A DNA stretch of 64,000 nt from a virus. The stretch's first letter is position 1. Each line of letters starts with the position of its first letter. The position numbers were made by a program, and so were the translations under genes. Under the pieces are notes generated by a model. It saw nothing but the letters and a program-made list of their open reading frames with translations. It was not told where the DNA came from and did no database searches. This document shows, one piece after another, positions 1-64,000 of this stretch. Location of the stretch: IMG/VR virus record IMGVR_UViG_3300030450_002944, positions 17,308 through 81,307 of that record; one strand, written 5' to 3'.

Positions 1-1
1 T

Positions 2-247
2 GATGAAGATGAACCTGATGATAGTGCATGGAACTTAGAAACTGTTGGTCATATCGGAATAATCTTTCCTATGCAAAGAACATTTCCAATCGAGGAATTT
101 AGTTGTTTAAGTGGTGGTGGAAAAGTATGTTATTTATGCTTAGATACAATTACTTACAAATGGGCAGTTGATGAGGGTTGTCCACATATTCAAATTAAAG
201 AAAATGGTAAATGGGTAACTCAATACGATAGCAGTTTTTTTGGTTAG
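2..247 (+). CDS. Partial hypothetical protein (5' truncated)
   Basis: Open frame from the window edge to TAG at 245-247; not in the ORF track. Confidence 0.5.
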   Translation, partial: DEDEPDDSAWNLETVGHIGIIFPMQRTFPIEEFSCLSGGGKVCYLCLDTITYKWAVDEGCPHIQIKENGKWVTQYDSSFFG

Positions 248-251
248 GGTA

Positions 252-281
252 TTGACTTAACTATATCAAATATGTTATATT
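252..281 (+). promoter_or_regulatory. sigma70-type promoter
   Basis: TTGACT-N18-TATATT with TG extended -10. Confidence 0.7.
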
Positions 282-312
282 GATTATAACAACGAAAACT
301 AAAGGAGAAAAT

Positions 313-747
313 ATGGCTCTAACTTGGGACATAACAAAAGTAGATTTACCGAAAGAGGTAATATATGTAAAGAATGATGAGGGAGAAGAAAACCTAAATC
401 CAATTACTTGGTCAATTATTTGGTCAACAATCTTTCTTGGTATGAATGAACTTACCGAGAAGAACCTAAATGATTGGCACAGACGAATGAAACAATTAGA
501 AATGTGTGGAATGGGATTGCTTGGAGAAAAAGATAGTGATGTAAAACGTATGCCTAATCTAAGAGAACTCAAATTACACATTGGTTTAAAGACAAATGGT
601 TCTTTGATTAAAAAAGGTTCAGCATGGAATAGAGAATTAGTAAGACAAATTAATATGACTACTGATGAGATTGTTAAAAAAGAAAGAACAGAATTAGCAG
701 AAGTCGAACAAGTTGTAATAACTGATGATGAGGAAAATGATGAATAA
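313..747 (+). CDS. Hypothetical phage protein
   Basis: Track ORF 280..747; AAGGAG RBS precedes ATG at 313 (MALTWD...). Confidence 0.75.
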   Translation: MALTWDITKVDLPKEVIYVKNDEGEENLNPITWSIIWSTIFLGMNELTEKNLNDWHRRMKQLEMCGMGLLGEKDSDVKRMPNLRELKLHIGLKTNGSLIKKGSAWNRELVRQINMTTDEIVKKERTELAEVEQVVITDDEENDE

Positions 748-958
748 AGATTTATCAGAAATCAAAGTAGATGATGTAGAATTTACTAACTTAGATGATG
801 AGATTTACGATAATTTATCGTGGTATTGTGATATGAATTTAGTAGATGAAACACCAAGATTAAAAAATAAGTTCTACGAAGTTAGAAACAAGATGATTGA
901 TTTTATTGAAAGTGTAAGAGCAGAACAAGTAGAGGGCAAAGATGAAAGTAATTATTGA
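725..958 (+). CDS. Small acidic hypothetical protein
   Basis: Overlapping operon ORF; true start may be a few codons downstream. Confidence 0.65.
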   Translation: MMRKMMNKDLSEIKVDDVEFTNLDDEIYDNLSWYCDMNLVDETPRLKNKFYEVRNKMIDFIESVRAEQVEGKDESNY

Positions 959-1292
959 TTTAGAAGAGGATACTATCTACGCAGAAGATGATGAACAAGT
1001 AGAAGAAGAAATAATAATAGAAAATCCTACTGCTGAAAAGATTAAGAAATTAGTAGACTCTGGAATACCTGTTTATTGGTCTAATTGTAATTATGAAATT
1101 ATAAAAGACGAACATACTTACATGATTAAAGCAAAAACAAAAGAAGATGTTAGTCATCTTGAGGGTTATATCTTTACACTTATGGATAGTACAGGGTTCG
1201 ACAGAGGTATTCGTTACTTAGACTTAACTGACAGAGCAGACAAATTATTAAATACACATGAGAAATATTTTTATATGAGAGGGCAAAGATGA
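942..1292 (+). CDS. Hypothetical protein
   Basis: Operon-coupled ORF with GAGG RBS. Confidence 0.7.
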   Translation: MKVIIDLEEDTIYAEDDEQVEEEIIIENPTAEKIKKLVDSGIPVYWSNCNYEIIKDEHTYMIKAKTKEDVSHLEGYIFTLMDSTGFDRGIRYLDLTDRADKLLNTHEKYFYMRGQR

Positions 1293-1489
1293 ATAAAGAA
1301 AACGAAATGGATTTACATCAAGCGATTGAGATTATTGAAATGGAAGAAAATCCAACAGAAGATGAATATAGATGTGCTTGGCAATTTTTAGTAGATAAAG
1401 GACACGCTTGGAATTTACAAGGTTGGTATGGTAGAACTGCTATGAGTTTAATTGAAAGTGGATTTATACAGGGGAGAATAACAGGATAA
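1289..1489 (+). CDS. Small conserved-looking phage protein (AWQFLVD.GHAWNLQGWYGR motif)
   Basis: ATGA overlap; Trp/Gly-rich motif typical of small phage proteins. Confidence 0.75.
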   Translation: MNKENEMDLHQAIEIIEMEENPTEDEYRCAWQFLVDKGHAWNLQGWYGRTAMSLIESGFIQGRITG

Positions 1490-1776
1490 TGAGTGAAGAA
1501 GAACTAACCATACAGAAACTACATTGGGATAATATTAAAAAAGGTTATCCACATATTGCAGATGATGATGACAATAATGGATATGTCTATGGCATTGAAT
1601 ATAGTATAGGTTTGGGAGATACAGATCAACAATGGTTTAAGTCTGAAACAGAGCGAGATAGAATGGTAGAAGAAATGCTTATGGATATTTACCTAGAGAT
1701 AGAAGAACCATATCAAGTCAATCCATTCGTAACAAATTTAATACAAGAACAAATGGATAAAGGATTATTAAGATGA
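1489..1776 (+). CDS. Hypothetical protein
   Basis: TAATG coupling. Confidence 0.7.
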   Translation: MSEEELTIQKLHWDNIKKGYPHIADDDDNNGYVYGIEYSIGLGDTDQQWFKSETERDRMVEEMLMDIYLEIEEPYQVNPFVTNLIQEQMDKGLLR

Positions 1777-1985
1777 TAGTAGATGTAAGAAGTGCTACAA
1801 GTGGATATATAGAAATTGGAGATTGGGTAGTTTATGTTGATGATAGTACAGGAGAAAGAATTATAAATTCTTGGGATAAGACTGACATAAGACTTAACAA
1901 TGAGGGGATAAAGTGTGGGGAAATAAAAGAACATACCTCAATGGGTACTAGATTAATAGACTACAAGAAAACAGGTCATGGATAA
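1773..1985 (+). CDS. Hypothetical protein
   Basis: ATGA coupling, AAGGA RBS. Confidence 0.7.
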   Translation: MIVDVRSATSGYIEIGDWVVYVDDSTGERIINSWDKTDIRLNNEGIKCGEIKEHTSMGTRLIDYKKTGHG

Positions 1986-2217
1986 ACTATGTAGACAATT
2001 AAATAATGGTTTAACAATATTAGATGAAAACGAATTATCTGATAAGGATATAAACAACTGTGATAACTGTGGGGAATTAGACTATTATCCTAATCTTATA
2101 TGGGATAGTGATGAACTATGGTGGAGTAGTCAATATCTTTCAGATATGTCTGCTCAAAGTAAACTGAACGCTTTATGTGAAGAATGTTTTGTTCAATTAA
2201 AAGGTAGTAAAAAGTAG
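1978..2217 (+). CDS. Small Zn-binding hypothetical protein
   Basis: CDNC...CEEC pairs. Confidence 0.7.
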   Translation: MDKLCRQLNNGLTILDENELSDKDINNCDNCGELDYYPNLIWDSDELWWSSQYLSDMSAQSKLNALCEECFVQLKGSKK

Positions 2218-2221
2218 GGTA

Positions 2222-2251
2222 TTGACTTATCTATTTTGATTATGCTATAAT
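2222..2251 (+). promoter_or_regulatory. sigma70-type promoter
   Basis: TTGACT-N18-TATAAT, extended TG. Confidence 0.85.
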
Positions 2252-2277
2252 GATTATAGAAACTATAAAAGGAATAT

Positions 2278-2718
2278 ATGTTAAAAGATATAGAAATAAA
2301 TACTAAAAGTTTAATCACTTTAATACAGGATATCTATGATACATTTGATGCTCTTGAAAAAGATAATGAGAAAGAAAACCTCAAATGGACAATAGAGGGA
2401 AAATCAAAATCTCAACAAGCATTGATTATGACTTCTTTCTTTGAAGATATACAGAAGAAGAAAGGATTATCTGATCATTTAGTTAAGAGTTTACAGAATG
2501 ATAAATTCAAACTTACTAGAAAAATAGATAAATTGAAGAATGAAATCGCAGTATTGGAACAAGCCTACGATAATATTCAACATAAATATCTAAGCGTGGG
2601 GAGAGGAATAGATAGTACACATAGTGTATTAAAGAGATTAGCATTTGATAATAAACATCAAGTCTTTAAAGATGATATGTTAGTAAAGTTATGGAAGATT
2701 AAATCAGATTGGTATTGA
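2278..2718 (+). CDS. Coiled-coil hypothetical protein
   Basis: 146 aa ORF after promoter and AAGGA RBS. Confidence 0.7.
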   Translation: MLKDIEINTKSLITLIQDIYDTFDALEKDNEKENLKWTIEGKSKSQQALIMTSFFEDIQKKKGLSDHLVKSLQNDKFKLTRKIDKLKNEIAVLEQAYDNIQHKYLSVGRGIDSTHSVLKRLAFDNKHQVFKDDMLVKLWKIKSDWY

Positions 2719-2719
2719 A

Positions 2720-2860
2720 ATGCGTGGGGAAAGAGAAATAGCCAAAGACTATGACTATAACATAGTATACTGTCAATGTAATAAACCTTTATATATAGAT
2801 GATATAGATGAAGAAAACAACTTGATAGCAATATGTGAAGATACAGATTGTGAGTATTGA
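2720..2860 (+). CDS. Small Cys-containing peptide (46 aa)
   Basis: Read manually: MRGEREIAKDYDYNIVYCQCNKP...CEDTDCEY; directly follows the previous stop. Confidence 0.5.
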   Translation: MRGEREIAKDYDYNIVYCQCNKPLYIDDIDEENNLIAICEDTDCEY

Positions 2861-2886
2861 CTTACCTTTTATCAATATGCTATAAT
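2857..2886 (+). promoter_or_regulatory. sigma70-type promoter
   Basis: TTGACT-N18-TATAAT, extended TG. Confidence 0.85.
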
Positions 2887-2902
2887 GATTATAGATAAAA
2901 AA

Positions 2903-3003
2903 GTAATTGATTAGAAACAATAAAGATACGAATGATTGAGTGTTGAGCAATGTATAGTTCATTACTAATCAACTCAACTGATCGCTAGTCGCTAATCAAT
3001 TAC
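2903..3003 (+). ncRNA. Candidate structured RNA / leader
   Basis: Perfect 12-bp closing inverted repeat GTAATTGATTAG/CTAATCAATTAC just after a promoter; no ORF. Confidence 0.45.
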
Positions 3004-3028
3004 ACTAATAAATAAGAGGTAAAAGACT

Positions 3029-3199
3029 ATGAAAATGAGTAGAGGTTTAATGGAAATTAGTATAGATGAATTTCTTGCAGATAGAAAACCATGCGAATTA
3101 CTATCAGAGTTTGGATTAGAACATAAACATACAACTGATTGTGATTTAATTGATGAAATAGTATATCAAGCGTATCTGTTAGGGGAGAGGAATAGATAG
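3029..3199 (+). CDS. Small hypothetical protein (56 aa)
   Basis: Read manually; GAGGT RBS; MKMSRGLMEISIDEFL... Confidence 0.6.
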   Translation: MKMSRGLMEISIDEFLADRKPCELLSEFGLEHKHTTDCDLIDEIVYQAYLLGERNR

Positions 3200-3200
3200 T

Positions 3201-3494
3201 ATGAAAAAATATAGAGTAATATGCAATGAGGGAACAACATTTCTTTCAAGAACATGGAAGAATGGGGAAACAGAAGAAGAAATATATGAAATTTTTGAAG
3301 ATTTCTATGAAACAGAGAATATGGGATTTGATGAAGAAATAGATGACTATATCCCAATGCCAAGAGAGTTAGATTATATTAGGGATCTATGGAATGTAAC
3401 CATAGAAGAAATAGAAGATCCTAATTACTCTGATGAAATAGGGGATTTATCTGAATGGGAATATAATAGTGGTAAAGTATCTTTATATAGATAG
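3201..3494 (+). CDS. Acidic hypothetical protein
   Basis: GAGG RBS, operon-coupled. Confidence 0.7.
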   Translation: MKKYRVICNEGTTFLSRTWKNGETEEEIYEIFEDFYETENMGFDEEIDDYIPMPRELDYIRDLWNVTIEEIEDPNYSDEIGDLSEWEYNSGKVSLYR

Positions 3495-3498
3495 GGTA

Positions 3499-3528
3499 TT
3501 GACTTACCTATATACGATATGCTATAAT
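3499..3528 (+). promoter_or_regulatory. sigma70-type promoter
   Basis: TTGACT-N18-TATAAT, extended TG. Confidence 0.85.
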
Positions 3529-3608
3529 AGATATATAAGGTAAATAAAGATCGATATACAGAAATAGAGTAATAAATATATAGTAAATAAAAGGTAGGTA
3601 TTGAATAT

Positions 3609-4097
3609 ATGGCTAAAACTAAGTTAAGAAAGCGAAAGCAATCTAATGGTACTTATAACCTAGAATATGACCCAATTCCAATGGATAGGGTACGAAAACA
3701 GGGAATTGAGTACATAAAAGCAACAGAATTGGTTAATGGAACTATCTTTGAGGGTAGGAAGATACCAAGTAGAATAGTATGCTTTTATAATATAAAAGAC
3801 CAAGAGATATCTTGGAAGTATAATGAGGGGAAAGCAGAGGAAGTATGTAATGGGAATACAGACTATTGTTATCTAGTTAGAGATGATATGTTCTGTCCTA
3901 ATGGATACTATCTATGTCTACCTCATAATCATATAGTGGATTGGAGAGTATCAGGATTGGATTATCACTTTCTCTCCCCACAGGAATTTGAAGAAGATGA
4001 GAAAATGACTATGGAAGAATATGGGAAAATACAGGAAAAAGACCATATTACTTCGTATGAGAATATGAAAGATAAATTTGATTATTTAAGTAAATAA
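3609..4097 (+). CDS. Hypothetical protein
   Basis: 162 aa ORF with own promoter and terminator. Confidence 0.75.
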   Translation: MAKTKLRKRKQSNGTYNLEYDPIPMDRVRKQGIEYIKATELVNGTIFEGRKIPSRIVCFYNIKDQEISWKYNEGKAEEVCNGNTDYCYLVRDDMFCPNGYYLCLPHNHIVDWRVSGLDYHFLSPQEFEEDEKMTMEEYGKIQEKDHITSYENMKDKFDYLSK

Positions 4098-4109
4098 CTT
4101 ACCTTTTAT

Positions 4110-4145
4110 AAGGGGATAGGTTTTATGGTTTTTCCCTATCCCCTT
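4110..4145. terminator. Hairpin terminator
   Basis: AAGGGGATAGG...CCTATCCCCTT inverted repeat after the stop codon. Confidence 0.65.
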
Positions 4146-4173
4146 GACTTAGGTATAGCGAATATGTTATAAT
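4144..4173 (+). promoter_or_regulatory. sigma70-type promoter with no downstream ORF
   Basis: TTGACT-N18-TATAAT, extended TG. Confidence 0.8.
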
Positions 4174-4188
4174 AATATTATAGGGTAT

Positions 4189-4269
4189 TTAAGTATGCGA
4201 GGGTTGTCAGGGAAATTAGTAGTGAATGAACTGACCACAGAATGTGTTAATCCAACTACCCATACTTAA
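4189..4269 (+). ncRNA. Candidate small structured RNA
   Basis: TTAAGTATG/CATACTTAA closing stem, internal GTCAG/CTGAC stem, followed by a C-run and T7 tract. Confidence 0.5.
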
Positions 4270-4448
4270 CCACCCCCCCTTTTTTTCCTAAAGGAGTTAT
4301 ATGATATATCAGCAGCCACCACCACAGGAGAGGAAATAGGTATATATAAGGAATGGAAAAGGAGAGGAAATGGAGAAGGAAAGGGGTGGGAAATGGAAAG
4401 GAAGGAAGGGGTCAAATGTCGCATAACTCCCCATGTGGTAGGGGGTAC

Positions 4449-4928
4449 TTAAAAGCACTCCCCTGATTGTTGCAATTCAAATATACTAGGTCCACGATCT
4501 CTATGACGTATTAAGCTCTTATAGGCTTCTTGCAATCCCCATTCATAATAGAACGATTGACCAAATGACCTTTTGCACCACACAGTTAAACCTAGCATAT
4601 CGTCAATTATAATTTCTCCCACTTCTCCGAGCCAATGTGCCAAATGATCAGAGATAAGAAAATATTGCATTACTTCTCCCTGTTTCCATTCAATAAGTGC
4701 TTCTTTAAACTCTGGCTCTTCCATGTCTGGTAGGTTTTCAGGGTCATATCCCTGTCTAAAATCTTCTATATCTTCTGATGTTATAGCGTTTTCGGTTGCT
4801 ATATATAAACTCTCGTAACTGTCGTCTTGCTCAAAGAACCTTTCGGCTACTTCGTTTACAAGATATAGTACGTTCTTATCACACCATTTCTTAAAGTCTT
4901 TATCTTCTGCTAATTTGTCGCTATTCAC
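4449..4928 (-). CDS. Hypothetical phage protein
   Basis: 159 aa, GTG start with AAGGAG RBS, own promoter. Confidence 0.8.
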   Translation of the reverse strand: MNSDKLAEDKDFKKWCDKNVLYLVNEVAERFFEQDDSYESLYIATENAITSEDIEDFRQGYDPENLPDMEEPEFKEALIEWKQGEVMQYFLISDHLAHWLGEVGEIIIDDMLGLTVWCKRSFGQSFYYEWGLQEAYKSLIRHRDRGPSIFELQQSGECF

Positions 4929-4963
4929 TTTTTACTCCTTTATTAGTTTTTACTTATATATCA

Positions 4964-4993
4964 ATAATAGCATATATAGGGGGGGTAGGTCAA
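4964..4993 (-). promoter_or_regulatory. sigma70-type promoter next to 18-bp box
   Basis: TTGACC-N18-TATTAT on the minus strand. Confidence 0.7.
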
Positions 4994-5191
4994 CCCCTGA
5001 TATATCCTATAACTCCACCTACTATTATTATATCATATAGGGAAGGGGTCTGTCAAGGGAAAAGGGAAGGAAGGGAAAAGGGAAGGAAGGGGATAGGGGG
5101 ACTGGAGTTATGCGATTATGGGTAGTGGCTCAAAGAGAGAGCCACCACACAATTACGCCAACCACTATTAAGATTTCCAATCAATCCCCTT

Positions 5192-5446
5192 TTACCACAT
5201 AGAGTCAAATGCTTTAACCATGTTAGCCTGTACTTCATACCTAGATGCGTCTACCTGAACGTCTTGACCATCAATTATTACATAATCAATATCATGAGCA
5301 TAGATACTACCAATTTCTGTAGCATAGCCATACACTTTAGCCATTCTGATATTACCTTTTTTGTTGTCCATCATCTCAAACTTCCAACCATTTTTTTGGT
5401 ATCCGACTGTCCCTTTTTTTATGTCATTAGGTTCAATAGTTTTCAT
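5192..5446 (-). CDS. Small hypothetical protein
   Basis: 84 aa, AAGGA RBS, promoter TTGACA-N18-TATACT at 5481-5510. Confidence 0.8.
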   Translation of the reverse strand: MKTIEPNDIKKGTVGYQKNGWKFEMMDNKKGNIRMAKVYGYATEIGSIYAHDIDYVIIDGQDVQVDASRYEVQANMVKAFDSMW

Positions 5447-5501
5447 AGTTCCTTTTTGCTAGTTTTTTCTTTATGTAATAAGTATATCATATTTGATCAC
5501 T

Positions 5502-5666
5502 CTATGTCAACTCAATGTTTACAATTTCTTTGTCTGTTAATTTAATATTGTGTTGCTCATAAAAGTTATCTTTTACATTTTGGATAAATTCTTTTTTGGT
5601 TTCTCCATAATTATTTATCGCAAATGATAATTCTATTTCACAGAACCATTCTTTTTCTTCACTCAT
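5502..5666 (-). CDS. Small hypothetical protein (54 aa)
   Basis: Read manually: MSEEKEWFCEIELSFAINNYG...; AAGGAG RBS; promoter TTGACA-N18-TATACT at 5686-5715. Confidence 0.65.
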   Translation of the reverse strand: MSEEKEWFCEIELSFAINNYGETKKEFIQNVKDNFYEQHNIKLTDKEIVNIELT

Positions 5667-5755
5667 TTTCGTACTCCTTTATTTAAGTATAGCATATTTG
5701 ATCATTCTATGTCAATAGGGATATATCATATAACTCCAAAAAAAATAAATTTAAC

Positions 5756-6057
5756 TAAGCGTGGCGAAGGTGTCAGATTGAATGAAACTCACTTTCAAAC
5801 TTAGACTTACGATATCATGATATGATCGTGCTACATCAGGCTACAACTTCGGCTTTCTATCCTAGGCTAGTGGCGGAAGTGATACATCTGGCTCAACGTC
5901 AGGGAACAGAGGGATCTGCAAGATACTCTATTTCTATTCGTTTATCTGAACTTGTACTAAAAGTTCGTTAACAATTAAGTACAACTGATAGTTTGACAAT
6001 AACCTTCAAAAGTTTCTGTACAGGTTGCGAACCTATGAGCCTACTTAACCACGCTTA
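5756..6057 (-). ncRNA. Candidate large (~300 nt) structured ncRNA
   Basis: TAAGCGTGG/CCACGCTTA closing stem, many internal helices, higher GC, no ORF; downstream of promoter 6185-6214. Confidence 0.6.
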
Positions 6058-6070
6058 TTAAATTGTTAAA

Positions 6071-6177
6071 CAAGATTGATGATCGGTTGTTATAGACCGA
6101 ATTTAATCTGTCCACATTCCCTACTTCGTTGTATTGGTAAAATGTTATTCACATTCATCGTTACTTCCTCAACCTTG
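6071..6177 (-). ncRNA. Candidate ~107 nt structured RNA (or 22-aa peptide leader)
   Basis: CAAGGTTGA/TCAATCTTG closing stem (G-U pair valid only on the minus strand), two internal hairpins, begins at the predicted TSS. Confidence 0.45.
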
Positions 6178-6309
6178 TAATATAAGTATAGCATATTAAA
6201 GAGTGGTAATGCAATACCTTGATATATCATATAACTCCTCTTAAAAAAAGAGGGCAGGTGGGGGAAGGGGAAAAATGAAAAAACCCCAAACCCCTCTTGT
6301 ACCTACCTA

Positions 6310-6546
6310 TTACATTTCCTCAGCCATTGCCCAAAGGATAGGCTCAACTTCACTAGATATCTGTAAATGGAAGTCGCAACACTTTAACCTGTCGTTCATT
6401 TGATCTTTGGAAAAGATTAGAATATCCTTTATGGAAAAGGCTTTCCTATCTTTACAATCAAACCATTGTCGCCAATACCCTTTATCAGAGTCCACTTCAT
6501 AGTGAACATTCTCGTTTCTATATTTAAAAGTTCCTTTAGCTTTCAT
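6310..6546 (-). CDS. Small hypothetical protein
   Basis: GAGGT RBS, coupled to the upstream ORF. Confidence 0.7.
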   Translation of the reverse strand: MKAKGTFKYRNENVHYEVDSDKGYWRQWFDCKDRKAFSIKDILIFSKDQMNDRLKCCDFHLQISSEVEPILWAMAEEM

Positions 6547-6547
6547 C

Positions 6548-6739
6548 TTAACCTCTATTCATTTCTATATATTTTTCATTTAGTTCTGTTCTTATTACAT
6601 CGCAATCATCAGAACACACAACATTATTTCCATAACATTCTGTATGATCTTTTTGATAGTTTTTCCACTCTAAAATTTCATCATCTGTTAGAGTGAAAGA
6701 CTTAGGGTGTTTATGTGAGTTGCTAATCCAAGATATCAT
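6548..6739 (-). CDS. Small hypothetical protein
   Basis: AAGGA RBS; promoter TTGACA-N18-TATAAT near 6769-6798. Confidence 0.7.
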   Translation of the reverse strand: MISWISNSHKHPKSFTLTDDEILEWKNYQKDHTECYGNNVVCSDDCDVIRTELNEKYIEMNRG

Positions 6740-6785
6740 TTTATTCCTTTACTTGTTTCTATACTTATATTATAGCATATTTAAT

Positions 6786-6884
6786 GTAGGCTTGTCAAGT
6801 GTGTCTTGTTTAGATTTACATATAACGACTTGCAAGAGCTTTCAGGATCAGGGAATACTTACTCAACCCCACTTGACTACCTAC
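6786..6884 (-). ncRNA. Candidate ~100 nt structured RNA
   Basis: GTAGG..GTCAAGTG / CACTTGAC..CCTAC closing stem right after promoter 6892-6921; no ORF. Confidence 0.4.
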
Positions 6885-6944
6885 TAAGTATATAATAACA
6901 TATATGAAGTAGTGAAGTCAATACTGGATATATCATATAACTCC

Positions 6945-7002
6945 CATAAAGAATGTGTCCCATAAAGAATGTGTCCAGTAAAGAATGTGTCCAGTAAAGA
7001 AT
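6945..7002. repeat. 16-bp tandem repeat (~3.6 copies)
   Basis: (CA/AG)TAAAGAATGTGTCC repeated, abutting the 18-bp box at 6927-6944. Confidence 0.9.
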
Positions 7003-7072
7003 ACGAGGATTTTTTTCACAAAAAACTTTTCTCCCAAGTCAATGGGCTAGGTGGGCTAGATTTTTAAATCCT

Positions 7073-7210
7073 CTATTGGATGTCGTCTGAAATCTTCAGA
7101 TCAGGAGAGAGGTCATTCCAGTTAAGGATTTCCTCTACTTCTTTATCGGCAGACTCATCATTCCTACCGACACTCATTAGGATTTCATCTATTAGTTCTC
7201 TTAGAGTCAT
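7073..7210 (-). CDS. Small acidic peptide (45 aa)
   Basis: Read manually: MTLRELIDEILMSVGRND...; GGAGGT RBS; own promoter. Confidence 0.65.
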   Translation of the reverse strand: MTLRELIDEILMSVGRNDESADKEVEEILNWNDLSPDLKISDDIQ

Positions 7211-7431
7211 AATAGACCTCCACTTTTTTTGGTTTTGTTTTATCGACCTAATATAAGTATAACATATATTCTTTTTACGTCAAACCCCTACCCCCCATTG
7301 ATATATCATATAACTCCAAAAAATGAGAGTATAGAAAGAAAAAATGTAAAACTTCCTATACTCTCTTAATTGTTAATGTTCTTCACATTTAGGGCAAATA
7401 ATAGTTGAGCCATTTCTTATACAATCGCAAC

Positions 7432-7659
7432 TCATAAGGGTAATTTTCCAGACTCTTTTTTCTGTTCCCACGTTGCCGACTCTATAGCACCTCTGAAAAT
7501 CTGTTCATTAAAGTTTGGGTTATCATCTGCAAATATTTTGCATAATTCTTGGTATAGTATATCAGGGTCTATATATTGAAAACTGCTTGTCGCAGAGTCA
7601 ATAAATTTTATACTGTTTTTCCACACGTCCACAAATTTTATGTAATCTTTTTTAGTCAT
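7432..7659 (-). CDS. Small phage protein (MTKKDY...DNPNFN..F type)
   Basis: AAGGA RBS; own promoter; motif common in small phage early proteins. Confidence 0.8.
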   Translation of the reverse strand: MTKKDYIKFVDVWKNSIKFIDSATSSFQYIDPDILYQELCKIFADDNPNFNEQIFRGAIESATWEQKKESGKLPL

Positions 7660-7762
7660 CTTTTTTTCCTTTTTATTAGTTGATACATTAAGTATAGCAC
7701 ATTAAAGATTATTAATGCAATACCCCCACCCCTATTGATATATCCTATAACTCCAGTTGAAA

Positions 7763-8068
7763 TTAAATGAAATCAACTGAATTAGGTTCTTGTCTAGTTA
7801 TTAGAACTGAATCTTGTTCAAATTTAGTTTTATATTTTAGGGCAACTTTATTAACCACGTTGATATAATTAATATTATTTTTTTCATGAAGGATAGATAC
7901 AACTTTAGTTTTCTCTTTAGTTCCCTTCCAATAACCTGTAATTTCTGATACTGAAAAACCTTCAACTTCATTAGCAAGTTCAGTATCTAGAAAACTATTA
8001 AATTGTTTATCTGATACAACTGACTTATTTTTTATATCAGTTCCAAAATATATTAATGTGTTTATCAT
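7763..8068 (-). CDS. DUF3574-like small protein
   Basis: LIYFG...F.SFLD....GFSV....GYW....E.T......Y..KFEQDSVL pattern. Confidence 0.65.
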   Translation of the reverse strand: MINTLIYFGTDIKNKSVVSDKQFNSFLDTELANEVEGFSVSEITGYWKGTKEKTKVVSILHEKNNINYINVVNKVALKYKTKFEQDSVLITRQEPNSVDFI

Positions 8069-8072
8069 TTTA

Positions 8073-8252
8073 TTACCATACCTTCCGTTCTAGAGTTTGC
8101 TTTATTCTTAGTTCATTAATCTTAGCTTTAGTTAATGGTTTAGGTTTAGATCCATTGCCCTTAACAACTGTTATACATTTTCCATTTTTTCCAATGGGTA
8201 CAATCAGTCTTGACTTACTTCTTTTAACTTGTCTTTTACTTGGTATATTCAT
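8073..8252 (-). CDS. Small basic protein (59 aa)
   Basis: Read manually: MNIPSKRQVKRSKSRLIVPIGKNG...; AAGGA RBS. Confidence 0.6.
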   Translation of the reverse strand: MNIPSKRQVKRSKSRLIVPIGKNGKCITVVKGNGSKPKPLTKAKINELRIKQTLERKVW

Positions 8253-8376
8253 TTTTTTAATCCTTCTTTTTAGTTACTATAATTATTCTATCATTTTATT
8301 TACTACCATGTCAACCCCTGATATATCATATAACTCCCCCGAAAAATAATAAAAATCGGGGGGAGAGAGTAATTAA

Positions 8377-8604
8377 TTAATCGTCAATGTTTGGTTGTTC
8401 CATTCTTGCGATATGGTTATCCACAATGTACCCTGAATATATTTCATCAGAGAGAATGAAAATCTGTTTCCAGAATAACCCTGATTGAGTATCAAGAAAA
8501 TCTTCATCTTCTTTAACACCTGATTTAATAATCGCTAATGCTAAATCGTTGTATCCCTGTGCTATTGCTTGTTCTTTATCTAATCCATTATAATCTGTAG
8601 CCAT
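8377..8604 (-). CDS. Small hypothetical protein
   Basis: AAGGAG RBS; followed by hairpin 8334-8365. Confidence 0.75.
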   Translation of the reverse strand: MATDYNGLDKEQAIAQGYNDLALAIIKSGVKEDEDFLDTQSGLFWKQIFILSDEIYSGYIVDNHIARMEQPNIDD

Positions 8605-8712
8605 TTTTTAAATCTCCTTTGATTTAATTTATTTATTTATTTAACCTATAATTATTGTCTCATGGATTTGATTTTTTTACAACCCCCATGATATATCCTA
8701 TAACTCCTCTGC

Positions 8713-8937
8713 TTATTCGTACACCTCCCCTAATAAGTCGCCGTCTGCTTCTTGAGGTGTATCAAAATCTACAACCTCATAATTTTCTATGGCGTGTTTC
8801 TGTACTGTAGGTATGCCCTGATCCTCGCAAGCCTGCAACCTTTTTAAAGGCGTTTTGTAGCCGTCATCATCTGCCTGATACGCAGACTCCCAGTCCCAGT
8901 TCTCAGCCCAAAATTTTAAGTTCTCTAAGTTATCCAT
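8713..8937 (-). CDS. Small acidic hypothetical protein
   Basis: AAGGAG RBS; own TTGACA promoter. Confidence 0.75.
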   Translation of the reverse strand: MDNLENLKFWAENWDWESAYQADDDGYKTPLKRLQACEDQGIPTVQKHAIENYEVVDFDTPQEADGDLLGEVYE

Positions 8938-9073
8938 TTTTTCTCCTTAACTAAATTTAACTATACCTATAGTATATCACATATTCAAAACTTGTCAACC
9001 CTGTGCCACTCGGCTCAACTAGGGATATATCACATAACTCCACTTCAGCCGAAAAAAAACTGAAGTGAGTATA

Positions 9074-9217
9074 TTAATCGTTCTGAAAATATTCAATCAT
9101 AAGTTTAAAGTGTTCCCTATCTAGTTTTTCAACTGGGACATGTTGCAATAATTCCATTAACATATTAACAATAGTATTTAATTTTATATCTATTCGTTCT
9201 AAGTCTAATTTATCCAT
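9074..9217 (-). CDS. Small hypothetical protein (47 aa)
   Basis: Read manually: MDKLDLERIDIKLNTIVNML...; AAGGAG RBS; followed by hairpin 9041-9067. Confidence 0.6.
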   Translation of the reverse strand: MDKLDLERIDIKLNTIVNMLMELLQHVPVEKLDREHFKLMIEYFQND

Positions 9218-9409
9218 TTTATTATTTCTCCTTTAGTTGTTTATTGTTTTAATTTAATTTTTTATTTATTTTTTATTTCTCCCTTCTACTTAATATTACG
9301 TGTAATAAAGGGTAAAAAACGTCAGAGAAACATCAGAAAAACGTCAGAGTTTTTTATATTCAAAAAACAAACTGAAGTAAGTATATTAAGATTATGTATA
9401 ATAAAATTT

Positions 9410-9640
9410 TCATTTTAAATCTCCTATAATAATTTGAAAATCCATATTCCCAGAGTTCTCATCACCTCCCACAATAGTGATGAAATCCTTTTGAGAAGGA
9501 TCATCAATATCAAAATAGTGTGACTCCACCCAGTAGCAGTAACCACACATAACCACTTCATCACCATCTACATCAACCACCAATCCCCAAGATGCTATTT
9601 GGTTTATTATTAAGTTGCAGAAGTTACATTCTTTATTCAT
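9410..9640 (-). CDS. Small Zn-binding hypothetical protein
   Basis: CNFC...CGYC; AAGGAG RBS. Confidence 0.7.
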   Translation of the reverse strand: MNKECNFCNLIINQIASWGLVVDVDGDEVVMCGYCYWVESHYFDIDDPSQKDFITIVGGDENSGNMDFQIIIGDLK

Positions 9641-9817
9641 TTTTTTAAATCTCCTTTATTTGTTTTTTGGGCATAGTATCCCGTATTTATAATATTAGCA
9701 CATTTGGGGTCAAAAGGAGTTATATGATATATCCCGTACCACTCCCATTTATTTACCTCAGCCGTAAACGAACTGGAGTAAATAAATTAAAATGATATAT
9801 AATAAAATTTTCATCAG

Positions 9818-10018
9818 TTACGCCTTTCTATCTACAATTGTTGCTGAATATTTTCTACTCATTAAAAATAATTTAGAACCATTAGGGCTAGTTATTTCCA
9901 AATCTCCAAAATCATCATAATCATCTTTATCAACTGACTTTTCTATCGCTTCTTTTTTTGATTTAGCCACAACCGTTTTGTAAGCAATCTGGGTTTCTTT
10001 GATTAAGTATTCTTTCAT
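9818..10018 (-). CDS. Small hypothetical protein (V.AKS..EA.E. motif)
   Basis: AAGGAG RBS; motif common in small phage proteins. Confidence 0.7.
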   Translation of the reverse strand: MKEYLIKETQIAYKTVVAKSKKEAIEKSVDKDDYDDFGDLEITSPNGSKLFLMSRKYSATIVDRKA

Positions 10019-10193
10019 TTTTTTCTCCTTTTGTTATTTAACCTTATATAGATATTTTACAATACCACCCCCCTTATTGCAACCCCTTTGGAGTTATATG
10101 ATATATCCTTTGTATTTTTATTATTTACAATGTGGCTTACATGTAATAGAATAATATTAGATTAAATAAATAAGTAAACCGAAAGGCGAAAAA

Positions 10194-10622
10194 ATGACTA
10201 AACAAGAAATTAAAGCGTGGGTGAAATTACAAGATAATATCAACATGCAAAAAACATTTGATACTATCACTACTAACTTACGCCCACTAGATAAAGAAAT
10301 CCTTAGTAGATTTATTATAGAAAAGGACACTATAAAAAATATTACTGAATGGCTAAATTCAGAATTAGGTCTAAATTTAACTACTTTTAAAACTTCCAAA
10401 ATTATTAAGACAATTCAAAGATACTTAGTAGCTTTATATCATGACACACCACATCATATTAGAGATGCCCGAAAAATGGGAATGTCTGTTACAAGATTCG
10501 TACCTACAACCAATGCTCCCGCTACTCCACATATAATAGTGGAGCAGAAAAAATACATTGGGGACATCTGTATTTCTAGAACTATCAACATCAAAAGAAG
10601 CAAGAGCGGTTATTGGAAGTAA
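10194..10622 (+). CDS. Putative HTH DNA-binding protein (sigma region-4-like N-terminal half)
   Basis: LRPLDKEILSRFIIEKDTIKNITEWL...TTFKTSKIIKTIQRYL resembles a sigma70 region 4 HTH; divergent from the box array. Confidence 0.45.
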   Translation: MTKQEIKAWVKLQDNINMQKTFDTITTNLRPLDKEILSRFIIEKDTIKNITEWLNSELGLNLTTFKTSKIIKTIQRYLVALYHDTPHHIRDARKMGMSVTRFVPTTNAPATPHIIVEQKKYIGDICISRTINIKRSKSGYWK

Positions 10623-10633
10623 TTATTACTTAC

Positions 10634-10668
10634 TCCCCTTGTCAGAATAGATGAGGGGAATTTTCTTT
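10634..10668 (+). terminator. Intrinsic terminator
   Basis: TCCCCT...AGGGGA stem followed by a T-rich tract. Confidence 0.55.
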
Positions 10669-11051
10669 CCCTTCTCCAATCCTCAGAGATACACGCCACT
10701 ATGACACGCTAAGAAATAGACGATATGATACATTCCCTATCATAAATGTTATTGTTTTGAACTAATAAAAGTTGAGTCGCTCCATATCAAGAAGCCTGAT
10801 ATAATAACCCCCTATTGTACTATATAACCCCCTTAAGGTTAACCAATAAAGGTAGGGTTAGCTACAGAGAGTACTTTTTTTAAAAATGAATGTTTCCAAA
10901 ATGTTACATAGATGAAGGGTGGGGGGTACTAGATTTTGGCGATAGGTATAGGGTCCCATACACTAGGCTAAATTTTTTCAGAAAAAAATCTGAGAAAAAC
11001 GGCGTTTCGCTTATGGCTAGGTTGGCGTTAACGCTATTCTTTGCTATTCTA

Positions 11052-11195
11052 TTATACTTGAGCTAAATAGTAAACTACTAATTCCTGTGATGGCTGATAC
11101 TTAGGATAGTAGTAGTCGTCTTCTAGATGTAGAATTCTATTTAGACTATACGTTCTAGTATCCTTTGAAAATAGTGAACGAAAAAACTTGGTCAT
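11052..11195 (-). CDS. Small hypothetical protein (47 aa)
   Basis: Read manually: MTKFFRSLFSKDTR...; GGAGG RBS; minus-strand TTGCAA-N18-TATAAT promoter. Confidence 0.6.
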   Translation of the reverse strand: MTKFFRSLFSKDTRTYSLNRILHLEDDYYYPKYQPSQELVVYYLAQV

Positions 11196-11290
11196 TTAAT
11201 CCTCCTTTACTAAGTCTTCCTTTATATTATATCATATTTGGGGTAGTAATTGCAAGTCTTTTATTAAATATGTGTTACAAAAAGAAGGGG

Positions 11291-11320
11291 TTGACTCGGC
11301 TTATTGAAATATGCTATAAT
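11291..11320 (+). promoter_or_regulatory. sigma70-type promoter
   Basis: TTGACT-N18-TATAAT. Confidence 0.8.
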
Positions 11321-11379
11321 ATATAAATAGTATATATAATAATATATAATAGTATAGAATAGATAAGAAAGAGAATAAT

Positions 11380-11538
11380 ATGAATAATAATATAGAATTT
11401 AATGTTTTAGAGTATAGGATACAGAAAACTTTAGATAACAGATTACCAAATGATACTATGTTTGATTATCTTGGTGTAGTAGAAGATGCTAGATATGAAG
11501 ATTTTTATGATGGCTATAATTTAATAGAACGTGGATAA
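11380..11538 (+). CDS. Small hypothetical protein (52 aa)
   Basis: Read manually: MNNNIEFNVLEYRIQK... Confidence 0.5.
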   Translation: MNNNIEFNVLEYRIQKTLDNRLPNDTMFDYLGVVEDARYEDFYDGYNLIERG

Positions 11539-11614
11539 TATGTATTTAGCTGTATAATAGTATATGGTTAGGGGAACATTAATTCTGTTTTTAATAAGTG
11601 TCTGTGTATTATCA

Positions 11615-11766
11615 TTACCAGACGTAATAAACTTGCAGCGACATTCAGATGATTTTATACAAATGGGATGGAGTCGTATAAAACGTGATATATTTCGTGA
11701 GTCGCCTGCGGCTCCTCAAAAATATGTGGGGTTGCCGCCGCCCATCGAAAGAACTATATCTGGTGA
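11615..11766 (+). ncRNA. Candidate structured RNA with possible pseudoknot
   Basis: GC-rich island with nested helices, downstream of the GGAWW-N14-GTATAATAGTA motif. Confidence 0.55.
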
Positions 11767-11799
11767 TAGGAAATTCTGAAAAAGGGAGTATAATAGTAC

Positions 11800-12222
11800 A
11801 TGTATACATATAAATGCACAGTTACAAAAGTAATAGATGGAGACACTATTGATGTTGATATCCAATTAGGGTTTAATGTTATTCTATATAAACAAAGAAT
11901 AAGATTACATGGGATAGACACGCCAGAATCTAGAACTAGGAATTTGGAAGAAAAGGCTAGAGGATTACTTTCAAAAGATTTTATGAAGAAATTGGCTCCT
12001 GTCGGATCTTCCATTACTTTAAAGTCCTTAGAAAAAGGAAAATTTGGTAGGATATTAGGTATTATTTGGCAAGAAGGGGATGAATGGGAAACTGATTCTC
12101 CAATAAACGACTTAATGATTGAAAACTATCATGCAGTTCCATATACTGGACAAAACAAGAACGATGTAGAATCTTTACATGAAGCTAATAAACTCAAGCT
12201 AATTGAAAAGGGAATCTTGTAA
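11800..12222 (+). CDS. Thermonuclease (SNase-like) nuclease
   Basis: VIDGDT, RIRLHGIDTPE, GKFGRILG motifs. Confidence 0.9.
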   Translation: MYTYKCTVTKVIDGDTIDVDIQLGFNVILYKQRIRLHGIDTPESRTRNLEEKARGLLSKDFMKKLAPVGSSITLKSLEKGKFGRILGIIWQEGDEWETDSPINDLMIENYHAVPYTGQNKNDVESLHEANKLKLIEKGIL

Positions 12223-12223
12223 A

Positions 12224-15200
12224 ATGCCAGACATTGATGCAATGACAGAAAAGTTAATGAAGGATCCTGATTTTCAGGCTAAGATAGGTAAAACTAAGCG
12301 TGAAACTGCTCAAGAAGAGGCTACTCAAAGAGCACATCAACATAGAAAAAATTCTATGGCATTAGCATTAGGTAATGAGAGTAAGACTGCTGTAGAACAT
12401 TTAAGTGAATATGCTAAATTAGAGGCTCAACGAAAAGAGATTGATGAAATGGTTTTCGGTGTTCCTACTGAAGAAATTCGAGATAAGATGGCACGTCCTC
12501 TCAATGTGGTTGATATAGACATAAATGATCTTACTTTGAGTCCACCACCAGCTAATACAAGTACTCAGGTTAAAGAAGAATTAGAGACCATCATTGATAA
12601 ACATCTTCAAACAAAAGAAGATACAGATAATTTTGAATTTGAGATTGCAAAGCCTGCTGAAATACAAGATTTAGATATTTTAAAATCTTTCATTAAATTA
12701 GCTGAAGAATTGGGACTTAGTGATGATATTACTAAAAAGAAATTAGAAGTAATAAAAGATGATTCTGCTACTATTGTTTTAAATCTAAAATATTATTTCA
12801 ATAGACCTAGACCTGAACAATTAATGGACTATCATGGAGTAGATTTTAAACCTGCAGATTTCAAAACTTCTGATACTCCTGCTTATCCATCTGGACATGC
12901 CTTTCAAGGTACATTAATTGCATTGATTTTATCTGAAGTGTTTCCACAACATGCAGATTCGTTTATGAAACTTGGTGAATCTATTGGTGAGAATAGAGTA
13001 ATTTTCGGTGTTCATTATCCTTCAGACCACGCCGCTGGTATAGAATTAGCAAAACAGGTTTTTCCTTATGTAAATTTTGAGAAATTAGATTTTAAACCCA
13101 TTCCACAGGAATCCCAACCTTTAGAAAAAGACTTACCTAATATAGAAAAAGCTACAGGTATAGAAATTGCAGCTACAGGAGCAGCTCTAGCATCTGGAGG
13201 AATAGCATTATGGGATTTATATCAAGCTTTTAAGAAAAATAAAAAATTAAAGCAGGAAGATAAAGTAGAATTAAACGAAGCTTTAGAGGAAAATGAAGAT
13301 AGTTTAAAAGAAACAAAAATTGATATAAAAGAAGATGAATTACCAGATTTAGAAAATGCTGATAATGTAGATGAATTAATAAGTGGTGTAAAAAATCCAG
13401 ACAAAGCTGAACCAATTATTGAGAAAGTTAGGAAAAAAAGATGGGATTCTGGACTAAGTAAAGAAGACGCAGCTAAAATTAGAGCTGAACGTGAGGCTAA
13501 AAGAAAGGATGCTGCTACTCCTTTACCTAAAATTGGAGAAGGTGTAGAAGAACCAAAAGGTGAAGAACCTAAAAAAGTAGACGCTGAAAAGAAAGAGTCT
13601 GAACAAGTAGAGGAGAAGAAAGAGCCTCGAAAAATTCCTTTAGATATCCATAGTAAAAAAACTCTTATTGATAACATTGGTAAATTAGTAAATCATATTC
13701 CTACTCATAGAGGAAAAAATGATAGTGATACTTCTAGAGGAAAATTTAATGCTTCTCAAATAAATCCAGATACATCATCTTTAGATCCTGTAGTACATCA
13801 ATCATTTGAAAATTGGAGTACCCGAAACCCAGAAGATTTACATGATCATTTAAATTCCCTATCTGAAGAGAAATTAAGAGCTATAGCTTCAGCGTTAGGA
13901 GAACAAGCTAACCAAGTCGCTCCGGGTAGTGAATTGAATCCAGTAGGTTCATCAACAAGATTAGGTATTTTAGGTAGAATGCTTAGAGACGATAAATCAG
14001 GTAAAAAAGAAATAGAAGGTGTATCTAATAAGGATTACCAAACAGCTTTAAGAGATTCTTTAAGTAGAGCTGTAAATTCTAATCACGATATAACAGTTCC
14101 GGGTGGTGAAGAAGAAATTGTAGAAGCTGCTAATGAGAATTTAGAAGAAGAAACAAGACCTTCACCTGAAGAAGAGGCTAGAAGAAAATATGAAGCGGAA
14201 CAAAAAGCAAAACGAGATGCTGAAGAGGCAGATAAAAAAGAAGAGGAATCTAAAGATAAAAAAACAGGGGGTCCTTCTCCTTTTGCAGTAGAAGAAGAGA
14301 GTAAACCAATTAATTTAGATGAAGCTGATTTAGGTAAGATTAAACTTGGTGACTCTAAAGAACTTACTAATTTAAATGGTTATCTATCAGATGCTAAATA
14401 TGGTGGAATAAAAGGTCAAGAATTTACTAATGAAGATGGTACAGTAAAATCAAGATACATGCATGGTTTACAAGAATATATTAAAAAGAATCCTACTTCA
14501 GCTAAAATTGGTACTGATGGTTCAGTAGAGTTTGATCCTGAATACATAGGTAATTTAACAAAACACTTCTCAGAAAACCATGATGATGCTGCTATGAGTA
14601 GATTATGGGAGAAAAACTATAGACATAAAGGAGCAAGTGATACATCTTCTATTGGATATGGTGATTATTCTCCATCAAAAGAAGCAAGAGGGGCTATACT
14701 TTCTAGAAAAGAAAAAATGGATAAAGTTATGGAACAACAATTTGGAGAAGATTGGGAAGATTCTAATGACTTTGATGTGAGAGCTGAAAGAGAACATCTT
14801 CAATCAATGGATTCAAAAACATTTAATAAACATTTTGATACTGCATATTTAAAACCATTGAGATCTCAGAGACAAAAAGATAGGACTGCAGGTATAAAAG
14901 CAGAGACCCCCAAAGATCCTAATAAAGAACGATGGAATTTAAAGGATTCTAGTCCTGATGAAGCCTATGAAAAAGCTAAAGAAATGATAGCTCATTCACT
15001 TGAACATAGTGAAGAACATGGTGGAAAAGGTTTAGACGAAAAGACTGTTTCTCATATGAATAAACAACTATCAGCTGCTCGTAAAGCAATGGGAGCTGAT
15101 AATATTAAAAAACTTAACCAAGAAATCAAAGATGGTAGTATCCAACCTACTAAAGCTGAAGAGCCTAAAGAGGATAAAGATTACGAAGGATCAGATATTC

Positions 15201-15898
15201 CAGATGAAGCAAGAGGATATGGAGATGCTCCTGAAGGTGTTAAGACATATAAAGGACCATCAGGTGGAGTATTTTATGATAAGAGGGAAGCAAAAAAGAA
15301 AGATAGTGAAGGTGGGGGTGACGGAACATCTGATTCTGGTGATACGGGAGACTCAGGTGAAAAAATGCCTCCACCATCTATACCAGAAGATTCTAAAATA
15401 TCTTCAGATGAACCTGTTGGAGATAAAGCATCTGCATGGGGAGATAAAATCGGATCTGCTGTAAGTGCTTTAGGTAGACTTACTGGAAAAGCAGGTAAAG
15501 AAGATAGAAAAAAATTAATAGCTGATGCGGCTAAGACATTTAAAGAAGCTGGTAAAGCAGTTGGAAAAGAAGGTAAAAGAGCTTTTAATGAAATTGGATC
15601 AGCAATGGCTGAAGAAATAGCTAGATCTAGAGGTTATGGTGAGGCTCAAGCCAAAAATGCTAAACTTAAATATCAATTACAAGCTGCTGCCAGAGGTATT
15701 CCAATAGCAGGTAAAATAATTCCTAAAACTGAAGGATATAAAGGAGAATCAAAGGCTGGAGTCAGAGGGGCAAAACAAGAAACAAGAGCTAAAGAACAAG
15801 CAGCTTATGAGAAATTAACCTATGGAGACAAAGTAGATTTTGAAGTTTCTAAGAGTAATTTAAAAAAACTACAGGATTTTACTAAAAATAGAGTATAA
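12224..15898 (+). CDS. Large low-complexity protein with PAP2/haloperoxidase-like phosphatase domain; probably head-associated
   Basis: KYYFNRPRP, AYPSGHA, RVIFGVHYPSD motifs; ATG at 12224 follows the upstream stop (track start 12203). Confidence 0.75.
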   Translation: MPDIDAMTEKLMKDPDFQAKIGKTKRETAQEEATQRAHQHRKNSMALALGNESKTAVEHLSEYAKLEAQRKEIDEMVFGVPTEEIRDKMARPLNVVDIDINDLTLSPPPANTSTQVKEELETIIDKHLQTKEDTDNFEFEIAKPAEIQDLDILKSFIKLAEELGLSDDITKKKLEVIKDDSATIVLNLKYYFNRPRPEQLMDYHGVDFKPADFKTSDTPAYPSGHAFQGTLIALILSEVFPQHADSFMKLGESIGENRVIFGVHYPSDHAAGIELAKQVFPYVNFEKLDFKPIPQESQPLEKDLPNIEKATGIEIAATGAALASGGIALWDLYQAFKKNKKLKQEDKVELNEALEENEDSLKETKIDIKEDELPDLENADNVDELISGVKNPDKAEPIIEKVRKKRWDSGLSKEDAAKIRAEREAKRKDAATPLPKIGEGVEEPKGEEPKKVDAEKKESEQVEEKKEPRKIPLDIHSKKTLIDNIGKLVNHIPTHRGKNDSDTSRGKFNASQINPDTSSLDPVVHQSFENWSTRNPEDLHDHLNSLSEEKLRAIASALGEQANQVAPGSELNPVGSSTRLGILGRMLRDDKSGKKEIEGVSNKDYQTALRDSLSRAVNSNHDITVPGGEEEIVEAANENLEEETRPSPEEEARRKYEAEQKAKRDAEEADKKEEESKDKKTGGPSPFAVEEESKPINLDEADLGKIKLGDSKELTNLNGYLSDAKYGGIKGQEFTNEDGTVKSRYMHGLQEYIKKNPTSAKIGTDGSVEFDPEYIGNLTKHFSENHDDAAMSRLWEKNYRHKGASDTSSIGYGDYSPSKEARGAILSRKEKMDKVMEQQFGEDWEDSNDFDVRAEREHLQSMDSKTFNKHFDTAYLKPLRSQRQKDRTAGIKAETPKDPNKERWNLKDSSPDEAYEKAKEMIAHSLEHSEEHGGKGLDEKTVSHMNKQLSAARKAMGADNIKKLNQEIKDGSIQPTKAEEPKEDKDYEGSDIPDEARGYGDAPEGVKTYKGPSGGVFYDKREAKKKDSEGGGDGTSDSGDTGDSGEKMPPPSIPEDSKISSDEPVGDKASAWGDKIGSAVSALGRLTGKAGKEDRKKLIADAAKTFKEAGKAVGKEGKRAFNEIGSAMAEEIARSRGYGEAQAKNAKLKYQLQAAARGIPIAGKIIPKTEGYKGESKAGVRGAKQETRAKEQAAYEKLTYGDKVDFEVSKSNLKKLQDFTKNRV

Positions 15899-15904
15899 TA
15901 TATT

Positions 15905-17527
15905 ATGGACATACTAAAACGGTTAGCAAAACTTACATTAAAAAAGGCTCAGAGGGTTAGAGACCCTTGGGCTGTCGCTACGTCTATGACTGAAGGTAAC
16001 AATAAGAAGAATAATCCGGGTGGTACTCCAAAAGGAGCTATTGTTGAAGGTATAAAAAGAAATGAATGGAACTCACCAGAAGGTTTAGATGGAGCAATGG
16101 AGCGACATGGGGAACATCATGGAACAAGTTCAGAACGAAAAAAAGGACACTCTTACGATAGAGACTATAAAGAGGGTCAGAAGTATGATTCATCTAAAAG
16201 AAATACAGATGCTGTAACCCCAGAAGAAAAAAAGAAGACTAAAGAAGAATATGCAGCTAGAAAACCTGTAACTGAAACAGAGATGAGTCAAGAAACTGCT
16301 TTAAGAGAGGCAGTAGATTCAATAAAAGACGAATTAAAGACCAGTCAAAAAGATAGAACCTTCGTATATTCTCAAATTAGAGATGCTTTAGCTAAAATTA
16401 CTGGTGATAGTAAAGCAGAAACTGATAAAGATATTAAAGATAAACTTACTCCTGAAGAACAGGAGAAAATTAAAGATGAACCTCCTATAAAAGATGTAGT
16501 CGAAAAGGTCCCAGAACCGAAAGAAGGAGACACTATATCAAAAATAAATTCAAAGGTTAATGAAGGTAATATTAACCAAATACGACAACAGGTTGAATCG
16601 GAAGTAAAAAGTGTTTTATCAGTTAAAAGAGAAGGTAAAAAACCTGATATTGCAGATGCTAAAAATAAAGTACAAAATGCTCTTGATGCATACAGTAGTA
16701 AAGCAACTGATTTATCAGTTGGATATGGGGGTGAATCCGAGGTTAAAGATGCTGCCAAGAAAATAGATTCTGCTTTAAAAGACTTAAATAATTTCAAAGT
16801 TGAAAAATCTACATCATCTTCTAGAAGATTACTTAATATATTAAAAGAAACAACTACTGTAAATAATGACCAACTTGAAAAAGATCTTATATCAGCTCTA
16901 AGTCAAGCAATGAAAAAACATTCAGATGGATTTAAAGTACCTACTGGTAACAATGAAATTTTAAAAAATATTAGAAAACAATATGTTAAAAAAGGTATAG
17001 GAAGTGCTTTACTAGCTATGCTAGCAGGGTATGCTCTAACACCTAAAGTAAGTTCGGGTGAGATGACACCAGCTCAACAAAGACAATGGGAGAGAACTCT
17101 CGCAAATCAAATGAGAAAAAAGAATATAGACATCGACTCGGACACATTTAAAGCCCTACAAAATTTCTATAAAGATCAATCAGATACTTATACTAGAAAA
17201 AAACCAGCTAAAAATGGTGTAAATATTGAAAAGATATTAACTTCTCCACCATTTCAAGGAGCAGAATTTGATCCAACTTCTCACAGATGGAAGAAAGCTG
17301 GACAAGTTTCAGCTCAAACTGGACAAGTAAATGTTGGAACTGGTGGTAAAAGAAGAATTAGAGGAGCTGGAACAGGAGCTGCTCAAAGATCTGTAGGTGG
17401 ACATAAACGAGGAATAGTAAGAGAAGCAAGAAGAGGAATTGGAGCAAGAGCTGCTAGAAGAAAATCTGATATTAAAAGTAGGTCTTCTAGAATTAAAGCG
17501 TATAAAAAATTAACACGAAAGAAATAG
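15905..17527 (+). CDS. Lys-rich probable internal head protein
   Basis: 540 aa, charged, repeated hydrophobic-x-K motifs. Confidence 0.55.
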   Translation: MDILKRLAKLTLKKAQRVRDPWAVATSMTEGNNKKNNPGGTPKGAIVEGIKRNEWNSPEGLDGAMERHGEHHGTSSERKKGHSYDRDYKEGQKYDSSKRNTDAVTPEEKKKTKEEYAARKPVTETEMSQETALREAVDSIKDELKTSQKDRTFVYSQIRDALAKITGDSKAETDKDIKDKLTPEEQEKIKDEPPIKDVVEKVPEPKEGDTISKINSKVNEGNINQIRQQVESEVKSVLSVKREGKKPDIADAKNKVQNALDAYSSKATDLSVGYGGESEVKDAAKKIDSALKDLNNFKVEKSTSSSRRLLNILKETTTVNNDQLEKDLISALSQAMKKHSDGFKVPTGNNEILKNIRKQYVKKGIGSALLAMLAGYALTPKVSSGEMTPAQQRQWERTLANQMRKKNIDIDSDTFKALQNFYKDQSDTYTRKKPAKNGVNIEKILTSPPFQGAEFDPTSHRWKKAGQVSAQTGQVNVGTGGKRRIRGAGTGAAQRSVGGHKRGIVREARRGIGARAARRKSDIKSRSSRIKAYKKLTRKK

Positions 17528-17539
17528 GAGATTATTATT

Positions 17540-18115
17540 ATGGCAGATAAAAAGAATGCTAAAACTAAATCGACTACTAAGAAAGTAGCAGAAAAGAAAC
17601 CAAGATATGCAACATTAGAACCTCAAGTAGAGGAAGAAGAAGTTGTAGAAGAAAAGGTAGTAGAGGAAAAAATTGTAAATTCTTTTTCAACAGAAAAGGT
17701 AACTAAAAAAGCACCTAAAAAAACTGTGGAAGATGAGGAAGTTTTAAAAGAAAAAGCTAGAGCTGCAACAGTCGCTGCAGCAGAAAAAGCTAATCAACCT
17801 AAAGAAGTTAAACGATACGAAACTAAAATACTCATTAAAAAAGAGCCTATTGCTAAGAATATTTATGCAGCAACTTATGGGTATCATGAAACTACTGGTG
17901 AATTATCTATACTTCAAGGGGAAAATGGAGCATATGGTGCTGACATAGAAAATTTATTTAACAATGACATTATAATAATCGATAAAGAGACTGGGGCTAA
18001 ATCAGTAGTAAGTAGAACTGAAAATCCAAAATTATGGATCCAAAGTTTATATAAAGCTGAGTTAGGTAAACCATATATAGCTGAAGAGGCAAGGTCTTTT
18101 TATGAAACTGAATAA
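17540..18115 (+). CDS. Hypothetical protein
   Basis: GGAG RBS; 191 aa. Confidence 0.75.
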   Translation: MADKKNAKTKSTTKKVAEKKPRYATLEPQVEEEEVVEEKVVEEKIVNSFSTEKVTKKAPKKTVEDEEVLKEKARAATVAAAEKANQPKEVKRYETKILIKKEPIAKNIYAATYGYHETTGELSILQGENGAYGADIENLFNNDIIIIDKETGAKSVVSRTENPKLWIQSLYKAELGKPYIAEEARSFYETE

Positions 18116-19037
18116 TTTTTTTGAGAAAAGAACAGCAAGGAAGGTAACAAAGAAAATAATTTCTTTTAATAATGAAAAAAAGGAAAACGAGTTACATCAA
18201 AAAATAAATGAATTAGAAACAGAATTGAATAGATTAAAGGATATTGAAACACGAAGTGATCAGTTAGTAAACTCTAATAATGTTTTTATGAATGAGAAAT
18301 CAGGTTATTTAAAAGAAATTGATAACCAACATTCTGAACTTGAAGACTTAAAACTTTATATTTCTAATTTAGAGCCTAAAGCAACTGCAATGGAAGATGC
18401 TGTTAAAAGCTCTAAAGAACATCAAGATGCTTTAAATCAAGCAAAAGCGGATTTACAACAAAGTAAAAATAGTAGATTACAACAAGATAAGAACATTCAT
18501 ATGTTGTCTAAAGAGAGATCTGAGTTTCAACTTGAACTAAAAGATGTAGTAAAGAAGTATGAAGTGGAGAAAATGACCCATAAAAAGGTACATGATTTGT
18601 ATCAACATTTGAAAAAAGAATATGAAAATGTGTTGGGTTTTTCAAAAGAAAATAGTAAAATAAATATAGAGGCAAAGAATAAGATTAGGGATTTAGAACG
18701 AGAACTTAATTTTCTCGAACCTATGGTAATTGGACTTAGAAAACAATTAGCTAAAGCTGATAGTAATGAAGTCGAATTAAAAGAATGGCTTACTTCTTTA
18801 AAAGAAGAAATCCAAGAAAATGGAACTGGGGATTATGATTTCACGTTCCGTAAACTAAATGATTTAATATTAGATCATTATAGAAGATATAAGAAAGAAT
18901 TAGAAAAGCCTAGATACATGTCGATGGAGTCGATAGCTAGAAAGGAAGGGTTTAGAATGCCCGGAATTGCATCAGCTAAAAACTATACTAAGTTACATCT
19001 AGGTAATGCTAAACCAACATTATTAAAGTTTAAATAA
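18102..19037 (+). CDS. Coiled-coil protein
   Basis: Long heptad-rich E/K/L sequence. Confidence 0.7.
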   Translation: MKLNNFFEKRTARKVTKKIISFNNEKKENELHQKINELETELNRLKDIETRSDQLVNSNNVFMNEKSGYLKEIDNQHSELEDLKLYISNLEPKATAMEDAVKSSKEHQDALNQAKADLQQSKNSRLQQDKNIHMLSKERSEFQLELKDVVKKYEVEKMTHKKVHDLYQHLKKEYENVLGFSKENSKINIEAKNKIRDLERELNFLEPMVIGLRKQLAKADSNEVELKEWLTSLKEEIQENGTGDYDFTFRKLNDLILDHYRRYKKELEKPRYMSMESIARKEGFRMPGIASAKNYTKLHLGNAKPTLLKFK

Positions 19038-19047
19038 GGAGTAAAAT

Positions 19048-19368
19048 ATGGCAAAACCTTGGAGACAAGAAATTGAACTGCTTCAGAGCTATTCTAAGCA
19101 TAAGACGTTTACTTTTACAACGTCTAGTGGTTCTGCTGAAACAGCAGTAGATCTTGCAGCTAACTTTGAAGAAGTGAATAAAATTTCATTTGTTGTAGAA
19201 CTAGCAGACGCGTATGTAGCCTTCGATGAAGACGCAACTTCATCATCTATGCTTATCCCTGAAAATGAGGGGTATTTTGATGAAGGAGTATTTATGTCAA
19301 ATAAAATCAGTATTATACGTTCTAGCTCTACAAATGCAAGAGTTAGAGGTATAGTCTGGGGTAGATAG
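19048..19368 (+). CDS. Small beta-rich virion protein (possible decoration/spike base)
   Basis: Composition and position before the fibre gene. Confidence 0.5.
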   Translation: MAKPWRQEIELLQSYSKHKTFTFTTSSGSAETAVDLAANFEEVNKISFVVELADAYVAFDEDATSSSMLIPENEGYFDEGVFMSNKISIIRSSSTNARVRGIVWGR

Positions 19369-19391
19369 ATTATACATAGGAGCAACAACAA

Positions 19392-22300
19392 ATGCCAAAA
19401 AGTAGAGGAATACAAGGTGGACTTACCAGAGGTCGACTATTTGATACTAATATAAAAGCTACATCTATTGATGAGGATATTTTTACTGATCAAGAGGTAT
19501 TATCTTCTATTGCAGGAGATGATTTAGTATTAGTTCTTGATGTTTCAGAAACACCTGATAAAATTAAATATATTACTAGAACCAACTTTACAGCTGGTAT
19601 TACTACAGTAACAGTTACTGATAACGAATCTACTGCAGAAAATAATTTAATTACATTCGTAGCCGATGCAGCTACTGCAACAGGTGCTCATGGGTTAGAA
19701 ATGGATGGAGATTTCCATTATAATCCAAATACTGGCACTTTAACAGCTACTAATCTTACAGGAACTTTAGGTACAGCATCACAACCTAATGTAACCACTC
19801 TTGCTGGTGTAACAACGATGGGGACTGTATCAAATGCATTAACTCTTACTTTTAGTGATGCAACTTTATATCATGACGCAAATAATGCAGATACCTCATT
19901 TGCAATGGGTACTAGTGCAACTGAAGCATTAAAAATTGAAGTATTAAATGGTGGCTCTAATAAAACAGCAGAATCAATTGCTTTTACTACCTATACAGCA
20001 TCTAGTACAGGAGACCATGGAAAAATTACATTTAGTGTTGACGAAGCAGATGTTATGCTTACGATTGATGATGGTGGAATTTCAATTGCAGAAAGTGGGG
20101 CGTATGAAATAGATGGTACTGCAATATTATCAGATTCATCAGGCACTTTAACATTACAAAATGTAGATGCATTAGATGCTACTACAGAATCTACTATTGA
20201 ATCTGCACTAGATACATTATCTAATCTAACATCAATAGGTTCAACTGGTTCTACAACCAACTTTGTTGCAGGAGATGTAACAGTATATAATGCTGTAAAC
20301 GGTGGAAACCCTAGCGTTAGTTTGGGATCAGGAGCTAATGAGAGATTAGCAATAACTACAACTTATGATACAAGTGCTCAGACTTTAGATAAGGTAGAAT
20401 TTGCTACCCACGCAGCTTCAGGAACTGCAAATAAAGGTAAATTTGTATTTGATGTAGATGGCACAGATATTTTTGATATTGATGATTCAGGTATTAATTT
20501 AGCTTCTGGAAAAACTTTTAGAGTTAATGGAGCTACTACTATTGGAAGTGTTTATGATTTTTCAGATGCAGCAATAGCAGATGGGGATTCAATACTCTTT
20601 TCTGATTCAGATGATAGTAATGCTACTAAAAGAGATGCACTAGCAGACGTTGCAACATTGTTTGCAGGTGCTGGTATGACAGCTACAAGTTCTGTATTAA
20701 ACGTAATCGCAGGTACAGGTATAGATGTAACTTCTGATGCAGTTGCAGTAGATGTTTCCGACTTTATGTCTAATGGTGCTAATAATTATGTTGTAACTGC
20801 AACAGGCACAGATGCTATGAACGCAGAGGCTCAATTAACTTTTGATGGAGATGTGCTTGCAATTACAGGTACAGGTTCAGCAACAGGTAATAAAGATATT
20901 TTAACAATTACAAATGATGCAAATGCTTCTAGTATGACTGCTACTGAAACATCCATCTTATTTAATCAATGGTATTACGATGGTTCTAGTCCAGCAGTAG
21001 CAGATGCTGGTAGAATTTCTATAGGTACTGAAGGAAACTGGACTTCTACTGGTAGTACTCAAGATGCTTACATGGCATTAGAAACTGCACTTAATGGAAC
21101 TGTAACTGAAAATGTTAGAATTACAAGTGCGGGTCTTGTAGGAATTAATAATACAGACCCCGGTAGTTTATTAGATGTTCGTGGAGATGCTGGAGCACCG
21201 GGAATTTTAACTTTATCTACTGCTGAAACAACAGTTGTTGATGGAGATAAATTAGGTAGGATTGATTTCCAAGCTCCTAAAGAAACTGGAGCAGATGCAC
21301 TTCTTGTATCTGCAGCTATTTGGGCAGAATCAGATGTTACTTTTGATGCCACTAACAATGCAACAGATTTAGTTATAGCATTAGGACATTCTGAAGCAGC
21401 AGCAGAAAAATTTAGATTTACAAGTCAAAATGAACTAGGTATAGCAGGAGCTAACTATGGTACTGATGGGCAAGTACTAACTTCAGGTGGTGCTGGAGCT
21501 GCAGTGGCTTGGGAAGATGCTGCAACTGGAGATATTACAGGTGTAACAGCAGGTGTAGGACTTAGTGGAGGTGGAACTTCAGGTGGTGTAACATTAACAC
21601 TAGACTTATCAGAATTAAGTGCAGTAACACCAGCGGCTAGTGATAGCTTTTCAACATTAGATTCAGATGGTGCAAATGAACAACTTACAACAACTGATGC
21701 TCTTGCGACATTATTTGCTGGAACTGGTTTAACAGCATCAAGTGCTGTTATAGGTGTAGATGCTTCACAAGCAATTAATGCATTAACTGGAGGAGATTTA
21801 ACAATATATGATGACCAAAATAATGCTGATGTGTCCTTCAAAATGGGAACAAGTGCGACTGAAGCATTAAGTATAGAGGTTCTTAATGGTGGTAGTGATA
21901 AGATAAACGTAGAAACTAAATTTCAAACGACTACAGGTGATGGCACAGCAAACTATGGTAAGTTTTCATTTTATGTTGATGAAGCAGAGATATTAGACAT
22001 TGATGACGGTGGTATTGATTTAGCTTCTGGTATGACTTTTGCAGTAAATGGCACAGATGTTGTTTCTGCAACTGGTGCTAATACAGCACTTACATCTGTA
22101 TATAACTCAAGTCTTGCAGTTGGATATGGAGCTTCCCACGCTAATATAGATTTTGGAACTGATAACAGTATTATTTTTGATATTGATGGAACATCACAGA
22201 TACAACTAGATGATGGAATATTAAAACCAACTACAGATGTTGATGTTGATTTGGGTACTGCTACTTTAAGATACAAGAGTTTATATGCTCAAAAATTTGC

Positions 22301-22718
22301 AATGGATGCTTCTGCTGATGGAATAGCAGAACATGATTATTCAGGTATAACTGCTTTGCTTAGAGTAGGTGATGGAGCTGATGTAGGAGCTTTTGACTTA
22401 GTATGTATAAGTGATGTGACTAATGAGGTTCAAATAGCAGATGCAGATGCAGTTGCAACATCTAAGGTTATAGGAATAAACCCAAGCAATAGTGCTATTT
22501 CAGACAATTCAGAGGGAATCATATTATTACATGGAATTGTTAGAGATGATTCTTGGAGCTGGACTACTGGGCAAACATTATACCTATCTACAACGGCAGG
22601 AGATATAACGGCTACAGCTCCAACAGGTTCAGGTGATTGTGTTGTTCCTATTGGTGTAGCACTAGAACCAGACATGATATATTTTAATCCAACTCAAAGT
22701 ATTGTTGAATTAGCATAA
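19392..22718 (+). CDS. Long fibre/spike protein with internal repeats
   Basis: G/T/A/D/S-rich, 1108 aa, duplicated segments, C-terminal cement-like domain. Confidence 0.75.
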   Translation: MPKSRGIQGGLTRGRLFDTNIKATSIDEDIFTDQEVLSSIAGDDLVLVLDVSETPDKIKYITRTNFTAGITTVTVTDNESTAENNLITFVADAATATGAHGLEMDGDFHYNPNTGTLTATNLTGTLGTASQPNVTTLAGVTTMGTVSNALTLTFSDATLYHDANNADTSFAMGTSATEALKIEVLNGGSNKTAESIAFTTYTASSTGDHGKITFSVDEADVMLTIDDGGISIAESGAYEIDGTAILSDSSGTLTLQNVDALDATTESTIESALDTLSNLTSIGSTGSTTNFVAGDVTVYNAVNGGNPSVSLGSGANERLAITTTYDTSAQTLDKVEFATHAASGTANKGKFVFDVDGTDIFDIDDSGINLASGKTFRVNGATTIGSVYDFSDAAIADGDSILFSDSDDSNATKRDALADVATLFAGAGMTATSSVLNVIAGTGIDVTSDAVAVDVSDFMSNGANNYVVTATGTDAMNAEAQLTFDGDVLAITGTGSATGNKDILTITNDANASSMTATETSILFNQWYYDGSSPAVADAGRISIGTEGNWTSTGSTQDAYMALETALNGTVTENVRITSAGLVGINNTDPGSLLDVRGDAGAPGILTLSTAETTVVDGDKLGRIDFQAPKETGADALLVSAAIWAESDVTFDATNNATDLVIALGHSEAAAEKFRFTSQNELGIAGANYGTDGQVLTSGGAGAAVAWEDAATGDITGVTAGVGLSGGGTSGGVTLTLDLSELSAVTPAASDSFSTLDSDGANEQLTTTDALATLFAGTGLTASSAVIGVDASQAINALTGGDLTIYDDQNNADVSFKMGTSATEALSIEVLNGGSDKINVETKFQTTTGDGTANYGKFSFYVDEAEILDIDDGGIDLASGMTFAVNGTDVVSATGANTALTSVYNSSLAVGYGASHANIDFGTDNSIIFDIDGTSQIQLDDGILKPTTDVDVDLGTATLRYKSLYAQKFAMDASADGIAEHDYSGITALLRVGDGADVGAFDLVCISDVTNEVQIADADAVATSKVIGINPSNSAISDNSEGIILLHGIVRDDSWSWTTGQTLYLSTTAGDITATAPTGSGDCVVPIGVALEPDMIYFNPTQSIVELA

Positions 22719-22735
22719 TAGCATAAGGAGAACTT

Positions 22736-25024
22736 ATGGCAGATATAAGTAAAATTAATGGAGTCGATATAGGCGACATTGAAAAAATTAATGGTGCAGA
22801 TAAAGGTGACCTAGAGAAATTCAATACTGGAGAAGTACCTGCATCACAAACAGATCCAAGTGTTTCAGCATTAACAAACTACCAATTTGATTCTGGAGAT
22901 GCTAAAAATGGGGCAATGGCATATAGCCCAGATGATTCTACACTAGGTGTTGCATACTGTGATGGTGGGAACAGTAGTTATCCTACAGTAAGATTAGGAA
23001 CTTTATCAGGTACAACAATTACATGGGGAAATGAGACAGTTTGTGAGTCTGCGTCATGTGGACCAATGGGGCTTGCATATGATACAAATGTTGATAGATA
23101 TGTGGTAGCTTGGCAGGTAAGTGGTTCAGGTAACGCCCCTAAAGTAGCAGGAGCAAGTGTGGAAAGTGGACCAGTTATAGGTAGCCTACAAACAGATTCA
23201 CTCTCACAAGTAAGTGGTAAAGGTGATGGAAAAACACCTGAAGGTAATATGCTTATTTACGACCCAGCAGGTTCAAGAACGCTTTTATATTTTGGTAGGT
23301 CAGGTAGTCATAACATGGACCAAGATGATATTTTTCCAATTACATTTGATGATGTAGGTAGTGATAATAGTGTAACAATTAATTCAGCTACAACAGTATC
23401 AAATAGTGGTGCAGATTATACACAAGCAATGTCTTTGGCTTATGATGCATCAGCAAATAAAGTAGTAGGTATATATCAAGGTAGGGGTTCTCCATATAAA
23501 GTAACTGCTTTTGTAGTGTCAGGCACAGGTACAACTGTAACTGCGAATACAGGAGTAGAATATGCAAATACAAGCATAATGTGCCATAATGGAGACTCTG
23601 GTGGAAGTAGTTTAAATAGGCACAGAGCAGATAATTCACAATTGTTAGTTCATGTAAACGGAGTAAATCATTGCCTGCTTTTTGATGATAGTGATGATAC
23701 ATATGTTTTAACTGGATTTACAGTATCTGGAACCACACCAACTTGGCTAGTTGATTCACACCAAAGTAAACCAATAAGGTCAAATGATATACTCAACCAA
23801 TTTGACGCTGAACTTAGTTATGGTGATGATGATGACCGGGATGGTGGAGGCGAAGATGAATATGCTACCTATGGTTTATTTGCTAACTCTGGTAGAAACA
23901 GATTTGCACTTGCAGGTCCAGAAGATAAAAGCGACACAGGTGATATGAATGTAGTTGGCGTAGAATATGCTGCTGCTACTGGGTATCATTTTATTGGTGG
24001 GTATTTAGAATTGCATAGTGAACAGGTGCATTTTAATTATGGAGATGTAGATATAAACAACGATTCATGGTATTCAAAACATGCTTTAATAACAGGGCAA
24101 CCTATTGATGATAGTGGGGGTTATGTATTAGCCTTTGACCCCGGTGTAGGGCAAAGAGCTACTAGTGGTGCTATATGGAGTTTATCAAGTGCAACACTAA
24201 GTACTGCACGAAGTAGAAACGGTATAGGAATAGGAACTTCAAGAATTGCAAGTATGACGGGTGGTGGAACTAATACAAGTGCTACTAAATTAGTCAGTAC
24301 AGAGGAATATAATGGTAGTACCATTACTGCTGGTGGTAATATGGCAACTGCGAGAATGGCACCATCAGGAACAGGAACATTAACAGCAGGTTTAGTATTA
24401 GGTGGTACAACTGCATCTGGAGAAGTATTAACTACAGAAGAATATGATGGCTCATCTTTTAGTAGTGGGGGAACTGCTAATGTAGTTGGTGGCGAACAAG
24501 CTGGCATGTGTGGCACTCAAACTTCTGCGATAGCAGCAGGTGGTTATGTGGGTAGCTACGCTACTCAAATAGAAACATACAATGGTAGTTCTTGGTCAGA
24601 TACGGGTGCAGATTTGGATGATGGTAAGGGATATCTGGGAGCTGCTGGAACTTCAAGTGATTGCATATTTTTTGGAGGTACAGGTAGTGGTGGTGGTGCA
24701 AATAGACAAAGAACAGAAGGCTGGGATGGAAGTTCATTAACAACATTAAACAGTATGTCCAATGGTAGAAATGTATTCCAATCTGCTGGAACTAGAAATG
24801 ATGTTGTCTTAACTGGGGGTAGTAGATATTCAAATAATGATGGAGAGGTTTGGAATGGTACGTCTTGGGCAGCATCCTCTACAAATGGTCTTTCAGGTGC
24901 AGATTTATATTCATCATCAGACAATGTAGATTGTAGTGGTACATCTGCTGCCGTATTTTTTGGTGGTGGTACAGCTACTGGTTATGGCGATGCAACTAAT
25001 AGAATAGCACATTACGATAGGTAA
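22736..25024 (+). CDS. Kelch-like beta-propeller virion/receptor-binding protein
   Basis: Repeated GG...TEEY(N/D)GS units; N-terminal I.KINGV adaptor repeat. Confidence 0.7.
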   Translation: MADISKINGVDIGDIEKINGADKGDLEKFNTGEVPASQTDPSVSALTNYQFDSGDAKNGAMAYSPDDSTLGVAYCDGGNSSYPTVRLGTLSGTTITWGNETVCESASCGPMGLAYDTNVDRYVVAWQVSGSGNAPKVAGASVESGPVIGSLQTDSLSQVSGKGDGKTPEGNMLIYDPAGSRTLLYFGRSGSHNMDQDDIFPITFDDVGSDNSVTINSATTVSNSGADYTQAMSLAYDASANKVVGIYQGRGSPYKVTAFVVSGTGTTVTANTGVEYANTSIMCHNGDSGGSSLNRHRADNSQLLVHVNGVNHCLLFDDSDDTYVLTGFTVSGTTPTWLVDSHQSKPIRSNDILNQFDAELSYGDDDDRDGGGEDEYATYGLFANSGRNRFALAGPEDKSDTGDMNVVGVEYAAATGYHFIGGYLELHSEQVHFNYGDVDINNDSWYSKHALITGQPIDDSGGYVLAFDPGVGQRATSGAIWSLSSATLSTARSRNGIGIGTSRIASMTGGGTNTSATKLVSTEEYNGSTITAGGNMATARMAPSGTGTLTAGLVLGGTTASGEVLTTEEYDGSSFSSGGTANVVGGEQAGMCGTQTSAIAAGGYVGSYATQIETYNGSSWSDTGADLDDGKGYLGAAGTSSDCIFFGGTGSGGGANRQRTEGWDGSSLTTLNSMSNGRNVFQSAGTRNDVVLTGGSRYSNNDGEVWNGTSWAASSTNGLSGADLYSSSDNVDCSGTSAAVFFGGGTATGYGDATNRIAHYDR

Positions 25025-25028
25025 AATT

Positions 25029-25319
25029 ATGATTTATTTTTATGGACAACAAATAACTGAATATACACACAGTGATGCAAAAAGATTTAAACTTACAGGG
25101 TATCCGGGTGACATCTATAAAGCAGTAGATAATGCTGATTATGGTGGTGGCGTAGAACATTGTACAGAGTGGGTAAATAAATATAGTTATACAATTAAAA
25201 CAAAAGCAGAAGCACAAGAACTAGTAAATGCTGGTATAATAGAAGAGAATAATAAATATAGCAATGATGCCTTAATAGGTGGAGAGAAACCAGTACAAGG
25301 AGAGATAACACTTGAATAA
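25029..25319 (+). CDS. Hypothetical protein (fibre-associated)
   Basis: Operon position. Confidence 0.65.
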   Translation: MIYFYGQQITEYTHSDAKRFKLTGYPGDIYKAVDNADYGGGVEHCTEWVNKYSYTIKTKAEAQELVNAGIIEENNKYSNDALIGGEKPVQGEITLE

Positions 25320-25956
25320 TTTTCCAATGTTAAAAAAAGAAGATAATAACTTCTTAAAAGAATTAAAAAAAGAATTAGAAGCAACACATAATAAAGTACA
25401 GATATACAGAACTGAAACAGAAATGCGATATTCTGTTTTAAATGATGCTAGCTTTCCTACAAAAGCCAGTAAATATTGGCAATGTGTTAGAGAACAAGAT
25501 GTTTTTTATACTAATTTAAGAGAAGAATCTTATGCATATAGAAAACTTTTAGTTGAAATACAAAAAATAGAAAGAGCAATAAAAAACGAACAGGATGATT
25601 TAGAGATAGAATTACTGGAAATAGGACTTGAACAAAAATTATGGGAAAAAGAAGAAAGAGAAAGAATGGGTAAAGATAGAGTAAGAGAAATAGAACATTG
25701 GTCTAGGCTTAAAAAAGAACTAGATGATGGTTCATTCGATACAAAAAATGTTAATGTACATCAAAAAGAATCATTAAAGCTACAGTTACAAGAGAGAGCA
25801 AAAAACTTAACACCGGGCAGTTCTCAAGGGGAAGCATTAAATGTAATAGGTCCTCTTAAAACAATAGACCCAGAGTTTAGAAACCAACTTGAAGCACAAG
25901 AGAGGATAGCTCTTGAGGCAAACAAAAGGCAGGCATTAAATGGCAAAAATAATTAG
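25312..25956 (+). CDS. Conserved coiled-coil phage protein (SKYWQCVREQ motif)
   Basis: Helical protein; GGAG RBS before a TTG start. Confidence 0.7.
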   Translation: MNNFPMLKKEDNNFLKELKKELEATHNKVQIYRTETEMRYSVLNDASFPTKASKYWQCVREQDVFYTNLREESYAYRKLLVEIQKIERAIKNEQDDLEIELLEIGLEQKLWEKEERERMGKDRVREIEHWSRLKKELDDGSFDTKNVNVHQKESLKLQLQERAKNLTPGSSQGEALNVIGPLKTIDPEFRNQLEAQERIALEANKRQALNGKNN

Positions 25957-26248
25957 AAGAAAGTCTGATAATAAGGTATTTTACTGTTTAGATAATGCAG
26001 AAACTGCTGACCTTACATCTACAGTATTTAATTTTACACTAGATAATGGTGGAAGAACATTAACAGCATTAGACATAAACTCATCTACACACGAACTACT
26101 AACTGGTATTACACCACCCACAACATTTACTGGAAGTGGCGTTTTTACTTATGATGGAAGTTCATGGACAATAGATACTGACTTGTTAAATAAGATTAAT
26201 GCAGGTAGAACAATACACGATAGCCCTAATATAGTAGCAGAAGTTTAA
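25940..26248 (+). CDS. Hypothetical protein, possible fibre assembly chaperone
   Basis: C-terminal P..F....FTYDGSSW motif. Confidence 0.55.
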   Translation: MAKIIRRKSDNKVFYCLDNAETADLTSTVFNFTLDNGGRTLTALDINSSTHELLTGITPPTTFTGSGVFTYDGSSWTIDTDLLNKINAGRTIHDSPNIVAEV

Positions 26249-26357
26249 ATATTTAGTGGAAAAAAGTCGTAAATCTATAGAAAATTAGTATAATAGTAAG
26301 AGAGGGTTGACTTAGGTATAAGGATTATGATATAATTACTTATAGGGAGGTCTACTA

Positions 26358-26714
26358 ATGAAGACATTATATAGTAAATGGACTAAAGAAGAGTATAAGG
26401 TTGCAGAAGTAACTTATAAAACACACTTCAAAAGAACTAAGACAGTTGAAGCGAAAATACGGAGATATGAAAAAAGTCATATCCCTTATTTTTTAACTAC
26501 AAATGCTTTAGAAAATGAGAAGGTGCAATGGACAACTAAAAATTTTACCTATGAAGGTATGGATGAAAGAGTTTTTGATAAAGAAGAAGAACTTTTTATA
26601 GATAGTGCAGGTTGGGTAATACAAAAAGGTAAACTTTTAAGATATAATAATGGGAAATCAATCCATATAAAGAATTTACTGCCTGAATTATGGGCAACAA
26701 AGAATAGAAAATAG
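26358..26714 (+). CDS. Hypothetical protein with own sigma70 promoter (moron-like)
   Basis: TTGACT-N18-TATAAT at 26307-26336; GGAGG RBS. Confidence 0.7.
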   Translation: MKTLYSKWTKEEYKVAEVTYKTHFKRTKTVEAKIRRYEKSHIPYFLTTNALENEKVQWTTKNFTYEGMDERVFDKEEELFIDSAGWVIQKGKLLRYNNGKSIHIKNLLPELWATKNRK

Positions 26715-26725
26715 GAGGACATAAT

Positions 26726-26980
26726 ATGTCAGAGACTAATGAAGTTAAAGAGATAGATATAACTAATGATCTAGGTTTACTAGAAAAAGAAATAGGGAAT
26801 ATTTCTGAACAACTTAGACAAGTAGATGAGAATAGAATGCAACTAATAACTAAGTTACAACAAATACAGGGAGCGGCTGCTTATTTAAGAGGCAAACAAG
26901 ACCCAACACCTGAAGAAAATGTAGCAGCAGTATTGGATGAAGAAGAAAAGTCTGAGGAGGAATCAACAGATAATAAATAA
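26726..26980 (+). CDS. Small coiled-coil protein
   Basis: GGAGG RBS. Confidence 0.7.
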   Translation: MSETNEVKEIDITNDLGLLEKEIGNISEQLRQVDENRMQLITKLQQIQGAAAYLRGKQDPTPEENVAAVLDEEEKSEEESTDNK

Positions 26981-26992
26981 TAGGAGGGTTAA

Positions 26993-28111
26993 ATGCCATC
27001 TACTGTAGAACAATATTTTGACATCGTAGAAGTTTATGATGGTAGTTCATTTACAGATAGGACATTAGAAGCACAGTCACCAGCTGGTACTGCATTTTCC
27101 GTATTAGCAGGCACTGATGACTTTTTATATTTAGGAGATGCGTCTAAATTTGATATGGCTTTGTTTGATATAGACACAGCTGGTAGTCTAGGCACGCTTA
27201 AATATGAATACTATAATGGTTCTGCATGGAAGGAATTTATACCTTTGTCTGGAACATATCAACATGATCCTGATGATAACGAATATACTGCTTATGGATT
27301 TGATGAAGATGGAGCTGAAACATTTCCAGTAAATAGGTTAGGTAATTGGGCTGAAGTAGCTATTGATGGTGAATCAGCTTTTTGGATTAGGATTAGTAGC
27401 CCAACTTCTGTATCAACTGCACCCACTATAAAGAGTATTAGAAAACGTGGAGTACAAGCATATTGTACAACAGCAGATGTATTTCAATTATTACAACTAG
27501 GAAATGTAATAGGGGGAGATAACTTTACCTCATCTACAACACCTAGTCTAGCTACAGTAGAAAATTTTATTCATGAAGCTCAATCTAAAATAGATTATTA
27601 CACAAGAAAATCTTGGAGACCTAATATAGTTTATAATGAATATCATGAATTTAATCTTAATGGATTTAAATTAGACAGATTAGATCCATACAAAGTAATA
27701 AAAGTTCAAATATGGAATGGTGGAAACTGGGATAGTAAAAGTCCCGGAAGAAAAAGTGATTTCTTCCTAATTCCAAATACAGGAATGGTACAATTTTCTA
27801 GATATTTCTTACTTCCTGCAAGATTCACATCTTACAATGCTCCAGTTTGGAGATGGGGAGGTGGAGAATTCACAATGCCTGTTAAGGTAACTTATTTATA
27901 TGGTCGAGATTTAACAACAGACGGTAGAGATGGACCTCTAATTACAGATGTATGTAAAAAATTAGCAGCTATTGATGTACTTAGAGACGCTGATTTTGGT
28001 GGTGTAACAGTGAGTGGTATGGATAGAGTACAATTATCTCAAAAAATTGATGGTTGGACTGCTGAAACACTAGAAATTATGGATTCTCTCCGATCATTTG
28101 AGGTATTTTAA
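26993..28111 (+). CDS. Head-tail adaptor/neck protein with extra N-terminal domain
   Basis: AYCTTADV...I.EAQSKIDYYT...VKVTYLYG pattern typical of adaptors. Confidence 0.7.
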   Translation: MPSTVEQYFDIVEVYDGSSFTDRTLEAQSPAGTAFSVLAGTDDFLYLGDASKFDMALFDIDTAGSLGTLKYEYYNGSAWKEFIPLSGTYQHDPDDNEYTAYGFDEDGAETFPVNRLGNWAEVAIDGESAFWIRISSPTSVSTAPTIKSIRKRGVQAYCTTADVFQLLQLGNVIGGDNFTSSTTPSLATVENFIHEAQSKIDYYTRKSWRPNIVYNEYHEFNLNGFKLDRLDPYKVIKVQIWNGGNWDSKSPGRKSDFFLIPNTGMVQFSRYFLLPARFTSYNAPVWRWGGGEFTMPVKVTYLYGRDLTTDGRDGPLITDVCKKLAAIDVLRDADFGGVTVSGMDRVQLSQKIDGWTAETLEIMDSLRSFEVF

Positions 28112-28548
28112 TGGCTAATGAACCAATGCCAGCTAAAGAATTTACTGATGAATTAAATTCACAATGGAATGCAAGTAATGTTACTGAACCTAATTATATT
28201 GTGGTTACAGGGGCAAGCGAACAACTAAGATATGATCTTAATAAAGGAGATTATATTATTGCTGGTCCCGGAAGTCCTGAAATTCAAGAAATTCCTATTG
28301 GAAACCATAAATATGGGGATAGAATTTATGCTGTAGATTTAGAATTATATACTAATGATAGTCGTCAAAGACTATATAATTTAATGCAAGAGGTAAGACG
28401 AATATGTCATGCTAGACGACATAGTTTAACTAATTTTCAGAGGGTAACCTTTGAGAGTTTTTCTGAAGATATGGACGAAAACGTCAATGTTTGGAGCGGT
28501 ACTATTGGAATTGAGTTAGAAAATAGCTCTGTTTTGTTGGAAACTTAA
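28111..28548 (+). CDS. Tail terminator/completion protein
   Basis: Size and position between adaptor and tail tube. Confidence 0.55.
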   Translation: MANEPMPAKEFTDELNSQWNASNVTEPNYIVVTGASEQLRYDLNKGDYIIAGPGSPEIQEIPIGNHKYGDRIYAVDLELYTNDSRQRLYNLMQEVRRICHARRHSLTNFQRVTFESFSEDMDENVNVWSGTIGIELENSSVLLET

Positions 28549-28584
28549 GTAATTCTAGTATAATATATATGAGGAGAAAATAAT

Positions 28585-30462
28585 ATGGCTATATATAGAA
28601 GTGATCAATCACAATTAACATTTGCAGCTGAGGCTGCCCAAGGTGGTGACCCAGAAATGAACTCTGGAACTAGAGTTAGTAGTGGATGGTACGGAGATAT
28701 TAATGAAACAGACGGTGTTCCTGCAGGAAGTATTAGTTTCGCATTTAATAATGGTAACAATACTTTAAAAGTAGGGGATTTTATTCGTATTGGGGATGTA
28801 AATCCTAGTGGAACTGAACAAACTTCTGATGCGGCTGATGGAACAACTAACAGTGAATATGAATTACGAAGAGTAGAACATTTTGGAACAAGTAGTTCAT
28901 CAGGAACTATTTATTTAGATAGACCAACCGCATTTTTCCATGCTAATGATGATAAACTTGTAGAAGTAGAAGCAACTAGGACTACATGGGAACATACTTA
29001 TATAAATCGAATTCCGGGAGTATATGAATCAGTATCAGTACCTGATATAGCCCCTACAATTGAGCCTAGATATTATTTAGGTACAGCATCTAAAAGACAA
29101 GCAACAGAATTTTATGCTGGACAACAGGCTTATGCAGGATCTATTAGTGGAATGGTTGTATTAGATCCATCTGCTTTGAGATTCCCTATAGGAAAAATGG
29201 TATCAACAGCTAGTACAGCTGTGTCAAGTAGTCCTTTTGATTCTACTATTCAAACTGCAGCTAAGAAGGGGGATACGTTTATTAATTTTGCAACCCATAG
29301 TAATTTAGCAGACGATGAATATCTTCAAATTTCAGGTGGAACTGGTGATGTAGTAAGCAGTACAACTATTGGTAATGTAACAGGAAATTATGAAATTGTT
29401 AGAGTTAGAGATATAATTGGTTCAAGTTCAAGTACTATTGCCCATTTATATACTCCATTAAAGTTTGATCATGCAGCTGGAGAAACAGTAGGTGAAATTG
29501 ATGAAGCATCTACTGATAATGTATATACTCATATAATTACACCTGAAAATGATTTAGATACAATGACTTGGCATCTTCATATGAAAGATAGTGCAGAGTC
29601 AGAGGAAGCCCTAGCTAGTAGTCACCATTTTAATAGACGATATTATGGTGGTATGGTTGACTCAGCATCAATTACAGCCGAAGAAGGTGGATTATTAACA
29701 ATGGGTTGGGATACTGTAAACTTTATGGGTATGCTACATAACCAAAAGAATCAAGGAACTGTAAGTACTAATGAATATAATGGGGACTCATCTACAGCTG
29801 GTATGCCAAAATATGCCATAATGAATGATGTTGAATCAACAGATATAACCTTCCCTTCAAATAATCCATATTATTTCTCACAAGGATCAATTACTTTATT
29901 TGGACAAGAAGTTGCAAGAGTTAGAAACTTTAGTATAAGTATATCAAATGCAACAGAACCTAGATATTATATTTCAACTAGATATGGTAGGAATAGAGGA
30001 CCAAGTGAAATAAGAGAAGGTAGAAAATCTTATACAATGAGTTGCACATTAGCATTACCAGATACAGTTTTATCAAATGCTACTACATATACAGGGACAA
30101 CAGGAGCTTTAGAAATATTTAAGCAATTGATATTAGAAGGAAACTATGGAGCTGCGGCTGGAATGAATGGATTTGACTTAGAATTAACCTTTACTAGAGG
30201 TACTAATGATTATATTAAAATCACTACAAAGAAAACATCTACTCCACTGACCCCAGCCGATTTTGGAGATACTGCAGCAACGACTGGAATAAATAATCAG
30301 GGAGCTTTTATAACAAGTGCTCCACATAATGTTACTGGAGATGGTTCTGCAATGCAAGTAGATGTGGATATGGTATTAAGATCTATACAAATAGAAATTA
30401 AAGAGCCGTATACTGCCGCAACTACTACAGCAGATTCTATAACCGGAGCAATATATCCATAA
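28585..30462 (+). CDS. Major tail tube protein with inserted domains
   Basis: FSISISN...EIREGRKSY-type tube motif; precedes chaperone and TMP genes. Confidence 0.7.
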   Translation: MAIYRSDQSQLTFAAEAAQGGDPEMNSGTRVSSGWYGDINETDGVPAGSISFAFNNGNNTLKVGDFIRIGDVNPSGTEQTSDAADGTTNSEYELRRVEHFGTSSSSGTIYLDRPTAFFHANDDKLVEVEATRTTWEHTYINRIPGVYESVSVPDIAPTIEPRYYLGTASKRQATEFYAGQQAYAGSISGMVVLDPSALRFPIGKMVSTASTAVSSSPFDSTIQTAAKKGDTFINFATHSNLADDEYLQISGGTGDVVSSTTIGNVTGNYEIVRVRDIIGSSSSTIAHLYTPLKFDHAAGETVGEIDEASTDNVYTHIITPENDLDTMTWHLHMKDSAESEEALASSHHFNRRYYGGMVDSASITAEEGGLLTMGWDTVNFMGMLHNQKNQGTVSTNEYNGDSSTAGMPKYAIMNDVESTDITFPSNNPYYFSQGSITLFGQEVARVRNFSISISNATEPRYYISTRYGRNRGPSEIREGRKSYTMSCTLALPDTVLSNATTYTGTTGALEIFKQLILEGNYGAAAGMNGFDLELTFTRGTNDYIKITTKKTSTPLTPADFGDTAATTGINNQGAFITSAPHNVTGDGSAMQVDVDMVLRSIQIEIKEPYTAATTTADSITGAIYP

Positions 30463-30497
30463 AAATTAAATAGCAAAAGTAAAGTAAGGAGAGAATT

Positions 30498-30851
30498 ATG
30501 AGTTTCGATTTAGCGAAATATCAGATAGGTAATGAGCCTACTAAAATAACAGTAGAGATACCAGAAACTGGAGACTCATTTGAATTAACAGTAAAGAATT
30601 TAAGTTGGAGTAAACAAAATAGACTCCTCTCTAATTCAGTTATTATTTCAAAAGGGGGAGGAACATCTTTTGATGGTGATGCCTATGTAAAGAGTTATCT
30701 AAAAGAATATATTATAGAGGCTCCATGGGGTAAAACTACTGAAGCCTTCTTAGTATCGATTGATGAAAGATTAGGTAGAGCATTAGAAACTCTAGTGCCA
30801 AAACTTGATGATGAAGAAACAGTAGATACTGCAGAAGTAAAAAAAGAGTAG
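30498..30851 (+). CDS. Tail assembly chaperone (G)
   Basis: Position; ends in the slippery sequence GTA AAA AAA GAG TAG. Confidence 0.75.
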   Translation: MSFDLAKYQIGNEPTKITVEIPETGDSFELTVKNLSWSKQNRLLSNSVIISKGGGTSFDGDAYVKSYLKEYIIEAPWGKTTEAFLVSIDERLGRALETLVPKLDDEETVDTAEVKKE

Positions 30852-31099
30852 ACGCTTATTTGAAAGGACAAAAGTCTAAGTTAGATGAAAAGTCCATGTT
30901 AGATATAGCATATTGGGTGACTATGATTAGACTTGTTCAAATGGGTATACCTTGGGAGGTAGCTATAGATTTAAGTAAACCAGATTTAAATCTAGTAATA
31001 GCAACTCTCACTTCTATGTCCGAAGTAAATGGGAATCAACAAACAGAATTAGACTTAGCAACAAATTATAGTGCTATGGCTAAACAATTTGGAGGATAA
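30839..31099 (+). CDS. -1 frameshift extension of tail assembly chaperone (GT)
   Basis: A AAA AAA at 30839-30845; the -1 frame is open to 31099 and lacks its own RBS/ATG. Confidence 0.7.
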   Translation, partial: KKRVDAYLKGQKSKLDEKSMLDIAYWVTMIRLVQMGIPWEVAIDLSKPDLNLVIATLTSMSEVNGNQQTELDLATNYSAMAKQFGG

Positions 31100-31104
31100 T
31101 AATC

Positions 31105-32013
31105 GTGGTGTTTAAACGAATGGCAAAAGCTTTACCTAGTAGGGCTGGATTAAGTGCAATAGGATCTGCTTATAGAAAAGGCGGAGCTGCATCTGCATCT
31201 TATTCAGGCATTGGTACTGCTATGGCTTCTCCGTTTAAAGCCTTAGCTGAAACTGCAAAAGAGATGAAAAGTCCTGCAGGTAAGTTTTGGGGAGCTTTAA
31301 CTAAAAATAAAAGTATATTAGGAATTAATCTTGGTATTGGTTCACTCTTAAAACAATCTCAGGTATTTACTGGGGCAGTAAGTACAATTATGCAAATCAT
31401 TGGAGCTATGGTGGATGTTTTAATTGCACCTTGGATTGTTCCTTTATTTATACCATTAGCTAAAAAAATGGTTTCATTTATACCTAAAATTCGAGAATGG
31501 TCAGCGGATTTAGCTGAAAAATATGTTCCAAAAATTAAAGCTATATTTGATAATTTAGTTACTGGTGAAGGAACTCTTTGGGAAAGAATAGGAGAATTTA
31601 TTGGCGAGAGTTGGAATCTAATTTGGGAAGATACCGGACTATCAAAATGGTGGAATGAGCAAACAGGAATTTTAGGAGTATTTACAAAAACATTATCAGC
31701 TGCTGGTACAGGATTAGCAAAAGTGTATAATTTCTTTGCGAATATTGGAGAAGGTCCATTTAATAATTATTGGGCTAATATGGCTTGGAACGCAATTTCA
31801 GTATCTGCCTCATTTGCTGCTGGTCCAATGTCTAGCAGAGCTGTCAGTCGACTTTTTAACCTTTTAGAAAGTTTAATTGAAGGGGGAGATCCAGCACCTG
31901 ACTTTCCTCAAATACCAACATCACCTCCAGCCCCAGCTGCATTTCAAGATATATATGAAAAATCTGGTGTAGGACTAGGAGTAAGCTATGATCCATATGG
32001 GGGTAATGTATAA
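31105..32013 (+). CDS. Short tape-measure-like protein, paralog 1
   Basis: Position after chaperones; amphipathic helices with periodic Trp. Confidence 0.6.
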   Translation: MVFKRMAKALPSRAGLSAIGSAYRKGGAASASYSGIGTAMASPFKALAETAKEMKSPAGKFWGALTKNKSILGINLGIGSLLKQSQVFTGAVSTIMQIIGAMVDVLIAPWIVPLFIPLAKKMVSFIPKIREWSADLAEKYVPKIKAIFDNLVTGEGTLWERIGEFIGESWNLIWEDTGLSKWWNEQTGILGVFTKTLSAAGTGLAKVYNFFANIGEGPFNNYWANMAWNAISVSASFAAGPMSSRAVSRLFNLLESLIEGGDPAPDFPQIPTSPPAPAAFQDIYEKSGVGLGVSYDPYGGNV

Positions 32014-33053
32014 TGGTATTTAAAGCAGCAGGAGCAGGAATTAGAGGTGTTAAGGGCACATATCAATTTGGAAAAAGAATGCATAAAGAGGTAGGTCGTG
32101 CTCATAGAACAGGTGGGAGAGCATCAGCAGCTTATAAAGCAGCCGGAATGCTTGCAAGTGGTCCCGGAAAACTTGTAGCCGAATCTGCTAAAGATGTACT
32201 AAAACCGAGTGGTAAATTTTGGTCAATATTATCTAAAAATAAAACTATATTAGGAATAAATGTAGGTGTTGGGGCATTTTTAAAACAATCTCAGGTATTT
32301 ACTGGAGCTATCAGCTCTATTTTACAAATTGTTGGAGCTATGGTTGACGTATTGATAGCTCCTTGGTTAATACCATTAATTATTCCATTAGCTAAAAAAA
32401 TGGCATCAGCCATTCCAAAAATTCAAGAATGGTCACAAGCATTAGCAGATAAATATGTTCCAATTATTAAGGATAAACTTAGTGCAATTTGGAATGGTGA
32501 AGGAAGCTTTATGGGTAAAATCTGGGATTCTATAAAAGGTGTAATTAATATAGTATGGACAGAAAGTGGTTTACAAAAATGGTGGCAAGAGGCAGAAGGT
32601 ATAATGGGATTTTTTAGAACCACTGTTGAGGCTACAGTTGGTATATTACGATTTATGGGATTAATTGAAAAACCAGCAGTTCAAATGACTCAGGGAGATA
32701 TGGATAGAGAGGCATTTGGAGCTAAATATAAAGATGCAGCTTATGAAAGATCTCATCAAGAAGGATTAGCCTTTGAGGGTCGCTGGGCATATTATACTGG
32801 GCATATGGAAAGATATGGAAATATGTACGACTCAGGTAAAAATGAATGGTCAGGTACTGATTATGGTGGTTTTGGGACAGGACCCGGATTTGCTAACGTA
32901 CCCGGAGGAGCTGGTGGAGTAATGGCTCCTGCAAATAGTTTAGCCCAAACGATTCAAAAATCACATACACAAAATTCAGCTGAAGGTATAGAAAAAGTCT
33001 TAGAGTGGTTAACAGATCCAGCAGGGATTTTCAGTAATTGGAAACCATGGTAA
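32013..33053 (+). CDS. Short tape-measure-like protein, paralog 2
   Basis: Clear paralog of the upstream ORF over the first ~190 aa. Confidence 0.6.
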   Translation: MVFKAAGAGIRGVKGTYQFGKRMHKEVGRAHRTGGRASAAYKAAGMLASGPGKLVAESAKDVLKPSGKFWSILSKNKTILGINVGVGAFLKQSQVFTGAISSILQIVGAMVDVLIAPWLIPLIIPLAKKMASAIPKIQEWSQALADKYVPIIKDKLSAIWNGEGSFMGKIWDSIKGVINIVWTESGLQKWWQEAEGIMGFFRTTVEATVGILRFMGLIEKPAVQMTQGDMDREAFGAKYKDAAYERSHQEGLAFEGRWAYYTGHMERYGNMYDSGKNEWSGTDYGGFGTGPGFANVPGGAGGVMAPANSLAQTIQKSHTQNSAEGIEKVLEWLTDPAGIFSNWKPW

Positions 33054-33075
33054 AATTTAAATAAGGAGATAAATT

Positions 33076-33618
33076 ATGGCAGAAGGAACATTATCAATAT
33101 TATTAAGAGACGGAACACATGCATCAGCAGCTAAAAGATTAGCTTTAAAATGTGAAAATATAACTGTAAATATTGGACGTACTCCAATCCAAGTACCTAT
33201 ACCTACAAATAGTCCATATCTTATTGATTTAGGTATAGTAAGACCCACTATTTCAGTTAGTGGACTAGTAGATAATATTGGAGGAGATACAAGTAATACC
33301 ACATCAGTTGTTGGTGGAATGTCAAGTTTTTCATATAATGATGGCTCAAGTAGTCAAACTTATTATATTCCATATAAAAATTTCTTAGAAGAATTTTGCT
33401 GTGAAGAAATGTATTCTGATGATAATTTAATTCAAATACAAATAGGTGATACTACAAGACCACTGTATACATCAAGTACAAATTTTTCAACGGGTGGTGC
33501 AACTTATCATGTTGCAATACAAAGTGCTAACTTTACTCAGACACCGGGATTAGAAGATAGATGGCAATTTGCAATTCAATTTGTGTCTAAAACTGCAAGT
33601 CACATTGACTTTGCGTAG
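33076..33618 (+). CDS. Distal tail/baseplate hub-like protein
   Basis: Position after TMP; IDLG..RPTISVSG...W.F.I.F pattern. Confidence 0.55.
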   Translation: MAEGTLSILLRDGTHASAAKRLALKCENITVNIGRTPIQVPIPTNSPYLIDLGIVRPTISVSGLVDNIGGDTSNTTSVVGGMSSFSYNDGSSSQTYYIPYKNFLEEFCCEEMYSDDNLIQIQIGDTTRPLYTSSTNFSTGGATYHVAIQSANFTQTPGLEDRWQFAIQFVSKTASHIDFA

Positions 33619-33626
33619 GAGAATTT

Positions 33627-36600
33627 ATGGCTATATCAAATGCAAATAAGAAAATAGAGCTTTATTATTGGATTGGAGATAATTCTAATTACGATCCTGA
33701 TGATTCAGGTACAACTAGTAGATGGTTAAGAGCCAATACTTCAGAGGGTAAAAATGCTGTTCTATCAGTTGATTATGAACATGCATTAGGTAAACCAGCA
33801 ACTGCAAAAGTAACATTACAAAATGGTGTACCTAATTTTAAAGCTGGAGATGCAGATAGTTATTCATCTGTTTTTGCAAGTCTACCTGCTGCGGATGATG
33901 GAGGTTCAGCAAGTCCTGTATTTACAGATTTTATGCGAGTAAAACTGGTAGATATAAATACTAAACTTGTTATTTTATATGGACGTATATATGATATTAA
34001 GAATGAATATAATAACTTTGAAGGAAATACTTGTAAATTAGTAATTAAAGATGAATTAGAAGTATTACGAGGAATTTATTCATCAGAATTACCAGATCAA
34101 TCATATACTGGTGGATCAACAAAACGATCAACCATGATAAAAACTAATATTTTAGCCAATTCAGCGTGGAATACTCCAGCTGCTGACGCTCTTAAAGTAG
34201 ATACTTCTGATGGAGATAGATTTGAAGACTCAATATCGGAATATGGAACAACTGGAGTCTTAAAGCTTAAAAAATCTGGTAATAATATATTAAATGAAAT
34301 TGCAATTATAGCTAGAGCAGATCCAAATGATATTACAAGCGGAGACGATAGAAGAGCGAAATCTTTTGGATATGATTATTATTTAGATGCTAACCAAACT
34401 CAAATGGATGTGTCTAGTATTAATAGTGTTATATATGATGTTACAGCTCCAGCAAGTGCTCATTTAAATTATTTTAAACGAGGTAGTCGAACAGCGACTC
34501 CAGCAACATATGGATTAACTGTTGAGTTACCAAATGCAGCATTTACCCCTACAGGACAAAAACTTCCAATGCTACAAGATTTTAGTTTTGATAGACCAAA
34601 ACATGAGGTTTATACAGAAGCTCAAGTTACTGGAATATTTAAAGGTAATATAAAATCAACAAAAACTTTTGAATCGATCATCGTTTCTGGTATGAGCTCT
34701 GGACATGAATTTGATTATGAAGGTAAACCATTTTCTACAGGATTTGAAGGTGGTACTCCATCAGCTACTGCAGACTCATTAACATCTGAATACTTAGATG
34801 AGTATACTGCAGATGGAAGTAGTAAAGTTCATGATGATATATGTAAAGTACAATGGCAATCAGATACAGGAACTGGAACTAAATATTTATTAATCTCTGA
34901 TTTAACTAGTGACTTTCCAGAGGGTACAACGCAAGTAATGTTAAAGGGAGCATCATCTGGTAGATCATGTTTATTTACTCCAAGTACAGGAAGATTAAGA
35001 AATAAAACAGGAGTCAAAAGAACTTTTAAAACTCAATGGGGTTTAGATGGAGAACCTGCAAGTGCAGCTGGAAGTGGAGCCACTTATGATCGAGCTAGAG
35101 AACGATTAGCAACTATTTTATCAAGAGCAGGAGGAACTGGAACTGAAATAATTAGAGGTAGTTTTAGTATACCTCAATATCCTTCTTATTATAAAGATGT
35201 TACCCCAACTTCTACATCCTCGACTGTTTGTAATACATCGGTTAATTTAGAAACTTATGGTGTTAAAAAAGGTATGCCAATAGGAATTTTAGATTCTAAT
35301 AGTAACTTTATGGAATATCATAGCTATGCTTCTGCAACAGCGTCTGGTGCAATAACTGTTGGGGATGCTCCTACGAAAAGTGATCCTACAGCAACACATG
35401 GATGGACAGCAAGTACAGCTCAATTTTCAGGTGCTATAACTGCAAGAGCACAGGTTCCAGTACGAGCTGGGGATTTAATAAAAGTCATAAATAAAATAGA
35501 GAATATTAATACTGATATGTTAGTAACTAAGGTTAGTTACATGGAAGGACCGGGAGTACAAAATGCAAGAATAGAAGTTGTAGGGGAACAAGCAGCTCTT
35601 GCAGGTAGAGTACCAAAAACTACTTCAAATAATATGCCAGAAGAGTTTGGAGCTAGTGGTGAAGTTAATCTAACAGGAAATTATTCTACCACGTTCTCAA
35701 AAGATGGTGATAATAGTGTAATTGAATTTACTGCAGCTACCAGAAATACAGTAACTTGGACTGCAGGATTACTAAATTTGGAAGATGGGCAACCTTTAGA
35801 AACTAATGTTAATAGCTTTGCTATTGGATCAGGTACTACTGGAACTATGAGTGAATTTAATACTAGCAGTGCTTCTACTAGAGCTGATACAACTTATGTT
35901 GTGTATCTAGATCTAGATGTATCTAAAACAGCTTTACAAGTAACTACTCAAACTTTATATGCACAAGTAGATGATTCTAATACAACAATAATAGCATTAT
36001 GTAAAGCAACAGAAAGTGATTCAGGTGCAGCTTCATTAGGTTTGTCAGAATTTGTAGCTACAAATACTTCATCAACACCATTAGCATTGGGTAGAAGTAA
36101 CGTAATTACTGGAAGTCAATTCCAAACTGCAATCGCAACAGATGGTACTAATTCAGCTACAGCCAGTTCTTCAGAGGGTAGAATTGTAATTCTAGATGAT
36201 AAAATAATTATTCATGACGGAGCCAGTACCACCAAACATCTTCAATGGTATAAAGCTGGAACTGAAATTGCTTTTATAGGACATTCAGTAGATTCTGGTA
36301 CACCCAAGTTTGAGGGTATGTATGTAATAAATTATGATAATACCTCTAGTCCTGAAAGTAGAAATCTAACTTTATGGTCTCAAAATGGTAAAACAGTTCT
36401 AAGAGGTGGTTTAGGTGTTGATGTAGTTACTGGAAATCTAAATATTCAACATGCTGCCTCATCTGGTGATGTTCCAAACCTTTCGTTTTCTAACCAAGCT
36501 ACAGGCACTCTAAGATGGCGTATAGGAGTAGATGGTGATGATTCAGATAAAATGAAATGGGATTGGCAAGACCTTGTAGGTGATGCAACCAAGATGACAT

Positions 36601-37655
36601 TAGATTCATCAGGTAATCTCTATGTTGGACCTTCAGGAAGCTTCGCTGGATTTTATTCATGGCTAAATGATCAAAATACATACATGGATAATCCAGCAGC
36701 TGACCAGCTGAGAATTGTAACTGGTGGAACACAAAATACTCTATTTGAAGCTGGTAATATATATGTTGGACCGGGTGGAGGTTTTAGTGGTGTTTATACA
36801 TGGCTAAATGACACTAATACATACATAGATAATCCACAAGCCGATACTATAAGATTAATGACTGGTGGAACACAAAATACTCACTTTGAAGCTGGTAATA
36901 TATATGTTGGAGCTGGTGGAGATTTTGGAGGTGCTTATACATGGATTTATGATCCAAATACATATATATCAAACCCATCAGCAGATAGAATAGCTCTTTA
37001 TACTGGTGGAACATTAAATGCCACTTTTGAAGCCAATAATATATATATAGGACCGAGTGGAGATTTTGGAGGTGCTTATACATGGTTTTATGATCCAGAT
37101 ACTTCTATACAAAACCCATCAGCTGATCTTATGAGAATTAATGTTGGGGGTGATACACTTGCAGAGTTTAGAGAGTCCGGGGGGTCATATTTTACAGGTA
37201 TAAATCAAGCTTATAATGGTTCATATAATTTCATAGTTGCCGGAAGTGTTGCTAAAACAACTGCAGGTACAGTATGGACATCAACTTCAGATGATAGATT
37301 AAAACAAGATATAGCCTCAATTACTAATGCAACTGATGTCTTAAAAACATTAAATCCTGTTGAATATAACTGGAAAGATGAGTGGAAAGATGCAGAAGCA
37401 TCTATACCCAATCATAAAGTACATGGATTTTTAGCTAGTGAATACGAAGATACTTTTTCTGATTTCGTAGACACTACAGATATGAAACTAATTAAAAGAA
37501 CAGATGATAGTTATAGACAATCAAATGAAGTAGAAGAAAATGAAACAATTATCTATGACAATATTAAATTTATAAATACTGACTCATTAGTACCGCATTT
37601 AGTTGCGGCAATAAAAGAACTAGATGCTAGAATAGCTAGCTTAGAAGGAGGATAA
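33627..37655 (+). CDS. Tail tip/central fibre protein with C-terminal peptidase S74 chaperone
   Basis: SDDRLKQDI...LNPVEYNWK...HGFLA...LVAAIKEL. Confidence 0.85.
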   Translation: MAISNANKKIELYYWIGDNSNYDPDDSGTTSRWLRANTSEGKNAVLSVDYEHALGKPATAKVTLQNGVPNFKAGDADSYSSVFASLPAADDGGSASPVFTDFMRVKLVDINTKLVILYGRIYDIKNEYNNFEGNTCKLVIKDELEVLRGIYSSELPDQSYTGGSTKRSTMIKTNILANSAWNTPAADALKVDTSDGDRFEDSISEYGTTGVLKLKKSGNNILNEIAIIARADPNDITSGDDRRAKSFGYDYYLDANQTQMDVSSINSVIYDVTAPASAHLNYFKRGSRTATPATYGLTVELPNAAFTPTGQKLPMLQDFSFDRPKHEVYTEAQVTGIFKGNIKSTKTFESIIVSGMSSGHEFDYEGKPFSTGFEGGTPSATADSLTSEYLDEYTADGSSKVHDDICKVQWQSDTGTGTKYLLISDLTSDFPEGTTQVMLKGASSGRSCLFTPSTGRLRNKTGVKRTFKTQWGLDGEPASAAGSGATYDRARERLATILSRAGGTGTEIIRGSFSIPQYPSYYKDVTPTSTSSTVCNTSVNLETYGVKKGMPIGILDSNSNFMEYHSYASATASGAITVGDAPTKSDPTATHGWTASTAQFSGAITARAQVPVRAGDLIKVINKIENINTDMLVTKVSYMEGPGVQNARIEVVGEQAALAGRVPKTTSNNMPEEFGASGEVNLTGNYSTTFSKDGDNSVIEFTAATRNTVTWTAGLLNLEDGQPLETNVNSFAIGSGTTGTMSEFNTSSASTRADTTYVVYLDLDVSKTALQVTTQTLYAQVDDSNTTIIALCKATESDSGAASLGLSEFVATNTSSTPLALGRSNVITGSQFQTAIATDGTNSATASSSEGRIVILDDKIIIHDGASTTKHLQWYKAGTEIAFIGHSVDSGTPKFEGMYVINYDNTSSPESRNLTLWSQNGKTVLRGGLGVDVVTGNLNIQHAASSGDVPNLSFSNQATGTLRWRIGVDGDDSDKMKWDWQDLVGDATKMTLDSSGNLYVGPSGSFAGFYSWLNDQNTYMDNPAADQLRIVTGGTQNTLFEAGNIYVGPGGGFSGVYTWLNDTNTYIDNPQADTIRLMTGGTQNTHFEAGNIYVGAGGDFGGAYTWIYDPNTYISNPSADRIALYTGGTLNATFEANNIYIGPSGDFGGAYTWFYDPDTSIQNPSADLMRINVGGDTLAEFRESGGSYFTGINQAYNGSYNFIVAGSVAKTTAGTVWTSTSDDRLKQDIASITNATDVLKTLNPVEYNWKDEWKDAEASIPNHKVHGFLASEYEDTFSDFVDTTDMKLIKRTDDSYRQSNEVEENETIIYDNIKFINTDSLVPHLVAAIKELDARIASLEGG
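36612..37160 (+). repeat. Four tandem 141-nt (47-aa) coding repeats
   Basis: Units start at 36612, 36753, 36894, 37035. Confidence 0.9.
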
Positions 37656-37656
37656 A

Positions 37657-37848
37657 ATGCCAGACGTAACAGTGTCATTTACAGATGCACAATGGACAAG
37701 AGTAGTTGCAGCATCATCTCAAATTAAAGGAATGTTAAATGATGGAACAGATGTGGATGCAGATTATTTAGCCGCTGATTTCAAGAAGAAAATAGAGGCT
37801 ATCGTTAAAGAATATGAAAGACAACAAGCATCCGTTGATGACTTCTAA
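37657..37848 (+). CDS. Small hypothetical protein
   Basis: GGAGG RBS. Confidence 0.7.
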   Translation: MPDVTVSFTDAQWTRVVAASSQIKGMLNDGTDVDADYLAADFKKKIEAIVKEYERQQASVDDF

Positions 37849-38223
37849 ATGAAGCTTACTACTAAAGTAATTAAATATAGGACTAGAAATCCTTTGATGT
37901 CAACACATCAAATTTCAAGAGAAACTGGAGTTTCATATTCTTGGGTACATGCTATATTAAAGAAAGCAAATCTATCAACAAACCCACCCAAAAGAAATAA
38001 GAGTTCTCGTATATGTCCTGAATGTAATGAACTCTTTACATCAAGACGTAAATTTTGTAGTTCTGAGTGTAAATATAATTATCAGCGTCCTGTGTTTGAA
38101 TGCCATTACTGCCATTCTAAATTTCGTAGATTACGAAAAGATGTGGTTAGATCTATTAAAAAAGGCTCAAAACACATATTTTGTGATATAAAATGTTGGA
38201 ATAGATATAGGAGAGTAGAGTAA
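37849..38223 (+). CDS. HTH + Zn-finger protein
   Basis: STHQISRETGVSYSWVHAIL; CPEC, FCSSEC, CHYC, FCDIKC. Confidence 0.75.
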   Translation: MKLTTKVIKYRTRNPLMSTHQISRETGVSYSWVHAILKKANLSTNPPKRNKSSRICPECNELFTSRRKFCSSECKYNYQRPVFECHYCHSKFRRLRKDVVRSIKKGSKHIFCDIKCWNRYRRVE

Positions 38224-38429
38224 TGCCAACTTATGAATATAAATGCAATAATGAAAAATGTTCTGAATACTTCGAGAAAATTCAGAAGTTCACCTCTAAG
38301 GCTGTAGCCAAATGCCCTAGCTGTAGTACAAAAGCAACCAGATTAATCAGTGGGGTTGCTGTCCAATTCAAAGGTTCTGGGTGGTATTCAACAGCAAATA
38401 GAAGTTCAAAAGAGTCAGATTCCGATTAA
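38223..38429 (+). CDS. FmdB-family zinc-ribbon protein
   Basis: MPTYEYKC...CPSC...RLIS....FKGSGWYST. Confidence 0.9.
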   Translation: MPTYEYKCNNEKCSEYFEKIQKFTSKAVAKCPSCSTKATRLISGVAVQFKGSGWYSTANRSSKESDSD

Positions 38430-38434
38430 AAAGC

Positions 38435-38464
38435 TTGACTTGGCTACCCCCAATATGATATAAT
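38435..38464 (+). promoter_or_regulatory. sigma70-type promoter
   Basis: TTGACT-N18-TATAAT. Confidence 0.8.
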
Positions 38465-38520
38465 TACTATAGAGGGTATAATTATGTGCCCTTTTGTTAA
38501 TTTAAAATATAGGAGGAAAT

Positions 38521-38943
38521 ATGACATTAGCATATACTAATCGTACAGATCCATTTAATATTTTTGGAGATTTTCTAAATAGAGAATGGTCAGCTTCAAG
38601 AGCTACCGTAAAATATCCATTAGATATTGTGGAATCTAAAGATGCATATAAAGTTAAGATTTCGTTACCCGGTGTGGAAAAAGGGAATCTTTCAGTTACT
38701 ATAGATAAGGACATTCTAGTTATAGAGGCAAAGGATGTAGCAGCTGAAAAAGAAGCAGAGAAAGGTACATATATTTATAAAGGTATTAGAACAGGTTCTT
38801 ACAAGAGAGAAATCTCTGTAAAAGATTACGGTGTAGACAGTAAGAAAGTTACTTCTGTTTACAAGAATGGTATCCTAACTATAAACATGCCTAAAACTAA
38901 GGAGGCAAAACCACAGATTATTTCTGTGGCTATGGATGGATAA
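38521..38943 (+). CDS. Small heat-shock protein (Hsp20)
   Basis: PLDIVE...LPGV.K...YKNGILTI.MPK. Confidence 0.9.
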   Translation: MTLAYTNRTDPFNIFGDFLNREWSASRATVKYPLDIVESKDAYKVKISLPGVEKGNLSVTIDKDILVIEAKDVAAEKEAEKGTYIYKGIRTGSYKREISVKDYGVDSKKVTSVYKNGILTINMPKTKEAKPQIISVAMDG

Positions 38944-39467
38944 TGGAGATAAACGATGAATTAATTAGGCAATGGGAACCTAAAATTCATAAAATGCTCC
39001 AAACATCGTATGTAATTGGGTATGATCGTGATGATCTTGCTCAAGAACTTAGAATTGCTATTATGAAAGCAGCTAAATCCTTTAACCCAGAGCGAGGTGT
39101 AATCTTTCATACCTATTTACATACTACAATGGTTAATACTATTAGAACTTTAATATCAAAAGCACAGAAGAAACCTGTGACTGTTAGTTATGATGAACGC
39201 TTTTATGGTGATGATTCCGATATTTTACCTAAGAAACTTGGCGAAGCCTTAACATATGCCGAGGATTGGGAAATATTAGAATTATATGATGAACTAGAGA
39301 AGTTTAATCTAACTGATAGAGAGAAAAGATTTATAGAATTAAGATTAGAAGGTTGGACCATGGATGAAATTTCCACTGATTTAGAGAAATCTGCCTATAG
39401 AATTAGACAAAATTTAAGAATAAAAGTAGAGAATATTTTTTATGGTAAAGAAACAGAAAAGGATTGA
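38943..39467 (+). CDS. Phage sigma70-family RNA polymerase sigma factor
   Basis: Region 2 (DDLAQE..IAIMKAA.SFNPERG..F.TY) and region 4 (LTDREK.FI.LR..GWT.DEIS). Confidence 0.85.
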   Translation: MEINDELIRQWEPKIHKMLQTSYVIGYDRDDLAQELRIAIMKAAKSFNPERGVIFHTYLHTTMVNTIRTLISKAQKKPVTVSYDERFYGDDSDILPKKLGEALTYAEDWEILELYDELEKFNLTDREKRFIELRLEGWTMDEISTDLEKSAYRIRQNLRIKVENIFYGKETEKD

Positions 39468-39867
39468 TCAATATAATTCTAAAGATTTATTTGAAGATTT
39501 TAAGACCCTATATGCTCGTAAACATAAGAAAGAATATGAGCCCAAGAACTTTATTGGGAATGAGCTAAAGTCTTTAAAAATTTTATTAGATAAATACTCA
39601 GCCTATGAAATATTATCGGCTATTTATAACTGTATTTCAAAGAATACGGACAATATCTCTGTGAATTATTTCGCAGGGGGTGTTAAATACTACTTAACTG
39701 ACCATGATCCTAAGTTGTATTGGTCAGTTATGTCCTCTCCAGATCCTATGATTAAAAAGAAATGGAGACTTTTTACTATTCTAAACTCAAAATGGTTACC
39801 TACTGCCACAGATAAGAAGAGGCTTGAAGCTCTTGAACAAGAATTGCAGGAGGTTTTATCTAAATGA
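39442..39867 (+). CDS. Hypothetical replication-associated protein
   Basis: Position upstream of the helicase. Confidence 0.6.
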   Translation: MVKKQKRIDQYNSKDLFEDFKTLYARKHKKEYEPKNFIGNELKSLKILLDKYSAYEILSAIYNCISKNTDNISVNYFAGGVKYYLTDHDPKLYWSVMSSPDPMIKKKWRLFTILNSKWLPTATDKKRLEALEQELQEVLSK

Positions 39868-40115
39868 GATCTAAAAGAAAAGGGGGGTTGACACAGACTA
39901 CCCAAAAAGTGTATAATAGTAATATAGATAATAAATATAATAGTAAATATAGAGTTATTAGTATACATAATATAACAAAACATATAATGATTATTGGAGT
40001 ATATGATTGTTTAGAAGCAGCTAAGTTAATAGCAGAAGATATGTCTAAACAAGACGATTTAAAATGTTATGTACATAGTGACGACAACAGAGTTTTACAT
40101 ATAGCAGGGGAGTAA
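39864..40115 (+). CDS. Small hypothetical protein (start uncertain)
   Basis: Promoter TTGACA-N18-TATAAT (39888-39917) lies inside the 5' part, so the real start is probably later. Confidence 0.45.
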   Translation: MRSKRKGGLTQTTQKVYNSNIDNKYNSKYRVISIHNITKHIMIIGVYDCLEAAKLIAEDMSKQDDLKCYVHSDDNRVLHIAGE

Positions 40116-40116
40116 T

Positions 40117-41370
40117 ATGGAAAGTTATGAATATATAGAGTCTGGGATTGTACTAAATCTAGACAGTAAGGAATCTTTACGAAAGTTTAAACATTCTTCT
40201 AAGGATTTTGCTAAACATGGAGACGCATTAAAATTCATCAATAAACATTTTGATGATTATGGAAGCTTTCCATCAACTGATACCTTAGTTGAGAATTTTC
40301 CTACAATTGACACTACTGCAAATAGTTTAAATTTAGATTATGCAATTGACTCTTTTAAAAGTCAAGTCTTATTTAGAAATATTGTTTCTTCATTTCAGTC
40401 AAATAAAGATTTATTAAAAGAAGATCCTAAGAAAGCTCTCTCATATATTCAATCTAACTTAAATGATATAGAAGTTGTTTACGATGAAGATGTAATTTCA
40501 TATGATTCAGCAGCAGATGGAAGATTTGATGCATGGCAGGCTAGAAGTAAGAAACGAAAGATGGGGGAAGGTATGATGGGTATACCAACACCTTTCAAGT
40601 CTTTGAATAAAACAGGTGTAGGATGGATGCCGGGAGAATTAATTGCAATGTTTGCTAGACCAACTGTTGGTAAAACATGGATGTGTATTCAAGTAGCAGC
40701 AACTGCAATGATGAATGGACATAAAACACTTATGATTTCTACAGAAATGCCTGTAGATGCTATTAGCTTAAGAGCAGATGTTGTCTTAGCTAATATGATG
40801 GGATACAAATTCTCTCATTCAGCTCTTAGAACAGGTAAACCCATAGATGAAGATAAGTATAAAGAATTTTTACAGAAATTAAATGGACGACCATTATTAA
40901 TATGTGATCATATTCAAGGAGAAAGCAGTATATCATTAGAAAGTATTGCTGCATTAATAAGAAAACACAATCCAGACTTAGTTGTTTTGGATGGAATTTA
41001 TTTAGTATCATCGGGAGATGGTAGAAAAGCAATGTGGGAACAGTCCCATTCATTGTTTTATGGTATGAAGACTCTTGCTCTTAGTACTAATACTCCTGTA
41101 TTCGTTTCTACACAAGCTACTAGGGAAGCTGCAAATATGTTTGAGCCACCTAGAGCAGATCAAGTTGCATTTGGGGATGCTTTAATTCGTTCTTCAGATG
41201 TTGCAATGGCAATGTGTAGAGTTGAGAATGAGGAAGATAAGAGATTAGTTCAATACCAAAAATACAGAGATGGAGTCCTTGCATCTGATGTTTCTATTAT
41301 GGATTGGGATGTGGATAGAGGGCGTATAGAAGAAACAGATGAGGATATCTGGAGCAACGATAGCTTTTAA
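40117..41370 (+). CDS. dnaB: DnaB-like replicative helicase
   Basis: ARPTVGKT Walker A, ISTEM, VVLDGIYL, STQ, KYRDG. Confidence 0.9.
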   Translation: MESYEYIESGIVLNLDSKESLRKFKHSSKDFAKHGDALKFINKHFDDYGSFPSTDTLVENFPTIDTTANSLNLDYAIDSFKSQVLFRNIVSSFQSNKDLLKEDPKKALSYIQSNLNDIEVVYDEDVISYDSAADGRFDAWQARSKKRKMGEGMMGIPTPFKSLNKTGVGWMPGELIAMFARPTVGKTWMCIQVAATAMMNGHKTLMISTEMPVDAISLRADVVLANMMGYKFSHSALRTGKPIDEDKYKEFLQKLNGRPLLICDHIQGESSISLESIAALIRKHNPDLVVLDGIYLVSSGDGRKAMWEQSHSLFYGMKTLALSTNTPVFVSTQATREAANMFEPPRADQVAFGDALIRSSDVAMAMCRVENEEDKRLVQYQKYRDGVLASDVSIMDWDVDRGRIEETDEDIWSNDSF

Positions 41371-41379
41371 GGAGGCGAT

Positions 41380-41571
41380 ATGAAAGTTCTAGGAATGATT
41401 ATGAAATATTACTCTCTCTTTAATAAGTACTCAGACGTAATACCTGAATTGGTTAAGCTTGTAGATACTGCAGTAAAAGCAGTTGAAGACAAAAAGATCA
41501 GTAAGGCAGAACAGAGTGCTTTGATGAAAGAGTATTGGAACGTAATTAACAAAATAAAAGAGGCAAAATAA
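41380..41571 (+). CDS. Small helical protein
   Basis: GGAGG RBS. Confidence 0.7.
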   Translation: MKVLGMIMKYYSLFNKYSDVIPELVKLVDTAVKAVEDKKISKAEQSALMKEYWNVINKIKEAK

Positions 41572-42434
41572 TGATAGATTGGGCACAAGTGCTATTAGAT
41601 ACAGGAATTGATGTACCTGAAGACTATGATGAGTTTTCAATAAGATGTCCATTCCATGATGATGGTGTCGCTTCATGCTCAATCAATATCGAAAAAGGGT
41701 TGTGGATATGCTTCGCAGGGTGTGGTCAAGGAAGTCTAAAGAATTTTCTTAGAAAATATCTAGATTGTAATGGAGTAGAGCTAGAAAAATTATTAGTTGA
41801 TAGTCAAATGGATTTTTCCATTAACTTCTTTGATGATTTAGTAGCTACTATTGAAGAACGAGAAGAGTTTTTTATGAAAGCAGATACATCAAAACATCCA
41901 AGTTGGATATTTGATAGAGGTTTCTCTGAAGAAACCCTGAAAGAGTGGGGTTGTGGAACAACAGAATACAATGATTTAGTAATTCCAATTCATGACTTGG
42001 AGTCAAATCTAGTTGGATCAGTAACAAGAAGGGTAAATGCTACCCCAAAGTACATGTATTCAAAAGGATTAAAGAAATCACAGGTCATATTTGGAGCACA
42101 TAAGTTAACTGAACCTAAAAAATACGTCTGTATTACAGAGGGGTCACTTGATACAATGTGGTTAAATCAAAAGGGTTATCCAAGTGTAGCTATTCTAGGA
42201 GCAACTATGTCTAGAGCACAATTGGATATTCTGCGATCATTAAGAACAGAAGAATATATCTTATGTTTCGATAATGATGAGGCAGGACAAAGGGCGATAT
42301 CGAAAGCAATGCTTGACATATCAACCAGCTTTATGGTATCATATATAAAGATGCCGAAAAAATATAAGGACGTACAAGATGTACGTTCCGAGGCATTACT
42401 CAAAGAAGTAATAGCAAAACGACATTATTGGTAA
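41571..42434 (+). CDS. dnaG: DNA primase (CHC2 Zn finger + TOPRIM)
   Basis: CPFHDD...CFAGC; ITEGSLD; FDNDEAG. Confidence 0.9.
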   Translation: MIDWAQVLLDTGIDVPEDYDEFSIRCPFHDDGVASCSINIEKGLWICFAGCGQGSLKNFLRKYLDCNGVELEKLLVDSQMDFSINFFDDLVATIEEREEFFMKADTSKHPSWIFDRGFSEETLKEWGCGTTEYNDLVIPIHDLESNLVGSVTRRVNATPKYMYSKGLKKSQVIFGAHKLTEPKKYVCITEGSLDTMWLNQKGYPSVAILGATMSRAQLDILRSLRTEEYILCFDNDEAGQRAISKAMLDISTSFMVSYIKMPKKYKDVQDVRSEALLKEVIAKRHYW

Positions 42435-42447
42435 AGGAGGATTTACT

Positions 42448-43134
42448 ATGTCAGGAATAGCAAAAATTTTGCAAAAGAGAGAAGCCATATTAAATCCATC
42501 AGATAATCAATCTTTTGGTAAAGAGATTTGGTTTAAAGATGGAGATCAAGCATTTCTTACTCCAGTGGCTTCAGGAGAAGAAGGGGATGCTTTATTAGAT
42601 GAAATCTATCTGTATACATACAGATCAGGTAATAGGTGGATTAACCTATTATCAGACGATTCAGTCGACTCAAGTGCTGTACCATCTGATTCTAGACCAT
42701 CACATAAGTTTGCCTTTTGGGCATACGTTCACGAAATTATCCACACTGAAAAGAAAATGGATGATTGGGAAGAAGTTGAAGGTCCAGCTGGCAAGAAGAT
42801 GTACAAACAAGTCGTAGATGACTTTAAAGTTGTACCTCTAGGGTTTGGAAGAAGTGATTACGTTTGGAACCAGATTGTAGACATCTACAATGATTGGGGA
42901 AATCTAAATAAAGGTGTAATTAGGATCAAGAGAACAGGTGCAGGAATGTATGATACTTCATATACTATTGCAGCAACTACTAGATCATCAGACATACCTG
43001 AAGACAAACAGCCTGAAATCAGTGACTTACCATCTATCAAAGACTATTACATGGATAGATATGGTAACACACCTGAAACTGAAGACACAAATAACTCATT
43101 TAGTACTGATGATACAGAGGATGATTTATTTTAA
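42448..43134 (+). CDS. Single-stranded DNA-binding protein (phage type)
   Basis: IKRTGAG..DTSY motif, acidic tail ending DDLF, between primase and polymerase. Confidence 0.7.
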   Translation: MSGIAKILQKREAILNPSDNQSFGKEIWFKDGDQAFLTPVASGEEGDALLDEIYLYTYRSGNRWINLLSDDSVDSSAVPSDSRPSHKFAFWAYVHEIIHTEKKMDDWEEVEGPAGKKMYKQVVDDFKVVPLGFGRSDYVWNQIVDIYNDWGNLNKGVIRIKRTGAGMYDTSYTIAATTRSSDIPEDKQPEISDLPSIKDYYMDRYGNTPETEDTNNSFSTDDTEDDLF

Positions 43135-45135
43135 ATGCTAGTAAGAGATCAAAATACATTTAACAAGGTTCTACCTACACTTAACAATCATACTGTGGTA
43201 GTGGATGTAGAGACAAATGGTTTTGATTCTTATGGTATAAATCAAATTTGTGGAATCGGAGTCGGATTTGTAGACAACTTAGACTCGTACTACTTCCCTT
43301 TCCGACATCAACAAGTAGGAAATAACCTTCCTAGCGAGTGTTTAGATACCCTCATCGAGTGGTTAAATCAATCCAAGCACCTTGTTGGTTACAACATCAA
43401 GTTCGATCTTCGATTCCTTGAAAAAGAAGGACTATTAGTTGAAGACAAGACTTTAATTGATGTACTCACGATGGTTCGTTTGACTGAACCATCCACAGTT
43501 AAAGACTTGGATCTCACTAATACGATAAAAAGAAGCTATGGGGAAAGTCATGCAAGCTATGATTTAGAGACAAAAAAAGTTTTACGCTCTAATAAATGGA
43601 ATAAGGATTTTTCCCTAGCTCCTATAGAAGTTTTAGGACCATATTGTGAAAAAGATGTGCTCTATACTGCAAAACTTTTTAATGATAGATTAGAAGTCAT
43701 TAAAAAATCTAAACAGTTAGACGTATTTAAATCTCAAATGGAATTGACTAAAGTTCTGTATGTTATGGAAGGGCATGGAATTAAAATAGATAACAACTAT
43801 GTGCATGAAACTATGCTCAAACTAGAGAAACGTAAGGATGAGATTAAAAAAAGAGTTTTAGATCTTGCAGGGAAGGAATTTAATCTTAATAGTACACAAC
43901 AACTAGGGGAAGTACTTAATGAAAGAGGTATAAAATCTCCTGAGAAGACTGCAAAAGGACAACAGTCATGGAATGAAGCTGCGTTAGTACAAATAAATGA
44001 TCCGATTGCTGGATATGTACGTCAATATAGAGCTTTAGAGAAATTGAGGTCTACATATTTAGAGCCTTTCTCGGTAAAGAACGAATTACATACAACTTTT
44101 TGTAATTGGGGTACTTTAACAGGAAGACTATCATCTAGGAATCCAAATTTGCAGAACATTCCTCGAAACCATTTCAATCTAATGGATAAAAAGTTAACTG
44201 AGGAAGATAAGAAAGAATTGAAAAGTAGAATTAATGCTACATTAGCTGCCAAAGGGCAAACAAGTAGAGTTGAAGGATTAAGTGATGAGGTTTTAAATAC
44301 TTGGACGTTTGTTGGAGACGAATCTTTTGATAAATCACAAGAAGGGCAGATAGCAATTAGGAATTTATTTGTACCAAGAGATGATTATAAGTTAGTTTCG
44401 TTTGATTATTCTCAAATGGAAGTAAGAGTATTCTTAAGCTATCTTCAAAATGAAGAAGTTAATCAAATGTTGACTAAATCAAATGTAGATTTTCATGGGG
44501 AAGCAGCAAAATTAGCATTTAATGTAACTGAAGATGATGAAACATTTAAAATGTTTAGGCAAACTGCTAAGAGTATTACATTTGGAACTATATATGGTAT
44601 AGGAAATCAAAAGTTAGGTATTCAATTAGGTGTTCCAGCTCAAGAAGCTGCCGCTTATAAGAAAAGATACTTTGATGGTATTAAGGGTTCAAGAGAATTT
44701 TTTAATGCAGTAGTGAGGAAAGTAGAATTATTAGGACAAATAAAGAATAAATATGGTAGGGTTTATCAAATTCCTAAGAATTTAGGATACAAAGGGATAA
44801 ACTATCTTGTACAAGGCACAAGTGCCGACATTCTTAATGAAAGAATGATACAAGTACATAAATTATTAGAAAACTTTAAGAGTAATTTACTTTTACAAGT
44901 GCATGATGAAATAATATGTGAGATACATAAGGATGAAATGGAGACATTGCCAAACTTAATTAGGGATGTTTTAGTAGAGAATACTTTACGCATACCTTTA
45001 GAAGTTGATATAGAAATATGCGAACCATCATGGGCAGTAAAAAAAGATTATTTTAAAAAAGAAGAGTCTATACAGGAAGAACCTGTAGTAGAAGTAAAAG
45101 AAAAAGAATTAGCATATAGTATAGATTGGAGCTAA
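43135..45135 (+). CDS. polA: Family A DNA polymerase with 3'-5' exonuclease
   Basis: DVETNG, YNIKFD, TGRLSS.NPNLQNIP, DYSQME, KSITFGTIYG, VHDE. Confidence 0.95.
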   Translation: MLVRDQNTFNKVLPTLNNHTVVVDVETNGFDSYGINQICGIGVGFVDNLDSYYFPFRHQQVGNNLPSECLDTLIEWLNQSKHLVGYNIKFDLRFLEKEGLLVEDKTLIDVLTMVRLTEPSTVKDLDLTNTIKRSYGESHASYDLETKKVLRSNKWNKDFSLAPIEVLGPYCEKDVLYTAKLFNDRLEVIKKSKQLDVFKSQMELTKVLYVMEGHGIKIDNNYVHETMLKLEKRKDEIKKRVLDLAGKEFNLNSTQQLGEVLNERGIKSPEKTAKGQQSWNEAALVQINDPIAGYVRQYRALEKLRSTYLEPFSVKNELHTTFCNWGTLTGRLSSRNPNLQNIPRNHFNLMDKKLTEEDKKELKSRINATLAAKGQTSRVEGLSDEVLNTWTFVGDESFDKSQEGQIAIRNLFVPRDDYKLVSFDYSQMEVRVFLSYLQNEEVNQMLTKSNVDFHGEAAKLAFNVTEDDETFKMFRQTAKSITFGTIYGIGNQKLGIQLGVPAQEAAAYKKRYFDGIKGSREFFNAVVRKVELLGQIKNKYGRVYQIPKNLGYKGINYLVQGTSADILNERMIQVHKLLENFKSNLLLQVHDEIICEIHKDEMETLPNLIRDVLVENTLRIPLEVDIEICEPSWAVKKDYFKKEESIQEEPVVEVKEKELAYSIDWS

Positions 45136-45136
45136 C

Positions 45137-45319
45137 ATGGAAGTTACAGCAAAGAATAATGAACCCTTTGAAAAGCTTATGAAGCGTTTTACAAAGAAAG
45201 TTCAAAAAGAAGGTTTATTAGAGACTTATAGGGATCATTTAGTATTTGAGCCTAAGAGTGTTAAAAGACAACAACAAAAAGCGAATAAGCTAAGAAAGAG
45301 TAGACAAAATGAATCTTAA
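45137..45319 (+). CDS. rpsU: Ribosomal protein bS21
   Basis: EPFEKLMKRFTKKVQKEGLL......FEPKSVKR. Confidence 0.85.
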   Translation: MEVTAKNNEPFEKLMKRFTKKVQKEGLLETYRDHLVFEPKSVKRQQQKANKLRKSRQNES

Positions 45320-45629
45320 TGAAAAATTAGAGAAATTTTTAGAGTCAACCGAAGAAGAAGTAATGTTATATGATGATTACGAAGATGCATTTATAGGGTT
45401 AGGATATCAACAATATAATGGTCCTATTGCTATATATGATGCATCAAAGTGTATTGAAATCTTAACTAATAATTTTATGGATGATCCTGATTGTGACGAT
45501 TGGGATGATGCAAATGAAATGGCTGTAGAATATTTTGATTATAATAGTGTTGGAGCATGGTATGGGGACAAAACACCCATATTCATAATGACAACAAATG
45601 AAGATATAAACGAACACATAGGAGAATAA
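45309..45629 (+). CDS. Conserved phage protein (AVEYFDYN..GAW.G..TP motif)
   Basis: Motif recognisable from environmental phages; function unknown. Confidence 0.75.
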   Translation: MNLNEKLEKFLESTEEEVMLYDDYEDAFIGLGYQQYNGPIAIYDASKCIEILTNNFMDDPDCDDWDDANEMAVEYFDYNSVGAWYGDKTPIFIMTTNEDINEHIGE

Positions 45630-45630
45630 T

Positions 45631-46050
45631 ATGGTAGGATCATGGAAAAACCCTGACTTTAAAGGAGACTTTACACAAGGAGAATGGGATGATAAAAAAG
45701 CAAATTATCCGGATCTAAGTTGGGATGAGTATCGAAAAATAAAAAAGACTGAAGAAGAATTAATTGCTGAAGTCGATATAAAAATGCCGGAAGAAGAACT
45801 TGTAGAAGTACAAACAAAAAAATATAGTTTTAAAGAAGCTTATGAAAGAGATAATGCAGTAGATCCAGAACATTATCATTTCGCTATAGAACCATGGAAA
45901 TTTATAGCTGAGAATAACCTTGACTTTGCTCAAGGCAATGTGGTAAAATATATATGTAGATATAAATATAAGAATGGTATTGAAGACCTTAAGAAGGCAA
46001 AACAATACATAGATATGCTAATTGATAAGGAGGAAAATGCCGATAACTAA
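45631..46050 (+). CDS. DUF3310-family protein
   Basis: VDPEHY...GNVVKYICRY..KNGIEDLKKA..Y. Confidence 0.85.
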   Translation: MVGSWKNPDFKGDFTQGEWDDKKANYPDLSWDEYRKIKKTEEELIAEVDIKMPEEELVEVQTKKYSFKEAYERDNAVDPEHYHFAIEPWKFIAENNLDFAQGNVVKYICRYKYKNGIEDLKKAKQYIDMLIDKEENADN

Positions 46051-46426
46051 CCCTGTACAAAGAGGTGATGGTATTATCATAGGAAAATATTATTCAGATA
46101 AAAATATTTTTGTTAGAAAACTTAACTATAAAAGCCATATTTTCAGAAAAACTAATTCATCAACTTTTGATGAAAATGTAATAAAACACTTAGAAGCATA
46201 TGTAGATTATTATGACAATGCTTTAGAAGAATTAGTTATGGTAAATGAGTATAAAGACAAACCTTATAATCATTCAATAACTTATAAAGAATTTTTAAAA
46301 TGTACAGATAATAAAGAAAATTTAATATTCCATCATGGGAAGAATATAGGTAAATATAAACCTAGATATAAACAATATGAAATCCCTATAGAGAATATGG
46401 TAAAGGAAACAAATGGCAAGACGTAA
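46037..46426 (+). CDS. Hypothetical protein
   Basis: GGAGG RBS before ATG at 46037 (track start 46022). Confidence 0.7.
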   Translation: MPITNPVQRGDGIIIGKYYSDKNIFVRKLNYKSHIFRKTNSSTFDENVIKHLEAYVDYYDNALEELVMVNEYKDKPYNHSITYKEFLKCTDNKENLIFHHGKNIGKYKPRYKQYEIPIENMVKETNGKT

Positions 46427-46571
46427 TTGGAGTAAATGTTATGACTGTGGTAAAAAAATAAATACTAAACGCAATGCCATCTCAAGACATGGGCATGGTT
46501 GTGAGGCGTGTTGGTTAAAGAAAAGAAGAAAAGAACGTAGAGAAGAAAGGAGGGCTATAACAAATGGCTAA
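46413..46571 (+). CDS. Small basic Zn-finger peptide (52 aa)
   Basis: Read manually: MARRNWSKCYDCGKK...CEACW...; fills the operon gap. Confidence 0.6.
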   Translation: MARRNWSKCYDCGKKINTKRNAISRHGHGCEACWLKKRRKERREERRAITNG

Positions 46572-46788
46572 AGTAGGAGTGAAATTAGGCTTTACTTATA
46601 GAGTAGGAGATCTAAATAATAATCAATATGGAAGGATAGATGTAGATATACATGATATAGATACAGAACTACCATTAGATGAGCAATTAGATAAATCCAA
46701 AGAGTATGCTGATAAAATATTTGAATCAGTAAAAAGCAAAATAGACAACAGTTTAGATGAAATATTGGGGGAATCAAATAATGAATGA
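46564..46788 (+). CDS. Small hypothetical protein
   Basis: GGAGG RBS. Confidence 0.75.
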   Translation: MAKVGVKLGFTYRVGDLNNNQYGRIDVDIHDIDTELPLDEQLDKSKEYADKIFESVKSKIDNSLDEILGESNNE

Positions 46789-47029
46789 GATTATTAGAGC
46801 TAAAGTATTAGAGGATGTACTTGCAGAACGAGAACGTCAAGATGGGATGTATGGAGATCAAACTAAACATTCAGATCAGTATTGGAATGTAATTGCAACT
46901 GAAGAAAATGGAGAAGTAGCTAGAGCTATATGGGAAGAAGATGATGGACATATGTACGAAGAAATAATTCAATGTGCAGCTGTTTATTTCGCATGGGCAG
47001 AAGCAATTAGAAAACGAGGTGATAGATGA
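46781..47029 (+). CDS. MazG-like nucleotide pyrophosphohydrolase
   Basis: ERERQD..YG...EENGEVARA...EEIIQ.AAV. Confidence 0.75.
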   Translation: MNEIIRAKVLEDVLAERERQDGMYGDQTKHSDQYWNVIATEENGEVARAIWEEDDGHMYEEIIQCAAVYFAWAEAIRKRGDR

Positions 47030-47967
47030 AAGATAATGCAGAAAAAGCAATACAAGAATTACTAAAAGATAAAAATCTTAATCTAACAATGGGAGATAGT
47101 AATGTATTTGATTATGGTAGGATACCTTTTGGCATACCTGCTCTTGATACATTGACTGGTGGTGGTATACCAAAGAAGAGAATGACTTTAATTTATGGTC
47201 CAACCAATGTTGGAAAGTCCTATTTATCGTCACAGATAGTTGCTCAAGTCCAGAAACAAGGTGGTAGAGCCGCATGGATTGACACAGAATTATCTTGGGA
47301 TGCAGACTGGATGACTAAGTGTGGTATAGATGCAAGTTCAGTGGTAGTTGGACAACCATCAAGTGGTGAACAAGCTATGGATTCCATTAAAGCATTAGCG
47401 ACATCAGGAGAATTTGATGCTATTATATTAGATAGTATTGCAGGTTTAGTACCTGCTCAAAATATGGACGAAGATTTTTCATTTAGTCCTATGGCTTGGC
47501 AAGCAAGATTTGTCAATTCATCTTTACCTAGGTTGTTACCTAGCTTACATAATGGAACTGCTTTGATTTGTATAAATCAAGTTAGAGCTAGTATGGGACC
47601 TGTTGCATTACAAAATATGCCGGGTGGTAAAGCTCAATCTTTCTTCGCTCATTTCTTACTAGAAGTTAGAAGAAACGGGTGGATTGAAGAATCTGGTGAG
47701 AAAGTTGGATTTGATATGCAAGTAAGACTGCGAAAGACTAAAGTTGGTGGTCAGAACTGGAAAGCTGCCTCTGTTCCATTTAGAGTAGATGGTGGAATTG
47801 ATATACTAGAAAGTTTCATTAGAGAAGGCATTGAAAAAGGATTTGTTAAAAAAGCAGGAGCATGGTATACTTATAATGATGTAAAAGCACAGGGTATGAA
47901 TGGTCTTAAACAGATCTTTATTGATAGTCCAGAACTAGAGGAGCAGTTAATCAATGACGTTTCCTAG
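47026..47967 (+). CDS. recA: RecA-like recombinase
   Basis: GGGIP, YGPTNVGKS, IDTE, LDSIAGL, INQVR, PGGKA, AGAWY. Confidence 0.95.
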   Translation: MKDNAEKAIQELLKDKNLNLTMGDSNVFDYGRIPFGIPALDTLTGGGIPKKRMTLIYGPTNVGKSYLSSQIVAQVQKQGGRAAWIDTELSWDADWMTKCGIDASSVVVGQPSSGEQAMDSIKALATSGEFDAIILDSIAGLVPAQNMDEDFSFSPMAWQARFVNSSLPRLLPSLHNGTALICINQVRASMGPVALQNMPGGKAQSFFAHFLLEVRRNGWIEESGEKVGFDMQVRLRKTKVGGQNWKAASVPFRVDGGIDILESFIREGIEKGFVKKAGAWYTYNDVKAQGMNGLKQIFIDSPELEEQLINDVS

Positions 47968-48259
47968 AGATTATACTGACCAAGAATTGAAATTAGCTGA
48001 AGTTCTAGATCAAACTGGACTCAGGTACGAAACTCAAGCTCCATTTGGTAAATATACTGTAGATTTTTTTATTGATGAAATTAATACAGTTGTTGAAGCA
48101 GATGGGGTAATGGGACATTTAAGAAAAAAAGATAGGCAAAGAGATATTGAATTACACGAAATGGGTGTTACCAATATTATTCATATCAGATCTAAAACTA
48201 AAGAAGGTATTAAGGAGGAATTATGGCAGGCATTAAACAGCTTGGAAAAGCAAGCTTAG
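47954..48259 (+). CDS. DUF559/Vsr-like endonuclease
   Basis: Q...GKYTVDF.....VVEADG..H...D..RD. Confidence 0.85.
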   Translation: MTFPRDYTDQELKLAEVLDQTGLRYETQAPFGKYTVDFFIDEINTVVEADGVMGHLRKKDRQRDIELHEMGVTNIIHIRSKTKEGIKEELWQALNSLEKQA

Positions 48260-48903
48260 ATCCTAGAGGAAAACAAGATAGATGGCTATTAAAAGCTATT
48301 GATACATATTTAACGAAAAAACAATCTCCACCAAGACAGGGAGTATTTTTTCCATCTCTAGTCTCTAATCCTTGTGATAGATATGTCTTTATGGCATACA
48401 ATGGATTATTAGAATCTTCTACTATAGATGGTAATTTAAGTAGAATATTTGACAATGGTAGCTCTCTCGAAGATAGAGTTAATAAATACTTTTCAAATAT
48501 GGGTATTTTAGAAGGCAGAGAAGTATCTTTGAAGAGTACTCTACCACCTATTTCAGGACGTATGGACTTTCTTATTAAACATGAGAAGTATGGAAAAGTG
48601 CCTGTTGAATTAAAATCCATAAATACTAGAGGTTTTGAAAACTTAAGACAAGCTAAACCAGAGCATATATTACAATTACATACTTACATGAATTTATGGA
48701 ACGATAATCGTCAATTAACACCTGTAACACATGGAATAGTATTGTATGAAAACAAAAATGATCAGAAACTAAAAGCATTTTTACAAGAGCTTGACGATAA
48801 AATTTGGAATAATATAGTAACTAGACTACTTAAAATTATGGATATGCAAACCATACCTGAAAAATGTACAGGTGATAAGTGGTGTAAATGTAAGGAGGTA
48901 TAA
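48223..48903 (+). CDS. Cas4-like PD-(D/E)XK exonuclease
   Basis: PS....CDR, GRMD, VELKS, Q...Y, C-terminal C...WC.CK. Confidence 0.8.
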   Translation: MAGIKQLGKASLDPRGKQDRWLLKAIDTYLTKKQSPPRQGVFFPSLVSNPCDRYVFMAYNGLLESSTIDGNLSRIFDNGSSLEDRVNKYFSNMGILEGREVSLKSTLPPISGRMDFLIKHEKYGKVPVELKSINTRGFENLRQAKPEHILQLHTYMNLWNDNRQLTPVTHGIVLYENKNDQKLKAFLQELDDKIWNNIVTRLLKIMDMQTIPEKCTGDKWCKCKEV

Positions 48904-49400
48904 TGGAAGACGAGAAATGGACCCCAATAAAAGCATTGGGGAGAGCTAGGAAATCAATTAATGAATTAATGATTCCAGAGTTATCAATTGATAGATCAGA
49001 AAAACCTGAGTTAATTTTTTCTGATGTTTATAATGTAGATAATTCTAGATTAGAGGAATACTTAGTAATGTACAGTAGCTATAAAGCATATCTAGAGACT
49101 GAGATCTCTAGAAGAGAATCTGAAAGAAACGCATTAGAAGCTGCATTTGAAGAAGGGTACTCTAAAGCTATGTATACTCTATACCAAGAGAGAGAAAATG
49201 AAGGTAAAAAGAAGCCTGTAAAGGAAGAAATTAGAGGAGAAATATTCAGTAAATATCCGGGACTTGAAAGTCGAAGGAAAGAGATTATTGAAAAAGAAAT
49301 AGCTGTGAGAGAACTCTCAGGATTATTAAATACTTATACTACTGCTTATAATACAATAAGTAGGATAGTAGCTCTACGAACATATGGGGGTGAGAAATGA
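48903..49400 (+). CDS. Helical protein, possible recombination mediator (UvsY-like)
   Basis: All-helical, in the recombination cluster; inference from position and shape only. Confidence 0.4.
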   Translation: MEDEKWTPIKALGRARKSINELMIPELSIDRSEKPELIFSDVYNVDNSRLEEYLVMYSSYKAYLETEISRRESERNALEAAFEEGYSKAMYTLYQERENEGKKKPVKEEIRGEIFSKYPGLESRRKEIIEKEIAVRELSGLLNTYTTAYNTISRIVALRTYGGEK

Positions 49401-49858
49401 TATTAGGGGTAGACTGTTCTTCTAAAGCTATACATGGAGTAATCTTAAATGATAAAGAAGAAATCGTAACACAATTTAAGACAGATAAACAGAAAGAGGA
49501 TTTTGACATAAGATTTGTTAAAATAGTTGATAATTTTTCCAATATATTAAGTAAAATAAATATAGAGAAAGCTTTTGTAGAGGCTGCAATCTACATACAA
49601 AATCCAAAGTCCACAATTGAAATAGCTAGAGTTGTCGGTGGAGTACAACTTACTTGCAACAAATATAGAATACCATGTCAATTGGTGGATAATACAAAAT
49701 GGAAAAAAGAAATCGTTGGTAAAGGCAATTGTTCTAAGGCTAATATAATGACTTTTGCAGTTGAAAAATGGGGAGACGTTTTTGAAGAACAAGATTTTGC
49801 TGATGCTGCATGTATCGCATTATATGGGATAAAGGAGAGTAAAGATGGGAATTCCTAG
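49397..49858 (+). CDS. RuvC-like Holliday junction resolvase
   Basis: ILGVD.S, FVE, WKK...GKGN.SK, D.ADA..IA. Confidence 0.85.
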   Translation: MILGVDCSSKAIHGVILNDKEEIVTQFKTDKQKEDFDIRFVKIVDNFSNILSKINIEKAFVEAAIYIQNPKSTIEIARVVGGVQLTCNKYRIPCQLVDNTKWKKEIVGKGNCSKANIMTFAVEKWGDVFEEQDFADAACIALYGIKESKDGNS

Positions 49859-50360
49859 TAATTACAGAAAATCAAATGATAAACCTACTTTTTATTATCA
49901 TGAAAAACCTAAAAAAGGTAGGAAAAGGAAGCCAAAGGATAGTCTACCAAAAGGTATGACTGTTGAAGAATTTAAAGCAAAGTACGCAAAAGTTGTATGG
50001 TGTGATTATTACGCCTGTATACATAATGAATCTCCTGAAGGAGCTAGTAGAAAAATAGCAACTATACTGGAAAATCCTCATTATGAACCACTTGGAACAA
50101 AAGATGAATCTTGGAAGGGTGTTTGTGGAACCGATAAAACCGAGATTGCTATAAGATTTAAAACCGTTCAAGGTACAAGTGGATCAAAAGATAAAGTTCC
50201 TGAGTGTTTTAATGCAGCGTCTAATAAAACAGGGCGTATAGATATGAGTAAATTATTGCAAGGTAATGGAACACCTTATGGTGGTAGTATTGAATCACAA
50301 AGTGCTGACCAAGGATTTACAGGTACTGCAGCTTATGGTACTAAATGGAAGGGTAAATAA
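49845..50360 (+). CDS. Hypothetical Cys-containing protein
   Basis: 171 aa; C...CIHN motif. Confidence 0.65.
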   Translation: MGIPSNYRKSNDKPTFYYHEKPKKGRKRKPKDSLPKGMTVEEFKAKYAKVVWCDYYACIHNESPEGASRKIATILENPHYEPLGTKDESWKGVCGTDKTEIAIRFKTVQGTSGSKDKVPECFNAASNKTGRIDMSKLLQGNGTPYGGSIESQSADQGFTGTAAYGTKWKGK

Positions 50361-50863
50361 TGCCTAAGAATTATCCAGAGGAAGTAAAATTAGCCGCTTT
50401 AGAATTGTATTTAGAAAACAAGACTGGAGCTGAAATTGCAGATTCTATTAATAAGCAATTTGAACTAGAGGTAAAAGCTCCAACTATATATGCTTGGGCA
50501 AGACAATATAATTGGAAAGGCGAAAATGCAGCTATGTCAACAAAAGCAAAAGAGATAGTTAAAGAGAAACAGAGTCAACGACTTGCTAGAATTCAAACTG
50601 AACATCTAGATGTGTATCAAGGGGTTAGAGAAAAAGCAAGTTCTGAATTAGAAGGTTTAGAATTTGAGAGAGCCTTTGAGGCAGTTAAAGCTTTAGACAT
50701 AGGAATACAAGGAGAACGGAAAACTATTGAGGGTCTGGTAAACTTACAATTCGTTCAAGACGTTCTTAATGTATTAGTTGAAGAAATATCAGATCAAGAC
50801 GTATTAACCAAAGTAGCCAGTAAATTAAGAACTCTGGTACAGGAGAGAGATGACATCCAATAA
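50360..50863 (+). CDS. terS: Terminase small subunit (HTH)
   Basis: N-terminal HTH (EIA...TIYAW....W) immediately upstream of TerL. Confidence 0.65.
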   Translation: MPKNYPEEVKLAALELYLENKTGAEIADSINKQFELEVKAPTIYAWARQYNWKGENAAMSTKAKEIVKEKQSQRLARIQTEHLDVYQGVREKASSELEGLEFERAFEAVKALDIGIQGERKTIEGLVNLQFVQDVLNVLVEEISDQDVLTKVASKLRTLVQERDDIQ

Positions 50864-52511
50864 AAAACAACAAGAAGCATTAACATTTCAAGATGCCTTC
50901 AGTAAATTAGCAGAAGGATTAACTACTGGTAATGTTAGTTATAAAGTCGGTAGCTTTTATGAATTTCTTAGAGACATTTGGTCACAAAGTTTTGATAATC
51001 CTGAATATTTTGGAGCTTGGCATGTGGGGGTTTTAGCAGATGATATCGAAGAATGTTTAGAAACAGGTAAAAATTATGTTGCAATACTACCACGTTTCCA
51101 TTTTAAGTCTACAATTTTAGGACATGCTTTCAGTGTTTGGAGACTTTTGAAGGCTAAAAGAGATTGTTCAGTATTATATTTATCATATAGTGATGGAATG
51201 GCTAGATATCATTTATCTGAAATAAATAAAACTGTTTCAAGGAATCCTGTATTAATGGATTTAATGGATAACAGGTCACCAAAAGCTGATTATTCTTTTA
51301 GATATTATATTAATAAGAAACCAATGGAGATTATGCATGGTGGATTATTCTCTTTCAAAAGAGGTATGCATGTTAATGGAGCATTAATTGCTGATGACGT
51401 ATTGCGTGATCCGGAAAATCCTTTAAATACTGGACAAATAACAAAAGTTGAAGATCATTTTATGACAGAAAGTTTGTTTATTCCTTTGAAAGGTGTACCA
51501 GTAATTGTATTGGGTACTCCAATGATGCCCGGAGACTTATTAACCAACTTGCAGAAAGATGATAGATTTAAATCAAGAGTATTACCAGCTCTTGACCCAA
51601 CACCTACTAGAAGAGTGTTGATGCCTGAGTTATACAATGAGGAATGGTTATTACAACAACAAGAAGCAAGACCAAAATCATTTGCTTCAGAGTTTTTGTT
51701 GCAACCTCATTTTGCAACTGAAGCATATTTTAATGAAGAGGATGTAGTTAAGTGTGAGTCAGAAGACTTAAGAAGTGCTTCTGCACATCAAACATTTAAA
51801 ATGGAAGCTGGAGATCAACTATTTGCTGGGTTTGACGTAGGTAAAAAACGACACCCATCTCATTTAGTTATATTCAGAAGAAGAGGCGATAAGATAGAAC
51901 AAGTACATCAATCATGGTTAGATGGATGGAATTATTCAGATCAAATTCAATATTTGAATGAAGTCGCTGAAAATTATAGTTTAGAGAAGGGATATATAGA
52001 TAATACAAGAGGAGAGCTAGAAGACAGAGGATTAGATACTGTATGGCATTCGATGACTTTTTCACAAAAGAGTAAGAGAACTATGGCACAAATCTTTGAA
52101 GAGTATGTTCATTCGGGTAACTTAAAGTTAATAAAAGATGAAAGACAGAAAGGACAAATTCTGTCGGTGAGTAATGACTTAAAAGCTCCTGAAACCCCAA
52201 TGGGACATGGAGATGCATTCTTTTCGATTGCAATGGCATTACAAGCATGTTATGAAACAACTATCTATAGATACGAAAGTTTGGGAAGCGTTACTGATTG
52301 GCTTGATGCAGTGTCCCCTGAAGAGAAGAATTCAATCAAAGAAGAAGCAAAAGTTCCAGATCTGTCAAAATGGACAGGAAATGAGTATAATAAAGATAAG
52401 GAACAAAATCAAAAAGCACCCAACCCATCATGTGATGAAATGGTATGTATGCCTAATTTTTGGGTAAAAGAAAAAAATCTATGTCTGTATTGTGGATACA
52501 GAGGAGGATAA
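50850..52511 (+). CDS. terL: Terminase large subunit
   Basis: LPRFHFKST Walker A variant, LIADD, LGTP, FAGFDVG, HGDAFFS nuclease motif. Confidence 0.9.
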   Translation: MTSNKKQQEALTFQDAFSKLAEGLTTGNVSYKVGSFYEFLRDIWSQSFDNPEYFGAWHVGVLADDIEECLETGKNYVAILPRFHFKSTILGHAFSVWRLLKAKRDCSVLYLSYSDGMARYHLSEINKTVSRNPVLMDLMDNRSPKADYSFRYYINKKPMEIMHGGLFSFKRGMHVNGALIADDVLRDPENPLNTGQITKVEDHFMTESLFIPLKGVPVIVLGTPMMPGDLLTNLQKDDRFKSRVLPALDPTPTRRVLMPELYNEEWLLQQQEARPKSFASEFLLQPHFATEAYFNEEDVVKCESEDLRSASAHQTFKMEAGDQLFAGFDVGKKRHPSHLVIFRRRGDKIEQVHQSWLDGWNYSDQIQYLNEVAENYSLEKGYIDNTRGELEDRGLDTVWHSMTFSQKSKRTMAQIFEEYVHSGNLKLIKDERQKGQILSVSNDLKAPETPMGHGDAFFSIAMALQACYETTIYRYESLGSVTDWLDAVSPEEKNSIKEEAKVPDLSKWTGNEYNKDKEQNQKAPNPSCDEMVCMPNFWVKEKNLCLYCGYRGG

Positions 52512-52526
52512 TAAGGAAGGAACAAA

Positions 52527-54407
52527 ATGGTGACACAATTAACCCCGCAAGCCGAAACAGTCGCAACGAGTCGATATTATTTAAAAAATGAAGATAATGA
52601 AGTTATTGAAACTGCCGAAGAAATGTTTAAAAGAGTCGGACAGGCTATAGCTAAGATTGATATGCAGTATGGACAAATGGATGCTAATGCAGCATTAACA
52701 GCTATCGATTTTACAAGTATGATGAGTGAATTAAAGTTTATCCCTAATTCACCAACATTAATGAATGCAGGTACTGATCAAGGAACTTTATCAGCTTGCT
52801 TCGTGTTACCTTTAGAAGACAGCATGGAAGATATAATGAAAGCTGCTCATGACATAGCAATGGTACAAAAGTTTGGAGGAGGTACAGGATTTGCTCTTAG
52901 TAAGCTAAGACCAAGAGGAGATCGGATAAAAACTACTCATGGAATTGCTTGTGGACCTATTCAAGTGTTGAAGACACTTTCAAGAGTTTCTTCTATGATA
53001 ACTCAAGGTGGAAAGAGAGATGGAGCAAATATGGCAGTAATGTCTGTATACCATCCTGATATTCTTGAGTTTATTGAATGTAAAAAAGTCGAAGGTGAGA
53101 TACATAACTTTAATATTTCTGTTGGGGTAGACTCTAACTTTATGAAAGCAGTAGAATCTAATGCTGACTACAATTTAATAAATCCAAAAAGTAATGAAAT
53201 AACTGGACAATTAAATGCTAGAGAAGTATTTAACAAGATTATTTATGGGGCTTGGAGAAATGGTGAGCCGGGAATGATATTCTTAGACAATGTTAACAAA
53301 GATAATAATGTAATAGAAGAATATGGTGAAATGATTGCAACTAATCCTTGTGGCGAACAACCATTATTAGGAAATGAATCATGTAATTTAGGTTCAATCA
53401 ACCTAGCTAAGTTCTATCACGAAGATCATCATGATGTAGATTGGAAGAATCTAGAAAAGGTTGTAAAAACATCAGTCCATTTCTTAGATAATGTAATTGA
53501 TGCGAATAAGTATGCGACACCAGAAATAGAGAAAATGACTAAAGCTACTAGAAAGATAGGTTTAGGTGTTATGGGATTCGCAGATTTGCTAATTCAGCTG
53601 AAAATTAAGTATAATAGTATAGAGGGACGTAAATTAGGTAAAGATATTATGTCCTTTATTAGAAAAATAGCTGATGCACAGTCAATAAAATTAGCAAAAG
53701 AACGTGGTACTTTTCCTGCATGGGATAAAAGTAACTATGGAGAAGATGAAAAATATAGAAATTCTTGTAGGTTGACTGTTGCTCCTACAGGAACAATATC
53801 TATGATAGCTGATACTTCTAGTGGAATTGAGCCAACATTTGCTTTGGCTTGGAAGAAGTCGAATATACTAGAAGGACAGACTTTATATTATGTAAACAAA
53901 TATTTTGAGAGAGATGCTAAAGCACATGACTTCTATTCAGAAGATTTAATGGAACATTTATCTCAGGGAGGTTCTTTAGAATCAAGAGAAGATGTACCAC
54001 CATGGGCTAAAGAAATATACATTACAGCTCCAGAAATTTCTGCAGAGGATCACGTTGCGATGCAGTCAGCTTTTCAGGAAGATTGTGATTCAGGTATCTC
54101 AAAGACAATTAATTTTCCTAATGAAGCGACCCTCGCTGATGTTGAGTCGGCTTACCTATCTGCTTGGAATCTTGGTTGTAAAGGTATTACTGTTTATAGG
54201 GCAGGAAGTAGAGAAAAAGAAGTTCTGGTTAAAGGGACTAAAGACAAAAAAGAGGAAGAATTAGACGATCAATTAAGTTTTTTTGACTCAATGGAAGCAC
54301 CAGTTAAAGCTATGGAGTCAGATTGTTGTGATTCTCCTCAAGTAATAATGGAATCAGGTTGTAAAACCTGTAAAAGTTGTGGTTGGAGTGCTTGCCACAT
54401 AGCTTAA
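52527..54407 (+). CDS. nrdJ: Class II (B12-dependent) ribonucleotide reductase
   Basis: PNSPTLMNAG, SACFV, TNPCGEQPL, APTGT; no beta-subunit gene nearby. Confidence 0.9.
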   Translation: MVTQLTPQAETVATSRYYLKNEDNEVIETAEEMFKRVGQAIAKIDMQYGQMDANAALTAIDFTSMMSELKFIPNSPTLMNAGTDQGTLSACFVLPLEDSMEDIMKAAHDIAMVQKFGGGTGFALSKLRPRGDRIKTTHGIACGPIQVLKTLSRVSSMITQGGKRDGANMAVMSVYHPDILEFIECKKVEGEIHNFNISVGVDSNFMKAVESNADYNLINPKSNEITGQLNAREVFNKIIYGAWRNGEPGMIFLDNVNKDNNVIEEYGEMIATNPCGEQPLLGNESCNLGSINLAKFYHEDHHDVDWKNLEKVVKTSVHFLDNVIDANKYATPEIEKMTKATRKIGLGVMGFADLLIQLKIKYNSIEGRKLGKDIMSFIRKIADAQSIKLAKERGTFPAWDKSNYGEDEKYRNSCRLTVAPTGTISMIADTSSGIEPTFALAWKKSNILEGQTLYYVNKYFERDAKAHDFYSEDLMEHLSQGGSLESREDVPPWAKEIYITAPEISAEDHVAMQSAFQEDCDSGISKTINFPNEATLADVESAYLSAWNLGCKGITVYRAGSREKEVLVKGTKDKKEEELDDQLSFFDSMEAPVKAMESDCCDSPQVIMESGCKTCKSCGWSACHIA

Positions 54408-54436
54408 AAGAATTAGAATAGACAAAGGAGGTCAGA

Positions 54437-54889
54437 ATGGCTATAGGAAGTTTATTAAGAGATAGAGATGTTCAGTATGTTGCTTTAAAAGATGATGCAA
54501 CTAATACTTGGAGAATCTTAGATACATGGAATGCAGCATTAAAAGAATTTGATGTAGAAGATGATATTCCAGATGATAACGAGGCAGTACAGATTATTAC
54601 AGAAGCAGCCTTCATTGCTTTAATTAAAGAGGCAACTAGGCTTGGAGTATTAGAAAATGCTTCATTAGGTAATAATGATGTAAATGACGAGGATTTACTT
54701 GCATTAGAGCGAGAAAATCAAGAATTACAAGAAAAACTGTCGAAAATAGAGGAAAATGTAGTAAAATATAAAGAGGGACCAAAAAAACCTCAATACTCAG
54801 AAAATTATGCAATAAAAGACAGAGCTATTCAGGCAATTATTAATCTAGCAGGCATGGCAGATGTTGAAAAAATCAGTGAGGATAAGTAA
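54437..54889 (+). CDS. Hypothetical protein
   Basis: GGAGG RBS. Confidence 0.7.
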   Translation: MAIGSLLRDRDVQYVALKDDATNTWRILDTWNAALKEFDVEDDIPDDNEAVQIITEAAFIALIKEATRLGVLENASLGNNDVNDEDLLALERENQELQEKLSKIEENVVKYKEGPKKPQYSENYAIKDRAIQAIINLAGMADVEKISEDK

Positions 54890-54891
54890 AT

Positions 54892-56586
54892 ATGGCTAAA
54901 TTATCAGAATTTCTTCCAGATGTACCTCAAGTAGCTCAGACTATTTCAAGTTTGAACGAGCAGATAAACATGCTGCAGATTATGAAATCGACTGGAGATA
55001 GTGGACAAGCTCCTACTATTGGGTTGGATCATGTAGTTAATACATGGGTTCGACATCAAATGGCATATCGCCAACAACTTGTAATGGATTTACAGACTAT
55101 TACTTTTTCTGTACAAGAAATAAGAGGTCCATTAACACATATTACAGGTGAAGTATTTAGACGAGGACTAAAGCTTGTCCCATCTGTAAAAAATCCAGAT
55201 AAAAGTCAGTTAACTAGATTTAATAAATTTTTTGCTGATGCTAACGTATTTGATCAAAGTTTAGAAGAAGTTCTACGACAATTCCATTATGATGTTAACT
55301 CTATTGATGATGGATTTTTATACATGGCTAAAGAGTATGAAGAATTATCAGATGGAAAACTAGGGTCTAAAGTAAAAGAAATACGAAGATTAAATCCTGC
55401 TCTAGTTGAATTTGACTTAGACGCTGCAGGATTACCAAAAAATGCTCATTTTGTCTGTCCATTAGATAGAACAGATGTAGCTGAAGAACCGGGTAAATCT
55501 AAAAAAGGATATGACAGAATCCCTGCGATGTATAAATATTATCACAGGAATCAACATATGTACTTAACTGATTCAGAAATTATACATTTATCTAAATTCT
55601 CACCTTCTGAAACTTATGGTTGGTCACCTATATTAACAGTATTTGAAAAAGCTCTTACCTTAATTGGTATGGATAAAAACTTATATAGGTATTTCTTTGA
55701 AAGAAAAATGCCAGCTTCTATGATCATGGTAACTACTGATGATCCTGAAAGCTTAAGAAGAGAACGAGCTCATATAGCAGCTCAAACTAGACTTGATCCA
55801 AACTTTATTCCTATGGTAGCAGTATCATCTAGGAACAATAGAGGTAGAGTTGATATGGTAAGATTATTCCACACTCTTCAAGAGATGGATTATATGCCAG
55901 TTAAACAAGAAATTAGAGAGAGAATTGCTTCTATGTGGGGAGTATCACCAACGTGGCAAGGTACGCCTGAAGCTTTTGGTGGATTATCAGCTACTACGCA
56001 ACAATTAACTGTAATGAGTAGAGTAGTTGAATCAGATCAACGATTATTTCATGACAAAGTATTCCCACAATTATTAAAAGCATTCGGTGTTACGGATTGG
56101 AAACTTGAACTTCCTACTCCTGAAGAAAAAGCTGAAGCAACTATAATTGCTCAGACTCAACAGAAAGTTGCAATTGCTAGTCAATTAGCACAAATGGGCT
56201 TTAGTGTTGAACTTAAGGATAAAGAAGAAGTAGATATGAAAGAACTTGAGTTTGTAGTTAGTGGAGATATGGTTCCACAAGCACGAATGCAAGGTGAACA
56301 ACAAGCAATGCAATTAGAACAACAGCAACAACAAATTGAACAGGCTAAACAGCAAGCTGAGATGGCTCAGATGCAAGCTGCTATTCAAGAAGGTGGTGGA
56401 GAAGAAGATGAAGAAGAAGAAGAAGGTATGGAGAAAAGTTTAGAGAAGAGTAAATATGTTGCTCATAGAAATATAGGAGAGTTATTGGGAACTGATCATG
56501 ATACTAAAAAAGCAGAAGATGAAGATGAGTGGGAAGAAGAAGAAAGAGACCCCATTCCAGAAGATTGGGAACATGAAGACGATTAG
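54892..56586 (+). CDS. Portal protein
   Basis: EIIH......YGWSPI, YF.....P, I...WGVSP motifs; near terminase. Confidence 0.85.
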   Translation: MAKLSEFLPDVPQVAQTISSLNEQINMLQIMKSTGDSGQAPTIGLDHVVNTWVRHQMAYRQQLVMDLQTITFSVQEIRGPLTHITGEVFRRGLKLVPSVKNPDKSQLTRFNKFFADANVFDQSLEEVLRQFHYDVNSIDDGFLYMAKEYEELSDGKLGSKVKEIRRLNPALVEFDLDAAGLPKNAHFVCPLDRTDVAEEPGKSKKGYDRIPAMYKYYHRNQHMYLTDSEIIHLSKFSPSETYGWSPILTVFEKALTLIGMDKNLYRYFFERKMPASMIMVTTDDPESLRRERAHIAAQTRLDPNFIPMVAVSSRNNRGRVDMVRLFHTLQEMDYMPVKQEIRERIASMWGVSPTWQGTPEAFGGLSATTQQLTVMSRVVESDQRLFHDKVFPQLLKAFGVTDWKLELPTPEEKAEATIIAQTQQKVAIASQLAQMGFSVELKDKEEVDMKELEFVVSGDMVPQARMQGEQQAMQLEQQQQQIEQAKQQAEMAQMQAAIQEGGGEEDEEEEEGMEKSLEKSKYVAHRNIGELLGTDHDTKKAEDEDEWEEEERDPIPEDWEHEDD

Positions 56587-56594
56587 GAGATAAG

Positions 56595-59500
56595 ATGACT
56601 TGGTTTGAAAAACAAGGAAGAGAAGGTTTAATTCCTAAAAAAGTTTCTGAAACTGTCCATCCAAAAGAAGGGCTTCCATTTGAAAGACTTAGTACAGTAT
56701 ATGTCAAGCCTGAAGTCCCAGACTTTGTAAATGATTGGTTAGAAGATTTTGATTCAAAAACACCAGTCTATTTAGTTGGAGGTTCAGTTAGAGATTCATT
56801 ATTAGGAGAAACCCCAAAAGATATAGATGTAATTACTTTCCAACCAAAAGAAGATATAGAAGCGAGTCTAAAAAATTCTAAAACGAAATTCTATCAAGGT
56901 GGAAAAAATTTACCTAACTTACTTACTGCCAATCTAGGCAAGGATCAATTAATTGATATTGTAAGTATGGATACAGATATAGGATCTGAGCTAGTAAGAA
57001 GAGATTTCACAATAAATGCTATGGCTCAAAGACCAGACGGTGAGATTATAGATCCATTTGGGGGACGAAAAGATTTAAAAGAAGGTGTTTTAAGATCTCC
57101 AAAAGATGATAGTGATAAGGTATTTGAAGATGATCCTTTAAGAATGCTTAGAGCAGCTAGATTTATTGGTGATTTAAACTTAAAACCTCATAGTTCTGTA
57201 ACTCAAGCTATCCAAAAACATAAAGATTTATTATCAAATCTTCCAAAAGAACGTATAGGTATGGAATTTGGAAGAATATTATATTCTAAAGATCCAATAT
57301 CTGGATTAAAATTCTTAAAAGATAATGACATGTTAAAATATATTGACCCAGCTTTACAAAGAATGGTTGGATTTGTTCAAAATATAGAAGGGCATGACTA
57401 TGATGTTTGGAATCACACACTTAAATCCTTAGAACATCATATAACTAAAGATAAAAAAAGTCCAGACTTAGCTACTAGACTAGGAATTTTATATCACAAT
57501 GTAGGTAAGCCTGCAACAGCTAATTCTAATAATAGCAATTTTGATAATTATGAATCTATTGGAGCACAAATTGTAGAAGAAAGCCTTAATTCTTTACGAC
57601 TACCTTCTGATATGATAGATACTGTTAGAAAGTTAGTACAACACCATACTTCTGCAAAGACTGCAAAAACTGAAGGTGATCATAGAAGAGTACAACTGAA
57701 GTTAAGACATGACTTAAACAAACTTAATTATGTAGCAACTGCTCATGAAGTAGGAAAAGAAGGTAATGTAAATGCCGACACTTCTCATATAGTTGAATTT
57801 CAAGACACTATTGATAAATTAGATCCTGTATCAGCTGAAGGTGAGGGTTCTTCAAAACTTTCCCCATTATCTGGAAAAGAGATTATGGACGCATTAAATA
57901 TTGTTCCTAATAAAAAAGGTGGGGGTGAAAGAATTGGCAAGATAAAAGACTTCTTAGACAATCTAGTTGTTGAAGGTGAACTAAAACAATCTGATAAAGA
58001 AGGAGCTTTAGAAAGAGCTAAACAGTATCATTCTACATTCACTATGAAGTCTACTGATATTTTAAAAGGTTGGCTAAATATATTGAAAGACGAGGATATT
58101 ACAGGTGAGGCATTTGCAGGTCATACAGAAGATGCAGATGGTAATTTAGTATTTGATGCAAGTAAAAAGAAGCAAAAACAAGAAGTAGCTGATTGGCATG
58201 CTAATTTTGAAAAGCAGAAAAGACTTGATGCGGGATTAATTCCAAAAAAACTTACTGATAAAAATGGTATTGAGGTTACACGTTGGATAAACCCAAAAAA
58301 AGATGATGTGGAAATGGATAAAAATTCCCCAAATTTTGCAATGAGAGATTTAAAACATACTTATGGCACTAGTAATGCGAAAGAATTATGGGAAAAATAT
58401 AAAAAACCTGTTCTAGATAAAAAAACCGGAGAGCATTTAAAAGATGAAAAAACTGGTGAATTAAAGTATACACATAGTATTACACTTCCTCATCCAGAGG
58501 ATTCAAAAAGTTCACATTATCATGGAGAAGGTAGAAAAGGTAAAAAACTTGGCAGTTCTGAGAAATGGATGAACGCTGATAATATACATTTCGATGATGA
58601 TCCTTTTTCATTATATCCAATAAAAGCAACAAATGAAAAGGGGAAGATAATAAAAGATAAAGGTCCAACATATGATCATCCAGAACATACAGCTATGAGA
58701 TGGAAAACAAAAGCAGCTGGAGTCACAGCCATATATATGAGAAAAGATCCGTTAAATGATGCTTTAGAAGCAGAATATAAAAAAGATAATCCAGCCTTAG
58801 AGGCAATAATGACAGGTTTAATGTTTAAAAGTGGGATTAGAGTAGGTAATCCTGCCGATGCTAAAGAATTATTAGCAGCTCTAGATAAACCTGCTTCATT
58901 TGGAGCCTCTTCTTTACAAAAACAACATCTTAGGATTGATGGGGATAAGATTTACCATAAATTTCCGGGTAAGAAAAAGACGATGCAAGAAGCTCCCGAA
59001 CCTATAGTTGATGCAAATTTAGCAAAAGCATTGACTAAGATAATGAAAAACAAAAAAGATGATGATTTTATATTTCAAAAAGATAATGGGGTGATTGTTA
59101 ATGAAGGAAGCACTCAAAAATGGCATAATAAAGCAATGAAAATTCATCCGGATAATCCAGTTACTAATCATAATTTTAGAACTTTCGTTGGAACAAGTAT
59201 GGCAGTAAATAATGTAGCTGACTTTCTTAATAATCCAGAGGTTATAAAAGAGCTTGATAAAACAAATAAACTTCCAATTAAAACTAAAGGCGAGTTTAAG
59301 GATTTTACACATAGAATGGCAATTGATTCAGCTAAACAATTAAGTCATGTTAGTGGAGATGGTAACAAAATCAATCCACAGATAACTTTAGATCATTATA
59401 TAAAGCCAGATACTTTTACATATAAACAATCAGATGGTAAGAATGTATTAATAGAATCCGCAATTGATGATGATAGCACGAAAATATCTAAAGAATATCA

Positions 59501-59984
59501 AGACTTTATGGAAAAAGCTACAGGTAAGAGAAGACTAACTAAAGAAGATATGATTTTAAAAGATCCTGAAAATATGACAAAATCTTTAGATGGTAAAGAA
59601 TTCGACCCTACTAGAAAAAAGGAAAAAGATATAGATACATATTTTGAAAACAGGAAAGAAAAAGAAGAAGATAGGAACTATGGGCTAGATAAAATCCCAG
59701 CTCATATGAGACCTAGACCTAAATATTTCGCAAAAACATGGATTGAAGATTTAGCAGAGAAGGGCTTCCAAGCTCCCATAGTTAAATCTATTAGTCCAGA
59801 TGGATCCAAAATGTGGTTCATTGAAGGAGGTACAGACTTTGTAGCATCATTAGGAGCAAGTGGTGTTGGACATGTTGAGAAAGCAACTTTCCCACCATTA
59901 CCATCCAATGCAACAAATAAAATAAGTTATGCACCTTCAGCTTCCAATAAAAGACGGGAGGAAGATACCGATGAAGAAGAATAA
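56595..59984 (+). CDS. Polyprotein: class II tRNA nucleotidyltransferase-like + degenerate HD + topoisomerase IB
   Basis: VGGSVRD, DID, RRDFTINA, DDPLRMLRAARF; then IRVGN, FPGKK, NFRT, LSH, HYI. Confidence 0.85.
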   Translation: MTWFEKQGREGLIPKKVSETVHPKEGLPFERLSTVYVKPEVPDFVNDWLEDFDSKTPVYLVGGSVRDSLLGETPKDIDVITFQPKEDIEASLKNSKTKFYQGGKNLPNLLTANLGKDQLIDIVSMDTDIGSELVRRDFTINAMAQRPDGEIIDPFGGRKDLKEGVLRSPKDDSDKVFEDDPLRMLRAARFIGDLNLKPHSSVTQAIQKHKDLLSNLPKERIGMEFGRILYSKDPISGLKFLKDNDMLKYIDPALQRMVGFVQNIEGHDYDVWNHTLKSLEHHITKDKKSPDLATRLGILYHNVGKPATANSNNSNFDNYESIGAQIVEESLNSLRLPSDMIDTVRKLVQHHTSAKTAKTEGDHRRVQLKLRHDLNKLNYVATAHEVGKEGNVNADTSHIVEFQDTIDKLDPVSAEGEGSSKLSPLSGKEIMDALNIVPNKKGGGERIGKIKDFLDNLVVEGELKQSDKEGALERAKQYHSTFTMKSTDILKGWLNILKDEDITGEAFAGHTEDADGNLVFDASKKKQKQEVADWHANFEKQKRLDAGLIPKKLTDKNGIEVTRWINPKKDDVEMDKNSPNFAMRDLKHTYGTSNAKELWEKYKKPVLDKKTGEHLKDEKTGELKYTHSITLPHPEDSKSSHYHGEGRKGKKLGSSEKWMNADNIHFDDDPFSLYPIKATNEKGKIIKDKGPTYDHPEHTAMRWKTKAAGVTAIYMRKDPLNDALEAEYKKDNPALEAIMTGLMFKSGIRVGNPADAKELLAALDKPASFGASSLQKQHLRIDGDKIYHKFPGKKKTMQEAPEPIVDANLAKALTKIMKNKKDDDFIFQKDNGVIVNEGSTQKWHNKAMKIHPDNPVTNHNFRTFVGTSMAVNNVADFLNNPEVIKELDKTNKLPIKTKGEFKDFTHRMAIDSAKQLSHVSGDGNKINPQITLDHYIKPDTFTYKQSDGKNVLIESAIDDDSTKISKEYQDFMEKATGKRRLTKEDMILKDPENMTKSLDGKEFDPTRKKEKDIDTYFENRKEKEEDRNYGLDKIPAHMRPRPKYFAKTWIEDLAEKGFQAPIVKSISPDGSKMWFIEGGTDFVASLGASGVGHVEKATFPPLPSNATNKISYAPSASNKRREEDTDEEE

Positions 59985-60837
59985 AACACTTAATAGATTA
60001 TTAAAGTTATTGAAAGAAGGTGGAGCCGCTACGTCAGGTAGTTTTGGAGATGGTGGTGGAACTGTATTTACATCTACAGATTCTGGAATTTTCAATCCAA
60101 CTCATGGTGGAGGGGGTTATAAAAGAAAAGAGCCTCATATAAAGAAGCCTAAAAAGAAAAAGAGTGGGATTGAGAGATTAGATGCCTTCCTTAGAGAATA
60201 TAGTCCTGTACCAAAATCCATGGAAAAATCTTACAATGCTTCAGAAGAACTAATTGAATTAATTAATTGGGTAAGGAAAGCAGAATATCCTACAAGAGGT
60301 TATGGAGGCAACTTAGGTAGAAAACAATTAGACTGGAAGAAACCTAATAGTAATGAAGAACCTCCTAAAGCCTCTGAATTTAAAGGAGAGATTAATCATG
60401 AAGAAGATGAATCGGCAGTGATTGAGCAAAAAGATATGGAACAAAAAATTAGAAATCTAGATGATAATTCTAGAAAAGAAGGACGAGATCATTCAACCGA
60501 AGATGAAACTATGTCTGCAGATACACCTGAATTAGTTACTCAAAAAGGTTTATCTCCATCAGCTGATAGTTCTAACCCTTATAAAAGAGGGGGTAGAATG
60601 GATAACCTTGATGACAATCCTGAAATAAACAAAGACGAGCTAGATAAATTTATAGATAAATATCTAACTATAGATAAAGAAGTGGGTGGTGCAGTTACTC
60701 AAACTACCTTTCAAGAAAGAGAAGTACTTGATGAGGATGAAGATGTAAAAGACGAAGACATGATTGAAGAAGAAAACCATGTAAAAGAAGTAGTGCATCC
60801 TAAAGGACAAAAAGGAACTTACTCTACAGACGACTAA
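59971..60837 (+). CDS. Low-complexity probable head-associated protein
   Basis: GGAGG RBS before ATG at 59971 (track start 59929); hydrophobic-x-K motifs. Confidence 0.6.
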   Translation: MKKNKTLNRLLKLLKEGGAATSGSFGDGGGTVFTSTDSGIFNPTHGGGGYKRKEPHIKKPKKKKSGIERLDAFLREYSPVPKSMEKSYNASEELIELINWVRKAEYPTRGYGGNLGRKQLDWKKPNSNEEPPKASEFKGEINHEEDESAVIEQKDMEQKIRNLDDNSRKEGRDHSTEDETMSADTPELVTQKGLSPSADSSNPYKRGGRMDNLDDNPEINKDELDKFIDKYLTIDKEVGGAVTQTTFQEREVLDEDEDVKDEDMIEEENHVKEVVHPKGQKGTYSTDD

Positions 60838-60911
60838 AAAGAATTAGTGGGAAATATATCCCCTAATACAGTATAATAGTATAGAACCATTAATTAGAAA
60901 AGGGGGACGAA

Positions 60912-62060
60912 ATGTCAAAGTTTTTCCAATTTATTTTATTATTAGCAATGTTTCCACTCTTATTGCTAGGGTGTGAAAGTATAGAAGAACCAAAGGACAC
61001 GAAGATCGGAATGATATTAGTCGGTCCTAAAAACGATAAGGGTTGGTCTCAAGCTCATTACGAAGGTGGTGAGTATGTAGTTTCTCAACTAGGTGGAGAA
61101 ATGATAACAGTTGATCTTGTAAACCCCGCAGATTCCCCAGACTTAACTATCCCTTCAATTGCCGAAGATATGATCTCTCAAGGAGCATCTATAATTTTTG
61201 CTACTTCAGATGATATGAAAGATGGTATATTAGAAGCTGCAGAGAAATATCCAGACACCGATTTCGTCTGGTCTACAGGAGATAGTGCATTAGTAGTCGG
61301 ACAAGGCTATAAACCTGAATTAAAAAACCTATCTAATGTAATGGGTAAGATGGAATATGGTCAAATGATTGCAGGTTGTGCAGCAGCTATTAAATCTAAA
61401 GAAGGAAAGATTGGTTTTCTTGGTCCATTAGTTAATGATGAGACAAGAAGATTAGCAAATGCTACCTACCTTGGAGCTTTACATTGTGCTGGAGATAAAG
61501 AAATTGATTTCGATGTAACTTGGATTGGATTCTGGTTTCATATTCCGGGCATGACTTTAGATCCAACACAAGTAGTTAATGAATTTTATGACTCTGGTAG
61601 GGATGTTGTAATCTCTCATATAGATACTACTGAAGCCGTAGTTGTTGCAGGACAAAGAGCCGCTGGAGGAGAGGATATATGGGTAGTACCTTACGATTAT
61701 AAAGGAGCTTGTGAACAATCCCCAGAAATTTGTCTAGGAGTAAATTACTTTAATTGGGGCTATGACTATTTAGAACTGGTTGAACTAAGTAACTCAGGTA
61801 AATTTGAAAACAATTGGATTTGGACTGATCCTAACTGGGCTAATTTAGAAGAATCTATTGTAGGTTTTAAATATGGAGATGGTTTAGATCCAAAGGAAAA
61901 AGCTAAAGTAAGTAGCTTTATAACTGAATTAAAAGACGGGCTCAATCTATTTAAAGGACCATTATATTTTGAAGATGACTCAGTATACCTAGAAGAAGGT
62001 AAGGAAGCATCTGATATAGATATATGGTACACCCCAAAACTACTAAAAGGCATCAAATAG
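60912..62060 (+). CDS. BMP-family ABC transporter substrate-binding lipoprotein
   Basis: Signal peptide with LLGC lipobox; GPKNDKGWSQAHYEG, GKIGFLG, WIGFWF. Confidence 0.85.
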   Translation: MSKFFQFILLLAMFPLLLLGCESIEEPKDTKIGMILVGPKNDKGWSQAHYEGGEYVVSQLGGEMITVDLVNPADSPDLTIPSIAEDMISQGASIIFATSDDMKDGILEAAEKYPDTDFVWSTGDSALVVGQGYKPELKNLSNVMGKMEYGQMIAGCAAAIKSKEGKIGFLGPLVNDETRRLANATYLGALHCAGDKEIDFDVTWIGFWFHIPGMTLDPTQVVNEFYDSGRDVVISHIDTTEAVVVAGQRAAGGEDIWVVPYDYKGACEQSPEICLGVNYFNWGYDYLELVELSNSGKFENNWIWTDPNWANLEESIVGFKYGDGLDPKEKAKVSSFITELKDGLNLFKGPLYFEDDSVYLEEGKEASDIDIWYTPKLLKGIK

Positions 62061-62082
62061 ACTTGACACAGCTAGGTCAAAT

Positions 62083-62397
62083 ATGATAAAATATAATAAG
62101 AGCACTGGAAATATATGCGATAAATGTGGTGGTTTTATGAGATTAGATGAGGATGATGATTTAAAATGCATGCAGTGTGGAAGAGCAATAATATTAAAGT
62201 TAGCAAGGAGCAAACATGTGGAACAAAGGCGAGACAAAGATACCAGCCAAGGCACAAACAGAACTAATAAGAAGAAGACAAGCGGGAGCAACGTGGACAG
62301 GTCTATCGGAATGGCTGAAGTCAGTATTCGGGATAGAAATACATCGAACCAATATTCAAAGATGGTACGACAAGGAGGTCTATTTAGGCGAAGATGA
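62083..62397 (+). CDS. Possible Zn-ribbon protein
   Basis: CDKCGG...CMQCGR; overlaps the next gene and a promoter, so its extent is uncertain. Confidence 0.4.
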   Translation: MIKYNKSTGNICDKCGGFMRLDEDDDLKCMQCGRAIILKLARSKHVEQRRDKDTSQGTNRTNKKKTSGSNVDRSIGMAEVSIRDRNTSNQYSKMVRQGGLFRRR

Positions 62398-63574
62398 AGC
62401 TATAATAGATCCTGAATTAGATCCAACTCATCATATTAAGATGGGAAAGAAAGCTGAAACTTATAAAGCGGAAGCTAAATATTTCAAAAAACTTTATGAA
62501 ACTACAATCAAAGATCAAGCTAAACAAGAAATCTTTGAAGAGTCAATTATTAAATTAGCACCTGCATTCGATAAAGCTAAAAAAGTTAAAGTCCGAAAGC
62601 CTTCAGGAAAGATAAAGGGTAGCAGTGCTCAAAGTATGATTGCTCCGCTTACTGATACCCACGTTGGAGATAGAGTAGAAAGTGATCAGATGGCAGGTTT
62701 GAATCATTACAATATTGACATATTCAACCGAAGGCTTTATGGATGGGCAAATCAAGTATTAACACTAGCAGAACTTAGAAGAAACTCTGTAGAAATAGAT
62801 GAACTTGTAGTTCCTATGTTAGGCGATATGATTAGTGGAGACATACATGAAGAGTTAGCAAGAACGAATGTGGACAACTGTATGGGACAAATGATACGAG
62901 GAGCTAACTTAATTGCTCAAGCATTAATATTTCTAGCCCCACACTTTAATAAAGTTAGAGTAGCTTGTGTAGTAGGTAATCATGGTAGAATGACTAGGAA
63001 ACCACCTATGAAAGATAAGCATCAAGATTGGGATTATATGTTGTATCAATGGATTTCCGCATTTTGCAAGAATCAAACTAACATTGAATTCCATATTCCA
63101 AAAACATTTTCTACTACAATTGAAGTAGCTAATAGACAAATACTTTTGACACATGGAGACTTCATTAATGGAGCTGGTAGTGGTACTGCAATCACTAAGG
63201 GTGTGTTAAATATGAGAAATGTACTTCAATTCAGAAGAGGCTTAGAAGATGAAATCCGAAATCTTGAAGTTAAAGATTTAGAAGAAGCAGGAATGTCTAC
63301 ATACTTCGATTCTGTTTTGATGGGACACTTCCACAGAATAGATGAGATTGATATTGGAACAGGTAACATACATATCTGTGGTTGTATGAAGGGTGGAGAC
63401 GAATTTGCAATGCAGAGAGTTCAGGCAATTAATAAGCCAAGACAGCTAGTATTGTACTACCATCCAAAATATGGGGAAATAGGTAAAGAAATCATCTATT
63501 TAAACCGATATGATGCCACTGAAAGTCAATTTAATGACATTTTACCGGAAGTTTGGAGCCAAAATCTAGTATAA
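62216..63574 (+). CDS. HTH + calcineurin-like metallophosphoesterase
   Basis: DTHVG, LGDMISG, GNHGR, THGD, MGHFH. Confidence 0.85.
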   Translation: MWNKGETKIPAKAQTELIRRRQAGATWTGLSEWLKSVFGIEIHRTNIQRWYDKEVYLGEDEAIIDPELDPTHHIKMGKKAETYKAEAKYFKKLYETTIKDQAKQEIFEESIIKLAPAFDKAKKVKVRKPSGKIKGSSAQSMIAPLTDTHVGDRVESDQMAGLNHYNIDIFNRRLYGWANQVLTLAELRRNSVEIDELVVPMLGDMISGDIHEELARTNVDNCMGQMIRGANLIAQALIFLAPHFNKVRVACVVGNHGRMTRKPPMKDKHQDWDYMLYQWISAFCKNQTNIEFHIPKTFSTTIEVANRQILLTHGDFINGAGSGTAITKGVLNMRNVLQFRRGLEDEIRNLEVKDLEEAGMSTYFDSVLMGHFHRIDEIDIGTGNIHICGCMKGGDEFAMQRVQAINKPRQLVLYYHPKYGEIGKEIIYLNRYDATESQFNDILPEVWSQNLV

Positions 63575-63732
63575 TAGTATAGATATTATAATAGGACAAT
63601 TAGTATCTACATTTTTATGGGGAGATAAATGAAGATATGTCAACTAAAGATTTAATAAAAATAGCCTTCTTTATTGCAGGGTGTTTTGTTATGATGCTAA
63701 TTGTCGGCGAATATACTAGCTAGAGGAGCCAA

Positions 63733-64000
63733 ATGAAAATAAAATTACCTAACTTCAAAAAAGTTGGAAACTTAGCATTAGGGATGTTTACATTCTTTAC
63801 AATAATTGCAGGAACACTAGGTTTCGCAATTACTGCTATTAATCCAGTTAATCTATGGTGGAAAGTTGCCCCGATAGAAACCCCATTCGGTATAATTACA
63901 TACTCAATGGTAATGTCATATCTTGACTTTCTACAACAATACTACTATTATTCATTAGGCACATCTGCATTTACTATTTTACTAGGACTTGCAGTACACC
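63733..64000 (+). CDS. Partial membrane protein (3' truncated)
   Basis: GAGGAG RBS; hydrophobic segments; open to the window end. Confidence 0.6.
   Translation, partial: MKIKLPNFKKVGNLALGMFTFFTIIAGTLGFAITAINPVNLWWKVAPIETPFGIITYSMVMSYLDFLQQYYYYSLGTSAFTILLGLAVH

Follow-up and report, generated by a model that had tools for sequence, protein, structure and literature searches.

The only leftward gene block in the genome of an uncultured marine phage carries twelve copies of an 18-bp box, which lie between terminator hairpins and sigma70-type promoters. On balance, we read this box as an operator-like control site, with putative protein binding, and at the same time as a hotspot of homologous recombination, at which units would be shuffled in the manner of the promoter-early stem-loop (PeSL) cassettes of T4-type phages and not in that of an integron. 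The sequence-only reading of this DNA had offered two alternatives, a dedicated regulon and an integron-like array whose payloads are exchanged at the box; each was right in part, and neither holds as it was put.

The box, GGAGTTATRKGATATATC, has 12 exact matches at positions 4293-10107 of the window (the whole 64,000-nucleotide stretch of the 81.3-kb genome that was analysed), against 0.05 expected from shuffles. Nine copies lie on the minus strand and those at 4293, 9716 and 10090 on the plus strand, the start-to-start spacing is 334-721 bp, and every copy falls between conserved ORFs. The number and spacing of the copies, the three inversions and the intergenic placement had all been described correctly from the letters, and the claim that the box occurs nowhere else in the window extends to the entire 81,307-bp record, in which no further copy was found at up to one mismatch. 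The left half of the box, GGAGTTAT, occurs 14 times in the genome, always within the array, as the 12 boxes plus two GGAGTTATGCGA half-boxes. None of 185,579 species genomes scanned contained the exact box as a repeat, and only single chance matches were seen. The sequence is present in marine metagenome runs from more than 12 studies, and ~30 related marine phage contigs carry the same array. The phage is remote from cultured ones, the best match of its polymerase to any isolate being at less than 29% identity.

From left to right, the array begins with a terminal box (4293..4310, plus strand) that is inverted relative to the array and has a promoter on neither side. A half-box GGAGTTATGCGA (4419..4430, minus strand) leads into a C/T-rich tract (~4327-4415) downstream of the last gene, an architecture shared with the more distant relative L172. 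This last gene (4449..4928; like all array genes below except the final one, on the minus strand) encodes a 159-aa protein (family f4) with no family match above threshold, and in 17 related arrays it likewise occupies the end position. The following box (4999..5016, minus strand, as are all boxes up to 9041) has the promoter TTGACC-18-TATTAT 5 nt downstream and a second, consensus promoter (5056-5027) directly upstream; an inverted half-box GGAGTTATGCGA (5104..5115, plus strand) adjoins a C/T-rich tract at 5040-5100. A two-ORF unit (5192..5666) then comprises a 54-aa ORF (5502-5666), an internal promoter (5510-5481) and an 84-aa ORF (5192-5446, family f5) that is inverted in all related arrays but L090, which is near-identical to the window. 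The box at 5720..5737, with TTGACA-18-TATACT 4 nt downstream, separates it from the most widely shared unit of the array, an ORF-free conserved RNA of ~430-450 nt (5738..6190, minus strand) driven by TTGCAT-18-TATACT, 6 nt downstream of the box at 6221..6238. Across 11 homologues of this RNA, 7 of 92 predicted pairs show compensatory changes; a search of Rfam gave no match. The next unit (6310..6739) has ORFs of 63 aa (6548-6739) and 78 aa (6310-6546, family f10, which in G001 and the TARA relatives occupies the leftmost end of the array) behind an internal consensus promoter (6798-6769). Its box (6927..6944), with TTGACT-18-TATTAT 5 nt downstream, is preceded by four tandem ~16-nt repeats (6945-7010).

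The right part of the array continues with a 45-aa ORF unit (7073..7210) and a box (7300..7317) that has TTGACG-16-TATACT 16 nt downstream and is immediately preceded by a strong hairpin (-20.6 kcal/mol, z -5.9). A 75-aa ORF (7432..7659; family f1, present in 20 arrays) is followed by a box (7737..7754) with TTGCAT-18-TATACT 16 nt downstream, and then by a two-ORF unit (7763..8252) that holds a 59-aa ORF (8073-8252, family f3) and a 101-aa DUF3574 protein (7763-8068). The DUF3574 protein, whose weak resemblance to the S-adenosylmethionine lyase family stays below threshold, is the one payload protein with a family match. At the box at 8320..8337, TTGACA-18-TAGAAT lies 5 nt downstream, and the hairpin upstream extends over the box's first G residues. 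Beyond it are an acidic 75-aa ORF (8377..8604; family f2, in 17 arrays with at least five different left neighbours), a box (8690..8707) with the weak promoter TTGTAA-17-GACAAT 7 nt downstream, a 74-aa ORF (8713..8937, family f20) and a box with a GT spacer variant (9024..9041), from which TTGACA-16-TATACT is 25 nt and a -35-like TTGAGC 6 nt away. A two-ORF unit (9074..9640) with ORFs of 76 aa (9410-9640, family f19) and 47 aa (9074-9217) precedes an inverted box (9716..9733, plus strand), which has the minus-strand promoter TTGACC-16-TATAAA 2 nt beyond its GGAG end. After a 66-aa ORF (9818..10018, family f84), the final inverted box (10090..10107, plus strand) lies between divergent promoters, one on the minus strand (10082-10054) and one on the plus strand (10124-10152, 16 nt from the GATATATC end); from this last box a 142-aa ORF (10194..10622, plus strand) is driven.

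Downstream of the boxes we typically found a sigma70-like promoter, its -35 and -10 hexamers supplemented by the TG of an extended -10, and beyond it a Shine-Dalgarno site with one or two small ORFs. Folding of 11 unit-end stretches gave a stable hairpin ending within a few nucleotides of the box at seven of the ten that abut one; three box boundaries had none, and the eleventh stretch, after the 84-aa gene, formed a hairpin too. The unit plan suggested earlier, in which a box is followed by a promoter, a ribosome-binding site, one or two small ORFs or an RNA, and often a hairpin, agrees with this layout but needs correction at the promoterless box at 4293 and at three strong internal promoters (5056, 5510 and 6798) that have no box directly upstream.

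We assessed conservation of the box in 79 dereplicated contexts from ~30 arrays, in phages that are 66-87% identical elsewhere. Of the 18 positions 16 are invariant (2.0 bits), against 0-0.5 bits in the flanks, and identity falls to background within 1-2 nt on either side, in line with the earlier impression of an almost invariant box in diverging surroundings. The box is A/T-rich, lacks an attC-like imperfect inverted-repeat structure, and is bipartite, consisting of GGAGTTAT, a spacer of 0-2 nt and the palindrome GATATATC. GGAGTTAT is also found alone, and L172 has two boxes, both of one deviating form, GGAGTTAT-A-GATATC. The spacer variants and the solitary half-sites would fit domain-wise recognition by a protein rather than a strict recombination core. 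The near-total identity within and between genomes, the sharing of one variant by both L172 copies and the abundant recombination among units could alternatively mean that the box is a junction with no protein partner or regulatory role, kept identical by gene conversion and unequal crossing-over while it rides along with promoters. Conversion tracts would, however, homogenise the adjoining bases, yet identity is lost almost at the box edge; the box is also unchanged across phages whose neighbouring promoters have diverged, and its phasing to the -35 hexamer across 35 unrelated spacers would be left unexplained. We regard this explanation as unlikely.

This phasing emerged from the relation of box to promoter. 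Counting promoters that score at least 9 of 12-13, 75 of the 79 distinct boxes adjoin a sigma70-like promoter, as compared with 21% per side for random array positions. The distance from box to -35 is 3-7, 14-16 or 25-26 nt, with unrelated spacer sequences, and it is helically phased with a period of 10.5 bp (Rayleigh R 0.80, p~1.5e-10, 35 independent promoter families). The modal distance is 5 nt, which places the A/T-rich core of the box at ~-42 to -54. Most boxes (62/79) point along the genes, and 23/79 have a promoter beyond the GGAG end. Since 12 equally strong rightward early promoters lack the box, it marks a separate promoter class: of the two sets of early promoters in this phage, only one has it. 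The regulon proposal stands to this extent, with boxes at promoters, phased to them and confined to one early set. Helical phasing and bipartite structure together point to a protein-binding control site.

A host component might instead read the box as a constitutive enhancer, be it the alpha subunit of RNA polymerase, in the manner of an UP element, or a nucleoid protein, and thereby boost the earliest promoters. At the 5-nt distance the A/T-rich core does occupy the UP-element position, with the other distance classes one and two helical turns off, and these promoters presumably have to be active before the first phage protein appears. If this were the function of the box, then degenerate sites would be expected, as is usual for UP elements and nucleoid-protein sites, and not invariant ends containing G/C; nor would 12 equally strong promoters be expected to do without it. 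The lack of any repeated exact box in the species genomes scanned, and function in either orientation, atypical of UP elements, argue further against a host reader, which we judge improbable.

In the operator-like reading, a predicted protein would bind the bipartite GGAGTTAT-N2-GATATATC at the first sigma70 promoter of each unit of the leftward block. Because the box sits on one helix face relative to the -35 hexamer, the bound factor would touch or block RNA polymerase at the promoter; it could also stop read-through from the upstream unit, in the style of an operator or stoperator. The likely outcome would be that the leftward block of small orphan genes is switched on or off together, apart from the box-less rightward promoters. 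We infer both protein binding at the box and an effect on transcription. Scans with Pfam and PHROGs revealed no helix-turn-helix or regulator family in ~40 phage proteins. The 142-aa ORF beside the array was considered as the box binder and rejected, since in L084 and L119 it is a movable unit co-oriented with the array, and G001, a complete relative, lacks it. Several features count against an operator. Sets of operators are seldom so strictly invariant, and concerted evolution could account for it. An asymmetric site would not be expected to work in both orientations, as the box does; a spacer that varies between 0 and 2 nt turns the two halves to different faces relative to each other; no promoter accompanies the terminal box; and the protein scans yielded no regulator, nor is the 142-aa neighbour conserved.

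We compared unit order among the ~30 arrays. The same gene families recur in relatives in different orders and orientations, and array content varies. A box is touched by 47 of 86 non-collinear junctions (55%; 6% would be expected), and the commonest overlap is 18-19 nt. Hairpin, box and promoter stand together as a composite at the majority of unit boundaries. One clean box-to-box cassette indel was found, that of the f19 unit between L121 and L050. Alignment of related phages, the check that the sequence-only reading had called for, thus bears out units that are gained, lost, reordered and inverted, with payload exchange at the box and other junctions elsewhere. The presence of an identical box and similar promoters every 0.3-0.7 kb means that homologous recombination could delete, insert, reorder or invert whole units, and the pieces moved would be promoter-gene-terminator units, as described for PeSL cassettes.

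If the box were a dedicated, integron-like site at which a phage enzyme cuts and rejoins units, then a strictly invariant sequence, boxes at both ends of units (the promoterless terminal box included), a precise indel and an excess of junctions at boxes would all be expected, as observed. The genome also encodes a tyrosine-recombinase-related TopIB core (PF01028, 32 bits), the sole match in a search that found no integrase or resolvase gene; it lies in a 1129-aa protein ~46 kb from the array and conceivably could supply the enzyme. Breakpoints are not confined to the box, however: in recent events they fall in promoter homology (L114 versus L106) or, between G000 and L090, at a stop codon and at a point 13 nt beyond the box. 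The neighbouring rightward early array, which has no box, is rearranged too. Such a site would have no use for helical phasing to the -35, and spacer-length variants are unusual in a crossover core. The TopIB of poxviruses recognises a CCCTT-type target, which the box lacks. The shuffling of the box-less array, the breakpoints away from boxes and the lack of an integrase or resolvase gene limit the cassette reading. We infer that recombination is homologous; site-specific recombination at the box is very unlikely. We consider it at least as doubtful that a dedicated box-specific enzyme, one candidate being the fusion protein of CCA-adding enzyme and type IB topoisomerase, excises and inserts self-expressing counter-defence cassettes, which would provide a lytic marine phage with integron-like gene capture without a classical integrase.

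Least probable of all is that the box serves a phage-encoded RNA polymerase as promoter or acts at the RNA level, for instance in processing. In length and invariance it does recall the promoters of single-subunit RNA polymerases, most copies are oriented with the genes and G runs are frequent after the box. On the other side, no RNA polymerase gene was recognised among the phage's large proteins, the G runs are general to its sigma70 promoters with or without a box, length variants occur inside the box, inverted copies would fire into terminators, and an RNA-level signal would not work in both orientations.

The invariant, phase-locked 18-mer is a usable probe for fishing out the candidate binding protein, and a search key for the small early genes of this lineage in metagenomes, which probably serve host takeover or counter-defence. 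If the binder is a phage protein, the box would form a compact switch separating two sets of host-type early promoters.

Several known systems resemble parts of this arrangement. Integron arrays likewise line up small unrelated payloads at a recurring site, with content that differs between relatives; here, however, there is no integrase gene and no attI/attC structure, each unit has its own promoter instead of a single common one, and breakpoints are not restricted to the site. The C1 repressor of phage P1 recognises 17-bp asymmetric operators at many dispersed promoters in either orientation, much as the 18-bp box is distributed here. In P1, a temperate phage with a plasmid prophage, the operators overlap the promoters, whereas the box is set ahead of the -35 at helically phased intervals. 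The stoperators of Cluster A mycobacteriophages, bound by the L5 repressor (PMC9283540, PMC6550527), are also numerous short, asymmetric, highly conserved sites; they occupy promoter regions and narrow gaps between genes, and most of them follow the direction of transcription. Their domain-wise recognition fits a bipartite site. Stoperators are, however, 13-mers scattered through the entire genome of a temperate phage, and their repressor is known, in contrast to an 18-mer within one 6-kb block of an apparently lytic phage, with about a quarter of the copies inverted. Closest in behaviour are the PeSL regulatory cassettes of T4-type phages (Arbiol et al., 2010, PMC2839356; Comeau et al., 2014, PMC4122927), so that the element, which the sequence-only reading did not recognise as a described one, has a precedent in kind. 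Both systems combine a stem-loop terminator with a strong sigma70-like early promoter that is A/T-rich in its upstream part, and both recur among small orphan genes where the genome is plastic. In both, indels and replacements between relatives have their junctions inside the recurring motif, and self-expressing units move as a whole; for PeSLs, excised mini-circles have been shown. The present lineage is unclassified and not T4-like by size or gene content, and its box is a discrete, near-invariant bipartite 18-mer outside the promoter hexamers and phase-locked to the -35, whereas PeSLs share a looser similarity over ~100 bp. The array works like PeSLs but is not a member of the PeSL set, and modular shuffling of self-contained regulatory cassettes extends beyond the T4 superfamily to an uncultured, widespread lineage of marine phages.

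The array is real and highly non-random. Exact matching with GGAGTTATRKGATATATC returned 12 copies of the 18-bp box in the window, where 0.05 were expected from shuffles, and these coincide with every copy that the sequence-only reading had reported, nine of them on the minus strand and three inverted, on the plus strand (4293, 9716 and 10090). That reading had also found the box nowhere else in the window, and a scan of the whole 81,307-bp IMG/VR record, of which the window is bases 17308-81307 and which is judged 99% complete, added no further copy. The left half of the box, GGAGTTAT, occurs 14 times genome-wide, always within the array; the two occurrences beyond the boxes are GGAGTTATGCGA half-boxes lying in inverted orientation on either side of the last array gene (159 aa, 4449-4928, minus strand). 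Positions 4266-10018 form the sole leftward gene block of the genome, which is plus-strand everywhere else. Read along the minus strand, a unit runs from a hairpin or T run into the box, then a sigma70-type promoter with an extended -10 TG, a Shine-Dalgarno sequence and one or two small ORFs. The unit anatomy originally described, including the frequent hairpin, agrees with this order: when 11 unit ends were folded, stable hairpins ended within a few nt of the box in seven of the ten box-abutting stretches, and some of them overlapped its first G residues. Directly upstream of the box at 6927, a minus-strand tandem repeat of four ~16-nt copies (GGACACATTCTTTAYK; 6945-7010) stands in the hairpin's place.

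Two tracts of about 70-90 nt, C/T-rich, poor in G and with many CCTTCC/CCCTT motifs, lie on the minus strand at 4327-4440 and 5040-5115. Each adjoins a GGAGTTATGCGA half-box, and the pair brackets the last array gene. The same layout of half-box and C/T tract follows the homologous gene in a distant relative (contig L172, 760-935), and a second class of site, GGAGTTATGCGRC, adjoins the tracts around the last gene in the window phage and the distant relative alike. The tracts might be candidate Rho-loading (rut-like) stretches where leftward and rightward transcription converge.

Exact-pattern scans showed the box to be multicopy in three IMG/VR contigs, including the complete 82.4-kb relative G001, and in about 25 contigs of marine metagenomes (TARA and other marine surveys); hits outside these contigs were single, chance matches. 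The relatives share 66-87% identity with the window in alignable DNA. Searches for more distant relatives, made with an alignment of the last array gene and with two proteins, the flanking one of 162 aa and one of 1231 aa, led only to the same few contigs again. Across 79 dereplicated contexts, 16 of the 18 box positions carried 2.0 bits and the immediate flanks 0-0.5 bits. The box is bipartite, its left half being separated by a 2-nt spacer from a palindromic right half, GATATATC. By context, the spacer was AT in 81 cases, GT in 11, AG in 5, AC in 3 and TA in 1, and rarely it was 1 or 0 nt long. Length variants of 16 and 17 nt occur in G001, a more distant contig (last array gene 55% identical) carries two copies of GGAGTTAT-A-GATATC, and this 15-mer variant was present more than once only in contig L172/L231.

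A sigma70-like promoter followed the GATATATC end in 62 of the 79 boxes and in 23 there was one on the opposite strand, past the GGAG end; ten boxes had promoters on both sides and four on neither, and 21% of random array positions had a promoter. In the forward direction the box lay 3-7, 14-16 or 25-26 nt from the -35 element, with almost no distances between these classes and with unrelated spacer sequences. Once distances had been collapsed to 35 independent spacer-plus-promoter families, the periodicity peaked at 10.5 bp (Rayleigh R 0.80, p about 1.5e-10).

The rightward early array (10.5-21.5 kb of G000, the phage's own record; window up to 4200, plus strand) carries 12 very strong promoters, a 59-nt repeat family, and is free of the box. 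Its promoters have the form TAGGGTA-TTGACT-18-TATAAT with TG. The G run often present between box and -35 precedes the -35 there too, and the idea that this run was part of the box, as a T7-like start site, was dropped on that ground. Since the box-free promoters are equally host-type and strong, there are two promoter sets, and the box marks only one of them.

Placement on one helix face, half-sites and promoter-class specificity are together what would be expected of a putative protein-binding control site. The reading that we favour, at somewhat better than even chances, is that the box is a putative protein-binding site that would regulate one early promoter class and would double as a recombination hotspot. 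Concerted evolution would keep the copies alike with no binder at all; we consider this unlikely beside the helical phasing. The search for a binder gave no helix-turn-helix or regulator match among about 40 phage proteins. The 142-aa ORF adjoining the last box forms a box-promoter unit of its own, lies in opposite orientation inside the array of two contigs (L084 and L119) and is missing from the complete G001. An enhancer read by the host is an equally doubtful explanation; in 185,579 genomes of bacteria and archaea the box had 45 hits, all isolated chance matches, and that scan gave neither a host clue nor a host regulon.

Gene order was found to differ between arrays, the same small gene families recurring in other orders and orientations. 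The 78-aa gene (6310-6546) lies at the far left array edge in G001 and in TARA contigs, the 84-aa gene (5192-5446) is inverted in all relatives except L090, a contig near-identical to the window, and the 75-aa gene (8377-8604) is found beside at least five different neighbours on its left. In 14 arrays the box was touched by 47 of 86 abutting non-collinear junctions (6% expected from position) and 19 more lay within 40 nt, counts to be read in the knowledge that the box is the only sequence common to all units, so that alignments tend to stop there. The commonest overlap of two alignments at a junction, 18-19 nt, is the box itself. Because of this bias, closely related pairs were compared. Contigs L121 and L050 (93% identical) differ by exactly one unit and one box: the single L050 box matches one L121 box in its left flank and the next L121 box in its right flank, at 98%, which reads as a clean box-to-box gain or loss. 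Between L114 and L106 (96% identical) a unit was deleted by a crossover in similar promoters, leaving an inverted box before the next gene. Such promoter crossovers account for the same gene following a forward or an inverted box, and they replace an explanation in which the box flips alone between the same two flanking genes. Between the window and L090 (98.7% identical) there is a 208-nt gene insertion whose right end lies 13 nt outside a box and whose left end is at a stop codon. The additional ~55-aa ORF with its own hairpin (L090 101-308) replaces 83 nt of the window (about 9740-9820), on the stretch that separates the 66-aa gene from the box at 9716, and is a recent gene gain that is not box-mediated. 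The earlier proposal that payloads are exchanged at the box is supported by the varied gene order and the L121/L050 difference, but not by the L114/L106 and L090 breakpoints, which lie elsewhere.

As a control, the box-less rightward early array is likewise extensively rearranged among G000, G001 and another related genome, G003, with several junctions at the repeated promoters that belong to it. The shuffling would be most simply explained by homologous recombination between dispersed regulatory repeats that are identical or similar; the phage has a UvsX-like recombinase. A dedicated site-specific system acting at the box could produce the L121/L050 difference, but it is not needed for the data and we regard it as quite improbable; no integrase or resolvase gene was found in the phage. 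The only tyrosine-recombinase-like signal, far from the array, is a type IB topoisomerase core in a 1129-aa protein (56595-59984, plus strand), whose head, of the CCA-adding enzyme/poly(A) polymerase type and including an HD domain (residues about 58-364), is fused to the TopIB core (about 735-877; PF01028, 32 bits; matching Deinococcus TopIB 2f4q weakly). This fusion is unusual for a phage and is conserved in G001. There is very little likelihood that the box is a phage RNA polymerase promoter or an RNA-level signal.

Among the roughly 130 ORFs of the phage are genes for a family A DNA polymerase, a DnaB-like helicase, the UvsX-like recombinase, ribonucleotide reductase, terminase, portal and tail proteins. 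Isolated phages include no close relative of it (megablast gave no matches, and the best polymerase match was below 29% identity). Its sequence is present in marine metagenome runs of more than a dozen studies; three RNA runs had small word shares with it, which is not evidence of expression. Because the array payloads had no family match, a DUF3574 protein excepted, we infer their 'host-takeover/counter-defence' role from position, size and promoters. The exception, of 101 aa (7763-8068, minus strand; DUF3574, 56 bits), also resembles the S-adenosylmethionine lyase family weakly, below threshold, and an anti-restriction function is possible. Neither for the last array gene (pLDDT 52) nor for the conserved 162-aa neighbour (pLDDT 34) was the AlphaFold model good enough for structure searching, and the ESM Atlas gave no result. 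An assignment of the 162-aa neighbour as an HNH nuclease was dropped, its His residues not being conserved. Residues 191-280 of the 1231-aa protein (12203-15898, plus strand), located where the long rightward block begins, form a PAP2 (acid phosphatase/lipid phosphatase) domain. Of all array units, the one conserved most widely is ORF-free and about 430-450 nt long (5738-6190, minus strand). RNAalifold on 11 homologues gave it 92 pairs, seven with compensatory changes, including a long-range closing helix; Rfam and tRNA scans of the array were both negative, the Rfam scan covering this unit. The unit probably encodes a structured phage RNA that is novel.

The array is of interest to phage genomics and offers a practical handle; it would amount to a new principle only if an enzyme specific to the box were to turn up. 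The box is reminiscent of the P1 C1 operators, which are 17 bp long and asymmetric. Like the Cluster A mycobacteriophage operators and stoperators (PMC9283540), it is repeated, asymmetric, placed in promoter regions and short intergenic spaces, and mostly co-oriented with transcription. The sequence-only reading did not recognise the array as a described element, which holds for the motif, absent from the searchable literature in a full-text search, but less so for the arrangement, which works like the promoter-early stem-loop cassettes (PeSLs; PMC2839356). In T4-type phages, according to Arbiol, Comeau and Krisch, these composite stem-loop/early-promoter motifs between orphan genes recombine, shuffling self-expressing modules and forming mini-circles (PMC2839356; PMC4122927). 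The array belongs to another phage lineage and thus falls outside the PeSL set, and its conserved core, in contrast, is an 18-mer, discrete and invariant, that lies outside the promoter hexamers.

What the first reader, a model, noticed from the sequence alone, without database searches (positions are those of the whole stretch)
5756..6057. Unrecognised ~300-nt highly structured RNA occupying a whole cassette
Seen on the minus strand: no ORF of 60 aa or more, raised GC, and a closing helix TAAGCGTGG/CCACGCTTA. Internal helices include AGGTT/AACCT, TTGTACT/AGTACAA, ACTTC/GAAGT, ACGAT/ATCGT and TTGAA/TTCAA. GGCTCA/TGAGCC and GAAGG..TGTCA/TGACA.CCTTC cross each other, suggesting a pseudoknot. It sits between two boxes behind a strong promoter. 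I cannot see tmRNA, RNase P or tRNA signatures. Inference: a possible new large phage ncRNA or ribozyme.
Basis: partly seen in the sequence, partly recalled or inferred. Interest (0 to 1): 0.72.

Follow-up and report, generated by a model that had tools for sequence, protein, structure and literature searches.

The report
New folded RNA gene, marine phage
The gene-free cassette is a real gene for a folded, non-coding RNA of about 430 bases, carried by a small group of uncultured marine phages and absent from RNA catalogues; its job is unknown.

Summary

I found eight homologous copies (about four lineages) in IMG/VR and marine metagenome contigs, roughly 75-77% identical from box to box. They share no reading frame and differ by indels of 1, 2, 5, 6, 7 and 24 nt.

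Substitutions preserve pairing. 97.5% of cells are paired and 16 of 78 pairs change on both sides (shuffles give 5.9±1.7; slid controls give 0-3). G·U pairs identify the minus strand as the folded one.

The fold energy alone is unremarkable (z -1.8 and -0.35). Rfam 15 and ARAGORN find nothing.

An invariant palindromic CCUAGG sits in the apical loop of an arm whose stem covaries. Twin 19-nt repeats flank that arm.

Expression is untested because the read-laying run failed.

Best reading: an autonomous, early, trans-acting RNA that acts as a decoy or scaffold and may pair with itself. The mechanism is inferred.

A first-stage note on another genome (e1-6085613) describes a similar cassette.

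The parts
6221..6238 (-). Upstream 18-bp box GGAGTTATATGATATATC, marking the start of the cassette
   Evidence: Exact match. It is one of the repeated boxes of the leftward array and is conserved at the same place in all homologues.
6185..6214 (-). Predicted sigma-70 promoter: -35 TTGCAT (6214-6209), 18-nt spacer, extended -10 TGCTATACT (6193-6185)
   Evidence: Read from the sequence. The relatives have TTGACA plus TGGTATACT at the same position. It was not listed by the consensus scan because the window's -35 matches only 3 of 6. Function is inferred.
6071..6181 (-). 5' domain: a long hairpin closed by UACAAGGUUGAGGA/UCAUCAAUCUUG. The helix starts 0-3 nt after the predicted start site. It contains an inner hairpin UGUGGAC/GUCUAUA.
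   Evidence: Alignment A3 columns 3-16/100-113 are paired in all 9 sequences, with two one-sided G-C/G·U changes. Columns 66-72/84-91 show G·U to A-U in L033. The relatives carry a 3-bp GNRA hairpin (GAAA, or GAGA in L010) where the window has a 24-nt insertion.
6090..6158 (-). 22-codon mini-ORF behind GAGGAAG. It is specific to this lineage and is not part of the conserved element.
   Evidence: Its ATG lies in a 24-nt insertion present only in the window and L037. The other seven homologues lack it, and the frame is not shared.
5753..6060 (-). 3' domain, closed by a 12-bp helix (6060-6049 with 5764-5753). A 7-bp helix (6008-6002 with 5771-5765) stacks directly inside it on the 3' side.
   Evidence: Closing helix: one pair changed on both sides and three on one side. 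Inner helix: two pairs changed on both sides and no mismatch in 9 sequences.
6020..6036 (-). Hairpin with a conserved 7-nt loop NUCGCAA, lying between the two closing helices
   Evidence: Three of 5 pairs change on both sides (UUAGG/CCUAA, AUAGG/CCUGU, UAAAG/CUUUG) and 100% of cells are paired.
5923..5982 (-). Arm GUACUUAAUU/AAUAGAGUAU enclosing hairpin GAACUU/AAGUUC (5966-5948). An alternative pairing is UUGUACU/AGUACAA.
   Evidence: Each of the two helices has one pair changed on both sides. The alternative has a C·A mismatch in 7 of 9 sequences. Unresolved; the two may be alternative conformers.
5910..5931 (-). 22-nt invariant block AUAGAGUAUCUUGCAGAUCCCU. It is partly single-stranded in the model.
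   Evidence: Identical in all 9 homologues. Its core served as the search key that retrieved the metagenome homologues.
5879..5897 (-). Twin repeat R1: GUUGAGCCAGAUGUAUCAC
   Evidence: A direct repeat of R2, 16-18 of 19 identical depending on lineage. L010 carries the same A-to-U change in both copies.
5848..5882 (-). Long irregular arm with the invariant palindrome CCUAGG (5866-5861) in its apical loop
   Evidence: The inner stem reads ACCAU/AUGGU, CUGUU/AACAG and AUCAU/AUGAU in the relatives. The outer stem has A-U to C-G (L008 vs L009) and CC/GG to UG/CA (L046). The window has a shorter stem, ACUUC-C-GC/GC-C-GAAGU. The loop hexamer is identical in all sequences.
5828..5847 (-). Twin repeat R2: GUUGUAGCCUGAUGUAGCAC
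   Evidence: See R1.
5809..5829 (-). Hairpin ACGAU/AUCGU with a variable loop of 10-11 nt
   Evidence: The stem is conserved (97.8% of cells paired) and the loop sequence and length vary. No covariation.
5779..5799 (-). Hairpin UUGAA-AG-UGA / UCA-UUCAA
   Evidence: Present in all lineages. The loop is GUU, GUUC or UUU, so the length change is confined to the loop.
5738..5752 (-). 3' tail: about 7 nt followed by U8, then the next box at 5720-5737
   Evidence: A U-run of 6-9 is present in all homologues. It is not a canonical terminator, because the U-run does not abut a short hairpin. The 3' end is inferred.

Best explanation
This is an autonomous gene for a structured, non-coding, trans-acting RNA of a family not yet catalogued.

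**Inferred transcription.** Host RNA polymerase probably transcribes it early in infection from a sigma-70 promoter with an extended -10. The transcript would run from about 6179 to the U-run at 5745-5738.

**Shown by comparison of homologues.** The RNA folds into two domains:
- a 5' hairpin domain;
- a multi-arm 3' domain closed by 19 stacked base pairs.

The fold displays sequence-invariant elements on covarying stems:
- a palindromic CCUAGG apical loop;
- a 7-nt NUCGCAA loop;
- a 22-nt invariant block;
- twin 19-nt repeats flanking the palindrome arm.

**Inferred mechanism.** These invariant surfaces would bind a partner rather than encode anything. The twin repeats could offer two equivalent sites for a protein. 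The palindromic loop could pair with a second copy of the RNA. On this reading the RNA is a decoy or scaffold used in host takeover or counter-defence, as are the small early genes around it.

**How the confidence splits.** I put about 0.85 on 'a real structured non-coding RNA gene' and about 0.3 on the decoy/scaffold mechanism. The single figure given is a blend of the two.
For: **Homologues.** Eight further copies (seven distinct) in about four lineages come from IMG/VR and marine metagenome contigs, with box-to-box identity of about 75-77%.

**Not coding.** No ORF is shared, indels are 1, 2, 5, 6, 7 and 24 nt, and the window's mini-ORF start codon is absent in the relatives.

**Structure.**
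- 78 pairs with 97.5% of cells paired. 16 pairs change on both sides, against 5.9±1.7 in shuffles (0 of 500 reach it) and 0-3 in slid controls.
- An unbiased helix scan against 100 column permutations found 3 perfect helices with two or more double changes, against a mean of 0.08 (1 of 100 reach it). The longest helix is 11 bp against 6.9.

**Strand.** There are 95 G·U cells. The opposite strand would pair only 84.6% of cells.

**Promoter and start.** These are conserved, and the first helix begins 0-3 nt after the predicted start.

**Autonomy.**
- The same cassette sits between unrelated neighbours in the window lineage and in the main lineage.
- It is present in all four related IMG/VR records.

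**Context.**
- The leftward array consists of small genes behind sigma-70 promoters.
- It includes a DUF3574 / SAM-lyase-like ORF at 7763-8068.

**Palindromic loop.** CCUAGG is invariant although the stem beneath it changes completely. Palindromic or symmetric kissing loops hold the phage RNAs ROOL and GOLLD, and OLE, together as homo-oligomers (PMC12286853).
Against: - No transcript evidence. The single read-laying run was lost to a filter, so the small word shares seen in six RNA runs count for nothing.
- The minimum free energy is not clearly better than that of shuffles: z -1.8 for the window and -0.35 for L008.
- Diversity is low (about four lineages). Covariation therefore rests on few independent events, and I chose the structure on these same sequences.
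- The tail has no canonical terminator.
- No partner has been identified.
- Antisense matches to the phage genome are at chance level: 49 found against about 42 expected. The one 16-mer shared with another part of the genome is absent from G001.
- Decoy, scaffold and self-pairing are inferences from anatomy only.
Confidence: 0.6

Rival explanations
1. A cis-acting element of the array: a long leader, attenuator or elaborate terminator/insulator that controls read-through into the next cassette, rather than an RNA that acts in trans.
For: It ends in a U-run directly before the next box and promoter. The 19-bp closing stack lies about 7 nt before that U-run. The SD-like GAGGAAG is buried in the first helix.
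Against: The downstream and upstream neighbours differ between lineages while the RNA is retained. About 430 nt with five or more conserved arms and invariant loops is far more than a terminator needs. The next cassette has its own consensus promoter at 5715-5686.
Confidence: 0.1
2. A replication-related element. Either the transcript primes DNA synthesis (ColE1 RNA II-like, or like the R-loop origins of T4), or the folded single strand of DNA is the functional form.
For: It is a structured, promoter-driven, non-coding region in the early part of the genome. The phage encodes its own family A polymerase, primase and DnaB-like helicase. G·T wobbles are also tolerated in single-stranded DNA.
Against: The cumulative GC skew shows no turning point here; it simply follows gene orientation. 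No G-rich or C-rich R-loop tract and no iterons were seen. The conserved promoter and the helix starting at the +1 position fit an RNA product.
Confidence: 0.07
3. A ribozyme, either self-cleaving or of another kind.
For: The size, the invariant unpaired blocks and the multi-arm junction are in the range of large ribozymes. The main lineage contains CUGAUGA next to a stem.
Against: No Rfam ribozyme model matches at E<=10 in the window or in four relatives. The CUGAUGA segment is deleted in the window's lineage. No conserved candidate cleavage site was identified.
Confidence: 0.06
4. A decayed or very small protein-coding cassette (mini-ORFs), with the apparent structure a by-product.
For: The window has a 22-codon ORF behind a good SD. 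The main lineage has a 53-codon ORF in the RNA sense.
Against: Neither ORF is shared across lineages. Indels are out of frame, and substitutions preserve pairing rather than codons.
Confidence: 0.03

Closest known systems
GOLLD and ROOL large ornate RNAs of phages and prophages, and OLE RNA (Rfam; cryo-EM structures in PMC12286853)
   Same: These are large (over 400 nt), multi-arm, phage-borne, stand-alone RNAs of unknown function with highly conserved loops. In them, symmetric or palindromic kissing loops mediate homo-oligomer formation. Here an invariant palindromic CCUAGG sits on a covarying stem.
   Different: There is no sequence or structure match to any Rfam model. This RNA is smaller than GOLLD and ROOL and is not next to tRNA genes, since this genome has none. 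It lies in an early-gene cassette array. Self-association is untested.
PeSL mobile regulatory cassettes of T4-type phages (PMC2839356, PMC4122927; titles and abstracts seen)
   Same: Small early units are bounded by a repeated promoter-associated motif and are shuffled between related genomes. The window and G001 share cassettes in different order and orientation.
   Different: That comparison describes the array, not the RNA. PeSL cassettes carry small ORFs, whereas this unit carries a structured RNA of about 430 nt. The 18-bp box here is unrelated in sequence.
Candidate structured RNAs predicted from IMG/VR (Fremin, Bhatt and Kyrpides 2023, PMC10690425)
   Same: Same data source and the same kind of object: an unnamed, covariation-supported RNA in uncultured phages.
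   Different: I could not check whether this locus is among their 10,006 candidates, because no supplementary files are held. Their pipeline discarded BLAST pairs above 200 bits. The full-length pairs here score 343-388 bits.
phi29 pRNA and 6S / CsrB-type protein-binding RNAs
   Same: These are phage or bacterial RNAs that work by binding proteins or each other through loops, which is the mode of action proposed here.
   Different: No Rfam match. GGA motifs are not enriched: 4-8 observed against about 5.4-6.5 expected. This phage has an ordinary large terminase, so a pRNA-type packaging role is not indicated.

Membership tests
Any Rfam 15 family (including GOLLD, ROOL, OLE, HEARO, RNase P, 6S, SRP, pRNA, group I/II introns, IMES, self-cleaving ribozymes) | Covariance-model match at or near the family's gathering score | tested here: not met
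   No match at the gathering threshold in the 64-kb window. No match at E<=10 in 5400-6400. None over the RNA in four homologous loci.
tRNA / tmRNA / tRNA-like | Cloverleaf, or tRNA-like domain with a tag reading frame | tested here: not met
   ARAGORN found nothing in the window or in the whole 81.3-kb genome. The NUCGCAA loop on a 5-bp stem resembles an anticodon loop only by eye.
Hammerhead or other self-cleaving ribozymes | Conserved catalytic core (for example CUGANGA ... GAAA around three stems) present in all members | tested here: not met
   No Rfam hit. CUGAUGA occurs in the main lineage only and is deleted in the window and L037.
Type III toxin-antitoxin RNA (ToxI-like) | Tandem array of short repeats next to a toxin gene | tested here: not met
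   TRF finds no tandem repeat in 5650-6300. There are only two 19-nt repeats, about 50 nt apart. No neighbouring ORF is conserved across lineages.
CsrB/RsmZ-type sponge | Many GGA motifs displayed in hairpin loops | tested here: not met
   GGA count is 4-8 per RNA against 5.4-6.5 in shuffles. There is no Rfam match over the RNA.
Self-assembling large RNAs (ROOL / GOLLD / OLE kind) - 'works like', not membership | Homo-oligomer formation through conserved symmetric loop-loop contacts | not testable with these tools
   Only the prerequisite is seen: an invariant palindromic hexamer in an apical loop on a covarying stem. Testing needs native gels, SEC-MALS or cryo-EM.
Structured non-coding RNA gene (generic) | Conserved pairing with compensatory changes, no conserved ORF, own promoter, detectable transcript | tested here: inconclusive
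   The first three features are met. The transcript could not be tested because the read-laying run failed.

The most novel reading that the evidence does not exclude
A new class of self-assembling phage RNA. The invariant palindromic CCUAGG loop would form a symmetric kissing contact, so the RNA works as a dimer or higher oligomer (as ROOL, GOLLD and OLE do). The twin 19-nt repeats would dock a host or phage protein. Made at the start of infection, it would serve as an RNA-based takeover or counter-defence device.
Probability: 0.2. Interest if true: 0.8.

Novelty: new variant of a known kind. Interest (0 to 1): 0.62.

Why it matters
Few large structured RNAs (over 400 nt) have been described in bacteria and phages. 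Those that have been characterised, ribozymes and the self-assembling ROOL, GOLLD and OLE RNAs among them, had unusual biochemistry. This one has several useful properties:
- it is compact;
- it has a clear promoter and clear boundaries;
- it is conserved in a globally sampled marine phage lineage (one homologue comes from a Tara contig);
- it carries testable features, namely the palindromic loop and the twin repeats.

It also shows that the promoter-bounded early cassettes of this phage group can carry RNA genes as well as small proteins. That bears on how phages assemble host-takeover and counter-defence toolkits.

Tried and rejected
- **Rfam and ARAGORN.** No hits.
- **GenBank phages.**
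  - blastn of the cassette found no match.
  - tblastn with the terminase found only 23-24% identity to Sinorhizobium phages, so there is no cultured relative.
- **Protein-anchored search.** The neighbouring 1231-aa protein found nothing in IMG/VR.
- **Extra DNA-pattern scans.** Scans of viral contigs and genome contigs gave only chance matches. nhmmer was negative on the loci.
- **RNA-seq.**
  - Six metatranscriptome runs hold 0.07-0.14 of the sampled words of window:4500-7500.
  - These small shares are therefore not evidence of expression or habitat.
- **Antisense regulator idea.** 11-mer complementarity to the phage genome is at chance level (49 against about 42). A 16-mer shared with G000:16282-16296 is not conserved in G001.
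- **CsrA sponge idea.** GGA motifs are not enriched.
- **Origin idea.** GC skew shows no signal.
- **CCTAGG at the DNA level.** Four sites in the genome against 6.7 expected, which is unremarkable.
- **L043.** A partial homologue joined to low-complexity repeats. I treated it as a chimeric assembly and left it out.
- **RNAcofold of the palindrome arm.** Uninformative, because any hairpin can form an extended duplex.
- **Linkage to the 84-aa ORF (5192-5446).** Its homologue also lies near the RNA in G001, inverted. In arrays this small, that is not significant.

Full report
**What is at the coordinates**

On the minus strand, 5756-6057 has no ORF of 60 aa or more. Its GC is 0.38-0.395, against 0.255-0.30 in the neighbouring cassettes.

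The stretch lies between two copies of the 18-bp box GGAGTTATATGATATATC, at 6221-6238 and 5720-5737. Downstream of the upper box sit TTGCAT, an 18-nt spacer and the extended -10 TGCTATACT (6214-6185). This places the predicted start at about 6181-6178. A run of eight U ends the unit at 5745-5738.

Rfam 15 gives nothing at the gathering threshold over the whole window, and nothing at E<=10 over 5400-6400. ARAGORN finds no tRNA or tmRNA in the window or in the 81.3-kb genome.

The window is bases 17308-81307 of an IMG/VR virus record estimated to be 99% complete. The phage has a DnaB-like helicase, a family A DNA polymerase, a primase, RecA, ribonucleotide reductase, a large terminase and a portal. 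It has no cultured relative: the terminase is 23-24% identical to those of Sinorhizobium phages.

**Homologues**

GenBank phages hold no similar DNA, and a protein-anchored search failed.

Searching IMG/VR for the box itself found three related records: G001 (82.4 kb, complete), G002 and G003. All three contain the whole cassette, at 75-77% identity from box to box (alignment A1).

One metagenome scan with an invariant 18-mer added L036, L033, L042, L046 (a Tara contig) and L037, which is nearly identical to the window. It also returned L041, an identical copy of G002, and a chimeric partial copy, L043.

Further pattern scans gave only chance matches. The family as seen is nine sequences in about four lineages: window/L037, the main type, L010 and L046. 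All are from marine samples.

**It is not coding, and it is longer than reported**

The window has a 22-codon ORF behind GAGGAAG (6158-6090). Its ATG lies in a 24-nt insertion found only in the window and L037.

No ORF is shared across lineages on either strand. Lineages differ by indels of 1, 2, 5, 6, 7 and 24 nt.

Sequence upstream of 6057 is as conserved as the rest, and it is conserved right from the predicted start. The unit is therefore 420-445 nt long.

**Structure**

The fold energy is not convincing on its own:
- z -1.7 for 5756-6057;
- z -1.8 for the full window transcript;
- z -0.35 for the L008 homologue.

The comparative signal is much stronger. I placed a hand-built set of 11 helices on the MAFFT alignment A3 and counted pairs.

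| Measure | Observed | Control |
|---|---|---|
| Cells paired | 97.5% (78 pairs) | 36-40% in slid controls |
| Pairs changed on both sides | 16 | 5.9±1.7 in 500 shuffles (none reaches 16); 0-3 in slid controls |

Because I chose these helices on the same sequences, I also ran an unbiased scan for mismatch-free helices and compared it with 100 column permutations.

| Measure | Observed | Permutations |
|---|---|---|
| Perfect helices with two or more double changes | 3 | mean 0.08 (1 of 100 reaches 3) |
| Longest helix | 11 bp | mean 6.9 (0 of 100) |

The best-supported elements are these:
- **Closing helix**, 12 bp, 6060-6049 with 5764-5753. A-U changes to G-C, with several G·U/G-C switches.
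- **Inner helix**, 7 bp, stacked directly inside the closing helix on the 3' side (6008-6002 with 5771-5765). It reads GAAGGU/ACCUUC, AAGGGU/ACCCUU and AAAGGU/ACCUUU.
- **NUCGCAA hairpin**, 6036-6020. Three of five pairs change on both sides.
- **CCUAGG arm**. The inner stem is ACCAU/AUGGU, CUGUU/AACAG or AUCAU/AUGAU. The outer stem shows A-U to C-G between the close relatives L008 and L009.

The 5' domain (6181-6071) is a long hairpin. Its 13-pair closing helix is intact in all nine sequences and starts 0-3 nt after the predicted start. The relatives carry a GNRA-capped mini-hairpin (GAAA; GAGA in L010) where the window has its insertion.

The model contains 95 G·U cells. Read on the opposite strand, only 84.6% of cells would pair. 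The minus-strand molecule is therefore the folded one.

**What did not hold up**

- TTGTACT/AGTACAA has a C·A mismatch in 7 of 9 sequences. It competes with a helix pair that has compensatory support. The two may be alternative conformers.
- GGCTC/GAGCC is invariant, shows no covariation, and is broken by the one change seen (in L010). That same change instead extends the NUCGCAA hairpin. The pseudoknot is therefore unproven.
- TGTCA/TGACA exists only in the window's lineage.
- Nothing points to a ribozyme. No model matches, and the only hammerhead-like string is deleted in the window lineage.

**Notable anatomy**

- CCUAGG (5866-5861) is identical in all homologues and always sits in the apical loop, although the stem under it differs completely between lineages.
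- Two 19-nt direct repeats flank that arm: GUUGAGCCAGAUGUAUCAC at 5897-5879 and its twin at 5847-5828. In L010 the same A-to-U change occurs in both copies. This fits a common partner or gene conversion.
- A 22-nt block (5931-5910) is invariant.

**Context**

The RNA sits in a leftward array of about a dozen box-plus-promoter units carrying small ORFs. One of these ORFs is DUF3574 / SAM-lyase-like (7763-8068).

Between the window and G001 the cassettes are shared but reordered, and in one case inverted. The RNA cassette has unrelated neighbours in the two main lineages. It is present in all four related IMG/VR records. It therefore behaves as an autonomous, retained unit.

The array resembles the PeSL-bounded hyperplastic regions of T4-type phages (PMC2839356, PMC4122927).

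**Mechanism**

- **Shown:** conservation, pairing with compensatory changes, strand, absence of coding, and autonomy.
- **Inferred:** early transcription by host polymerase, and the 3' end at the U-run.
- **Proposed:** a trans-acting RNA whose invariant surfaces bind a partner. The twin repeats would be two equivalent protein sites. The palindromic loop would be a symmetric RNA-RNA contact, as in ROOL, GOLLD and OLE (PMC12286853).

Ideas I tested and dropped were an antisense regulator, a CsrA sponge and a replication origin.

**Limits**

- Only about four lineages are available.
- The host is unknown.
- The locus might be among the unnamed candidates of Fremin et al. 2023 (PMC10690425). I could not check this.

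**Earlier scan notes**

- Two first-stage notes on this genome describe the same stretch or the array around it.
- One note on another genome (e1-6085613) describes a similar cassette, shares short words with this RNA and pointed me to the twin repeats.
- Follow-up reports on unrelated phages describe other new self-pairing RNAs. I did not use them as evidence.

Noticed in passing
window 56595-59984 (+): A 1129-aa ORF directly after the portal gene fuses two domains. One is a poly(A) polymerase / CCA-adding nucleotidyltransferase head (aa 58-254; PF01743 3e-20, PHROG 2244 1.6e-53). The other is a eukaryotic-type topoisomerase IB catalytic core (PF01028, aa 735-877, 1e-7). The genome has no tRNA genes at all.
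   Followed up: partly
window 4293-10107, and L106 6800-10300: Cassettes bounded by the 18-bp box are shared between the window's genome and G001, but in different order, and one is in inverted orientation (window 5289-5494 against L106 8441-8232). The box-plus-promoter units behave like shuffling modules, comparable to PeSLs of T4-type phages.
   Followed up: partly
window 7763-8068 (-): A 101-aa early ORF matches DUF3574 (3.6e-15) and, more weakly, the S-adenosylmethionine lyase family (2.7e-5). It is a candidate counter-restriction gene in the same array.
   Followed up: no
L046 2479-2599 (+): In a relative's array, about 940 nt downstream of its copy of this RNA, there is a weak sub-threshold match to PrrB/RsmZ (21 bits, E 0.14). 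It may be another small RNA cassette, or it may be chance.
   Followed up: no
window 12203-15898 (+) and 60912-62060 (+): A 1231-aa protein carries a PAP2 phosphatase domain (aa 191-280). A separate 382-aa protein is a Bmp/PnrA-like substrate-binding lipoprotein. Both are unusual cargo for a phage.
   Followed up: no
window 6786-6884 (-): A second promoter-proximal ORF-free leader starts with GGGGTTGAGTAAGTA, which resembles the AAGGTTGAGGAAGTA at the 5' end of the RNA studied here. I did not establish any further similarity.
   Followed up: partly
window 6942-7002 (+): About three and a half tandem copies of a 16-nt unit (TCCCATAAAGAATGTG-like) lie just upstream of a box and promoter.
   Followed up: no

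Follow-up and report, generated by a model that had tools for sequence, protein, structure and literature searches.

A phage gene joining a CCA-type nucleotidyltransferase and a type IB topoisomerase to a putative portal-derived module

Introduction

The type IB topoisomerase (TopoIB) of poxviruses is packaged in the virion and relaxes DNA for early transcription. In phages, enzymes fused to the portal or to MuF have been read as packaged effectors by Iyer, Burroughs, Anand, de Souza and Aravind (2017), who mention topoisomerase once and CCA enzymes never (PMC5512222). For phage CCA enzymes, a role in tRNA 3'-end repair has been proposed (PMC7824862). Our literature searches on phage TopoIBs in virions and on CCA enzymes in virions returned nothing relevant, and we found no paper on TopoIB cargo cassettes of the kind described below.

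Here, we analyze a gene encoding both enzymes in a 64,000-nucleotide stretch of DNA from an uncultured marine phage (positions 17,308 to 81,307 of IMG/VR record IMGVR_UViG_3300030450_002944), hereafter the window. A sequence-only reading of the window had pointed to this gene as a combination unknown from described phages, which holds for the literature searched.

Results

The gene of interest lies between a portal gene and a low-complexity gene:

54892..56586, + strand: portal gene, 564 aa, tail-less form with a poly-Q / acidic end (PHROG 18178, 4e-36)
56595..59984, + strand: fusion gene, 1129 aa, CCA-type nucleotidyltransferase, then TopoIB, then tail module (ORF, Pfam, PHROG, homologues)
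59971..60837, + strand: downstream gene P5, low-complexity, N half basic and C half acidic (GGGAGG before the ATG at 59971; synteny)

The portal stop codon (56584-56586) directly precedes the fusion gene, whose ATG is found 5 nt downstream of an AGGAG (56585-56589), and the likely P5 start at 59971 overlaps the fusion-gene stop. The portal-adjacent slot first noticed from the sequence is thus confirmed: the upstream gene is a portal by its PHROG match (its match to Pfam Phage_portal being weak), and the fusion gene sits directly 3' of the portal in all ~20 clade members. The order terL-RNR-orf150-portal-fusion-P5-Bmp-SbcD recurs in ~20 IMG/VR contigs, and across related loci P5, for which neither a Pfam nor a PHROG family was found, always comes next after the tail module. 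With head genes mixed with cytoplasmic or AMG-type genes (the non-structural neighbors are RNR, a Bmp lipoprotein, and SbcD), position alone is weak evidence of a capsid role. No tRNA genes were found in the 81-kb record. A tblastn search of the terminase against 50,697 phage records gave weak matches to two Sinorhizobium phages and nothing else. Near the capsid gene, one ORF weakly resembles an XkdF-like protease (PHROG 23555, 4e-14; Pfam S78_2 4e-4, below cut-off).

The fusion ORF is real and conserved. Six full-length homologues of the protein (1081-1144 aa) were identified, the identical architecture is found on ~20 IMG/VR contigs, and the stretch is present in 20 marine runs (X1-X20) from 16 studies, with no RNA among the listed sequencing runs that hold it. 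An assembly artefact fusing two genes was considered, as many metagenome contigs end within the topoisomerase segment and the sequence-only reading had named mis-assembly as grounds for abandoning its proposal. We give this explanation essentially no credence: the same fusion occurs in ~20 contigs and six protein clusters, and contigs from three other marine metagenomes (X8, X11, X13) span both internal junctions (58090 and 59589) with 0-2 differences, no joints, and no loose ends. Mis-assembly is therefore excluded.

The N-terminal half of the protein holds the first enzyme:

56715..58094, + strand: class II (CCA-type) nucleotidyltransferase with head, neck, and body (PDB matches, motifs, PHROG 2244)

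Motifs and profile matches show residues ~41-500 to be a predicted class II tRNA nucleotidyltransferase of the CCA-adding type, with the catalytic carboxylates and the nucleotide-template motif intact, which bears out the class II assignment made from the letters alone. Pfam places a PolyA_pol head at residues 58-167 (3e-20) and PolyA_pol_RNAbd at 197-254, PHROG 2244 (tRNA nucleotidyltransferase) covers residues 57-433 (1.6e-53), and the PDB matches are CCA-adding enzymes (6ibp/7otr, 7e-27; 1miv, 2e-21). Motif A (VGGSVRD at 61-67, following GGxVRD, with DxD as D76/D78), motif B (RRD, R135-R136-D137), and motif D ([E/D]DxxR, D179-D180-P-L-R183) are all kept and family-invariant, while the HD motif reads HN. 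The neck/body region, which in such enzymes holds the tRNA, is modelled as helical (pLDDT 83-95). The flexible loop before motif B is needed to add the terminal A. Because this loop is shortened here (~6 residues fewer than in 1miv, and without the usual Arg-Pro signature; 74 residues from motif A to motif B, vs 88 in the CCA domains of relatives in which the topoisomerase comes first), full CCA addition is uncertain, and the enzyme could be CC-adding or of another specificity.

The second enzyme occupies most of the remaining sequence:

58296..58694, + strand: TopoIB N-terminal (cap / DNA-binding) region (family-profile alignment to Deinococcus and variola N-terminal domains; VIA)
58695..59474, + strand: TopoIB catalytic domain (Pfam PF01028, Foldseek, VIA, PDB profile, pentad)
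R749 58839-58841, K793 58971-58973, R862 59178-59180, H918 59346-59348, Y935 59397-59399, + strand: catalytic codons (pentad alignment)

Profile and model comparisons show residues ~538-960 to be a predicted complete type IB DNA topoisomerase, with an N-terminal DNA-binding region and a catalytic domain carrying the pentad. All five pentad residues stand where they had first been placed, R749 at 58839 and Y935 at 59397 included; they are in conserved order, invariant in 7 close and 12 distant relatives, with 17 residues between His and Tyr. Four of the five (R, K, R, and H) line up with active-site residues of the Deinococcus, variola, and archaeal enzymes, which we take to be R137/K174/R239 in 2f4q, R130/K167/R223 in 2h7f, and the His of 6z01. 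Pfam Topoisom_I (PF01028) matches residues 735-877 (1e-7, 32 bits against a cut-off of 23.7 bits), and the family profile matches PDB TopoIBs at 1e-19 to 5e-13. The predicted TopoIB fold also held: the AF2 model (pLDDT 82) retrieved 2f4q (1.8e-11) and 2h7f (TMt 0.60) with Foldseek, and VIA gave Z of 19.3 for 1a35 (276 aligned residues, rmsd 3.7), 18.5 for 3m4a, and 17.6 for 2h7f (277/314), model residues 51-448 aligning to variola chain residues 1-296. By tblastn, the segment had no match in the 50,697 phage records.

This catalytic fold is common to integrases, and the middle domain might instead be a site-specific tyrosine recombinase or telomere resolvase rather than a relaxing topoisomerase; the hypervariability described below could reflect a shifting site specificity. 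Such an identity is highly improbable, since tyrosine recombinases reached a Z of only 10-13, clearly below the TopoIB structures (17-19, with 270-295 aligned residues including the TopoIB N-terminal domain), and since Pfam and profile matches are to Topoisom_I only, the Phage_integrase match being sub-threshold. For the TopoIB domain, DNA relaxation via a covalent 3'-phosphotyrosyl intermediate is predicted. By their sequences, both enzymes of the fusion look catalytically competent.

Each enzyme had also been described as preceded by a related leader:

56604..56711, + strand: leader 1, residues 4-39, predicted long beta-hairpin (near-invariant in the clade; AF2)
58206..58295, + strand: leader 2, residues 538-567, predicted beta-hairpin opening the topoisomerase N-terminal region (AF2; clade conservation)

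Both strings are present, and their relatedness is marginal: leader 1 and leader 2 align within the protein at a blastp E of 0.037, and in profile searches each is the best or near-best foreign match of the other at i-E 0.2-2.3 over ~10 residues. Both are predicted to form hairpins. Leader 1 is predicted as strands 13-21 and 29-37 (pLDDT 60-80), and leader 2, instead of being a free leader, is a hairpin inside the folded topoisomerase N-terminal region (model strands 19-24 and 30-35, protein 549-554 and 560-565, pLDDT ~90) with R543, L548, P550, G558, T562, and W564 clade-invariant and its FEKQ part not conserved among relatives. Alignment ranges and the human sequence suggest, as a lead only, that this hairpin perhaps equals the first hairpin of the eukaryotic TopoIB cap. 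The leader-1 profile did not find the segments preceding CCA in proteins ordered Topo-CCA-tail, and the N-terminal tag of other Topo-tail proteins (LPxxQRxYI...G.RIY.G..G.YID) had no significant match to leader 1 or 2; because both comparisons were null, we do not claim a common leader family.

The repeated leader motif raises the possibility of a processed polyprotein, in which a head or other protease would cut near leaders or linkers in the capsid and free the nucleotidyltransferase, topoisomerase, and tail, a sub-variant of the virion-cargo model developed below. Consistent with this, AF2 predicts disordered linkers at residues ~500-537 and ~960-1000, the weak XkdF-like ORF lies near the capsid gene, and zincin peptidase domains occur in related proteins P0054 and P0013. 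We nonetheless think processing unlikely, as both leaders are predicted folded hairpins, leader 2 lies inside a confident domain, which is atypical of a cut site, and leader-leader similarity is marginal.

Next, we compared the fusion with its closest relatives, which delimited one further feature:

58090..59588, + strand: candidate exchangeable cassette of linker, leader 2, and whole TopoIB, residues ~499-998 (comparison with L012 and L002)

The DNA of contig L012 is 97.2% identical up to 58089 and that of L002 98.0% identical from 59589 on, and no nucleotide match with either was found between 58090 and 59588. Inside this 97-98% identical DNA, protein identity of the segment drops to 29-38%; the topoisomerase is 29-43% identical across the clade. 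Three alleles of the topoisomerase can be told apart, namely that of the window, that of L004, and one shared by L012 and L002. This pattern suggests that the TopoIB segment is a swappable cassette exchanged between near-identical genomes, and such exchange would fit a protein exposed to host-specific pressure.

The C-terminus of the protein provides the main pointer to the capsid:

59580..59981, + strand: tail module, residues 996-1129, a charged helix, a small helix plus 4-strand domain, and an acidic end (clade identity, HMMER, AF2)

This module, which does not figure in the sequence-only reading, is 69-97% identical across the clade, above the topoisomerase, and its beta part is modelled at pLDDT 81-87. 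A whole-library HMMER search found the tail alone, on portals, and on TopoIB and CCA proteins. Each of 80 related loci of the same gene order has a single copy, which is part of the portal C-terminus in 56; other carriers include Topo-tail proteins (8), Topo-CCA-tail proteins (3), and a small ORF after the portal (5). In enzyme-form loci, the tail ends a TopoIB, TopoIB-CCA, or CCA-TopoIB protein, encoded by the gene next after a tail-less portal. All major clades of the portal tree include portal-tail forms; the enzyme forms are spread over three separate clades, and the CCA-Topo-tail clade is monophyletic (support 100). The portal in the window seems to retain a vestige of the first part of the tail, as its final ~50 residues match the beginning of the tail region in portal-tail relatives (35% over 52 aa; E 1e-4, small search). 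Taken together, these comparisons indicate that residues ~996-1129 represent a detached C-terminal module of the portal.

Outside this group of loci, the tail had no match by tblastn in the 50,697 phage records and no usable match in an ESM Atlas look-up, and in some relatives, portal-tail genes are followed by ORFs of 720-920 aa for which Pfam gave no match. A complex prediction for portal and tail scored 0.00 in a run without controls, which carries no weight either way. The case made from the sequence alone had leaned on MuF-type head proteins often occupying the slot after the portal. That argument falls, as the fusion has no MuF domain: PF04233 gave no match at E 0.1, and hhalign of the tail against the MuF-like protein of HCTV-5 (the nearest isolated viruses by portal) returned a probability of 0.2.

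More distant TopoIB relatives include a portal-TopoIB fusion (P0069; PHROG portal 1.5e-22), a TopoIB with a portal-like part (P0070), and TopoIBs joined to M23 or VanY wall hydrolases (P0045, P0052). In HCTV-5, the slot after the portal encodes an ADP-ribosyltransferase plus MuF, which also speaks for cargo at this position. Capsid or portal association is supported because the tail is the portal C-terminal module in most relatives and because distant TopoIBs are fused to portals or wall hydrolases, and virion delivery is thereby supported indirectly. It is thus probable that the phage head incorporates both enzymes. An insertion in this lineage would have placed an enzyme cassette between the body of the portal and the C-terminal module, which would now be made as the end of the enzyme protein. 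Because portal C-termini point into the capsid interior, as established on solved portals, the module most likely keeps its destination, the portal or the inside of the capsid, and would bring both enzymes along. The enzymes would then enter the cell together with the DNA, ahead of phage gene expression; the nucleotidyltransferase would act on host tRNAs, repairing their damaged 3' ends, in a virus without tRNA genes of its own, and the topoisomerase would relax the genome, whether incoming or packaged. As a whole, this reading of a single three-part protein, with a portal-derived module taking both enzymes to the portal or capsid interior for delivery with DNA, is one that we favor by a modest degree.

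Alternatively, the protein may be an ordinary cytoplasmic enzyme, made early or late, that serves tRNA repair and the topology of replication or transcription, with the tail a passenger from the splitting of the portal gene or cut off after translation. RNR, SbcD, and Bmp as neighbors indicate a region that is not purely structural, a MuF domain is absent, and genes for CCA enzymes in phages and for TopoIBs in jumbo phages are usually assigned to metabolism or repair (PMC7824862). Moreover, in portal-tail relatives the module is already covalently tethered, and once detached it may not reach the capsid; joining the enzyme to the tail might be no more than the simplest means of maintaining tail expression once the insertion had occurred. 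This explanation is plausible but distinctly less probable in our judgment, as the tail is better conserved than the topoisomerase and has stayed in frame as the C-terminus through three independent enzyme insertions, and as relatives of the TopoIB include direct fusions to portals and to wall hydrolases of the entry type.

A bolder version of the virion-cargo model would make the portal C-terminal module a general loading handle. At least three insertions would have put TopoIB, either alone or together with an enzyme for tRNA-end repair, at the portal's inner mouth. There the topoisomerase might act on the genome during packaging or exit, serving as a swivel or else gripping or processing whichever DNA end leaves first, and the exchanged cassette would determine a specificity for DNA or host that differs by strain. 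We regard this as speculative and rather doubtful; if true, it would add a new topoisomerase-dependent step to phage DNA packaging or delivery.

Discussion

If the fusion protein is packaged, tailed phages would share with poxviruses a particle-borne type IB topoisomerase, here together with a tRNA 3'-end repair enzyme, and the virus would arrive armed against tRNA-targeting defences and DNA-topology problems. One portal end-module appears to have been reused three times as the C-terminus of inserted enzymes, and this comparative pattern offers a testable rule for turning cytoplasmic enzymes into capsid cargo. A 1.5-kb cassette that differs fully between 97-98% identical genomes would also mark the topoisomerase as a target of diversifying pressure at sea. 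Both the enzyme activities and tail-portal binding are open to recombinant-protein tests that require no virus culture.

The delivery proposed here has its model in N4 virion RNA polymerase, T7 gp14-16, and T4 Alt, large head-stored enzymes delivered with DNA; these have no sequence or domain kinship to the fusion, and their packaging has been shown whereas ours is proposed. The topoisomerase shares its fold, two-domain layout, and pentad with TopoIBs of variola (2h7f/3igc) and Deinococcus radiodurans (2f4q/3m4a), but at ~17-23% identity; it is joined to other domains, carries ~120 additional N-terminal residues, the leader-2 hairpin among them, and has the 17-residue His-Tyr spacing. Phage-encoded TopoIBs are known from the jumbo phages Pseudomonas phage PaBG, Achromobacter phage Motura, phiRSL1, and Lu11 (BFVD structural matches, 1e-11 to 5e-11), but as stand-alone replication or topology genes (PMC7824862). 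Similarly, phage CCA-adding enzymes (PHROG 2244; Escherichia phage 4MG, Klebsiella phage KB57) are class II and ~28-29% identical over ~390 residues, but are stand-alone proteins of ~400 aa, often in phages with tRNA genes, whereas the nucleotidyltransferase described here is fused, carries an N-terminal hairpin and a shortened loop, and is encoded in a genome without tRNA genes.

The closest parallel is with phage polyvalent proteins and portal- or MuF-fused effectors (PMC5512222), which likewise carry several unrelated enzymatic domains per chain, are encoded with the portal-terminase module, and are joined to a virion structural element, with packaging and delivery with the DNA deduced in both cases and zincin domains found in relatives of the fusion. 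Having at least two unrelated enzymatic domains on one chain within the portal-terminase module, the fusion has the make-up of a polyvalent protein. Its link to the virion structure differs in kind, running neither through a whole portal nor through MuF, but through what appears to be a detached, ~130-residue C-terminal module of the portal, the module that 56 of the 80 related loci carry on the portal itself.

Gene neighbourhood and reality of the fusion

The 81,307-bp IMG/VR virus record, of which the window (about 34% G+C) is the last 64 kb, has a completeness rating of 99%, and no tRNA genes were found in the virus DNA. The fusion gene encodes a 1129-residue product from an ATG closely preceded by AGGAG and spaced 8 nt from the portal stop, in the following gene order:

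Small terminase-like ORF
50850-52511, large terminase
52527-54407, class II (B12-type) ribonucleotide reductase
150-aa ORF
54892-56586, portal
56595-59984 (+), fusion gene
59929-60837, P5, low-complexity protein
60912-62060, Bmp/PnrA-type nucleoside-binding lipoprotein with lipobox
SbcD-like exonuclease

At the record's start are the gene for an SU10-type major capsid protein and a weak match to an XkdF-like protease, and by the portal lie the reductase, Bmp and SbcD genes; head genes are therefore interleaved with metabolic genes. The position after the portal, taken alone, says little about role. The ribonucleotide reductase and Bmp lipoprotein are kept in most clade relatives, Bmp being missing in two loci (L009 and L010). 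For P5, an ATG at 59971 (GGGAGG upstream) is a more likely start than 59929, and the resulting 14-nt overlap with the fusion-gene stop suggests translational coupling.

The closest isolated viruses by portal, and the only isolates with a portal match, were the haloarchaeal tailed viruses HCTV-5, HCTV-1, and HVTV-1 (about 28% identity); the phage collection contained no cultured relatives of the window's lineage. In these haloarchaeal viruses the post-portal slot is occupied by an ADP-ribosyltransferase together with a MuF protein. The window's virus looks bacterial, with Shine-Dalgarno sites, a class II CCA enzyme, DnaB, PolA, and a lipobox lipoprotein.

The two-enzyme fusion noted in the sequence-only reading is real rather than mis-assembled. 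Six full-length homologues (1081-1144 aa) were present in the protein collection, the same gene and neighbourhood occurred on about 20 IMG/VR contigs, and the 57800-59900 stretch was found in 20 marine metagenome runs from 16 studies. Contigs from 3 runs that were not flagged as possible sources bridged both internal junctions; they differed at 0-2 positions and showed neither joints nor loose ends.

Two enzyme domains and their leaders

By its motifs and profile matches, the N-terminal half is a class II nucleotidyltransferase: it matched Pfam PolyA_pol (3e-20), PHROG 2244 (1.6e-53), and solved CCA-adding enzymes (7e-27), and the motifs GGxVRD, DxD, RRD, and [E/D]DxxR are all intact and invariant. 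In the window's enzyme (56715-58094), the loop ahead of motif B is shortened (motifs A and B lie 74 residues apart vs 88 in the CCA domains of Topo-CCA-tail relatives, which keep the longer loop) and HN stands where HD is expected. The exact product may therefore be CCA, CC, or other; the enzyme may stop after adding CC or may differ in specificity altogether.

The middle of the protein is a type IB topoisomerase. Its Pfam Topoisom_I match exceeds the family cut-off, and the family profile matched the TopoIBs of archaea, Deinococcus, and variola (1e-19 to 5e-13), in alignments that bring the catalytic Arg, Lys, Arg, and His into register. The catalytic pentad was found where it had been placed from sequence (R749, K793, R862, H918, and Y935), and neither close nor distant relatives deviate from it. 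Residues 531-1129 were modelled with AlphaFold (pLDDT 82, pTM 0.70), and the model bore out the TopoIB fold proposed for the C-terminal half, with Z 17-19 over 270-295 residues against TopoIB structures vs Z 10-13 against tyrosine recombinases. PHROG 23460, labelled 'unknown function', matched the TopoIB domain in every distant relative that was scanned (E 1e-6 to 1e-18) and appears from these matches to be the phage TopoIB family.

A related leader (FEKQ...GLIPKK) had been described before each enzyme. Both strings are present and AlphaFold predicts both as beta-hairpins, leader 1 with moderate confidence (strands 13-21 and 29-37), leader 2 with high confidence (residues 549-554 and 560-565), packed within the folded N-terminal topoisomerase region. 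Their similarity, however, is short and marginal (blastp E 0.037); in profile searches each leader was the other's best or near-best foreign match (i-E 0.2-2.3) over the GL[IV]PKK core only, and FEKQ is not conserved in leader 2 of relatives. In other family members the topoisomerase is preceded by a different N-terminal tag, with no detectable similarity to the leaders. We regard the leaders as genuine conserved elements rather than as an established targeting signal.

An exchangeable topoisomerase cassette

Two contigs from one metagenome match the window's DNA on either side of the topoisomerase, L012 with 97.2% identity up to 58089 and L002 with 98.0% identity from 59589 on; between these positions neither has nucleotide similarity to the window. 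The exchanged interval is exactly the linker, leader 2, and TopoIB, and encodes a topoisomerase 29-38% identical to the window's that retains the full pentad. The clade has at least three topoisomerase alleles in circulation, and this segment is where many metagenome contigs break off. Identity is 69-97% in the C-terminal module (residues 996-1129) vs 29-43% in the topoisomerase.

A C-terminal module shared with portals

Searching residues 531-1129 against 1.8 billion representative proteins placed the module in four settings: small stand-alone proteins, and the ends of TopoIB-only proteins, of enzyme fusions (CCA-TopoIB, TopoIB-CCA, and zincin-CCA), and of portals. Across 80 related viral loci with labelled ORFs, the conserved order was terL-RNR-orf150-portal-[X]-P5-SbcD-...-MCP, and each locus held exactly one module.

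Setting of the module in the related viral loci
Portal C-terminus: 56/80 loci; portals of 650-700 aa, poly-Q/acidic linker
Small ORF right after portal: 5/80 loci
TopoIB-tail: 8/80 loci
TopoIB-CCA-tail: 3/80 loci
CCA-TopoIB-tail: the window's clade

Where the tail stands as a separate small ORF (L030:811-2861, L036:4350-6420, L063:4352-6438, and L103:1385-3435), its stop-to-stop frame overlaps the portal-frame end by 37-235 nt in another frame; such a tail ORF could reflect a frameshift, whether programmed or due to a sequencing error, and not a genuinely separate gene. Many portal-tail relatives also have a 720-920-aa ORF between the portal-tail gene and SbcD (e.g., L026:3937-6456, L038:6326-8701, L028:2800-5358, L033:2884-5277, L073:6203-8962, and L099:2965-5130). 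These ORFs matched no Pfam family, some contain a short P5-like stretch, and their product may serve as further cargo or as an internal protein of the head.

In a portal-core tree (88 rows), portal-tail forms occurred in every major clade, whereas enzyme-bearing forms made up three clades apart from one another. The window's own clade is monophyletic (support 100), and its sister is a portal-tail clade (support 80). Read most simply, the module was ancestrally portal-borne, and on at least three occasions an enzyme cassette went in between the portal body and the module. The end of the window's tail-less portal aligns, with weak statistics, to the first segment of the sister clade's tail region, of which the fusion protein has its own copy; these weak alignments suggest that the sequence was partly duplicated where the cassette went in.

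Proposed role and comparison with known systems

The comparisons show that two enzymes, both apparently competent, are joined to a portal-derived module in one conserved protein. We lean slightly towards a role in which the module keeps the destination it has in portal-tail relatives, the inward face of the portal or capsid; portal C-termini are known to point inward in all solved portals. Both enzymes would therefore be kept in the head and reach the cell along with the DNA, the nucleotidyltransferase restoring 3' ends of host tRNA and the topoisomerase relaxing the genome during packaging or entry. The hypervariable cassette fits an exposed, host-facing protein. In the main rival reading, which we hold to be less probable, both enzymes act in the cytoplasm and the insertions produced the tail fusion incidentally. 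Release of separate enzymes by cleavage is possible but unsupported. The sequence observation itself is confirmed, and the earlier proposal of a virion-delivered two-enzyme polyprotein gains partial support, which comes from the portal-derived module and not from the leaders or the position after the portal.

Among distant relatives, P0069 is a portal-TopoIB fusion (PHROG portal 1.5e-22) and P0070 joins TopoIB to a portal-like C-terminal part; others fuse TopoIB to M23 or VanY cell-wall hydrolases or to PrimPol domains. In two related metagenome proteins, P0054 and P0013, modules of the window's fusion occur next to an anthrax-lethal-factor-like zincin peptidase (as zincin-CCA-tail and TopoIB...zincin); zincin is the hub domain of polyvalent proteins. 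Literature searches on phage TopoIB and CCA enzymes in virions turned up no description of a TopoIB linked to a portal or of a CCA-TopoIB-tail fusion. Conceptually nearest are phage-type polyvalent proteins, or portal/MuF-fused effectors (PMC5512222), a work whose coverage does not extend to topoisomerase IB and CCA enzymes. Jumbo-phage TopoIBs and phage CCA enzymes are known as separate genes (PMC7824862), whereas the window carries both in one fused gene.
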